In this document: positions 1 through 11,043 of the stretch, in pieces | Position numbering within the stretch: position 1 is the first letter of the stretch | How the letters are laid out: each line of letters starts with the position of its first letter | NCBI GenBank assembly: GCA_964609495.1 | Contig: CAZSTA010000119.1 | Location: forward strand, 1-11,043 | DNA length: 11,043 nt | DNA from: an uncultured bacterium | GTDB lineage: Bacteria; CAZSTA01 | Direction of reading: 5' to 3' | Notes under the pieces: generated by a model | The model's input: the letters and a program-made list of their open reading frames with translations, nothing else | The model's database searches: none | What the model was told of the DNA's origin: nothing | Program-made: the position numbers and the translations under genes

Positions 1-374
1 AGACTCAAGTGGCTCAGGTGAAGAAATTACCCGCGGGAAGTTACATAAGCTATGGTTGCACCTACCGCACTGATAAACCCTCGAAGATAGCGGTCCTTCC
101 TGTCGGTTATGGGGACGGATTTCGGGGGGCTCCTGCTAATTGGAAAGAGGTTTTAGTAAGAGGAAGGAGAGCACCGATTGTCGGTGTCGTCTGTATGGAT
201 CAATGTATGATCGATGTAACTGATATCCCAGGAGTTCGGCAAGGTGATGAGGTAGTGCTTATAGGAGAGCAAGGAGAGGAGAGGATAACGGTTGATGAGG
301 TGGCAAAGAGATTGGGAACTATCAATTTTGAAGTGGTAGCCGAGATATTGGCAAGAGTGCCGAGAGTCTGGTAA
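1..374 (+). CDS. alr: Alanine racemase, C-terminal fragment (the 5' end lies upstream of the window)
   Basis: The translation (..VLPVGYGDGFRGAPANWKEVLVRGRRAPIVGVVCMDQCMIDVTDIPGVRQGDEVVLIGEQG..GTINFEVVAEILARVPRVW) matches the conserved C-terminal beta-domain of PLP-dependent alanine racemases (GYADGY-like loop, VGRVCMD motif, C-terminal RVPRVY-like tail). The frame is open to the window edge and the stop is at 372-374. Confidence 0.88.
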   Translation, partial: TQVAQVKKLPAGSYISYGCTYRTDKPSKIAVLPVGYGDGFRGAPANWKEVLVRGRRAPIVGVVCMDQCMIDVTDIPGVRQGDEVVLIGEQGEERITVDEVAKRLGTINFEVVAEILARVPRVW

Positions 375-406
375 TTAATCTGATTTCATAATATATATCG
401 TTACAT

Positions 407-436
407 GAGAGCTCTAAAAGAGAAGAGCTCTCTTTT
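407..436 (+). terminator. Rho-independent terminator downstream of alr
   Basis: Perfect 9-bp inverted repeat GAGAGCTCT (407-415) / AGAGCTCTC (424-432) with an 8-nt loop, followed directly by TTTT (433-436). It lies 33 nt after the alr stop codon. Confidence 0.7.
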
Positions 437-493
437 AATTTCCGAATGTAAGCATGTAGAATATTGTGCTAGCGGTTTCGAACTCCCTTAAAT

Positions 494-529
494 CACCCTC
501 CCCTAGCCCCTCCCGTCAAGGGAGGGGGA
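494..529 (-). repeat. G/C-rich palindromic REP-like repeat unit, copy A (inverted relative to copies B and C)
   Basis: Contains a perfect 8-bp stem CCCCTCCC-gtcaa-GGGAGGGG, preceded by CACCCTCCCCTAGCC, which is a degenerate reverse complement of the GGCYAGGGTGAGGGG tail of copies B and C. It is strongly G/C-rich against AT-rich flanks. Confidence 0.65.
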
Positions 530-554
530 ACTGAAGAGATCGAGCTTATCTCGT

Positions 555-596
555 GTTCCCTCTCCCCTCATGGGAGAGGGCCAGGGTGAGGGGGAG
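555..596 (+). repeat. G/C-rich palindromic REP-like repeat unit, copy B
   Basis: GTTCCCTCTCCCCTCATGGGAGAGGGCCAGGGTGAGGGGGAG: a 9-bp hairpin (CCCTCTCCC / GGGAGAGGG) plus a GGCCAGGGTGAGGGGG tail. About 39 of 42 positions are identical to the copy at 7214-7255. Confidence 0.8.
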
Positions 597-722
597 AATC
601 ATATTCCTCAGTACAAAGTTTTACATGCTTCGTTTCCGAATAGATTCTAGAGATATATAATTCTTCTAGGTTGTAATATTAGAGAGTTTAACTATAAATA
701 TAAGTAAGGAGTTCGTAATAAT

Positions 723-751
723 TTGACAAATAATCCCAATTAGGCTATAAT
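723..751 (+). promoter_or_regulatory. Consensus sigma70-type promoter (-35 TTGACA 723-728, 17-bp spacer, -10 TATAAT 746-751), predicted TSS about 758
   Basis: Exact match to both hexamers at the optimal 17-bp spacing, with an A/T-rich UP-like tract upstream (640-720). It is correctly oriented and positioned about 70 nt upstream of the first gene of the plus-strand operon. Confidence 0.7.
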
Positions 752-823
752 CTACATAGGAGATTAACAATTTTAACCTAATAACGAAATGAGAGTATCT
801 AGCTCATTACCTCGGACAGGGAG

Positions 824-1612
824 GTGGTTCGAATTATCCTTTCTTACTCCAAGATAAACACTTACTCTAAATGCCCTTTCAAATTTAGATTATCATACAT
901 AGATAAGATACCCTCCTCTCCTAAACCTTATCACAAGTTGGGGAATATTCTCCATAGCGCTCTTAGAAGCTATTATGAGTATAGATTAAGCTCGATCGGT
1001 AATCAGTCCCCTAGCTTAGATTATATGCTAGAGGAGTATAGGGAGAGTTGGGGAGATATAAGAGAAGGGGATGAGAAGCATTACCAGAAAGGCTTGGATA
1101 TCCTTACCGAATATTACTACAAGAACGTTGATTCCGAAGCGGTCCCTTATTACATAGAACAACCTTTCAATATAGTCGTAGCAGGAGTGAATATCATAGG
1201 TAGCTTCGATAGAGTGGATAAGCTGGAAGGATATGAACAGTATGAGATCATAGATTATAAGAGTAGCAAGACTATGCTGACTCAGGAGGAGATAGATGAG
1301 GATATCCAACTCAGTATATATTACCTCGCCTTTCAAAGGATGACAGGAATATCTCCAGTTAAGCTAAACTTCTATTATCTTCGTCAGAATCAGGTACTCA
1401 GCACTTATAGAACTGATGACGAGATCAACGAGCTAGTGGAGGTGATTAGAGAGACGGTTTGGGGGATCTCCTATCGCCGTTTTGAACCCTGCGAGGGCGA
1501 GATGTGTCGTTACTGCGATTATAAGCAATATTGTCCCTTAAAGGCAGAGGACCCGCTCCCTGTAGAGGATACAGAAAGCAGGATTAAACAATTGGAATTT
1601 GGATATTATTAG
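824..1612 (+). CDS. PD-(D/E)XK nuclease superfamily protein, Cas4/AddB-nuclease-like, with a 4-Cys (putative 4Fe-4S) signature
   Basis: The N-terminus LSYSKINTYSKCPFKFRL fits the Cas4/DUF83 consensus (S.S.i..Y..CP.kf.L). Motif II is GSFDRVD, motif III is EIIDYKS, and the QhxxY motif is QLSIYYLA. The C-terminus carries C-x4-C-x2-C-x5-C (CEGEMCRYCDYKQYC), which with the N-terminal Cys gives the 1+3 Cys Fe-S arrangement of Cas4/AddB. The start is GTG at 824; an in-frame TAG lies at 800-802 and there is no in-frame ATG before residue 68. The SD spacing is poor. Confidence 0.72.
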   Translation: MVRIILSYSKINTYSKCPFKFRLSYIDKIPSSPKPYHKLGNILHSALRSYYEYRLSSIGNQSPSLDYMLEEYRESWGDIREGDEKHYQKGLDILTEYYYKNVDSEAVPYYIEQPFNIVVAGVNIIGSFDRVDKLEGYEQYEIIDYKSSKTMLTQEEIDEDIQLSIYYLAFQRMTGISPVKLNFYYLRQNQVLSTYRTDDEINELVEVIRETVWGISYRRFEPCEGEMCRYCDYKQYCPLKAEDPLPVEDTESRIKQLEFGYY

Positions 1613-1633
1613 ATCAAGAGAGATAAATTAGAG

Positions 1634-2107
1634 ATGTTACAGAAATATCATATAAAGTGTATTCTCTTGCTATCTTTATTCTCCATATTATTGACGACTT
1701 TAGGATGCCCTTCCCCTCAAATCAGAGCTGGTATTAGTTTCAGGTTAGTTGAGGCTAAGACCTGCCAAGATTTAAAGGACACTTTCCCCGCGACTCCTAT
1801 AGGAGAGACCGATACTTTTCTAACCACTGATGAGCAGGTAGTTATATGGCTAAAGTTTGAGAATATAGATAAGCCTCATATCCTAAGATGGAAGTGGTAT
1901 TCTCCTAATGGTGAGTTATACTATGATAGCGGCGATTTCATCACTAATGCCGAGGGAGGTTTTCATAAAATTAATTACTCCTGGATGCCAATTCTAATCG
2001 CTGGAGATAAAGCCTCTTCTTTGCCTGGCGAATGGAAAGTTCTAGTCTTCTTGGATGGGAATCTTAAAGTAACTAGAACCTTTAAGATCGTAGAGAATAA
2101 AATATAA
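1634..2107 (+). CDS. Predicted lipoprotein of unknown function
   Basis: N-terminal signal peptide with a lipobox-like LLTTLG-C (MLQKYHIKCILLLSLFSILLTTLGC). The ORF is 157 aa, in the same orientation and tightly spaced within the operon, with no recognisable catalytic motifs. Confidence 0.55.
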   Translation: MLQKYHIKCILLLSLFSILLTTLGCPSPQIRAGISFRLVEAKTCQDLKDTFPATPIGETDTFLTTDEQVVIWLKFENIDKPHILRWKWYSPNGELYYDSGDFITNAEGGFHKINYSWMPILIAGDKASSLPGEWKVLVFLDGNLKVTRTFKIVENKI

Positions 2108-2122
2108 TATCGAGGTTATTAG

Positions 2123-2632
2123 ATGAGTTCAATATTGTGGGCGCCTTGGCGTATCGATTATATCCTGAGCGATAAACATAATGGTTGTCTCTTCTGTGAT
2201 AAATCTAAGGAGGACAATGATGAGGATAATCTAATCCTGCTCAGGAAGGATACCTGTTTAGTTATGATGAATCGTTATCCTTATAATAACGGTCATCTCC
2301 TTGTCGCTCCTTATCATCATATACCCAGTATAGAGGGACTGACTGTAGAGGAAATGACGGAGTTAATGGTAACGATTAAGGAGTGTATAGAATTGCTAAG
2401 AAGGGTTATGAGCCCTGAGGGATTCAATATCGGAATGAATATCGGGAAGGTGGCCGGAGCAGGGATAGCTGGTCACTGCCATTTTCATATAGTTCCCAGA
2501 TGGAATGGTGATACCAACTTTATGCCGGTTTTAGCTGATGCAAGGGTTATGCCGGAGTATCTTAGAGCGACCTATAAGAAATTGAAAGAGGGGTTATCTT
2601 TTGGCACAGGTGAGAAGCGAACAGGAGGATAG
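2123..2632 (+). CDS. HIT-family protein (Ap4A phosphorylase / nucleotidyl-transferase branch)
   Basis: Histidine-triad motif HCHFHIVPR, and an upstream CLFC..(N)RYPYNNGHLLVAPYHH core typical of the Ap4A-phosphorylase-like HIT subgroup. A GAGGT SD lies 6 nt before the ATG at 2123. Confidence 0.8.
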   Translation: MSSILWAPWRIDYILSDKHNGCLFCDKSKEDNDEDNLILLRKDTCLVMMNRYPYNNGHLLVAPYHHIPSIEGLTVEEMTELMVTIKECIELLRRVMSPEGFNIGMNIGKVAGAGIAGHCHFHIVPRWNGDTNFMPVLADARVMPEYLRATYKKLKEGLSFGTGEKRTGG

Positions 2633-4766
2633 GATATTAAGAGAGCTTAATCCTACTCAAAGAGAAGCGGTAACTTTTGAGCAGGGACCACTATTGATCT
2701 TGGCCGGAGCTGGTAGCGGTAAAACGAGGGTATTAGTTCATCGTCTAGCTTACCTTATTAAATACAGGGGAATTTCCCCCTGGAATATATTAGCTGTTAC
2801 CTTCACCAATAAAGCCGCTGATGAGATGAAGCAGAGGGCGGAGAGATTGCTAGGATATAGCGTCCAAAATCTTTGGGTGAGGACCTTCCACTCCGCATGT
2901 GTGCGAATTCTACGCTATGAGGCGGAGAGGATCGGCTTTCCGCGAGACTTCGCTATCTACGATGCTTCCGACCAATTGACTTTGATTAGAGAATGCCTTA
3001 GAGAGCTAAATTATGATGAGAAGCGATTCTATCCGCGTGCTGTCCTCTCCTATATAAGCCAAGCTAAGAGCGAGTTATTTGGTGTTCAGGAGTTCACCGA
3101 GGCTAAATCGGATAATTTCTTCGAGGGAATCGTAGCTAAGGTTTATGCTCTCTATCAGGATAAATTATGGCAAAGTTCGGCGATGGATTTCGACGATCTG
3201 ATTATGATGACAGTTAAGCTCTGGCGAGATAATCCAGATGTTTTAGATTACTATCAGGAGAAGTTCAGATATATCTTGATAGATGAGTATCAGGATACCA
3301 ATCATGCTCAATATGTATTAGTGAAGCTTTTGGCGGAGAAATATAGGAATCTATGTGTAGTTGGCGATCCAGACCAGAGCATATATGCCTTTCGCGGGGC
3401 AGATATACGCAATATCCTCGATTTCGAGAAGGATTATCCCGAGGCGAAGGTGATCAGGCTCGAACAAAATTATCGTTCCACTAAAAATATCTTAGCGGCG
3501 GCTAGTGAAGTGGTTAAAAATAATATCAATAGGAAAGAGAAAACCTTGTGGACTGAAAATGAGGAGGGAGATCTCACCCTTTATGCTCAACTGAGCAATG
3601 GTATGGAGGAGGCTACTTTTATCTCCGAACAGATAGAGGATCTATATCTTAAAGGGGACAGGAGATATAACGACTTTGTGACCCTCTATCGAACGAATGC
3701 TCAATCCCGCACTTTCGAGGAGGTATTCTCCAGAAGAGGTCTTCCCTACCGAATAGTAGGTAGCCTTGGTTTCTACGAACGCAAGGAGATCAAGGATATA
3801 ATAGCTTATTTGAGGATAATCGCTAATACTTCCAATTCGGTGAGCTTAAAGAGGATAATTAATGTTCCCTCTCGTCATATTGGAGAAGTTACTATTCGGG
3901 GGTTGGAGGATTTCACTTCGAGACAGGGGAAGCCTTTATACGAGGCCCTTCGATATTTAGATGATATAGAAGAGATAAGACCTATGCAACGAAGAGCGTT
4001 GAAGAGATTTCGAGAGATGATCGAGGAATTTAGAAGATGCAAGGATACTCTTAATATAAATCAGTTGCTCTCTATGATCCTCGATAAGACTGGCTATATC
4101 TCTATGTTAGAGGAGGAGGGAACAGTTCAAGCTGAGACCAGAATCGAGAACTTGAAGGAGCTACTAACTGTTACTCAGGAGTTTGCCGCCGAATCGGAGG
4201 GAGATTTAGACTCATTCTTAGAAAGAGTCTCTTTAACCTCGAATGTGGAGAGGGTGCAGGGCGAAGAGTTAGAGGATGCTGTAACCTTGATGACTTTGCA
4301 CTGTGCTAAAGGGTTGGAGTTTCCAGTTGTTTTCATCACTGGTATGGAGGAGGGGTTATTCCCGCACTCTCGATCTTTGAGCAATGAGAACGAGTTGGAG
4401 GAAGAGAGAAGGTTGTGCTATGTGGGAATGACTAGGGCTAAGAAGAAGCTCTATCTTACCTCTGCCTTCCACCGCTTGAGCTTTGGAAACACGATATTCA
4501 ATGCCAAATCTCGCTTTCTCTCCGAGATCCCTGAGCATCTCCTGGGAGATCTGTTAGCTCAAGGTGAGGAAACTACAGAAGATGAGGAAGAATTTTCAGG
4601 GATAATATATAAGGCGGGGGATAAGGTTAGACATCCCTCCTGGGGGATAGGGACGATCGTCAGTCGATCTGGATATGGAGATAATGCGGAGGTCAAGGTT
4701 ATCTTCTCCCAGGGAAATTTAAAGAGATTATTGCTCAAATATGCTCCTTTAGAAAAAGTCGATTAG
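2601..4766 (+). CDS. pcrA: ATP-dependent DNA helicase PcrA/UvrD (superfamily 1A)
   Basis: N-terminal LNPTQREAV ... GPLLILAGAGSGKTRVL (motifs Q and I), DEYQDTN (motif II), and the full set of UvrD/PcrA motifs through LYVGMTRAKKKLYLT (motif VI). The C-terminal GDKVRHPSWGIGTIV Tudor-like tail is characteristic of PcrA/UvrD. The likely start is TTG 2601 (GAGGGG SD at 2588-2593); the alternative is GTG 2610. The start overlaps the HIT gene stop (2630-2632). Confidence 0.9.
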   Translation: MAQVRSEQEDRILRELNPTQREAVTFEQGPLLILAGAGSGKTRVLVHRLAYLIKYRGISPWNILAVTFTNKAADEMKQRAERLLGYSVQNLWVRTFHSACVRILRYEAERIGFPRDFAIYDASDQLTLIRECLRELNYDEKRFYPRAVLSYISQAKSELFGVQEFTEAKSDNFFEGIVAKVYALYQDKLWQSSAMDFDDLIMMTVKLWRDNPDVLDYYQEKFRYILIDEYQDTNHAQYVLVKLLAEKYRNLCVVGDPDQSIYAFRGADIRNILDFEKDYPEAKVIRLEQNYRSTKNILAAASEVVKNNINRKEKTLWTENEEGDLTLYAQLSNGMEEATFISEQIEDLYLKGDRRYNDFVTLYRTNAQSRTFEEVFSRRGLPYRIVGSLGFYERKEIKDIIAYLRIIANTSNSVSLKRIINVPSRHIGEVTIRGLEDFTSRQGKPLYEALRYLDDIEEIRPMQRRALKRFREMIEEFRRCKDTLNINQLLSMILDKTGYISMLEEEGTVQAETRIENLKELLTVTQEFAAESEGDLDSFLERVSLTSNVERVQGEELEDAVTLMTLHCAKGLEFPVVFITGMEEGLFPHSRSLSNENELEEERRLCYVGMTRAKKKLYLTSAFHRLSFGNTIFNAKSRFLSEIPEHLLGDLLAQGEETTEDEEEFSGIIYKAGDKVRHPSWGIGTIVSRSGYGDNAEVKVIFSQGNLKRLLLKYAPLEKVD

Positions 4767-4768
4767 CT

Positions 4769-7201
4769 ATGATCAATGATTTTGGAGGCAGTTCCTCCCT
4801 TGCTAGACGTTTCATAGGCGATATTTACAATATACTTGTTAATATCTCCGCTCCCGAGATAGAAGTTGCCTATCAGAGATGGAAGAGATCTAGTGAGAGG
4901 ATATATGGGAGTAAACTCGATGTTCTTCAAACCTTGAGTGAAGATTATATTCCCGATGAGAAGCCACTCGACTTCAGCTTTTTGCTCTTCGCTCTTCAAA
5001 CTTACTATGCGATCCTGCTCAAATTCATCGCGGTTGACATAGCCTCTCATATCTACAACGAGCCTTCTTTGAGTTATCATCATAATGATGATCACTCAAC
5101 TTGGACAGATGAGCTATTATCCCTGACCGATAGCGAATTGAGGGACGATCTGCTATCTCTGGAGGAAGAAGGTTTACTTAATCAGCTAGGCATAGTTCAA
5201 GATCCTGAAGAGCGACTATTCTCTTGGTATCTGAAGAATAATTACGGTAATGAGCTATGCGATAATTTGAGAGAGGTGATAGCAAAGCTCGGAGAGTATG
5301 AATTAGTCCCTTTAATAGATAATCCAAGGGATCTCTTAAAGGGATTATATCACGATCTTTTTCCTCGCTCTATCCGTCATAAGCTAGGAGAATATTATAC
5401 CCCCGATTGGCTAGCCGAATTAGCTCTGAACGAATTGGAGTATGATGGCGATCCTCATAAACGAATATTAGACCCAGCGGCGGGATCGGGGACGTTTGTA
5501 ATTGCCTCTATTCTGAGAGCGAAGGATTACGCCGAGAGAGAAGGGATAGCTCAAGAGGAAGCTCTAAATCTCATATTAGAAAATATAGTCTGTTTCGATC
5601 TCAATCCTCTAGCAGTATTGATGAGTCGAGTAAATTATCTTCTCGCTTTAGGGCGAGAATTATTTTTATTAGGGAGAAAAATTGAAATACCGGTTTATCT
5701 ATGTGATCCCATATTATCTTCTCACTTTAAGAGAGAAGCTAATTCCTTCGCCGAAGTTGACTCCGAGTCATTCGATTACATAGCAGGAAATCCTCCCTGG
5801 GTGAATTGGGAAGATCTCCCCGATGATTACAAGAGATCGACCAAAGAGATATGGGATAAATATGGTATATTCTCTCATAGCGGACTTAGGGCTAGATTAG
5901 GAGGCTCTAAAGATGATATAGCGATACTTATGACCTATGTAGCGATAGAGCGTTATTTGAAGAGGAAGGGAAAACTTGGCTTCGTAATAACTCGCTCCTT
6001 ATTTAAGACGAAAGGTGGAGGAGAAGGATTCAGAAAGTTCAAGATAACGGATAAAACCCCCATAAGAGTTATTAAGGTGGATGATTTGAGCGAGCTTAAA
6101 CCTTTCGAGGGGGCAAATAACAGGGTCGCTCTGTTTATATGTAGCAAGGGAGAAGCCACTCGATATCCCGTCCCCTATACTTTATGGAGGAGAAGAGATG
6201 GGATATCTATAGATCCTTCATATTCTCTCGAAGAAGTTATCGGACTAACGGATAGAGTGAAACTTGAAGCAAAACCGGTGGATGATTATACTTCACCTTG
6301 GATCACAACTAAGAGTAGTTTTTTTGATCTATTAGAGAGGATGGGAGGAAAGACCGAATATAGAGCTAGAGAAGGGGTAAATACTGGGGGAGCGAATGGG
6401 GTATATTGGATCGAGATCGTGGATGGAGATGATCGATTACTCGTAGAAAATCTCGATCATATAGGGAGGAAGAAGATCCAGAAGTATCGAGATAGGGTAG
6501 AGAAAGATCTTGTCTATCCCCTTCTCCGAGGAAGGAATATCTCTCGCTGGAGGTCGAGTTATTCCTGTTATATAATTATCCCTTGTGATCCTGACGAACC
6601 AAAATTAAGGTTCGCTTCCGCTGAGATGAGCCTGAGATTTCCCAGGACTTACTCGTATCTTTCCCACTTTAAAGATATATTGCTATCGAGAAAATCTAGC
6701 TCTATCCCGAAAAATCCCTTCTATTCTCTTTTCGGGCTTGGTCCCTATACTTTCTCTCCCTATAAGGTTGTTTGGAGGGCTTTATACAAGGAGATTGCAG
6801 CGGTAGTAGTATCAAAGAGGGAGGATCGATTTCTATCTGCCAGATATATTATCCCCGAGCATAATGTTATGTTCATCCCTCTTTGGAATGAGGATGAAGC
6901 CCATTATCTCTGTGCGATATTGAACTCATCCTTAGTTAATTTTGCTATGCGGAGTTATGCCCCTCTGTTCTATTCGACTCACCTCCTCTCCTATCTAAGG
7001 ATACCTAAATATGATCCTGAACTTCGTCTTCATCGAGAGTTATCCTCTCTTTCCTCGAAAGCTCACCTCAACTCCGAGGAAGACGATGAGTTAAGGCATA
7101 TACAAGAGGAATTAGATCTTGTGATATGTAAGCTGTGGAATGTGAAAAAGGGAGAGTTATCCGAAGTTAAGGAGTATCTAAAAGAAATGGTGATTAACTA
7201 G
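4769..7201 (+). CDS. Large (810 aa) gamma-class N6-adenine DNA methyltransferase, Eco57I/MmeI/PglX-like core, with an N-terminal ~200-aa domain of unknown function and a C-terminal putative target-recognition region
   Basis: LGEYYTPDWLAELAL (motif X-like), ILDPAAGSGTFVIA (motif I, SAM binding), and AGNPPWVNWEDL (motif IV NPPW), in the X-I-IV order of gamma-class amino-MTases. About 390 aa follow the catalytic core. The ATG at 4769 sits 2 nt after the pcrA stop, so translation is coupled and there is no separate SD. Confidence 0.8.
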   Translation: MINDFGGSSSLARRFIGDIYNILVNISAPEIEVAYQRWKRSSERIYGSKLDVLQTLSEDYIPDEKPLDFSFLLFALQTYYAILLKFIAVDIASHIYNEPSLSYHHNDDHSTWTDELLSLTDSELRDDLLSLEEEGLLNQLGIVQDPEERLFSWYLKNNYGNELCDNLREVIAKLGEYELVPLIDNPRDLLKGLYHDLFPRSIRHKLGEYYTPDWLAELALNELEYDGDPHKRILDPAAGSGTFVIASILRAKDYAEREGIAQEEALNLILENIVCFDLNPLAVLMSRVNYLLALGRELFLLGRKIEIPVYLCDPILSSHFKREANSFAEVDSESFDYIAGNPPWVNWEDLPDDYKRSTKEIWDKYGIFSHSGLRARLGGSKDDIAILMTYVAIERYLKRKGKLGFVITRSLFKTKGGGEGFRKFKITDKTPIRVIKVDDLSELKPFEGANNRVALFICSKGEATRYPVPYTLWRRRDGISIDPSYSLEEVIGLTDRVKLEAKPVDDYTSPWITTKSSFFDLLERMGGKTEYRAREGVNTGGANGVYWIEIVDGDDRLLVENLDHIGRKKIQKYRDRVEKDLVYPLLRGRNISRWRSSYSCYIIIPCDPDEPKLRFASAEMSLRFPRTYSYLSHFKDILLSRKSSSIPKNPFYSLFGLGPYTFSPYKVVWRALYKEIAAVVVSKREDRFLSARYIIPEHNVMFIPLWNEDEAHYLCAILNSSLVNFAMRSYAPLFYSTHLLSYLRIPKYDPELRLHRELSSLSSKAHLNSEEDDELRHIQEELDLVICKLWNVKKGELSEVKEYLKEMVIN

Positions 7202-7213
7202 TTCTATCTCAAT

Positions 7214-7255
7214 GTTCCCTCTCCCCTTGTGGGAGAGGGCTAGGGTGAGGGGGAA
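7214..7255 (+). repeat. G/C-rich palindromic REP-like repeat unit, copy C
   Basis: GTTCCCTCTCCCCTTGTGGGAGAGGGCTAGGGTGAGGGGGAA differs at only ~3 positions from copy B (555-596) and has the same orientation. Its GAGGGGGA end doubles as the SD for ruvX. Confidence 0.8.
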
Positions 7256-7262
7256 AGCTAAA

Positions 7263-7688
7263 ATGAGAATTATGGGATTAGATTTTGGAGAGAAGAGAAT
7301 AGGAGTGGCGATAAGCGACCCCTCGGGTCTTATTGCCCAAGGGATCGACGTCATCCAACGGAAAGCCCCCGAAAGGGATATTTCGAGATTAAGAGAGATC
7401 ATAGATGGCTATGGAGTGGAGAAGATAGTAATAGGGATGCCAAGGAATATGAACGGAACTTTAGGGAGAAAAGCGGAAGAGGTTCAGGAGTTTATGGAGC
7501 TATTAAAGGACGAATTCGATATTCCTCTAATGACGTGGGATGAGAGACTATCCACTCATCAAGCGGAAAGAGTATTGATCGAGGCTGATATGAGCAGAGC
7601 TAAGAGGAAGAAGGTTATTGATAGAATGGCCGCGGTAGTGATACTGCAAAGCTATTTGGATAGTAGATCAGCTCGAAGCGATCACTAG
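7263..7688 (+). CDS. ruvX: Holliday-junction resolvase-like putative pre-16S rRNA nuclease RuvX/YqgF
   Basis: MRIMGLDFGEKRIGVAISD... is the canonical RuvX/YqgF N-terminus (GLDxGxKRIGVAxSD) in a ~140-aa RNase-H-fold protein. The ATG at 7263 is 8 nt downstream of GAGGGGGA. The longer ORF from 7212 merely reads through the repeat. Confidence 0.88.
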   Translation: MRIMGLDFGEKRIGVAISDPSGLIAQGIDVIQRKAPERDISRLREIIDGYGVEKIVIGMPRNMNGTLGRKAEEVQEFMELLKDEFDIPLMTWDERLSTHQAERVLIEADMSRAKRKKVIDRMAAVVILQSYLDSRSARSDH

Positions 7689-7754
7689 TTGCTTCGGAAA
7701 TATGATTTTTCAGCTATGATCGTTAAAGAAAAGCCTTGATGAACTAAGACCGCT

Positions 7755-8561
7755 TTATCCTCCTCCTGATAATGCTCCTTTAACTCTTTCTGCTACTATC
7801 CTCGCGATCTCATCCTCACTCACTTCTTGAGACTTCTCCCCCGCGGCAGAATCGCTTATCGCACAAACCTCCCCTCCACATAGTCCGCAGGTCTCACAAC
7901 TAAAATTCGGTCCCTCTATACCTAATTCCTCTCTGATCTCCATAAGCCTGTCCACTTGCTCCTTAGTGAGCGTCCTCACTCCTCCTAGCTGTTTGGCTAC
8001 CAAGCTTATATGAGCGAAATGTTCTAAAGTCTCCATTCGATAGTAGGCTTTATAAACATCGGTCCCGATCGTCATCGCTCCATGATTAGCTAGCAGAAAA
8101 GCATCGGATTTCTTAATATATTCCATAATGGTATCAGGTAGCTCCTCGGTAGAGGGAGTTCCATAAGGGGCTAAGGGGACCGAACCTATAGTTATGACTA
8201 CTTCTGGCAACACACATTGAGCTAGGGGAAGTCCAGCTACCGCGAAACCAGTAGCGATCGGGGGATGAGCATGCACTACCGACTTAATATCCGGTCTAGT
8301 CTTATATACTCGAATGTGAAGTTTTACCTCTGAGGACGGTCTTCGATCTTCTGCTCCCGCAATTTTATTACCATCCATATCAACTTTTACTATATCCCCG
8401 ACCTCCAAGTAGCCCTTGGACATTCCCGTGGGAGTAGTCAATATCTCATTCTCGCTTATCCTGATACTCACATTTCCATCATTAGAGGCCACATAACCCT
8501 TTCCGTATATCCTATGGCACACCTCTACAATATCTTCTTTCAAAACCCATTCATTCGCCAT
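7755..8561 (-). CDS. Class II aldolase/adducin-family protein (L-fuculose/rhamnulose-phosphate-aldolase-like) with a C-terminal Cys-cluster and an encapsulation-peptide-like helix
   Basis: GNVSIR, TPTG, PSSE (metal-ligand Glu), HAHP and ANHG motifs of the FucA/AraD class II aldolase fold occupy residues 1-215. A 53-aa extension follows, carrying C222-x2-C225-x2-C228-x4-C233 and the amphipathic helix DEIARIVAERVKGAL. A strong SD (AAGGAGAGG) precedes the ATG. Confidence 0.85.
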   Translation of the reverse strand: MANEWVLKEDIVEVCHRIYGKGYVASNDGNVSIRISENEILTTPTGMSKGYLEVGDIVKVDMDGNKIAGAEDRRPSSEVKLHIRVYKTRPDIKSVVHAHPPIATGFAVAGLPLAQCVLPEVVITIGSVPLAPYGTPSTEELPDTIMEYIKKSDAFLLANHGAMTIGTDVYKAYYRMETLEHFAHISLVAKQLGGVRTLTKEQVDRLMEIREELGIEGPNFSCETCGLCGGEVCAISDSAAGEKSQEVSEDEIARIVAERVKGALSGGG

Positions 8562-8636
8562 ATTACCTCTCCTTTTATTCTAGCTGGAAAGTTGAAATCG
8601 AAAAGAGAGAAATTCCGCTCCTTCACTTTCCACCCT

Positions 8637-8927
8637 CTATTTTCTAAATACGTATTCTCCGTCAACTTCCCAATAATCTATGATTCCCATAATCAAAGTC
8701 CGAATAGGAGCCCTTTCTAAACCGAAAACTTCCCTAGCAACTCCGGGACCGCTTCCAGCTAAAACTATATCTCCCTCACCTGCTCCCACATAGTCAACTG
8801 CCACCATCGGAGACCCTTTTGGATTTCCCTCTATATCGAGCGGTTGAACGATCATTATCTTCTTATTCTGATAAGCCTCATGTTTAAGGGTTGATACTAT
8901 ATTTCCCACTACTTTGCCGATGAACAA
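8637..8927 (-). CDS. BMC vertex (pentamer) protein, EutN/PduN/CcmL family (BMC-P), paralog 1
   Basis: MFIGKVVGNIVSTLKH...IMIVQPLDIEGNPKGSPMVAVDYVGAGEGDIVLAGSGPGVAR...MGIIDYWEVDGEYVFRK follows the EutN/CcmL consensus (ViGxvvaT, D.vGAG.G..VL...GS.AR, GIvD) and is ~96 aa. It apparently uses a TTG start. Confidence 0.85.
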   Translation of the reverse strand: MFIGKVVGNIVSTLKHEAYQNKKIMIVQPLDIEGNPKGSPMVAVDYVGAGEGDIVLAGSGPGVAREVFGLERAPIRTLIMGIIDYWEVDGEYVFRK

Positions 8928-8968
8928 AGGAGCTCACTTCCCTATTTATAAAAACTTCAAATCAGTAA

Positions 8969-9265
8969 TTACTGTTTCCCACTTTCAACTTCTGAATCGA
9001 TACTATGAACAGAATCTACTATACCAACTATCGCGGCATCTACTGGAGTGAAAACATCATCGAAAGCCTGAGTAGCATCACGACTAGTAACAAAGAACAC
9101 AGTATCACCGTATCCAGCTAGAGCTACCGCATCGGCAGCGATCAAAGGCCTGCCTGATTTTTCTAGGTTTTGATCCAGGGGCTGAACGATCAACAGGCGA
9201 AATCCCTTTAAGCTCTCCTGTTTTCTAGTTGCTACTATTGTCCCAATTACCTTTCCTAACTTCAT
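8969..9265 (-). CDS. BMC vertex (pentamer) protein, EutN/PduN/CcmL family (BMC-P), paralog 2
   Basis: MKLGKVIGTIVATRKQESLKGFRLLIVQPLD...AADAVALAGYGDTVFFVTSRDATQ...PVDAAIVGIVDSV has the same fold signature and is 98 aa. An SD (AGAGGA) precedes the ATG. Confidence 0.82.
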   Translation of the reverse strand: MKLGKVIGTIVATRKQESLKGFRLLIVQPLDQNLEKSGRPLIAADAVALAGYGDTVFFVTSRDATQAFDDVFTPVDAAIVGIVDSVHSIDSEVESGKQ

Positions 9266-9320
9266 ACCCTATCCTCTTTTAGAAAAAAGATAAACCATTT
9301 TCCAATTTATGCTTTCCCGA

Positions 9321-9875
9321 TCACAATACTTTCGCGATTAAGCTCGGATTTGGAGAAGGGATAACAACGCTATCTAAAATCATTCCCCTATCAGTGATCT
9401 CTGATACGCCAGCCTGGATTCCAGCTCTAACATCAGCTACAGTTCCAGTTAAAACTAGGAAGGATTTGCCACCTAAACCTTTCGCTAACCTGATCTCGAT
9501 CAGAGATACATTAGCCGCTTTTGCGGCTGCGTCACCGGCTATTATAGTTGAGGCTACCGAGAAGGTCTCTATTATCCCCAAAGCCTCGACCTCCTCGATG
9601 ATAGTCGTTCCCACGATCGCGGGGAAGATCTGAGGATGAACATTAGGGATTATCAGATCATCCACAACCGTTTCTGCTCCTACCCTCTGCCCTGTCCTAA
9701 CGGAGGTCTCTACTGCGGCTATCTCTCCCCCTATTAGAACAATGTATTTACCAGGACAGACCGGAGCCGCCTCTATCAGATCAACTGTAGCCGCATCCAG
9801 CATCTCATCACAAGCCATCATTCCCCTAGCTATGCTATTGAATTCTACAAGTCCAATCGCTGAATGTATTGCCAT
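9321..9875 (-). CDS. pduT: Tandem-BMC-domain shell protein, PduT-like (BMC-T with putative Fe-S-binding cysteine)
   Basis: At 184 aa it is the same length as PduT. It carries two BMC (pfam00936-like) repeats, AIGLVEFNSIARGM...VDLI and ALGIIETFSVASTIIAGDAAAKAANVSLIEI...GGKSF. The PduT pore cysteine context (ICPGK) is conserved as PVCPGK, and there is a C-terminal SVVIPSP as in PduT. Confidence 0.82.
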   Translation of the reverse strand: MAIHSAIGLVEFNSIARGMMACDEMLDAATVDLIEAAPVCPGKYIVLIGGEIAAVETSVRTGQRVGAETVVDDLIIPNVHPQIFPAIVGTTIIEEVEALGIIETFSVASTIIAGDAAAKAANVSLIEIRLAKGLGGKSFLVLTGTVADVRAGIQAGVSEITDRGMILDSVVIPSPNPSLIAKVL

Positions 9876-9917
9876 TTTATCTCTCCAAATATTGATTGAT
9901 AATTCTTACTTAAACAA

Positions 9918-10781
9918 TTAGCCCTTTAGTCCGGTCAAAGTTATCCCTTTGATGAAATACTTCTGCATAGATACAAACAAAATTATAACTGGAAGAGAGC
10001 ATACTAGAGTAGCCGCCATAAGAAGATTAGTCTTAGTTATGCCGAATTGATTACTATAGAGAGCCAATCCTAGAGGTACTGTTCTTTTACTTAAAGTGTC
10101 AATCACCACTAGAGGCCACATAAAGCTATCCCAGTTCGCCATAAAGGTAAAGATAGATAGAGTAGCTAGAGGGGGCTTACAAAGTGGTAATATAATCCGC
10201 CAGTATATCCCAAATTCGGGGCAACCATCTATCCTTGCGGCATCGATTAAATCTGTAGGGATAGTCTGAATGAATTGCCTCATCAAAAATATGCCAAAGG
10301 CACTTATCAATCCGGGGATGATCAAAGCCGCGAGGTTATCTATTAGATTGAGATATTTCATCATAAAATAGAGGGGAATCATAGTAACTTGAAAGGGGAT
10401 CATCATTGTTGAGAGAATTAGAATAAATAGGATATCACGTCCTTTGAAATTAAATTTGGCGAAGGCATATCCAGTTAAGGAACTGAAGAAGAGAACGCTG
10501 AGGGTCACAGATGTGCCCTGGATTATGCTATTGAGAAAGAAACGGGCAAAGGGTGCATAAGATAACGCTTCAGGAAAGTTCTGTAAAGTAGGCTGGTTAG
10601 GTATCCAAGTAGGAGGATAGGCGATAGTCTCAGGGCCGGGTTTAAAGGCGGTCGATACCATCCACAGGAAAGGACCAGCCATAACTATCGTGAAGAGAGC
10701 AACGATTATATACAAAACAACTTGCCCTGTCCAATATAAAGTTCGAACCTTTCTAACGGATATATCGGATACATCATTCAT
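9918..10781 (-). CDS. Carbohydrate ABC transporter permease (MalG/UgpE-like)
   Basis: Polytopic membrane protein with the EAA-type loop ..DAARIDGCPEFGIYWRIILPL.. and the overall MalG/UgpE topology (287 aa). Confidence 0.85.
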   Translation of the reverse strand: MNDVSDISVRKVRTLYWTGQVVLYIIVALFTIVMAGPFLWMVSTAFKPGPETIAYPPTWIPNQPTLQNFPEALSYAPFARFFLNSIIQGTSVTLSVLFFSSLTGYAFAKFNFKGRDILFILILSTMMIPFQVTMIPLYFMMKYLNLIDNLAALIIPGLISAFGIFLMRQFIQTIPTDLIDAARIDGCPEFGIYWRIILPLCKPPLATLSIFTFMANWDSFMWPLVVIDTLSKRTVPLGLALYSNQFGITKTNLLMAATLVCSLPVIILFVSMQKYFIKGITLTGLKG

Positions 10782-10791
10782 CCTACTACTC

Positions 10792-11043
10792 CTAAAACTC
10801 TATGCCTCGACCGAAATACTTGATCTGTAATATAGTTAAAAAGAGGACAATACCAAAGAGAACGAAAGCCATAGAACAAGCTAATCCCATCCGGTAAAAG
10901 CGAAAAGCGGATTCGTATATATATTGGACTAGCACTCTAGTAGCATTACCTGGGCCACCGTTAGTCATAATGAAGATCTGAGTGAAGACTTGAAAAGAGC
11001 CAATTACCCCGGTTACCATTACGAACAGAATCGGCGTTGGACG
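10792..11043 (-). CDS. Carbohydrate ABC transporter permease (MalF/UgpA-like), C-terminal fragment (the 5' end lies beyond the window)
   Basis: Reverse-strand translation is open to the window edge (..RPTPILFVMVTGVIGSFQVFTQIFIMTNGGPGNATRVLVQYIYESAFRF...). The GGP..T..L..YIY motif is typical of the C-terminus of MalF/UgpA permeases. The stop is 11 nt before the next permease start. Confidence 0.8.
   Translation of the reverse strand, partial: RPTPILFVMVTGVIGSFQVFTQIFIMTNGGPGNATRVLVQYIYESAFRFYRMGLACSMAFVLFGIVLFLTILQIKYFGRGIEF

Follow-up and report, generated by a model that had tools for sequence, protein, structure and literature searches.

The stretch of DNA analyzed here, referred to as the window, is a contig of 11,043 nucleotides from an uncultured bacterium. 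It carries alr, a run of genes extending from a nuclease gene through pcrA to a methyltransferase gene, and ruvX. Three copies of a G/C-rich repeat (A, B and C) lie in these 11 kb: A and B between alr and the nuclease gene, and C between the methyltransferase gene and ruvX. The features are as follows.

407-442 (407-432 in the terminator scan), plus strand: intrinsic terminator of alr, upstream of A and B (9-bp stem, then TTTTAATTTC)
440-640, no strand: imperfect palindrome of ~200 nt with A and B as its arms, centre GAGAT..ATCTC near 540
496-527, minus strand: copy A, triplex motif subtype 2 (exact pattern match, 0 expected by chance)
547-596, core 558-592, plus strand: copy B, TMECO/BoxC type (fits the published TMECO pattern)
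723-751, plus strand: sigma-70-type consensus promoter of the nuclease-to-methyltransferase genes, downstream of B (TTGACA-17-TATAAT, 12/12)
4769-7201, plus strand: Eco57I / type IIG-like methyltransferase gene, stop 7199-7201, a variable segment among relatives
7202-7263, plus strand: 62-nt module holding copy C, between the methyltransferase stop TAG and TGAGAATTATGGG (boundary ambiguous by 1 nt)
7205-7255, core 7217-7251, plus strand: copy C, TMECO/BoxC type (pattern match and BLAST)
7212-7262, plus strand: spurious N-terminal extension of ruvX across copy C (MFPLPLWERARVRGKAK; Pfam match, NCBI gene call)

Anatomy of the three copies

An earlier note on this DNA had described three G/C-rich copies with B and C in the same orientation, and we found the same. 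B (554-595) and C (7213-7254) are direct repeats identical at 39 of 42 positions (93%), and the G+C content is 64-72% in the copies against 42% in the window. With one gap the similarity extends in the 5' direction (547-596 in B and 7205-7255 in C, 45 of 50 columns), and beyond the core both share TATCTC..TGTT on the 5' side and GGGA on the 3' side. In each, CCCTCTCCC and GGGAGAGGG pair without a mismatch into a 9-bp hairpin whose loop is 5 nt long; CCA or CTA and then GGGTGAGGGGG follow. No other site in the window fits the pattern GGGAGAGGGYYRGGGTGAGGG, which gave 0 matches in 200 shuffles. The blocks of the copies are:

Copy B: pyrimidine block 558-566 (CCCTCTCCC), loop 567-571, purine block 572-580 (GGGAGAGGG), loop 581-583 (CCA), third block 584-592 (GGGTGAGGG)
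Copy C: pyrimidine block 7217-7225, loop 7226-7230, purine block 7231-7239, loop 7240-7242 (CTA), third block 7243-7251
Copy A (minus strand): pyrimidine block 527-520 (CCCCTCCC), loop 519-515 (TTGAC), purine block 514-507 (GGGAGGGG), loop 506-504 (CTA), mirror block 503-496 (GGGGAGGG)

Copy A had been regarded as a diverged copy inverted beside B. The inversion stands, since A (minus, subtype 2) and B (plus, subtype 1) form an inverted pair 30 nt apart; the divergence does not, since A matches CCCCTCCC-N3-6-GGGAGGGG-N3-GGGGAGGG, the second widespread subtype, exactly. We therefore rejected A as a decayed B/C copy. A generic finder of pyrimidine, purine and mirrored purine blocks matched A, B and C with 0 mismatches and nothing else in the window. 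Folded as single-stranded DNA with ViennaRNA, whose model does not include triplexes, each copy forms the proximal hairpin (8 bp in A) and leaves its third block free.

The outer arms of the palindrome (440-470 and 610-640) are 31 nt long and 74% complementary. As single-stranded DNA, 440-640 has a minimum free energy of -40.5 kcal/mol (z = -5.9), and 0 of 200 shuffles were equally stable. Because only the repeat cores of this composite find matches elsewhere, it is specific to this locus. The palindrome was absent from the earlier note.

That B follows the alr terminator and precedes the promoter, and that C follows the methyltransferase stop, was already noticed before and is correct. C lies 15 nt after this stop, and from its end to the ruvX ATG there are 8-11 nt. 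The repeats also create spurious ORF extensions, as had been supposed: the ORF at 7212-7688 (MFPLPLWERARVRGKAKM...) reads through C, and the NCBI gene call on the contig is the corresponding 158-aa version of ruvX (P0361). The ruvX Pfam match begins at ATG 7263 (residue 18 of the longer ORF), which is likely the true start. An SD-like GAGGGGG has its 3' end 9 nt before this ATG, so the spacing is plausible for copy C supplying the ruvX Shine-Dalgarno, but the repeat is dispensable for ruvX because a relative with a 94%-identical ruvX, L002, has no repeat.

Membership in a dispersed repeat family

The published pattern that defines TMECO/BoxC/PIT, CCCTCNCCC-N3-6-GGGNGAGGG-N3-GGGNGAGGG (Holder 2015, PMC4666352), is matched exactly by B (558-592) and C (7217-7251) and is not matched by A. 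In a BLAST of 7205-7262 (copy C) against 5,426 E. coli genomes, 5,374 had matches at 80-95% identity, 84,065 in all with a median of 17 per genome, and none of the ten matches listed was covered by an annotated feature. Moreover, species-representative genomes from some 15 phyla contain the 31-base B/C version TTCCCTCTCCNCTNNNGGGAGAGGGNNAGGGTGAGGGG, in at least 116 stretches altogether; the phyla include Pseudomonadota, Desulfobacterota, Nitrospirota, Planctomycetota, Bacillota, Actinomycetota, Atribacterota, Elusimicrobiota, Verrucomicrobiota and others, and the G+C content of these stretches ranges from 35 to 72%. Near-identical sequences are also present in viral and plasmid records. Such near-identity across many phyla and in these records implies that the repeat has probably spread horizontally.

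Across the family the stems are invariant, while the loops and flanks vary; in 140 viral and 159 genomic copies no conserved flank position was found, bases fixed by the search pattern aside. The family shows an intergenic bias, with 21% of copies inside long ORFs versus 78% of random sites, and inverted pairing, with 40 inverted versus 7 direct pairs within 150 nt in the loci examined. Minus-plus pairs like A/B are included among these; pairing of this kind has been described for E. coli, and an example of an inverted pair was found there. Singleton copies between co-directional genes have a modest sense-strand bias (41 vs 22). The view of the earlier note that these sequences belong to a family of G/C-rich palindromic repeats is supported: the family is dispersed and intergenic, and "REP-like" describes it in a loose sense.

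[quoted passage not shown] 2015, PMC4666352). They agree with it in the exact pattern, the 80-95% identity, the intergenic position, the inverted pair of two subtypes, the instability of the locus among relatives and the mirrored third block. There are also differences. TMECO was reported from 262 proteobacterial genomes, whereas the host proteins here are Bacillota- or Chloroflexota-like; the second loop is CCA/CTA instead of the TTA/CCG of E. coli; the stems of the partner A are 8 nt long and differ in sequence; and the local density, three copies in 11 kb, is unusually high. The published description is confined to Proteobacteria and offers no mechanism of propagation (PMC4666352). The window is one more case of BoxC/TMECO far beyond Proteobacteria, with the sequence almost unchanged.

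Indels among relatives at the repeats

The 62-nt module with copy C is polymorphic. It is present here and in the metagenome contigs L003, L004 and L411, and it is missing with clean ends from L002 (junction ...GAGATGGTGATTAAGTAG|TGAGAATTATGGG), which has only 49 nt upstream of ruvX, the identity of the upstream gene resting on a shared ...EMVI(N/K)-stop ending. This indel encloses the whole locally shared unit of C, and direct reading against L002 revealed no target-site duplication. In L003, L004 and L411 the order is pcrA-repeat-ruvX and only the methyltransferase gene is missing; the junction runs from gatTAGctATG straight into GGAGAACTGTA and the repeat. The right breakpoint of the methyltransferase indel lies within about 15 nt of copy C, and a causal link between the two may be suspected from position alone. 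In another relative, L241 (~95% identical), the nuclease-hyp-HIT-pcrA genes are collinear with those of the window at 97% mean column identity. Comparisons on the alr side found no synteny. The instability at this locus is in line with Holder 2015, in which TMECO loci were more rearranged and the element was often deleted.

Two explanations by mobility have to be weighed against these data. It is extremely improbable that B and C are the boundary direct repeats of a mobile or recombined 6.6-kb nuclease-to-methyltransferase block. The two stand on either side of the block in direct orientation, with 93% identity, and a direct repeat of 42-50 nt could in principle support a deletion. However, none of the relatives compared lacks the 598-7213 block as a whole, contrary to what the earlier note had considered: L241 keeps the genes from nuclease to pcrA, and L003, L004 and L411 keep pcrA beside the repeat and ruvX and are without the methyltransferase gene only. 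Besides, PcrA is a housekeeping-type helicase with its best named matches among Bacillota PcrA, and copies of the repeat number in the thousands in unrelated genomes, where the flanks are unrelated too. Since the nuclease-to-helicase part is conserved in relatives, B and C are not the ends of one mobile unit; this reading is largely refuted, and it would be wrong to see a mobile defence island delimited by the repeats. What survives of the insertion or rearrangement boundary proposed earlier is the coincidence of repeats with indels between relatives, not the ends of a 6.6-kb unit. A transposase-mobilised element in the strict sense, namely a REP moved by a RAYT (IS200/IS605-type Y1) or a MITE with terminal inverted repeats (TIRs) and target-site duplications, also seems quite improbable. 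The module is discrete, the clean-ended 62-nt indel encloses the shared unit, the probable horizontal spread would agree with mobility, and the A/B composite has 31-nt inverted ends. Like REP/BIME, the copies are short, G/C-rich, palindromic, intergenic, multi-copy, often in inverted pairs and enriched downstream of genes, and they give rise to spurious ORFs and to rearrangements; like MITEs (ERIC/IRU, Correia, RUP), they are small non-autonomous modules with presence/absence polymorphism, and the composite is ~200 nt with inverted ends. But REPs, each specific to a species, consist of two palindromic arms next to a conserved 5' tetranucleotide and go with a RAYT gene, whereas the unit here has three blocks, is near-identical across phyla and has no RAYT link known or seen. 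A Pfam scan of ten window ORFs found neither a RAYT gene nor any transposase domain, and the 140 viral and 159 genomic copies have neither conserved flanks nor a REP-type 5' tetranucleotide. The conserved core of ~35 nt has no family-wide TIRs or target-site duplications, the latter being absent from the 62-nt indel too, and the 200-bp composite, whose ends are 74% inverted, is not repeated elsewhere beyond its cores. Holder 2015 saw no association with transposons, phages or plasmids. Therefore, and because the family is already established under the name BoxC/PIT/TMECO with a literature to itself, the names REP/BIME or MITE do not apply strictly.

The mirrored third block and its possible structure

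The class II purine-motif architecture consists of a pyrimidine block, a complementary purine block and a third block mirroring the second (T allowed for A), and A, B and C all have it. The mirror rule is evident in the viral contigs, where the third block mirrors the second in 106 stretches of subtype 2 and copies it directly in 0, with 60 and 0 for subtype 3; these are counts of copies and not of independent evolutionary events, and descent from few founder sequences could yield them. Among asymmetric hairpins there are 175 mirror instances (58 types) versus 53 direct ones (19 types), at loci ascertained only through the self-mirror type, and the direct cases are mostly register-ambiguous derivatives of type 1. 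A mirrored third block favours a purine-motif triplex, as a hairpin or G-quadruplex alone would not predict the mirror. The mirror rule is thus a cheap test from sequence only, which favours the triplex over the G-quadruplex or plain-hairpin reading.

Taken as a whole, the locus is probably best explained by BoxC/PIT/TMECO triplex-motif copies with local instability. The element is a short non-coding sequence of ~35 nt (~50-62 nt with locally shared flanks), intergenic in many bacteria. On one strand a pyrimidine block is followed by the purine block complementary to it, the two making up a hairpin, and then by another purine block, the mirror of the preceding one. When this strand becomes single-stranded in replication, repair or transcription, the hairpin would form, and the third block may then lie antiparallel in its major groove by G.G-C and A/T.A-T reverse-Hoogsteen triads. 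According to the literature, such triplexes are very stable in vitro and block DNA polymerase, and E. coli oligonucleotides formed a stable intrastrand triplex by CD and NMR (PMC4666352). The outcome would be local instability, in which the element and adjoining DNA are lost, gained or rearranged. We infer that the triplex forms in vivo and causes the indels; since Holder 2015 saw no sign of a triplex when the DNA was double-stranded, and DMS footprinting in vivo revealed no protection, the triplex in cells is hypothetical. Most likely the elements at this locus have no dedicated function and their visible effects are incidental. These effects would include the 200-nt palindrome between alr and the next operon, the 62-nt presence/absence before ruvX, the gene-sized indel abutting C, the replaced start codon and ribosome-binding region of ruvX, and its mis-called ORF.

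Two other structures could be read from the same blocks. An RNA-level element is unlikely; here transcript hairpins would serve as 3'-end stabilisers or terminators, and copy C as a translational switch of ruvX whose C-rich arm has two possible partners: paired with block 2 it would leave the SD-like GAGGGGG accessible, and paired with block 3 it would mask this sequence. C does lie within a probable transcript, between the methyltransferase stop and the ruvX ATG, the C-rich arm is paired to the distal G block in the RNA fold of 7205-7270 with minimum free energy (-26.2 kcal/mol, z = -2.3), and the modest sense-strand bias of singletons would fit as well. However, no copy is followed by a T-run, and a scan of both strands for intrinsic terminators (G/C hairpin, then T-run) recovered that of alr and nothing at A, B or C or downstream of them. 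Because A and B are located between this terminator and the next promoter, they are probably not transcribed, and the mRNA-stabilising 3' hairpin suggested earlier does not fit B. Moreover, the switch needs a direct-copy block 3, for which the asymmetric subtypes have 0 cases against their 106 and 60 mirrors; ruvX exists without the element in L002; the E. coli elements have neither terminator nor promoter activity (PMC4666352, citing Hoyne & Maher 2002); and no Rfam covariance model matched at the repeats with E <= 1. We give very little credence to a G-quadruplex/hairpin/duplex switch, in which a conserved G3-N3-G3-N3-G3-N3-G3 quadruplex competes with the hairpin and regulates the neighbours ('HPGQ', Kaplan/Doluca, bioRxiv 10.1101/032615). 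B and C are perfect motifs, G3-AGA-G3-CCA/CTA-G3-TGA-G3(+), with the four G3+ tracts and 1-7 nt loops of the canonical quadruplex, and the HPGQ predictor picked up the same E. coli DNA sequences, with the conserved C-rich region on the 5' side and often paired on opposite strands. Related repeats of archaea and Deinococcus (PMC8044849), compared by description, also have a recurrent G-rich motif beside a partly complementary C-rich block; CD indicates a three-strand fold, and the archaeal ones switch in vitro between this and a quadruplex in a K+-dependent manner, though their sequences and block order differ (the C-rich site is at the other edge). Against the quadruplex, its potential is equal for a mirrored and a direct third block, yet only the mirror occurs in subtypes 2 and 3, so that the mirror-versus-direct counts favour the triplex architecture as the constraint. 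Some mirror-type members lack four G3 tracts, e.g. GGAGAAGG/GGATGAGG and AAGAGGGG/GGGGAGAT, the conserved pyrimidine block is left unexplained, and in E. coli no functional class emerged among the neighbouring genes.

An extension of the triplex reading is rather doubtful: the family may be a pan-bacterial, horizontally spreading module whose only conserved property is the architecture of pyrimidine, purine and mirrored purine blocks, copied or retained by reading of the single-stranded DNA triplex. If so, the stems would keep Watson-Crick and reverse-Hoogsteen compatibility together ('triple covariation'), the triplex would be read by an unknown enzyme or a replication template-switch, and the 62-nt presence/absence of copy C would be one excision or insertion event.

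For annotation, the repeats explain the mis-annotated ruvX start and the peptide-like spurious ORFs, and they are probably also behind part of the indels, and of the breaks in contigs, across related metagenome assemblies.

Repeat copies and their surroundings in the window

The window is one complete NCBI contig of 11,043 bp from an uncultured bacterium. Its three repeat copies have a G+C content of 64-72%, against 42% for the window as a whole. They are listed here together with the signals near alr.

9-374: C-terminus of alr
407-432: alr terminator
496-527, minus strand: copy A, CCCCTCCC TTGAC GGGAGGGG CTA GGGGAGGG
547-596, plus strand: copy B, read directly as CCCTCTCCC, a 5-nt loop, GGGAGAGGG, CCA, and GGGTGAGGGGG
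723-751: promoter TTGACA-17-TATAAT, a perfect 12/12 match to the sigma-70 consensus
7205-7255, plus strand: copy C, with the same layout as copy B but CTA in place of CCA

According to the repeat finder, 554-595 recurs at 7213-7254 in the same orientation, over 42 nt and with 93% identity, and local alignment of the whole of B with C gave 45 of 50 identical columns with one gap. Within the window a diagnostic 21-mer occurs only at the B and C sites, and none of 200 dinucleotide-preserving shuffles matched it. A and B form the arms of an imperfect palindrome of about 200 nt (440-640), whose outer arms are 31 nt long with 74% complementarity; its single-stranded DNA fold has z = -5.9, and 0 of 200 shuffles were equally stable. 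For every copy in the window, the proximal hairpin is predicted to form in single-stranded DNA and the third block to stay free. The direct pair, the inverted copy and the high G+C that the earlier note had read by eye are thus real, and the genes and signals it placed around them were recovered as well.

We also searched the whole window against Rfam at E <= 1. There was no match at the repeats and no model for the element. The sole match, at 4375-4463, was sub-threshold (n00280, 44.5 bits where the gathering score is 65.2); this is a C. difficile sRNA annotated within a helicase gene. As the match falls within pcrA coding sequence, conserved helicase codons, and not an RNA gene, are its most likely cause.

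Five co-directional genes, encoding a PD-(D/E)XK nuclease, a hypothetical protein, a HIT protein, PcrA/UvrD and an Eco57I-like methyltransferase, are followed by copy C and ruvX. The promoter lies in a 27% G+C spacer 5' of the nuclease gene and is unusually strong for a housekeeping-looking operon. The pcrA operon itself (824-4766) is unusual, consisting of a Cas4-like PD-(D/E)XK nuclease, a 157-aa protein without Pfam or PADLOC match, a HIT-family protein and pcrA, and the end of the HIT ORF overlaps the called TTG start of pcrA by 32 nt (2601-2632). Type IIG restriction-methylase models match the 810-aa product of the methyltransferase gene (4769-7201) over their C-terminal ~500 positions and not beyond, and the protein may hence lack the nuclease domain, being an orphan or truncated methylase.

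Membership in the BoxC/PIT/TMECO family and its spread

Holder et al. 2015 (PMC4666352) define TMECO as 5'-CCCTCNCCC N3-6 GGGNGAGGG N3 GGGNGAGGG-3' and equate it with the repeat that was named BoxC in E. coli in the 1990s and with Hoyne and Maher's "PIT element". B and C fit this published pattern exactly. Moreover, a BLAST search of 7205-7262 against 5,426 complete E. coli genomes found 84,065 places in 5,374 of them, with 80-95% identity and a median of 17 per genome, which makes the pattern fit more than coincidence. Almost all of these places are chromosomal, and none of the 10 matches listed lies under an annotated feature. A, B and C belong to the BoxC/PIT/TMECO family, known from the 1990s on and characterised in work of 2000-2015, to which the window contributes further copies from an unstudied lineage outside Proteobacteria.

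On protein similarity the host lies outside Proteobacteria. The best named matches are in Bacillota (PcrA 55% to Thermincola, RuvX 64% to Desulforamulus), whereas the Alr C-terminal domain is closest, with 70-81% identity, to proteins (P0121-P0240) of Chloroflexota-labelled MAGs (Anaerolineae/Ktedonobacteria), so the host phylum is uncertain. Several of those Alr homologues are annotated as Alr-MurF fusions.

A narrow 31-base pattern, built from B, C and the copy of the relative L003, was scanned in species-representative genomes and found in at least 116 stretches, several of them on chromosome-scale or >50-kb contigs. The matches listed include Enterobacter, Leclercia, Kluyvera, Pseudomonas, Dyella, Azospirillum, Sphingomonas and Rickettsiales, many Desulfobacterota and Myxococcota, and also Nitrospirota, Nitrospinota, Entotheonella, Caldithrix, Auribacterota, Gastranaerophilales, Elusimicrobia, Planctomycetota, Rokubacteria, Binatia, Atribacteria, Verrucomicrobiota and Actinomycetota; from Bacillota there are one Clostridia MAG and two Syntrophomonadaceae MAGs. 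The exact TMECO-type sequence is thus present in about 15 phyla, compared with the Proteobacteria reported for the motif in PMC4666352; similar repeats have been noted in Deinococcus and archaea (PMC8044849). G+C of the loci ranges from 35% to 72%. The copies share invariant stems but show no conservation of loops or flanks. The general pattern gave at least 120 rows in viral contigs. Plasmid matches come mostly from Azospirillum and Sinorhizobium megaplasmids, and phage records contain almost none; a search of plasmids and phages with the 200-nt A/B composite returned its cores only and never the whole.

Only 21% of copies lie inside long ORFs, compared with 78% of random positions, and gaps between divergent genes hold fewer copies (8) than those between convergent genes (23). 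Singleton copies have a modest sense bias (41 vs 22). Pairs within 150 nt are inverted in 40 cases and direct in 7; the inverted ones include minus-plus pairs like A/B, and one other locus, L155, has the same combination of the A-type (subtype 2) and the B/C-type (subtype 1). A minus-plus pair of triplex motifs, arranged head to head as A and B are, also occurs in E. coli strain 1190 (388-497 of locus L412). It lies in the second flagellar cluster, between flgK and a gene for a rod-binding protein, and BLAST splits this intergenic region in two for many other E. coli genomes.

Mirror arrangement of the third block

In a purine-motif triplex the third strand and the purine strand are antiparallel, which requires the third strand to mirror the purine one. 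For an alternative Watson-Crick hairpin the third block would have to be a direct copy, and a G-quadruplex is indifferent to the arrangement. Subtype 2 is informative here because its purine block is asymmetric. Its exact pattern (CCCCTCCC / GGGAGGGG / GGGGAGGG) occurs in 106 viral-contig stretches and the direct-copy control in 0; A is accordingly a member of a second subtype with different stems, instead of the diverged copy that the earlier note took it for. A third subtype (CCCTCCCCC / GGGGGAGGG / GGGAGGGGG) gave 60 mirror and 0 direct stretches. In 1.9 Mb of loci, which were entered only through the self-mirror subtype, asymmetric maximal homopyrimidine/homopurine hairpins have a mirror block after them in 175 cases (58 types) and a direct one in 53 (19 types), and most of the 53 are register-ambiguous extensions of subtype 1. 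These hairpin counts are filtered and maximal-stem versions, the plain 8-mer version being confounded by self-mirror sub-windows, and all mirror counts tally copies rather than independent events.

The conserved property of the family is the architecture of a Y block, an R block and a mirror copy of R. As judged from these patterns, the mirror arrangement is predicted by a triplex model but not by a model with a G4 alone or with a hairpin switch. The G4/hairpin switch reading (10.1101/032615) suits B and C by sequence, but it leaves unexplained both the mirror rule and the several mirror types that lack four G3 tracts. The mirror-versus-direct counts thus appear to separate the triplex from the G4 reading, which goes beyond the published papers cited. 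According to PMC4666352, CD and NMR show that an isolated TMECO strand forms a very stable triplex, and in vitro DNA polymerase is blocked by the elements; no triplex was seen in duplex DNA or by in-vivo DMS footprinting, and no promoter, terminator or gene-class association was found.

Variation of the locus among relatives, rival readings and a proposed mechanism

Close relatives of the locus are represented by short metagenome contigs. In L002, whose RuvX is 94% identical to that of the window, the upstream ORF ends in GAG ATG GTG ATT AAG TAG, with TGAGAATTATGGG immediately after it; in the window, 62 nt (7202-7263) with all of copy C stand between GAA ATG GTG ATT AAC TAG and TGAGAATTATGGG. 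This indel was read by eye, MAFFT having misplaced the short L002 upstream segment, and between the window and L002 there is no flanking duplication at it. L003, L004 and L411, from three different samples and with RuvX 85% identical to the window's, have the 3' end of pcrA, the same gatTAGctATG as the window, GGAGAACTGTA, an orthologous copy C and the same ...CTAAAATGAGAA junction to ruvX, without the 2.4-kb methyltransferase gene (L003 455-520). By parsimony, copy C is ancestral 5' of ruvX and was cleanly lost in the L002 lineage, and the methyltransferase gene is an indel whose right breakpoint is no more than about 15 nt away from copy C. A metagenome scan with the nuclease protein gave one short relative, L241 (~95% identical), which shares its sample with L002 and is collinear with window 1320-2800 at 97% mean column identity, so the nuclease-hyp-HIT-pcrA part is conserved. 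The nearest Alr-C homologues (74-81% identity) lie in other gene neighbourhoods without triplex motifs, hence the alr side gave no comparison.

Repeat-associated indels, which the earlier note had proposed to look for, do exist, but the varying unit is not the B-to-C interval: L241 and L003/L004/L411 contradict the idea that B and C bound a mobile or rearranged 6.6-kb block. Nor is a strict REP/RAYT or MITE identity supported, as the flanks are not conserved, TIRs and TSD are lacking, and the ten window ORFs scanned against Pfam include no transposase. With a 62-nt module that has clean ends and a spread across phyla, some active mobilisation is nevertheless possible. A role in RNA, as terminator, mRNA-stabilising 3' hairpin or ruvX translational switch, is weakened by the lack of T-runs after the copies, by the position of A and B outside obvious transcripts and by the absence of direct-copy third blocks. 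Copy C does hold the proposed Shine-Dalgarno (an SD-like GAGGGGG), but ruvX of L002 manages without the repeat.

Most likely the repeat acts through DNA. Single-stranded DNA in replication or repair would allow it to fold transiently, the fold may cause stalling, slippage or breakage, and these could produce local deletions and the neighbouring gene-sized indel. TMECO loci are more rearranged than control intergenic regions, most commonly by deletion or mutation of the element itself (PMC4666352), and the window locus resembles them in its indels at the element and in the loss of the element. Copies are intergenic, often inversely paired and polymorphic among close relatives.

Effects of the repeats on the window locus look incidental. 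These seem to be the large palindrome lying past the alr terminator and ahead of the next promoter, a new ATG and SD-like sequence for ruvX where L002 has GTG/ATG, and a spurious ORF extension, as the earlier note had suspected. ORF 7212-7688 reads through copy C and encodes MFPLPLWERARVRGKAKM, and the NCBI ruvX call (P0361, 158 aa) starts at ATG 7212 inside the repeat. Both the relatives and the Pfam match to RuvX, whose first residue is number 18 and corresponds to ATG 7263, indicate this ATG as the real start (141 aa).

Two other places resemble the 5' half of the repeat, namely 4786-4806 (GGAGGCAGTTCCTCCCTTGC, weakly, at the 5' end of the methyltransferase gene) and 3861-3886 (AATGTTCCCTCTCGTCATATTGGAGA, in pcrA). 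The former might have served as microhomology for the methyltransferase deletion (L003), or both might be chance. Just 3' of ruvX (7755-9875, minus strand) lies part of a bacterial microcompartment cluster, with genes for a class II aldolase, an EutN/CcmL-type protein and a tandem-BMC shell protein; it is conserved in the relatives L001 and L002.

Follow-up and report, generated by a model that had tools for sequence, protein, structure and literature searches.

Layout and boundaries of the gene cluster

Within the 11,043-nt stretch of DNA analysed (hereafter the window), five ORFs lie on the forward (+) strand at positions 824-1612, 1634-2107, 2123-2632, 2601-4766 and 4769-7201, encoding in order a Cas4-family nuclease, a secreted or lipoprotein-like product, a HIT-family protein, the helicase PcrA and a large N6-adenine DNA methyltransferase. 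An earlier note on this DNA had described five genes in the same orientation, with successive spacings of 21, 15, -32 and +2 nt, behind a perfect TTGACA-17-TATAAT promoter. Both descriptions hold: the ORF coordinates give these spacings, and a sigma-70-type consensus promoter matching at 12/12 positions occupies 723-751 (+). A search of the window allowing up to one mismatch returned two matches against 0.10 expected, a number reached in none of 200 shuffles. The promoter is placed in a 450-nt gap, past an alr fragment and a terminator-like hairpin with a T-run (407-432, +; a 9-bp stem with 5 GC pairs and the tail TTTTAATTTC), which folds at -15.2 kcal/mol (z = -3.4) and delimits the unit upstream. 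The gaps between the five ORFs are short or negative, no convincing terminator was predicted inside 824-7201, and the cluster, as read from its sequence, is probably driven by this single strong promoter.

Downstream, ruvX (7263-7688, +) encodes a YqgF-type resolvase-like nuclease, matched by PF03652 from residue 18 of a 158-aa ORF and by TIGR00250 at 150 bits (cut-off 43). Its probable start at 7263 lies 61 nt past the methyltransferase gene; the listed ORF start at 7212 falls inside a repeat and is probably spurious. Since ruvX has the same orientation and the 61 nt in front of it contain a hairpin repeat (hairpin at 7217-7239) without a T-tract terminator, the unit may comprise six genes, of which ruvX is probably the final one. 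No gene stands out as an outlier in GC, GC3 or codon usage.

Repeated elements occur on both sides of the five ORFs. A GC-rich palindromic REP/MITE-like element cluster, without assigned strand, spans 440-640 between 31-nt inverted arms (440-470 and 610-640); its interior (480-600) has a folding energy of -70.1 kcal/mol (z = -5.4) and includes one copy of a 42-nt repeat (554-595). The second copy, also palindromic and unstranded and 93% identical, lies at 7213-7254, after the methyltransferase stop codon and ahead of the ruvX start, and carries a 9-bp hairpin (CCCUCUCCC/GGGAGAGGG) with no T-tract. These direct repeats (554 and 7213) were considered as the boundaries of an island and rejected as such: they are palindromic REP-like hairpins, the block between them spans housekeeping pcrA, and composition is uniform. 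The 42-nt repeat was absent from all 254 loci fetched for comparison. An Rfam scan of the window gave one match, sub-threshold and within the pcrA coding sequence, and searches of the window for tRNA genes and CRISPR arrays returned none.

Properties of the encoded proteins

Of the family assignments made in the earlier note, those of the nuclease, HIT protein, PcrA and methyltransferase are upheld by profile matches. The proposed lipoprotein (157 aa, 1634-2107, +) has a signal peptide with the sequence ...LTTLGC, and no match in Pfam, PADLOC, NCBIfam or PHROGs. The HIT-family nucleotide hydrolase/transferase (169 aa, 2123-2632, +; PF01230, E = 6.5e-15) is preceded by a GAGGT ribosome-binding site, and the final 32 nt of its gene are shared with the start of pcrA; it is assigned at family level only, because the ATP adenylyltransferase model scored 151 bits against a cut-off of 290. 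PcrA (721 aa, 2601-4766, +) begins at a TTG codon, 7-8 nt downstream of a good ribosome-binding site (AGAGGGG). The housekeeping hallmarks previously ascribed to this SF1 helicase, including a Tudor-like C-terminus, are borne out: it exceeds the TIGR01073 equivalog cut-off (933.8 versus 911.2 bits, aligned over model positions 2-725 of 725), and has UvrD-helicase and UvrD_C domains followed by PcrA_UvrD_tudor (PF21196) at residues 673-719. It is 54-58% identical to PcrAs, versus 29-35% to the helicase portions of UvrD-Cas4 fusion proteins.

The nuclease (262 aa, 824-1612, +) is a solo Cas4-family/PDDEXK_1 Fe-S exonuclease, retrieved by PF12705 (E = 8e-37), Cas_Cas4 (E = 2e-9) and, in PHROGs, the exonuclease family phrog_69 (E = 3e-29). 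Its exact start codon is uncertain because the GTG abuts its own GGAGG. Residues C17, H44, E112, D129, D144-Y-K146, Q162..Y166, C228, C231 and C237 are invariant across 18 sequences, and provide the D...(D/E)xK and QxxxY motifs and the one N-terminal and three C-terminal cysteines of the family. CRISPR-associated Cas4 is not indicated: TIGR00372 scored 43.9 bits against a cut-off of 65, no cas genes were found among the scanned ORFs, and the window holds no CRISPR array. The closest relatives (41-46% identity) are likewise solo and lack a helicase in their vicinity; those at 41-45% identity adjoin type I restriction-modification (RM) genes, HicAB, a primase-MCM gene, an integrase or HTH_17. 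A more distant relative sits on a conjugative plasmid, and distant homologs occur in 512 phage records and 154 viral stretches; among the records listed, they are annotated as Cas4 exonuclease or exonuclease. The nuclease is not the universal housekeeping gene entertained in the earlier note, but is tied to mobile elements and phages. Many of the best 150 relatives are proteins of ~950-1050 aa with a C-terminal nuclease domain; all six that were checked are UvrD-helicase + UvrD_C + PDDEXK_1 fusions.

The methyltransferase (810 aa, 4769-7201, +) starts 2 nt downstream of the pcrA stop at an ATG that lacks a clear Shine-Dalgarno sequence, a feature that fits coupling to the pcrA stop codon. It is a gamma-class N6-adenine enzyme (Eco57I/N6_Mtase) with a specificity domain and no nuclease domain. 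The PADLOC model REase_MTase_IIG (PDLC03630) scored 733 bits, with its best stretch at profile positions 596-1098 of 1100; DPAAGSGTF and NPPW, which occupy family-invariant columns, are retained along with about 100 family-invariant residues, and the specificity domain gave a sub-threshold TaqI_C match. An AF2 model (pLDDT 82) matches folds composed of a methyltransferase plus a specificity domain, the best being M.BseCI and CamA, then PglX and MmeI, with DrdV also among the matches. The protein accordingly combines SAM-binding and catalytic motifs with a specificity domain, as in type IIG enzymes, and is predicted to be active.

It differs from its relatives in length. The 119 listed relatives (window protein excluded) are all 944-1129 aa, typically ~1080 aa, and residue 1 of the window protein aligns to their residue ~173; identity to these ~1080-aa relatives is 42-46% over the C-terminal 60%. 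The additional N-terminal domain of ~170 aa in the relatives bears a conserved GRADxVY...EY[E/K]xP motif and was modelled at pLDDT 88, with fold matches to the nuclease domains of BpuSI and DrdV. Lacking this PD-(D/E)XK endonuclease domain and a ~100-aa insertion of the long relatives, the window methyltransferase cannot restrict by itself. No cognate endonuclease, fused or adjacent, was identified: the protein starts after the BpuSI/DrdV-like domain, and tblastn searches of the window with that domain, with two partner proteins of the long forms (A and B, below) and with a ~400-aa neighbour of certain short forms found nothing beyond noise at E < 10.

Natural short forms of the family (~760-825 aa) start at the same domain boundary. 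One group of these is accompanied by the conserved ~400-aa neighbour, absent from the window; other short forms sit among housekeeping genes. In an NJ tree the window protein is basal to a group that unites the long forms with the S1 short forms, S1 being nested within the long forms, which are monophyletic in only 4/100 bootstraps. The tree and the existence of natural short forms weaken the idea of a recent truncation; judged from sequences, the short form may be ancestral or may have arisen through loss of the endonuclease domain, and the tree fits either. The window protein shares no more than 46% identity with any known sequence and is a singleton, not the conserved orphan envisaged in the earlier note; an exact look-up of its sequence found no record.

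Distribution among genomes and interpretation of the cluster

The earlier note had asked whether nuclease and methyltransferase orthologs are linked elsewhere or travel with pcrA. We compared 84 methyltransferase, 88 nuclease and 81 pcrA loci at profile sensitivity, and no such linkage emerged: Cas4-like ORFs occurred in 0/84 methyltransferase loci; neither this methyltransferase family nor a UvrD/PcrA-like ORF was detected at profile level in nuclease loci (0/88); and neither a Cas4-like ORF nor this methyltransferase family was present in pcrA loci (0/81). The three gene families are essentially never together, the sole exception being one distant UvrD-like ORF. A genome scan with PcrA yielded 80 loci at 45-53% identity, none with a shared neighbour, and a protein search returned nothing above 58%; a single nearer contig was examined, and in it the order is of the Firmicutes type, pcrA-ligA.

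These results favor, with reasonable though incomplete confidence, a chromosomal cluster whose DNA-metabolism genes are functionally independent, and in which a housekeeping core is combined with an accessory nuclease and an orphan methyltransferase. The core (the HIT protein, canonical PcrA and RuvX) is housekeeping. Embedded in it are two accessory genes: a Cas4-family exonuclease of the type found on phages, plasmids and integrative elements, and an orphan adenine methyltransferase having type IIG/IIL-like helical, methyltransferase and specificity domains but not the usual partner genes. The parsimonious interpretation offered by the earlier note, in which accessory genes have been captured by a housekeeping pcrA operon, agrees with these results. 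Several observations count against it. Tight packing and translational coupling resemble those of co-functioning genes; a small methyltransferase, from another family, is encoded 250 nt away from the best homolog of the nuclease; and many second-tier nuclease relatives (33-39% identity) belong to UvrD-like helicase fusions, as their C-terminal domain. In addition, no genome in the collections searched comes nearer than ~55% PcrA identity; among the loci compared, HIT-pcrA and pcrA-ruvX linkage is seen on this contig alone; and partner genes, searched for on the 11-kb contig, may lie elsewhere in the genome.

If the genes are functionally independent, the nuclease would act separately, in DNA-end processing or recombination, or may be the remnant of a mobile element. 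The methyltransferase would methylate adenine in one sequence motif of the host chromosome with no cognate restriction, its translation re-initiating at the pcrA stop such that it would be made together with the helicase; its role could be epigenetic, or it could shield DNA against related restriction systems. Being nuclease-less and translationally coupled to pcrA, it is a candidate domesticated or epigenetic methyltransferase from a poorly sampled lineage.

Alternatively, nuclease and PcrA might form a split helicase-nuclease engaged in end resection or recombination, with the methyltransferase as an unrelated passenger, for which UvrD-Cas4 fusions, AddAB and AdnAB are the proposed analogues. 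The two genes share one predicted operon, UvrD-helicase + UvrD_C + PDDEXK_1 fusions figure among the nuclease's best 150 relatives, and unfused uvrD + cas4-like operons of Clostridiales, found in a non-defence context, have been suggested to act in repair (PMC5704561, section 8). We regard this partnership as unlikely: two unrelated genes stand between nuclease and pcrA, the closest nuclease relatives reside in helicase-free neighbourhoods, no Cas4-like ORF was found at profile level within 10 kb of pcrA in any of the 81 loci, and the window PcrA is canonical rather than a fusion-type helicase.

The proposal of a dispersed RM-like defence module, in which methylation marks self while nuclease and helicase attack unmarked DNA, was raised in the earlier note and draws on an appropriate list of components tightly linked behind one promoter, on the occurrence of UvrD-Cas4 fusions beside methyltransferases (PMC5704561), and on the type IIG label that PADLOC gives the methyltransferase family. 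It loses most of its force from the comparisons above and is improbable: no co-occurrence was seen in the 84 + 88 + 81 loci, the endonuclease domain in cis or other conserved partners normal for the methyltransferase family are all absent from the window, PcrA is a housekeeping ortholog, and composition shows no island. The search of defence-system HMMs that the same note had recommended gave, with PADLOC, family-level matches only (Cas4, GajB/RTasHel, a ThsC-like HIT and IIG), with no partner such as GajA, RT or ThsA/ThsB and no complete system. Moreover, enzymes of the Cas4 family process DNA ends as exonucleases and do not act as sequence-specific restriction enzymes.

A variant joining a split UvrD-Cas4-type pair (canonical PcrA plus solo nuclease) with the nuclease-less IIG-like methyltransferase, such that unmethylated invaders are degraded, would, if true, constitute a restriction-like system built round a housekeeping helicase; we consider it very improbable. 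Least credible is a chimeric metagenome join at the pcrA/methyltransferase junction, making the 2-nt coupling an artefact: the window is an entire contig and the methyltransferase begins exactly at its relatives' domain boundary, right after the pcrA stop, but neither GC content, GC skew nor codon usage breaks at the junction, each ORF is complete and has its proper start and stop codons, no repeat lies there, and the natural short forms share the same starting boundary.

The cluster of independent genes favored here carries a caution, in that a nuclease, an SF1 helicase and a methyltransferase behind one promoter look like a defence system, and yet the parts come from separate, well-known categories: PcrA is housekeeping, the Cas4-like exonuclease is of the solo or mobile-element type, and the methyltransferase is an orphan.

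Relationship to known systems

The long-form methyltransferases have a partner cassette of their own. A ~379-aa protein (A) and a HerA-like ATPase (B) adjoin the methyltransferase in 28/84 loci, and a B12 radical-SAM gene occurs in 14/84; none of these genes left a trace in the window. This cassette, which lies outside the window and consists of the 379-aa protein of no assigned kind, the HerA-like ATPase, a ~1090-aa REase-methyltransferase and often the B12 radical-SAM protein, may be an undescribed restriction-like system. The HerA-linked methyltransferase literature (PMC12839542, PMC10853773) offers analogies, among them DndH, which pairs a HerA domain with a BpuSI-like triad, and contains no description of the A-B-methyltransferase cassette.

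Gabija resembles the cluster through its helicase. PcrA matches GajB models strongly (E = 1e-112) because GajB is itself a UvrD-family helicase; all GajB-type matches came from PcrA, which differs in passing the PcrA equivalog cut-off and carrying a Tudor domain, and the PADLOC GajA model matched no scanned protein.

The UvrD-Cas4 fusion family is reported to adjoin type III RM and Dcm/Vsr genes (PMC5704561). Like these fusions and the Clostridiales operons, the cluster has its pfam12705 nuclease in the same predicted operon as a UvrD-family helicase, with a DNA methyltransferase alongside, and its nuclease is 33-39% identical to the fusion nuclease domains. It differs in having a canonical PcrA (29-35% to the fusions), in the two genes that separate nuclease from helicase, and in a methyltransferase belonging to neither the type III Mod nor the Dcm kind; Res and Vsr genes are missing, and Res, Mod, Dcm and Vsr domains are absent from the scanned window proteins.

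Closer parallels are found for the individual accessory genes. Solo-Cas4 and MGE-Cas4 proteins of pfam12705 (Hudaiberdiev et al. 2017, PMC5704561), including phage Cas4-type exonucleases, have the same PDDEXK_1 motifs and four-cysteine Fe-S signature as the window nuclease, lack CRISPR context and, like its relatives, reside on phages, plasmids and integrative elements; the window gene differs in belonging to a chromosomal cluster with pcrA, an arrangement seen in no sampled relative. For the methyltransferase, one parallel is with type IIG/IIL single-chain RM enzymes (BpuSI, MmeI, DrdV): the window protein has helical, gamma-class N6A methyltransferase and TaqI-like specificity domains in common with its ~1080-aa relatives, and differs in the missing endonuclease domain and insertion. 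M.BseCI and C. difficile CamA are its top AF2 structural matches (Foldseek E about 1e-22, TM-score on target about 0.6) and also its best PDB profile matches, and in both the nuclease domain is missing, as in the window protein. Sequence identity to them is only 15-18%, and the window protein has an extra N-terminal helical domain of ~200 aa typical of IIG-like enzymes. M.BseCI is paired with a cognate restriction enzyme, whereas the window presents no such candidate beside its methyltransferase.

Organisation of the pcrA gene unit

We regard the plus-strand unit as probably a cluster of independent genes, comprising housekeeping HIT, PcrA and RuvX genes, a solo Cas4-family exonuclease typical of mobile elements, and an orphan adenine methyltransferase that has no nuclease domain and is translationally coupled to pcrA. 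The finding is ordinary in kind, being one of new members of known families. The five-gene layout behind a perfect promoter, claimed in the earlier note, was reproduced in its ORF coordinates, gaps and promoter: a TTGACA-17-TATAAT site (723-751; 12/12 match) precedes plus-strand ORFs encoding the nuclease (824-1612; PDDEXK_1/Cas4 family), a second product (1634-2107), the housekeeping HIT protein (2123-2632), PcrA (2601-4766; 721 aa, TTG start) and the methyltransferase (4769-7201; 810 aa, ATG start), with spacings of 21, 15, -32 and +2 nt. The window is the entire 11,043-bp contig, and promoter-type sites with at most one mismatch occur twice in it, versus 0.10 expected; none of 200 shuffles reached two. 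Upstream of the unit, an alr fragment ends at 374 and has a terminator-like hairpin 3' of it (407-432).

A good ribosome-binding site lies ahead of the pcrA TTG. The methyltransferase ATG, confirmed to begin 2 nt past the pcrA stop, has none, a context that would fit termination-reinitiation at that stop. The GTG start of the nuclease (824) is immediately 3' of GGAGG (819-823) and homologs align from residue 6 only; translation may instead begin a few nt downstream of 824, at a non-canonical codon. The listed ruvX start (ATG 7212) falls within a palindromic repeat and would append 17 spurious residues (MFPLPLWERARVRGKAK); because the RuvX profile match begins at residue 18, the true start is probably 7263 or 7272. 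We infer co-transcription of the unit. It may comprise six genes, ruvX included, since the hairpin 5' of ruvX lacks a T-tract and ruvX starts at ~7263, downstream of the methyltransferase and of a 42-nt repeat copy.

That repeat belongs to a REP/MITE-like, GC-rich palindromic element found at 440-640 and 7213-7254. Its direct 42-nt copies, 93% identical, bracket the promoter and five genes. The upstream copy is contained in a GC-rich palindromic region (480-600) with a predicted folding energy of -70 kcal/mol (z = -5.4), a very stable structure that has 31-nt inverted arms on both sides; the downstream copy, 3' of the methyltransferase stop, forms the hairpin without a T-tract. The element was absent from all 254 fetched loci in which it was sought.

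Elsewhere in the window, a near-consensus promoter (TGGACA-17-TATAAT, 11/12; 10705-10733, minus strand) is located inside the 5' end of an ABC-permease ORF (9918-10781), the start of which may lie downstream of the listed ATG. The minus-strand interval 7755-9875 encodes a class II aldolase extended at its C-terminus (the one ORF there with a Pfam result), two EutN/CcmL-type ORFs assigned from sequence, and a 184-aa ORF resembling a microcompartment shell protein. These genes, together with Poribacteria-labelled homologs of both nuclease and methyltransferase, hint at a Poribacteria-like or PVC-like lineage.

Affiliation and linkage of the helicase and nuclease

The housekeeping hallmarks ascribed to PcrA were borne out. 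The 721-aa protein aligns end to end with the PcrA equivalog model (933.8 bits versus a cut-off of 911.2) and carries the PcrA/UvrD Tudor domain, and the best relatives recovered from 5.8 billion proteins are PcrAs from numerous phyla (50-58% identity); identity to the helicase part of UvrD-Cas4 fusions is 29-35% only. We classify it as the housekeeping helicase. A sub-threshold match to Rfam n00280, a C. difficile sRNA located within a helicase gene, occurs inside the pcrA coding sequence (4375-4463, plus strand; 44.5 bits versus 65.2) and probably reflects conserved coding sequence. Strong matches of PcrA to the PADLOC GajB and RTasHel models were set aside as family-level cross-matches, and none of the proteins scanned with PADLOC matched a GajA or reverse-transcriptase model.

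The Cas4-like assignment of the nuclease likewise stands: D...DxK and QxxxY motifs and four cysteines (C17, C228, C231 and C237) are invariant across its relatives. It scores below the CRISPR Cas4 cut-off, and neither a CRISPR array nor cas genes were found in the window. The closest relatives (41-45% identity) adjoin genes for type I RM and for NucS-like and Mrr-like proteins, together with an HTH_17 gene, and others adjoin HicAB with a primase-MCM gene, an integrase, or again HTH_17; a more distant relative is carried by a conjugative plasmid, with ParB and IS21 close by, and a 385-aa variant stands alone in a housekeeping-gene setting. On a short, phage-like contig of 4 kb (L252:839-2552), the best homolog (45% identity) is followed 250 nt downstream by a small PF01555 N6/N4 methyltransferase, so that nuclease and methyltransferase genes are neighbours there too, but the methyltransferase is of a different family from that in the window. 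Viruses commonly encode distant relatives (viral contigs gave 154 matching stretches and phages 512 records, those listed being annotated as Cas4 exonuclease or exonuclease); the PHROGs match is phrog_69, and the full HMMER scan returned 6709 representatives. Some close relatives, P0259 (1297 aa) and P0260-P0263, gave two to five separate matches each, and Pfam revealed only tandem PDDEXK_1/Cas4-like domains in P0262 (554 aa; two) and P0259 (five), an unusual architecture.

Many next-best nuclease relatives (33-39% identity) are ~950-1050 aa long with the nuclease domain C-terminal, and all six long relatives checked are fusions of UvrD-helicase, UvrD_C and PDDEXK_1. Hudaiberdiev et al. (PMC5704561) describe type III RM or Dcm/Vsr genes as neighbours of such UvrD-Cas4 fusions, and also unfused uvrD plus cas4-like operons of Clostridiales in a non-defence context. 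A repair partnership between the nuclease and PcrA has literature precedent; we consider it unlikely here. Our linkage test, suggested in the earlier note, employed tblastn and profile searches of all ORFs in fetched loci, no organism nearer than ~55% PcrA identity being available for comparison. The 88 nuclease loci contained neither a UvrD/PcrA-like ORF nor a methyltransferase of this family. Among 84 methyltransferase loci (80 from a metagenome scan, four from look-ups), none had a Cas4-like ORF, and in none of 81 pcrA loci did a Cas4-like ORF, a HIT or RuvX gene, or a relative of the methyltransferase lie within 10 kb of pcrA. The supposed linkage of nuclease and methyltransferase orthologs, or their travel with pcrA, thus failed to appear, apart from a distant UvrD-like ORF in one methyltransferase locus.

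The methyltransferase and its family

The PADLOC model REase_MTase_IIG matches the methyltransferase with 733 bits, the top-scoring stretch covering profile positions 596-1098 of 1100; a full-length relative spans positions 5-1098. The homologs listed (n=119, window protein excluded) are 944-1129 aa long and at most 46% identical. In pairwise alignments residue 1 of the window protein corresponds to residue ~173 of relatives, and a ~100-aa insertion ahead of NPPW is missing; the protein thus comprises the helical region, the methyltransferase and the specificity region of a type IIG/IIL-like enzyme and is devoid of the endonuclease. Natural short forms (760-825 aa) also lack the N-domain and insertion and share its start boundary. 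One group, S1, is located among housekeeping genes; another, S2, has a conserved ~400-aa neighbour that matches no family and could be a separate restriction enzyme. The window protein is nearer the long forms than S1 or S2 in every segment, and an NJ tree places it basal to a group made up of the long forms and S1. Since S1 is nested inside the long forms, the N-domain has been lost at least once within the family; in the window lineage it may either have been lost or have been absent from the start. In many long-form N-domains the lysine expected in D...ExK is replaced by glutamate (VIEYEPP), others having VIEYKxP, and some members of that family may have an inactive or rewired endonuclease domain.

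A conserved pair adjoins the methyltransferase, on either side, in 28 of the 84 loci: a ~379-aa protein with no match in Pfam, PADLOC or NCBIfam, and one of ~560 aa weakly similar to HerA/mad8. A B12-binding radical-SAM gene also occurs in 14. Combined in either order with a ~1090-aa REase-methyltransferase, the pair forms a cassette at L087:5148-14151 and L090:5131-13909, and in 24 of the 80 scan loci (L091-L170; e.g. L101, L109, L110, L134, L143 and L168); Neomoorella glycerini is one of its carriers. No description of it was found in the relevant literature checked, and it may constitute an undescribed restriction-like system, resembling in part DndH, which has a HerA domain and a BpuSI-like triad. 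A 1084-aa relative occurs by itself in the cargo region of a Klebsiella IncP plasmid. The window bears no trace of the N-domain, the insertion, either pair protein, the radical SAM gene or the S2 neighbour.

The restriction-modification or defence module of nuclease, PcrA and methyltransferase proposed in the earlier note is therefore not favoured, and we judge it very improbable: its components do not co-occur in the loci surveyed, the endonuclease domain and partners are missing from the window, and the PADLOC matches of PcrA are at family level. An assembly chimera is barely credible; GC, GC3 and codon usage reveal no outlier among the window's genes.

In the cluster of independent genes that we prefer, the methyltransferase is probably active, as predicted from its retained SAM-binding and NPPW motifs, about a hundred family-invariant residues and a structural model with pLDDT 82, and its role would be epigenetic or one of protection against related restriction systems. 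Among known enzymes, the 810-aa protein is most like M.BseCI and CamA, both of them stand-alone adenine methyltransferases, and next PglX, MmeI, LlaBIII and DrdV.

Follow-up and report, generated by a model that had tools for sequence, protein, structure and literature searches.

A contig from an uncultured bacterium ends in a string of genes for sugar permeases, BMC shell proteins and an aldolase, and the question that this locus raises is to which kind of organelle it belongs and where the remainder of that organelle is encoded. The window (i.e., the whole stretch of 11,043 nucleotides that was analysed) is the entire public contig and ends at base 11043. Contigs with exact matches elsewhere span only 1–2 kb, near-identical copies of the four-gene block described below were found in two other metagenome samples, and scans of genomes and metagenomes retrieved no relative above 62% identity. 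We consider it likely that the region represents an incomplete locus, probably a satellite, of an aldehyde-oxidising metabolosome that has a class II aldolase as its signature enzyme.

Gene content of the window

Six open reading frames (ORFs) on the minus strand make up the region (Table 1), at the positions given in the preliminary description; between 11043 and 7755 all genes read in the same direction and are separated by 10–75 bases. Their identities held up in HMM searches, where pfam00936, pfam03319 and pfam00596 all scored above the curated Pfam cutoffs (25 bits for PF03319 and 22 bits for PF00596). The base composition is uniform across the region (~41–45% GC), and the host appears to be Bacillota-like but deep-branching. 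Other genes in the window include alr, a PD-(D/E)XK nuclease, HIT, pcrA, an Eco57I-type methylase and ruvX. Signature enzymes of the Pdu, Eut and glycyl-radical kinds, stated earlier to be absent from the visible part, are absent from the window as a whole. BMC-H is encoded neither in the visible 3.3 kb nor in the rest of the window, the 11 kb hold no aldehyde dehydrogenase (AldDH) or PTAC, and acetate kinase, a third BMC-P and PduS are missing from the genes visible in the window.

Table 1 Positions of the permease, shell and aldolase features in the window.
Feature	Position	Strand	Evidence
CUT1-family ABC permease (MalF/UgpA-like), C-terminal 83 residues, cut by contig end	10792..11043	-	ORF runs off window end
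CUT1-family ABC permease (MalG/UgpE/GlcU-like), complete, 287 aa	9918..10781	-	PF00528, 80 bits
AT-rich junction from permease stop to BMC-T start, 42 bases	9876..9917	-	GGAGAG ribosome-binding site (direct sequence reading)
PduT-type tandem-domain shell trimer protein (BMC-T), 184 aa, pore cysteine Cys40	9321..9875	-	PF00936 twice, 148 bits total
BMC-P pentamer paralogue P1 (first after BMC-T), 98 aa	8969..9265	-	PF03319, 95.2 bits
BMC-P pentamer paralogue P2 (second after BMC-T), 96 aa, TTG start	8637..8927	-	PF03319, 95.8 bits
Class II (Zn-dependent, FucA-type fold) aldolase, 268 aa, C-terminal extension	7755..8561	-	PF00596, 169 bits
Cys cluster C222-x2-C225-x2-C228-x4-C233, start of aldolase linker	7863..7898	-	Homologue comparison
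Encapsulation-peptide-like C-terminal helix, residues 249–265	7767..7817	-	AlphaFold2 helix after low-pLDDT linker

The truncated permease aligned with the C-terminal ends of the NCBIfam models UgpA (27.6 bits, positions 217–292 of 295) and MalF (18.2 bits), with scores well short of the cutoffs, and had no Pfam match, which leaves the earlier label "MalF-like" intact at the family level but supports nothing finer. The complete permease starts 10 bases past the stop codon of its upstream partner. Its substrate is not assignable, because even the best NCBIfam models gave only 137 of 297 bits (UgpE) and 136 of 340 bits (GlcU). The junction between this gene and BMC-T contains no terminator-like site in its 42 bases, and a promoter search returned one weak match (9/12) at 9902–9874, with site counts not above those of shuffled sequences. 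From this arrangement, the permease genes and the BMC genes may share one transcript.

The BMC-T scored 124.5 bits against the NCBIfam equivalog TIGR02526 (PduT), which does not reach the cutoff of 250.3, and is by its sequence PduT-like and not an orthologue of the Pdu/Eut protein. Its PDB matches were 3NWG (206 bits) and the PduT structures 3PAC/3N79 (147–155 bits). The domain-1 C-P-G-K-[YF] motif is present, with PVCPGKY aligned to TICPGKF of PduT (3PAC), and Cys40 is invariant across 21 homologues; we infer that the protein could hold a [4Fe-4S] cluster at the trimer pore. The two BMC-P paralogues are 37% identical to each other. Across the comparison loci, BMC-P proteins formed three position-specific classes: the first gene after BMC-T belonged to the P1 class in 31 of 32 loci and the second to the P2 class in 22 of 25, while the corresponding count for the third class was 65 of 67. 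Two members of a BMC-P triplet are therefore encoded in the window; in the 2021 BMC catalogue, such a triplet consists of one basic, one "grey" and one "orange" pentamer, the specialised pair being always adjacent. The nearest neighbours of P1 are the P1 genes of loci L026, L040, L011 and L029. MSM0273, a PDB proxy for the grey clade rather than the catalogue HMM, matched P2 weakly (24 bits) and did not match P1.

A conserved distal block and its missing partners

Comparison with other BMC loci placed the four genes in a recurrent operon with the order PTAC, BMC-H, BMC-H, BMC-P0, AldDH, PduS, BMC-T, BMC-P1, BMC-P2, aldolase, which occurs in Eisenbacteria, Planctomycetota and other MAGs, and of which BMC-T, P1, P2 and the aldolase form the conserved distal half. 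At least 12 independent loci show these four genes in an identical order (L009/L012, L010, L011, L026, L029, L040, L131, L142, L158, L166 and L176). The gene order had been called unusual in the preliminary description; it is instead fixed among these loci, and side-by-side specialised BMC-P genes are the catalogued norm. The break in the window falls exactly between PduS and BMC-T of the recurrent order. PduS lies immediately upstream of BMC-T in ~127 of 154 comparison cases (about four of five), whereas the BMC-T of the window has no adjoining PduS and is preceded by a permease. In none of ~170 comparison loci did a CUT1 permease separate PduS from BMC-T or stand immediately before BMC-T. 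What was said of shell genes standing directly against transport genes is accurate for the junction, although the order of the block itself is common, and only two features are peculiar here: a block 42 bases behind a sugar permease, and a PduT-type protein without a PduS neighbour.

The block also occurs on its own. It is detached from the core genes, within the available flanks, in four independent loci, and the neighbours of stand-alone blocks include groEL in L010 and HD-domain, histidine-kinase/GGDEF and response-regulator genes in L142, L162 and L166. The closest relatives of the BMC-T (59–62% identity; L009, L010, L011, L175 and L176) all lie either in a full operon or in a stand-alone block. 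The catalogue speaks of a satellite locus when shell genes, whether or not enzymes accompany them, lie away from a main locus encoding BMC-H and BMC-P. The missing genes for BMC-H, the third BMC-P, AldDH, PTAC and PduS would then be located elsewhere in the genome, and on balance we favour a main locus that is distant from the window; since stand-alone copies of the module exist elsewhere, this placement is at least as likely as an adjacent one.

The main alternative, put forward in the preliminary description, is that this is the distal end of a single contiguous main locus, in which BMC-H, BMC-P0, AldDH, PduS and PTAC would follow just upstream of the transporter, past base 11043, and the transporter genes would be an insertion in a BMC operon. 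The tight co-directional spacing and the terminator-free junction both fit such an arrangement, membrane transporters are typical ancillary genes in the catalogue, and transporters together with sugar kinases flank related aldolase BMC loci (e.g., L006 and L102 of Moorella). Nevertheless, the lack of a CUT1 permease in this place in any of the ~170 comparison loci, the usual position of PduS directly before BMC-T and the four detached blocks all speak against it, and we regard missing genes upstream of the transporter as rather unlikely, while still worth serious consideration.

The aldolase, its tail and a possible pathway

The aldolase residues E78, H97, H99 and H160 align with E73, H92, H94 and H155 of FucA (the catalytic Glu and the three Zn-binding His) and are invariant in 45 family members. 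None of the NCBIfam equivalog cutoffs was reached, so the substrate, and even the type of reaction, is only inferred: the best model was 3-oxo-tetronate 4-phosphate decarboxylase (OxoTetrPhDc, 139 of 250 bits), FucA models scored 91–120 bits (cutoffs 250–400) and RhaD 64 bits (cutoff 170), and the best PDB matches were 6VOP/6VOQ at 95–98 bits vs. 71–81 bits for FucA. The closest relatives of the enzyme are all found in BMC loci with AldDH, PTAC and PduS/PduT and with no intact glycyl-radical enzyme (PFL-like fragments beside L003–L005 were the sole glycyl-radical traces in related loci), which agrees with the assignment to an aldolase class of metabolosome made from the sequence earlier.

The protein is 268 residues long vs. 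215 in E. coli FucA. AlphaFold2 predicted a confident core, a disordered stretch at residues 223–245 and a helix at 249–265, with a linker of ~33 residues at a pLDDT of ~46–56. This is the published architecture of encapsulation peptides (EPs) on BMC class II aldolases, i.e., a linker of 23–81 residues followed by a helix of ~17 residues, an extension that is absent from non-BMC aldolases, and the EP-like tail noted in the preliminary description is borne out to this extent. The helix contains 31% ILV and 44% charged/polar residues with no Pro or Cys, against 34% and 38% in published aldolase EPs. Its sequence profile scored 0.8 bits, a value matched by 214 of 2000 shuffles, and its hydrophobic moment of 0.52 was reached by 17–20% of shuffles. 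As a putative EP, the tail would target the enzyme as cargo into the shell. The linker is also rich in cysteine: its first Cys keeps the same offset in 112 of 115 homologues, at least three Cys are present in 80 of 115, and the Cys frequency is 7.3% in the linker vs. 1.0% in the domain.

Should the satellite reading hold, the CUT1 importer would take up a sugar, possibly a deoxy-hexose, which a cytosolic isomerase and kinase would convert to a ketose-1-phosphate. The aldolase, brought into the organelle by the helix at its C terminus, would cleave this to DHAP and an aldehyde (e.g., lactaldehyde). Within the shell, an aldehyde dehydrogenase and PTAC encoded elsewhere would turn the aldehyde first into acyl-CoA and next into acyl-phosphate. 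Electron transfer would use an Fe–S cluster in the pore of the PduT-type trimer, which usually has PduS as its partner, and P1 and P2, as two specialised members of the BMC-P triplet, would cap the shell vertices. A more far-reaching version, which we think doubtful, joins two proposals: that importer, aldolase, vertex proteins and redox-pore tile form one transcriptionally fused "substrate cartridge" that plugs into a generic metabolosome core encoded elsewhere, and that the Cys cluster of the linker is a metal or Fe–S site. Under the first, uptake of one sugar would re-equip an existing organelle; under the second, cargo loading or activity would be linked to the PduT redox pore, and this would explain why PduT travels here with the aldolase and not with PduS.

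It is also conceivable, albeit quite improbable, that the aldolase is no aldehyde-generating signature enzyme but an accessory in an SPU-like sugar-phosphate organelle (e.g., for triose phosphate condensation), or a decarboxylase or epimerase with an aldolase fold. In some SPU subtypes there is indeed a class II aldolase that ends in an EP, its proposed product being fructose-1,6-bisphosphate, and the best NCBIfam and PDB matches given above are not FucA. However, the SPU signature enzymes DERA (pfam01791) and RpiB (pfam02502) are absent from the window and are not listed in the nearest full operons L009, L011 and L175, the catalytic Glu and Zn-binding histidines of FucA are invariant, and in related loci the aldolase is the sole candidate source of an aldehyde beside AldDH and PTAC. 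Highly improbable, in turn, is an orphan remnant of a lost BMC operon, with the aldolase free in the cytosol serving the pathway of the imported sugar and the shell genes decaying or idle: the lack of core genes in the available 11 kb, a PduT-type protein that has lost its PduS neighbour and the catalogue's account of fragmented loci in which hardly any enzymes, or none, can be recognised are compatible with it, whereas all four ORFs are uninterrupted and complete and score highly against Pfam, the pore Cys, the aldolase active site and the linker-plus-helix tail are all kept, and near-identical copies of the block occur in two other metagenome samples.

Likeness to catalogued BMC types

The preliminary description had suggested an under-described BMC type. 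The components seen here are, however, already carried by the types MIC4, MUF3, PVM-like and ACI and by MIC3 and HO type I satellites (Sutter et al. 2021, Supplementary Data 2), and the catalogue's text for MIC4, MUF3, the HO and MIC3 satellites and the FRAG types fits the compositions we observed; the window is a fresh example of a catalogued organelle family and not a new kind. The recurrent operon comes closest to MIC4, as a relative of PVM, PVM-like and MUF3, a type call made from gene composition and not with the catalogue's own HMMs. MIC4 shares with the window a pfam00596 aldolase, a PduT-type BMC-T with pore cysteine and two adjacent specialised BMC-P, and it resembles the operons of the window's nearest shell-protein kin in having AldDH, PTAC and PduS. 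Its consolidated locus comprises AldDh (with an N-terminal EP), PTAC, acetate kinase and BMC-H, a set that is present in the operons of the relatives. The window differs in having the distal four genes only, with a CUT1 permease pair at the usual place of PduS, and in its seemingly Bacillota-like, deep-branching host.

MUF3, a type of Clostridia to which Moorella humiferrea (the species of L006) is assigned, has the closest aldolases (54–58% identity), whose linker is likewise Cys-rich and followed by a C-terminal helix, together with PduS/PduT and the same Bacillota affinity. There, the aldolase is the first gene, BMC-P is single and PduS/PduT are central, whereas in the window the aldolase is last and two BMC-P are present. 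The fucose/rhamnose metabolosome PVM of Planctomycetes and Verrucomicrobia likewise uses a class II aldolase with a C-terminal EP as signature enzyme (PvmN), and its BMC-P paralogues number three, PvmK and PvmM being the specialised ones, a likeness drawn from its description; its shell trimers belong to the T_pvm class, unlike the PduT-type trimer of the window, and its taxa differ. PVM-like loci, previously taken to be mostly from these two phyla, are described mainly from Firmicutes and other phyla, and therefore a low-GC, Bacillota-like host is no anomaly. GRM5 is set apart by its glycyl radical enzyme and activase, none of which is found in the window or intact in related loci. Satellites of HO type I, MIC3 and FRAG2 bring together specialised BMC-P and a pfam00596 aldolase away from the main locus, as the window may do, although the window adds a PduT-type BMC-T and joined transporter genes. 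One such satellite was observed directly (L172/L173, in a genome catalogued as FRAG2), and according to the catalogue about a third of the HO aldolases carry an EP-like extension.

Gene content of the string and its host

Positions 11043 to 7755 hold six co-directional minus-strand ORFs, with intergenic gaps of 10–75 bases, and five of them exceed the Pfam gathering scores that we used as the criterion by wide margins (see table), so that the gene string named in the preliminary description is real. The remainder of the window is housekeeping sequence (the C-terminus of alr, a PD-(D/E)XK nuclease, a HIT protein, pcrA, an Eco57I-type methylase and ruvX), GC content is even throughout (0.40–0.45), and scans of the window against Rfam and for tRNAs returned no matches. 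The methylase ORF starts 3 bases past the pcrA stop codon and has no nuclease domain recognisable by Pfam; the Cas4-like nuclease lies upstream of it.

Features of the window and of selected comparison loci (L-numbers); BMC, bacterial microcompartment; PFL-like, of the glycyl-radical enzyme family
Sequence	Feature	Position	Strand	Match or content
Window	83-residue ORF fragment, ended by contig edge		minus	weak, to NCBIfam models UgpA and MalF at their C-terminal ends only
Window	Binding-protein-dependent transport permease		minus	PF00528, 80 bits
Window	Permease/BMC-T junction	9876–9917		42 bases
Window	Tandem BMC-domain protein (BMC-T)		minus	PF00936 twice, 148 bits
Window	Two BMC-P (P1, P2), EutN/CcmL-type		minus	PF03319, about 95 bits each
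Window	Aldolase		minus	PF00596, 169 bits
Window	Aldolase linker Cys cluster (residues 222–233)	7863–7898	minus	C222-x2-C-x2-C-x4-C233, between aldolase domain and targeting helix
Window	Eco57I/N6-methylase-type protein	4769–7201		810 aa
Window	ORF	1634–2107		157 aa, lipoprotein-like signal sequence (LLTTLGC), no Pfam match
Window	Cas4-like PD-(D/E)XK nuclease	824–1612		
L162	T, P1, P2, XerC/phage-integrase-family gene	10001–12186		
L174 (KSB1 MAG)	PduS-PduT pair, citrate-lyase genes	8671–13352		ACP/HpcH_HpaI fusion, CitF
L003	PFL-like fragment	8208–8471		
L004	PFL-like fragment	8161–8859		
L005	PFL-like fragment	6877–7452		

PcrA reaches at most 55–58% identity to known sequences, mostly from Bacillota (Thermincola, Phosphitispora, heliobacteria) and with no finer placement, and among relatives of the shell and aldolase proteins none falls between 62% and 95% identity. 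Judged from these sequences, the host appears to be a sparsely sampled, deep lineage that resembles Bacillota; aldolase-type metabolosomes gain with it a deep-branching, uncultured host lineage. The low GC content, which the preliminary description set against PVM-like loci mostly from Planctomycetes and Verrucomicrobia, is no anomaly, because the PVM-like, MUF3 and MIC4 locus types are already known from Firmicutes.

The nearest solved structures to BMC-T are 3NWG (206 bits) and then PduT, 3PAC and 3N79 (147–155 bits). Its PVCPGKY aligns with TICPGKF, the motif that in PduT contributes the cysteine ligating a [4Fe-4S] cluster at the trimer pore, and the corresponding Cys40 is invariant across 21 homologues. 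With 124 vs 250 bits it falls short of the curated equivalog score for PduT, so the protein is PduT-type and not a Pdu/Eut orthologue. P1 and P2 share 37% identity and are old paralogues. With solved structures as proxies, no grey or orange clade assignment was obtained for either of them; for SPU and related types, the locus-type catalogue (Sutter et al. 2021) states as a rule that the grey and orange BMC-P genes are adjacent.

In the aldolase, E78, H97, H99 and H160 correspond to the catalytic Glu and the three Zn histidines of FucA and are invariant in 45 family members. Its substrate is not assignable from sequence, since no NCBIfam equivalog cutoff was reached (the top model, 3-oxo-tetronate-4-phosphate decarboxylase, gave 139 of 250 bits) and the top PDB matches are 6VOP and 6VOQ, not FucA.

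A conserved module and its place among locus types

Relatives of the aldolase and of BMC-T lie in two different architectures. Those of the aldolase (top identity 58%) are the first genes of complete metabolosome operons, found in Moorella and in Firmicutes MAGs, in the order aldolase, three BMC-H, PTAC, BMC-P, AldDH, PduS-like protein, BMC-T and acetate kinase, with DeoR regulators, sugar ABC transporters and FGGY kinases nearby. Relatives of BMC-T (59–62% identity) occur in the second (for example L011, L175, L176 and L009), which reads PTAC, BMC-H, BMC-H, BMC-P0, AldDH, PduS, BMC-T, BMC-P1, BMC-P2, aldolase, and ends in the four-gene block seen in the window. Among 172 fetched loci annotated with a local BLAST pipeline, the order T, P1, P2, aldolase is fixed in at least 12. 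The BMC-P classes keep to their positions: P1-type genes come first after T in 31 of 32 cases, P2-type genes come second in 22 of 25, and beside AldDH/PduS 65 of 67 copies are P0-type. PduS lies directly upstream of BMC-T in about 127 of the 154 cases with enough upstream sequence. The block also stands alone: in L010 it comes after groES/groEL, and in L142, L162 and L166 after genes for HD-domain, histidine-kinase/GGDEF or response-regulator proteins.

These components are familiar from published loci. Homologous class II aldolases are common to PVM, PVM-like, GRM5, MIC and SPU-like loci, and PVM-like loci occur in diverse Firmicutes, Solibacter and Melioribacter (Axen et al. 2014). In the catalogue (Sutter et al. 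2021), MIC4 combines AldDh, PTAC, a pfam00596 aldolase, acetate kinase and a BMC-P triplet, along with PduS and a PduT with a pore Cys; MUF3, from Clostridia, has an aldolase with a C-terminal encapsulation peptide (EP), three BMC-H, a single BMC-P and a central PduS/PduT. ACI is listed as well, as are FRAG types with scattered shell genes, and satellite loci of BMC-P genes plus a pfam00596 aldolase are described in HO type I and MIC3. Its tree files place Moorella humiferrea in MUF3, Melioribacter and KSB1 4484_87 in MIC4 and Latescibacteria 4484_107 in FRAG2; in the last of these we found a single BMC-P and aldolase alone beside ffh, rpsP, rimM and trmD.

Because catalogued types and satellites already hold its components, the content of the window is a catalogued module: the preliminary interpretation was right in seeing part of an aldolase metabolosome, and its proposal of an under-described locus type falls away. 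Membership of SPU or GRM5 was rejected since their signature enzymes are absent from both the window and the nearest operons. MIC4 is the closest type to the block by composition, although MUF3 aldolases are about as close to that of the window as those of MIC4-like loci. In an aldolase metabolosome of the PVM family, MIC4-like in type, the block is the distal, detachable module. That T, P1, P2 and aldolase move as a unit, detachable from the core operon, supports a modular, mix-and-match view of microcompartment evolution.

The importer junction and the core genes

Two features are particular to the window: a CUT1 sugar importer adjoins the module, and PduS does not. The permease/BMC-T junction has a GGAGAG ribosome-binding site and no terminator, promoter and terminator scans gave site counts at background level, and a CUT1 permease upstream of BMC-T occurs in none of the 172 annotated comparison loci. 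For the core genes we favour a distant main locus, because the block is repeatedly detached and because PduS and BMC-T are separated by a transporter in none of the loci; less probably, they lie upstream of the transporter. Exact protein matches are on contigs of 1–2 kb only and the 11,043 bases are the entire public contig; a BMC-T alignment scan of genomes gave neither further contigs of the host nor a sister genome among the matches listed, and a metagenome scan gave no relative above 58% identity.

In the window, L010, L142, L162 and L166, BMC-T is PduT-type and keeps its pore cysteine but has no PduS beside it; a split at this point recurs, independently, in several lineages. In L162 the XerC/phage-integrase-family gene takes the aldolase's usual place, which hints at recombination at the module boundary.

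Proposed function and the aldolase tail

The aldolase is ~55 residues longer than FucA. Its AlphaFold2 model (mean pLDDT 88.7) has a confident core to ~215, a disordered stretch at 223–245 and a helix at 249–265; a review of EPs gives BMC aldolases a linker of 23–81 residues and a helix of ~17 residues. As modelled, linker and helix match this published architecture, and the helix composition also fits. Against a profile built from 112 homologue tails the window tail scored a non-significant 0.8 bits, equalled by 214 of 2000 shuffles, and its hydrophobic moment (0.52) was equalled in 17–20% of shuffles.

The gene identities, intact active site, pore Cys, EP-type architecture, conserved module order, tight permease junction and the module's presence in other genomes alongside AldDH, PTAC, PduS and BMC-H are observed; the following pathway is proposed. 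The importer would take up a sugar, which would be turned into a ketose-1-phosphate; the aldolase, carried into the organelle by its tail, would there release DHAP and an aldehyde, which AldDH and PTAC encoded elsewhere would oxidise. Electrons would be passed through the shell by PduT, and P1 and P2 together with a third BMC-P would cap the vertices. The importer junction offers a handle on the substrate of MIC4-like organelles, as the ligand of the transporter would indicate the sugar processed.

At least one linker Cys is present in all 115 full-length aldolase homologues and at least three in 80 of them, the first being at a fixed offset in 112 of 115. Cys makes up 7.3% of the linker vs 1.0% of the domain, and CxxCxxC occurs in 47 of 120 homologues. 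The EP review describes the linker as lacking sequence conservation, yet aldolase linkers have the highest Cys content in its Table 2; our literature search found no discussion of a Cys motif in them. A metal site at the cluster is possible, and the cluster, undiscussed in the reviews consulted, is a cheap and testable lead. The joint reading of an importer-linked "substrate cartridge" and a metal-binding aldolase linker is one that we regard as improbable.

Further observations in the comparison loci

In the KSB1 MAG (L174), the PduS-PduT pair stands alone, with no further shell genes within 10 kb, and is directly followed by the citrate-lyase genes. MAGs with archaeal labels (Hodarchaeota, L047, contig of 143 kb; Heimdallarchaeota B3_Heim, L055, 93 kb; Undinarchaeota, L014, 134 kb) carry complete BMC operons on long contigs, in the order PTAC, H, P0, AldDH, PduS, H, T, P1, P2, AckA, and a further entry, P0156, is named Methanopyri archaeon. 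These could be mis-binned or real transfers; one archaeal case known earlier was put down to mis-binning in the catalogue (Sutter et al. 2021). The short PFL-like fragments in L003–L005 are on the opposite strand, adjoining the DeoR-aldolase start of MUF3-like loci, and fit a suggestion made in 2014, by which some aldolase loci are what is left of GRM5-type loci.

Follow-up and report, generated by a model that had tools for sequence, protein, structure and literature searches.

The window, a stretch of 11,043 nucleotides of DNA from an uncultured bacterium, carries on its reverse strand the gene for a class II aldolase associated with bacterial microcompartments (BMCs), preceded by genes for two BMC-P vertex proteins and a BMC-T shell protein (Table 1). 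These genes, which lie behind an ABC permease, make up the BMC content of the contig; no BMC-H or core-enzyme genes were found on it, and related loci carry DeoR, AldDH, PduL, PduS, BMC-T and acetate kinase. The second BMC-P protein is closest to the BMC-P that holds the same position in loci L050 and L027. The BMC-T protein (184 aa) matched PDB entry 3nwg at E 5e-60 as well as the PduT entries 3n79 and 3pac, and a putative [4Fe-4S] ligand, Cys40 (codon 9756-9758), lies within V-C-P-G-K-Y, where C40-P-G-K-Y agrees with the cluster-ligand motif C-[PSA]-G-[KRS]-[YF] of PduT (PMC6325248). The score against the NCBIfam model eut_PduT was 124.5 bits, under the 250-bit cut-off. On the tandem BMC domains, the PDB matches and the Cys40 motif, the earlier assignment of a PduT-type shell protein three genes upstream of the aldolase was upheld. 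A promoter and terminator scan of positions 7600-10000 was uninformative.

Table 1. Features of the aldolase gene and the neighbouring shell genes, in window coordinates.
Feature	Position	Strand	Basis
BMC-associated class II aldolase with C-terminal encapsulation extension	7755..8561	-	complete ORF, 268 aa + stop
Aldolase_II catalytic domain, residues 9-186	8004..8537	-	Pfam envelope, FucA alignment
Final helices and tail of the aldolase fold, residues 187-221	7899..8003	-	AF2, FucA alignment, conservation
Cysteine-rich motif C222-E-T-C225-G-L-C228-G-G-E-V-C233	7863..7898	-	sequence, conservation, kept in P0121
Low-complexity, poorly conserved linker AISDSAAGEKSQEVS, residues 234-248	7818..7862	-	AF2 (predicted disorder)
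Predicted encapsulation-peptide helix EDEIARIVAERVKGALS, residues 249-265	7767..7817	-	AF2, helical wheel, family consensus
GGG C-terminal tail	7758..7766	-	sequence
BMC-P (EutN/CcmL) vertex protein, directly upstream of the aldolase	8637..8927	-	PF03319, E 2e-27
Second BMC-P vertex protein	8969..9265	-	PF03319, E 4e-27
PduT-type tandem-domain BMC-T shell protein	9321..9875	-	two BMC domains, PDB matches

The aldolase belongs to the class II aldolase/adducin superfamily and has a FucA-like fold. Residues 9-186 matched PF00596 at E 1e-49 (169 bits against a cut-off of 22.2), and structures of E. coli FucA (1fua, 1dzv and others) matched the AF2 model, which has an overall pLDDT of 88.5, with a target-normalised TM score of 0.91 and an rmsd of 2.0 Å over about 210 columns, in keeping with a predicted FucA-type three-dimensional fold. 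In a BLASTP alignment with the 215-aa E. coli FucA sequence, E78, H97, H99 and H160 of the aldolase align with FucA E73, H92, H94 and H155, which we take to be the zinc ligands. These four residues are invariant in sets of 86 and 128 relatives. FucA L211 falls opposite I215 and the last FucA residue opposite about N219, which places C222 about three residues past the canonical aldolase end. Residues 187-221, with the conserved R210, G214 and G217, stop where FucA stops; AF2 predicted helices at residues 169-191 and 200-212 and gave a pLDDT of about 85 over residues 211-220. The FucA equivalog models of NCBIfam and TIGRFAM all scored far under their cut-offs (for example TIGR01086, 91 against 400 bits), and neither catalytic tyrosine of FucA is kept: L213 lies opposite FucA Y209, and FucA Y113 falls in a gapped stretch where the aldolase has no tyrosine, so that substrate specificity cannot be assigned.

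The C-terminal end of the protein has the architecture of an encapsulation peptide (EP), as previously defined and described for BMC class II aldolases (PMC4594438). The EP helix has the core (E)DEIARIVAERVKGAL(S), with DEIARIVAERVKGAL at nt 7770-7814; the first-pass annotation had recognized the helix but set it 3 nt away, at 7773-7817. AF2 modelled residues 249-265 with a pLDDT of about 87, and on a helical wheel I252, A263, V256, V260, A253, L264 and A257 lie on one face. The amphipathic pattern is thus present on the wheel, while a shuffle test of the hydrophobic moment supported it at weak significance (z 1.55). Both the C-terminal position and the hydrophobic pattern follow the family consensus LIxxITxxVLxxL. 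The preceding linker varies in length and sequence among homologues, and pLDDT was below 50 over residues 225-244, indicating predicted disorder. The terminal GGG is not conserved and reads GEG in P0121, a 95% identical protein from another sample.

The cysteine motif and its conservation

The span flagged by the first-pass annotation, 7758-7910, corresponds to aldolase residues 218-268, and translation of 7755-8561(-) put cysteines 222, 225, 228 and 233 exactly where they had been reported. Three parts of the motif can be distinguished: C222 is an anchor cysteine found family-wide, C222-C228 form a widespread CxxCGxC core, and C233 is a lineage-specific fourth cysteine. The possibility that the cluster is an artefact, either a frameshift fusion with a small downstream ORF or a random cluster in a low-complexity tail, is effectively refuted. 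The low-complexity nature of the linker is the one point in its favour; the ORF is continuous and has a good ribosome-binding site (AAAGGAGAGG), P0121, an independent sequence, has the same tail save two residues near the end, with the motif retained, and the order of domain, cysteines, linker and helix is common to hundreds of homologues. At least four cysteines within 12 residues occurred in 0.3% of 200,000 shuffles of the aldolase's own six cysteines (probability 0.003).

Structure prediction returned the C-terminal helix and no confident Cys4 fold. In the AF2 model pLDDT was below 50 from residue 225, with no autonomous knuckle fold predicted, and in the gut-Clostridia subfamily (A2), where the motif is best conserved, it was 68, falling to 52 and 44. 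A Pfam search at E up to 10 with six representative tails gave nothing for the tail of this aldolase and no Fer4 match; another of the six tails had sub-threshold Fer4_9 and zf-CXXC matches only. No NCBIfam model reached its cut-off on the aldolase or extended past residue 212, so that the cysteine motif is covered by no Pfam or NCBIfam model. No solved relative in a PDB sequence search extended past about residue 209, and a Foldseek search with the AF2 model matched the domain only.

Among 86 relatives of 48-59% identity, C222 is conserved at 90% or more and is the only one of the four cysteines to be so. All of the nearest 120 homologues have at least one tail cysteine and 83 have at least three (three in 56, at least four in 27), three being the commonest count and CxxCGxC the commonest form. 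The exact Cx2Cx2Cx4C spacing is unique among these 120, and the CxxCGxC core is shared; the objection foreseen in the first-pass annotation, a lack of the cysteine spacing in encapsulated homologues, thus applies to the exact spacing alone. Where all three core cysteines occur as CxxCxxC, glycine follows the second in 31 of 33 tails. In 98 tails classed as EP-type by a strict helix filter, cysteine makes up 9.3% of tail positions 5-30 against 1.2% of the catalytic domain, 1.6% of the rest of the linker and 0.05% of the EP.

Cysteine number and spacing differ among lineages. The four-cysteine spacings include Cx2Cx2Cx4C, Cx4Cx2Cx2C, Cx2Cx2CxC, Cx2Cx3Cx4C, Cx9Cx2Cx3C and Cx2Cx7CxC, and in the gut-Clostridia subfamily four cysteines are strongly conserved, C234, C237 and C241 at 90% or more. 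Clades of Ignavibacteriota/Bacteroidota ('CDATPMPS') and of Actinomycetota have a single cysteine, and Vicinamibacterales have two distant tail cysteines only. A further group of tails reads 'C[DN]LCGN' and may be of the PVM type. The anchor cysteine is kept even in aldolases that have lost every other tail cysteine. Only the exact Cx2Cx2Cx4C spacing is lineage-specific, and the cluster is no oddity of one protein: a cysteine cluster ahead of the EP had been regarded as non-standard for aldolases, which is the case for ordinary aldolases, whereas BMC-associated aldolases have it as a rule. C116, a cysteine of the domain, was considered separately as an obligate partner and rejected; it is enriched among sequences with tail cysteines but missing from 113 proteins that have them.

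Association with encapsulation

Nearly every microcompartment aldolase has the cysteine motif in its targeting tail, as do some other cargo enzymes. A cysteine at the domain-tail junction was found in 242 of 265 long-tailed (EP-type) relatives (91%) and in 16 of 64 short-tailed ones (25%), with a Fisher p of 2e-26 that treats phylogenetically related sequences as independent and includes some short tails that are truncated genes. The extension is present at loci with shell genes and absent from loci without them: the aldolases of L013, L053 and L072, of 220-223 aa, have an FGGY kinase neighbour, no shell genes, and neither the cysteines nor the EP. Their tails stop within a few residues of the cysteine position ('HPGYRE' in L013, 'KNPLIH' in L072), and where BMC forms read 'HPGC', L013 has tyrosine at the cysteine position. 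With the tail found in BMC-linked relatives and missing from short relatives lacking BMC neighbours, and with the EP described earlier (PMC4594438), the encapsulation-peptide architecture proposed in the first-pass annotation is borne out; as judged by sequence, it is a genuine encapsulation extension, for which shell targeting itself is predicted.

Two other cargo families carry the motif. An N-terminal extension is present in 92 PduL homologues, of which 29 have at least three cysteines; in 22 of these 29 they form CxxCGxC, as in 'SCRECGLCEV', directly ahead of the EP helix LVESVVRxVV; the PduL of L007 reads 'CLECGLC' where the window aldolase reads 'CETCGLC'. Loci L083 and L084 have a cysteine motif next to the EP of three proteins: the aldolase, PduL and an RpiB-like protein. 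The presence of the motif on PduL and RpiB-like proteins argues that it belongs to the encapsulation extension and not to aldolase chemistry. Cysteines are lacking in most of the PduL and AldDH encapsulation peptides examined, so encapsulation in general can do without the motif.

These observations bear on whether functional importance is confined to the first cysteine, which would then belong to the tail of the catalytic domain in this aldolase subfamily, the further cysteines being neutral, lineage-specific decoration. C222 is indeed the sole member of the four at 90% conservation or more, the AF2 model is fairly confident as far as about residue 221, and the exact four-cysteine pattern is unique to the lineage of the window. 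Neutrality fits poorly, however, with a cysteine density of 9.3% and repeated independent arrival at three or four cysteines, and the conserved glycine of CxxCGxC, the strong conservation of four cysteines in the gut-Clostridia subfamily and the occurrence of the motif in the tails of PduL and RpiB-like proteins also make this explanation very doubtful.

In a full-text literature search no description of cysteines in aldolase EP linkers was found. The only trace is an entry in Table 2 of PMC4594438, in which aldolase EP linkers contain 5.5% cysteine against 0-2.8% in other EP linkers.

Possible roles of the tail cysteines

Residues 222-233 are best explained as this lineage's version of a tail cysteine motif that would act as a metal staple or bridge organizing encapsulation tails, a reading to which we assign a probability of about 0.45. 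In BMC class II aldolases the encapsulation extension opens with the motif, which also flanks the EPs of other cargo in related loci and on this reading would serve the targeting and organizing tail and not aldolase catalysis. Its role is probably metal binding: the thiolates would ligate a metal centre, either Zn2+ or a small Fe-S cluster, between which the sequence cannot discriminate. With four cysteines, as in this aldolase, the centre could be completed within one chain; with fewer it could be shared between tails. The metal may thereby staple an otherwise disordered tail or bridge the tails of neighbouring cargo molecules, which could assist the EP helix (residues 249-265) in collecting cargo and docking it at the shell.

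Several lineages have reached four close cysteines with differing spacings, as expected for completion of a tetrahedral thiolate site. Many of the host taxa, such as Moorella and gut Clostridia, are anaerobes, and this, together with the odd commonest cysteine count of three, favours metal ligation over disulfides. A 23-column CxxCGxC profile searched against the PDB gave non-significant matches only (E >=0.17), in which zinc fingers and ferredoxins were mixed, so that the metal is not discriminated. For the clades with one cysteine or two distant cysteines a site shared across chains must be assumed, and in one-cysteine clades the residues after the single cysteine are conserved, which points to a specific contact with a protein more than to a simple metal loop.

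The Fe-S alternative goes further in proposing that CxxCGxC, with or without a further cysteine, binds a [4Fe-4S] or [3Fe-4S] cluster that contributes, along with PduS and the PduT-type protein, to the movement of electrons within the compartment. The CxxCGxC core with its near-invariant glycine (31/33) is the first half of the ferredoxin motif, and 16-residue 'ferredoxin maquette' peptides can bind a cluster. The 2[4Fe-4S] ferredoxins 1dur, 1clf, 1fca and 1fdn were among the best, non-significant, PDB profile matches, several host taxa (Moorella, gut Clostridia) are anaerobes, PduS and PduT-type genes occur in most related loci, with a PduT-type gene in the window, and a C-terminal tetracysteine extension of PduK has been proposed to bind Fe-S (PMC6325248). 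Zinc fingers, however, ranked as high or higher in the same profile search. The ferredoxin pattern CxxCxxCxxxC[PEG] failed on the aldolase, which has x4 and then Ala, CxxCxxCxxxC occurred in none of the 98 EP-type tails, and the aldolase tail gave no Fer4 Pfam match. Spacing and cysteine number vary widely between orthologues, which is atypical of an electron-transfer cluster, and an aldolase, a phosphotransacylase and an isomerase-like protein need no electrons.

Cysteine number is, moreover, independent of PduS and PduT. Across 80 genome loci no co-variation was found between the number of tail cysteines and PduS or BMC-T: one-cysteine aldolases directly follow PduS and BMC-T genes in some loci, while L002, L024 and Vicinamibacterales loci have two or three tail cysteines without PduS or BMC-T. 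A connection between the aldolase cysteines and the PduT-type protein, offered as speculation in the first-pass annotation, is unsupported by these loci, and an electron-transfer module is on the whole unlikely.

A thiol switch would place the motif closer to catalysis. The tail cysteines would reversibly ligate the catalytic zinc of a neighbouring subunit or form disulfides, holding an aldehyde-producing enzyme inactive until its tail is engaged in the compartment core and so coupling activity or assembly to encapsulation or redox state. The cysteine-rich tail sits where the C-terminal lid of FucA would be, C222 being about three residues past the FucA C-terminus, and the FucA tail (207-215, including Y209 and R212) is flexible and can cover the adjacent active site; the fold matches include the FucA mutant structures 1dzv and 1dzx. 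Conservation of the anchor cysteine where all others are lost and the tyrosine in its place in some BMC-less relatives (L013 'HPGY') are consistent with such a switch, as is the metal dependence of PduL, the other frequent motif carrier, and redox-sensitive cysteines are known in carboxysome assembly proteins. Against this, the PduL motif lies at the far N-terminal end of the protein, on the outer side of the EP and distant from the domain, and the motif is also found on the RpiB-like protein, which is not known to have a catalytic metal. Disulfide chemistry is unlikely in strict anaerobes and the commonest cysteine count is three, and no structural model puts the tail near an active site. A switch of this kind appears quite improbable.

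A bolder extension of the metal-staple reading, speculative and rather unlikely, is that the motif is a second, inorganic encapsulation signal. Thiolates beside the EPs of aldolase, PduL and the RpiB-like protein would hold metal ions or Fe-S clusters jointly across chains, or alternatively would provide the PduT pore cluster with the fourth ligand that it lacks. Metal-thiolate bridges would then cross-link the metabolosome core or tether it to the shell, and metal or redox state would govern assembly and possibly also enzyme activation.

Encapsulation peptides offer the principal way into both the study and the engineering of enzyme loading in bacterial microcompartments, and their current description is of an amphipathic helix with a featureless linker. 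That a conserved cysteine motif accompanies the peptide on class II aldolase, among the most widespread signature enzymes, and on at least two other cargo families suggests an additional metal- or redox-dependent layer of cargo organization. In practice, metal supply or oxygen may influence heterologous expression of these aldolases or the re-use of their tails for targeting. For this window, the four-cysteine cluster is not unique and no evidence ties it to the PduT cluster.

Comparison with known systems

Class II aldolases bearing EPs are known from PVM, PVM-like, GRM5, SPU-like and ACI metabolosomes (PMC4207490; PMC4594438; PMC8217296). The window aldolase shares with them the PF00596 domain, the linker, the C-terminal amphipathic helix of about 17 aa and a gene adjoining BMC shell genes, and the locus resembles the 'two BMC-P plus aldolase' satellite loci (PMC8217296). 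It differs in that the linker is described in the literature as having no conservation of composition or sequence, whereas here a conserved cysteine motif opens it.

Two shell proteins offer partial parallels. PduK, a BMC-H protein, also has four close cysteines on a C-terminal extension, for which Fe-S binding has been proposed and not demonstrated (PMC6325248). PduK is a shell protein and not a cargo enzyme, while the aldolase motif is coupled to an EP; the likeness is one of cysteine pattern, and no homology is claimed. PduT and GrpU, like the putative centre of the aldolase, represent cysteine-ligated metal centres of the same organelle. The PduT cluster is built from one cysteine per chain (PMC6325248), which provides a precedent for the inter-chain sites that one- and two-cysteine aldolase tails would need. 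The PduT cysteine, however, belongs to a folded loop at the pore, on a symmetry axis, and the aldolase motif to a predicted disordered tail.

With the ferredoxin motif CxxCxxCxxxCP the aldolase shares the CxxCGxC core including the glycine. Its fourth cysteine is at +5 instead of +4 and is followed by Ala instead of Pro, so that C-x2-C-x2-C-x4-C-A departs from the PROSITE-style pattern C-x2-C-x2-C-x3-C-[PEG], and there is no ferredoxin fold around it. Zinc knuckles and the CxxC zinc hook of Rad50 are likewise short CxxC(G) thiolate sites, which can be completed within one peptide or between two chains, and zinc-finger proteins (the Pirh2 CHY domain with 'CENCGIC', and Wiz) were the top, non-significant, PDB profile matches. 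The aldolase motif differs from zinc knuckles in having neither a second CxxC knuckle nor a predicted fold.

The aldolase and its encapsulation extension

The class II aldolase, with cysteines at positions 15, 116, 222, 225, 228 and 233, was aligned by BLASTP with Escherichia coli FucA (215 residues). E78, H97, H99 and H160 paired with FucA E73, H92, H94 and H155, which we take to be its zinc ligands, and were invariant among relatives in the family alignment. The AlphaFold2 model (pLDDT 88.5) matched FucA structures with a TM-score of 0.91. No FucA equivalog model scored at or above its cut-off against the window aldolase; L213 stood opposite FucA Y209, and FucA Y113 fell in a gapped stretch where the window aldolase has no tyrosine. 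The alignment ended with FucA L211 opposite I215, which places the canonical aldolase end at about N219 and C222 three residues further on. Translation reproduced exactly the four cysteines of the first-pass annotation and its order of linker, amphipathic helix and GGG, with the helix coordinates shifted by 3 nt.

Residues 225-244 were predicted by AlphaFold2 to be disordered and residues 249-265 to form a confident terminal helix, which matches the family consensus LIxxITxxVLxxL in C-terminal place and hydrophobic pattern. Its helical wheel was amphipathic, the shuffle test of amphipathicity being weak. A C-terminal encapsulation peptide (EP) on bacterial microcompartment (BMC) class II aldolases has been established bioinformatically (PMC4594438). 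The family alignment was used to recover 80 genome loci; those with long-tailed aldolases contained BMC-H, BMC-P, BMC-T, AldDH, PduL, PduS, DeoR and acetate kinase; relatives of 220-223 residues adjoining an FGGY kinase (L013, L053, L072) were without shell genes, tail or cysteines. By its architecture and gene context the tail is an encapsulation extension, as first proposed, and the window aldolase joins the BMC aldolases already known to bear an EP. The gene content of its relatives' loci places them among the PVM-like/SPU-like types (PMC4207490, PMC8217296).

A frameshift fusion, raised in the first-pass annotation, was excluded: P0121, which comes from a different sample and is 95% identical, wholly keeps the motif and linker despite 13 differences, and the order of domain, cysteines, linker and helix was found again in hundreds of homologues. 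When the window protein was shuffled, at least four cysteines within 12 residues arose in 0.3% of trials; an artefact or chance cluster is extremely improbable.

Features of the window and of related aldolases and cargo proteins
Feature	Location	Strand	Basis or motif
Class II aldolase ORF, 268 aa	7755-8561	minus	ORF translation
Class II aldolase/adducin domain	residues 9-186 of window aldolase		Pfam, E 1e-49
Four-Cys motif C222/C225/C228/C233	nt 7863-7898	minus	translation
Low-complexity linker after Cys motif	nt 7818-7862	minus	translation
EP helix EDEIARIVAERVKGALS	nt 7767-7817	minus	translation
GGG tail after EP helix	C-terminus of window aldolase	minus	translation
BMC-P, upstream of aldolase	8637-8927	minus (as aldolase)	Pfam
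Second BMC-P	8969-9265	minus (as aldolase)	Pfam
Tandem BMC-T, 184 aa	9321-9875	minus (as aldolase)	Pfam
PD-(D/E)XK / Cas4-like nuclease	824-1612	plus	
157-aa protein	1634-2107	plus	
Helicase and methyltransferase	2601-7201	plus	
Moorella aldolase tail			'HPGCxxCGAC'
Gut Clostridia aldolase tail			'CPNAKxGKPSCHxCGGxC'
KSB1 aldolase tail			Cx2Cx7C
Vicinamibacterales aldolase tail			'APAPIC…CQVVQAP'
Ignavibacteriota and Bacteroidota aldolase tail			one Cys, in 'CDATPMPS'
PduL of aldolase-type BMC loci, N-terminal CxxCGxC-type motif	L007 7349-8065; L083 4366-5058; L084 4982-5773; P0393-P0447		'SCRECGLCEV'
Aldolase of L083 / L084			'CESCx7C' / 'CDECx7C'
PduL of L083 / L084			'CRECGLC' / 'CGGCERC'
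RpiB-like, N-terminal EP then Cys cluster	L083 1691-2455; L084 2046-2840		'CECGGQCC' or 'CGCGGC'
Moorella AldDH, CxxxC pair in N-terminal EP linker	L001 11738-13210; also L004, L005		'ACSGAC', 'TCQIGAC'

The window BMC-T matched PDB entry 3nwg (E 5e-60) and the PduT entries 3n79 and 3pac and has the motif V-C40-P-G-K-Y; under the cysteine-motif definition of PMC6325248 it is, by sequence, the PduT-type shell protein earlier placed upstream. The gene for a sugar-type ABC permease stops 42 nt before it. The contig carries BMC-T, two BMC-P and the aldolase, and lacks BMC-H, AldDH, PduL and PduS. The nearest matches of its BMC-T and second BMC-P were those of loci L050 and L027, which share the order BMC-T, BMC-P, BMC-P, aldolase; there PduS precedes BMC-T, whereas in the window the permease holds that place. 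The window locus is either rearranged, satellite-like or running past the contig end, and with these four genes the contig looks like a satellite-type fragment.

Elsewhere in the window, the Cas4-like nuclease has C17 near its N-terminus and a C-terminal C-x4-C-x2-C-x5-C, presumably the pattern of the Cas4/AddB-type Fe-S 'iron staple', and a genuine four-cysteine cluster is plausible there. Directly after a UvrD/PcrA-like helicase ORF (721 aa, read from sequence) comes a methyltransferase of 810 aa, which gave Eco57I, N6_Mtase and TaqI_C-like matches and resembles either an orphan methylase or a restriction-modification enzyme of type IIG/IIL. The N-terminus of the 157-aa protein is hydrophobic and a lipobox-like 'LGCPS' is present; Pfam gave no match to this protein.

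The cysteine motif across BMC aldolases

Such a cysteine cluster had been called non-standard for aldolases and EPs. At least one tail cysteine was present in 120/120 nearest homologues, nearly always 8 residues past the conserved Gly214, and from these comparisons the motif is judged a family feature of BMC aldolases, not an oddity of the window protein. In an alignment of 86 relatives (48-59% identity), just four positions past residue 192 were at least 90% conserved, G193 (invariant), L206, R210 and C222 (near-invariant), C222 being the sole one past R210. That this anchor cysteine alone is functional seems quite improbable. The 120 homologues had three tail cysteines in 56 cases, four or more in 27, two in 20 and one in 17. 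Cx2Cx2C was the most frequent pattern, with glycine after the second cysteine in 31 of 33 such tails (CxxCGxC). The exact Cx2Cx2Cx4C of the window recurred in no other of the 120, so C222-C228 are the shared core and C233 is a lineage-specific addition; the insert first described is thus conserved in its core and particular in its full spacing.

Among 98 EP-type tails chosen by a strict helix filter, cysteine made up 9.3% of the first 25 tail residues; elsewhere in these proteins it made up 1.2% of the domain, 1.6% of the remaining linker and 0.05% of the EP. A comparison pooling 345 distinct sequences found a junction cysteine in 242/265 long tails versus 16/64 short ones (p 2e-26, with related sequences counted as independent and several truncated genes in the short set). 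In alignment A2, with 128 rows of mixed families, Cys234, Cys237 and Cys241 of gut Clostridia (P0272 numbering) reached a conservation of 90% or more.

The closest short relatives (L013 'HPGYRE', L072 'KNPLIH', P0139 'HPGFKRYRK') stop a few residues from the 'HPGC' of the BMC form; P0158, P0159 and P0184 are of the same kind, and BMC neighbours are absent at L013 and L072. Since short relatives stop at this point, the anchor cysteine was apparently gained along with the tail. Vicinamibacterales (ACI-like) tails are unusually conserved, with 'APAPIC', 10-21 residues, 'CQVVQAPS..G.RLVPD' and the EP 'EIRLTYRELTALIEDAV' at the end; their loci (L017, L020-L023, L025, L028, L029, L031, L038, L040, L043, L046, L056, L068, L075, L077) hold one BMC-H and three BMC-P, with PduS and BMC-T absent nearby.

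The motif on other encapsulated cargo

Among other EP enzymes of related loci, a like motif was seen on PduL phosphotransacylases. With the L007 PduL as query, 92 homologues with an N-terminal extension were collected, their N-termini independently called by source annotations; 29 had at least three cysteines, and 22 of those 29 carried CxxCGxC (e.g. 'MIPRSPSCRECGLCEVPREEDLSRLVESVVREV') 5-12 residues ahead of the EP helix. In SPU-like loci L083 and L084 (DeoR, three BMC-P, RpiB-like, PduS, BMC-T, PduL, AldDH, BMC-H, aldolase, AckA), a cysteine motif adjoins the EP in aldolase, PduL and RpiB-like protein, the last a predicted third cargo family of this kind. The motif's occurrence on other cargo shifts its interpretation: the cysteines are part of the encapsulation extension and not of aldolase chemistry. 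The AldDH of both loci has an EP without cysteine, and the majority of Clostridial PduL and AldDH EPs lack cysteines, which makes the motif an accessory, not a universal EP part. Moorella AldDH linkers carry a cysteine pair; in nearly every other lineage the AldDH EP linker has none.

Possible roles and precedents

No Pfam or NCBIfam model covered the motif. Its pLDDT was low in the window aldolase and dropped from 68 to 52 to 44 in the well-conserved Clostridial subfamily, and in neither did AlphaFold2 predict an autonomous knuckle. A CxxCGxC-region profile gave only non-significant PDB matches, in which zinc fingers (Pirh2 CHY 'CENCGIC', Wiz) were mixed with 2[4Fe-4S] ferredoxins. The window spacing does not fit the ferredoxin pattern CxxCxxCxxxC[PEG], and C116, in the active-site loop, was ruled out by sequence comparison as an obligate partner of the tail cysteines.

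A true Fe-S redox module tied to PduS and PduT is rather unlikely, and the link to PduT first suggested gained no support. Cysteine number was unrelated to PduS/PduT presence across the 80 loci: one-cysteine aldolases frequently lie directly after PduS and BMC-T genes, and L002, L024 and the loci of Vicinamibacterales retain two to three cysteines in their absence. The position of C222, presumably that of FucA's mobile C-terminal lid, would suit a thiol switch that governs assembly or the adjacent active site, a reading that is improbable overall. The preferred reading, at a probability of roughly 0.45, is a putative metal-thiolate site that would staple the tail or bridge tails of neighbouring cargo. 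It is favoured because three cysteines is the most frequent count, several lineages independently acquired four close cysteines at differing spacings, the spacing is too variable for a tuned electron-transfer centre, and Moorella and gut Clostridia are taxa known as anaerobes.

Table 2 of PMC4594438 gives 5.5% cysteine for aldolase EP linkers versus 0-2.8% for other linkers, and its text terms the EP linker unconserved. A full-text literature search found this figure as the sole trace of the motif; in the literature searched, EPs had not before been described with a conserved cysteine motif as accessory. The wider pattern, cysteine motifs accompanying EPs, is a lead open to testing. The nearest conceptual precedents are PduK, with its uncharacterised C-terminal tetracysteine extension, and PduT, with a cluster whose ligands are shared (PMC6325248).
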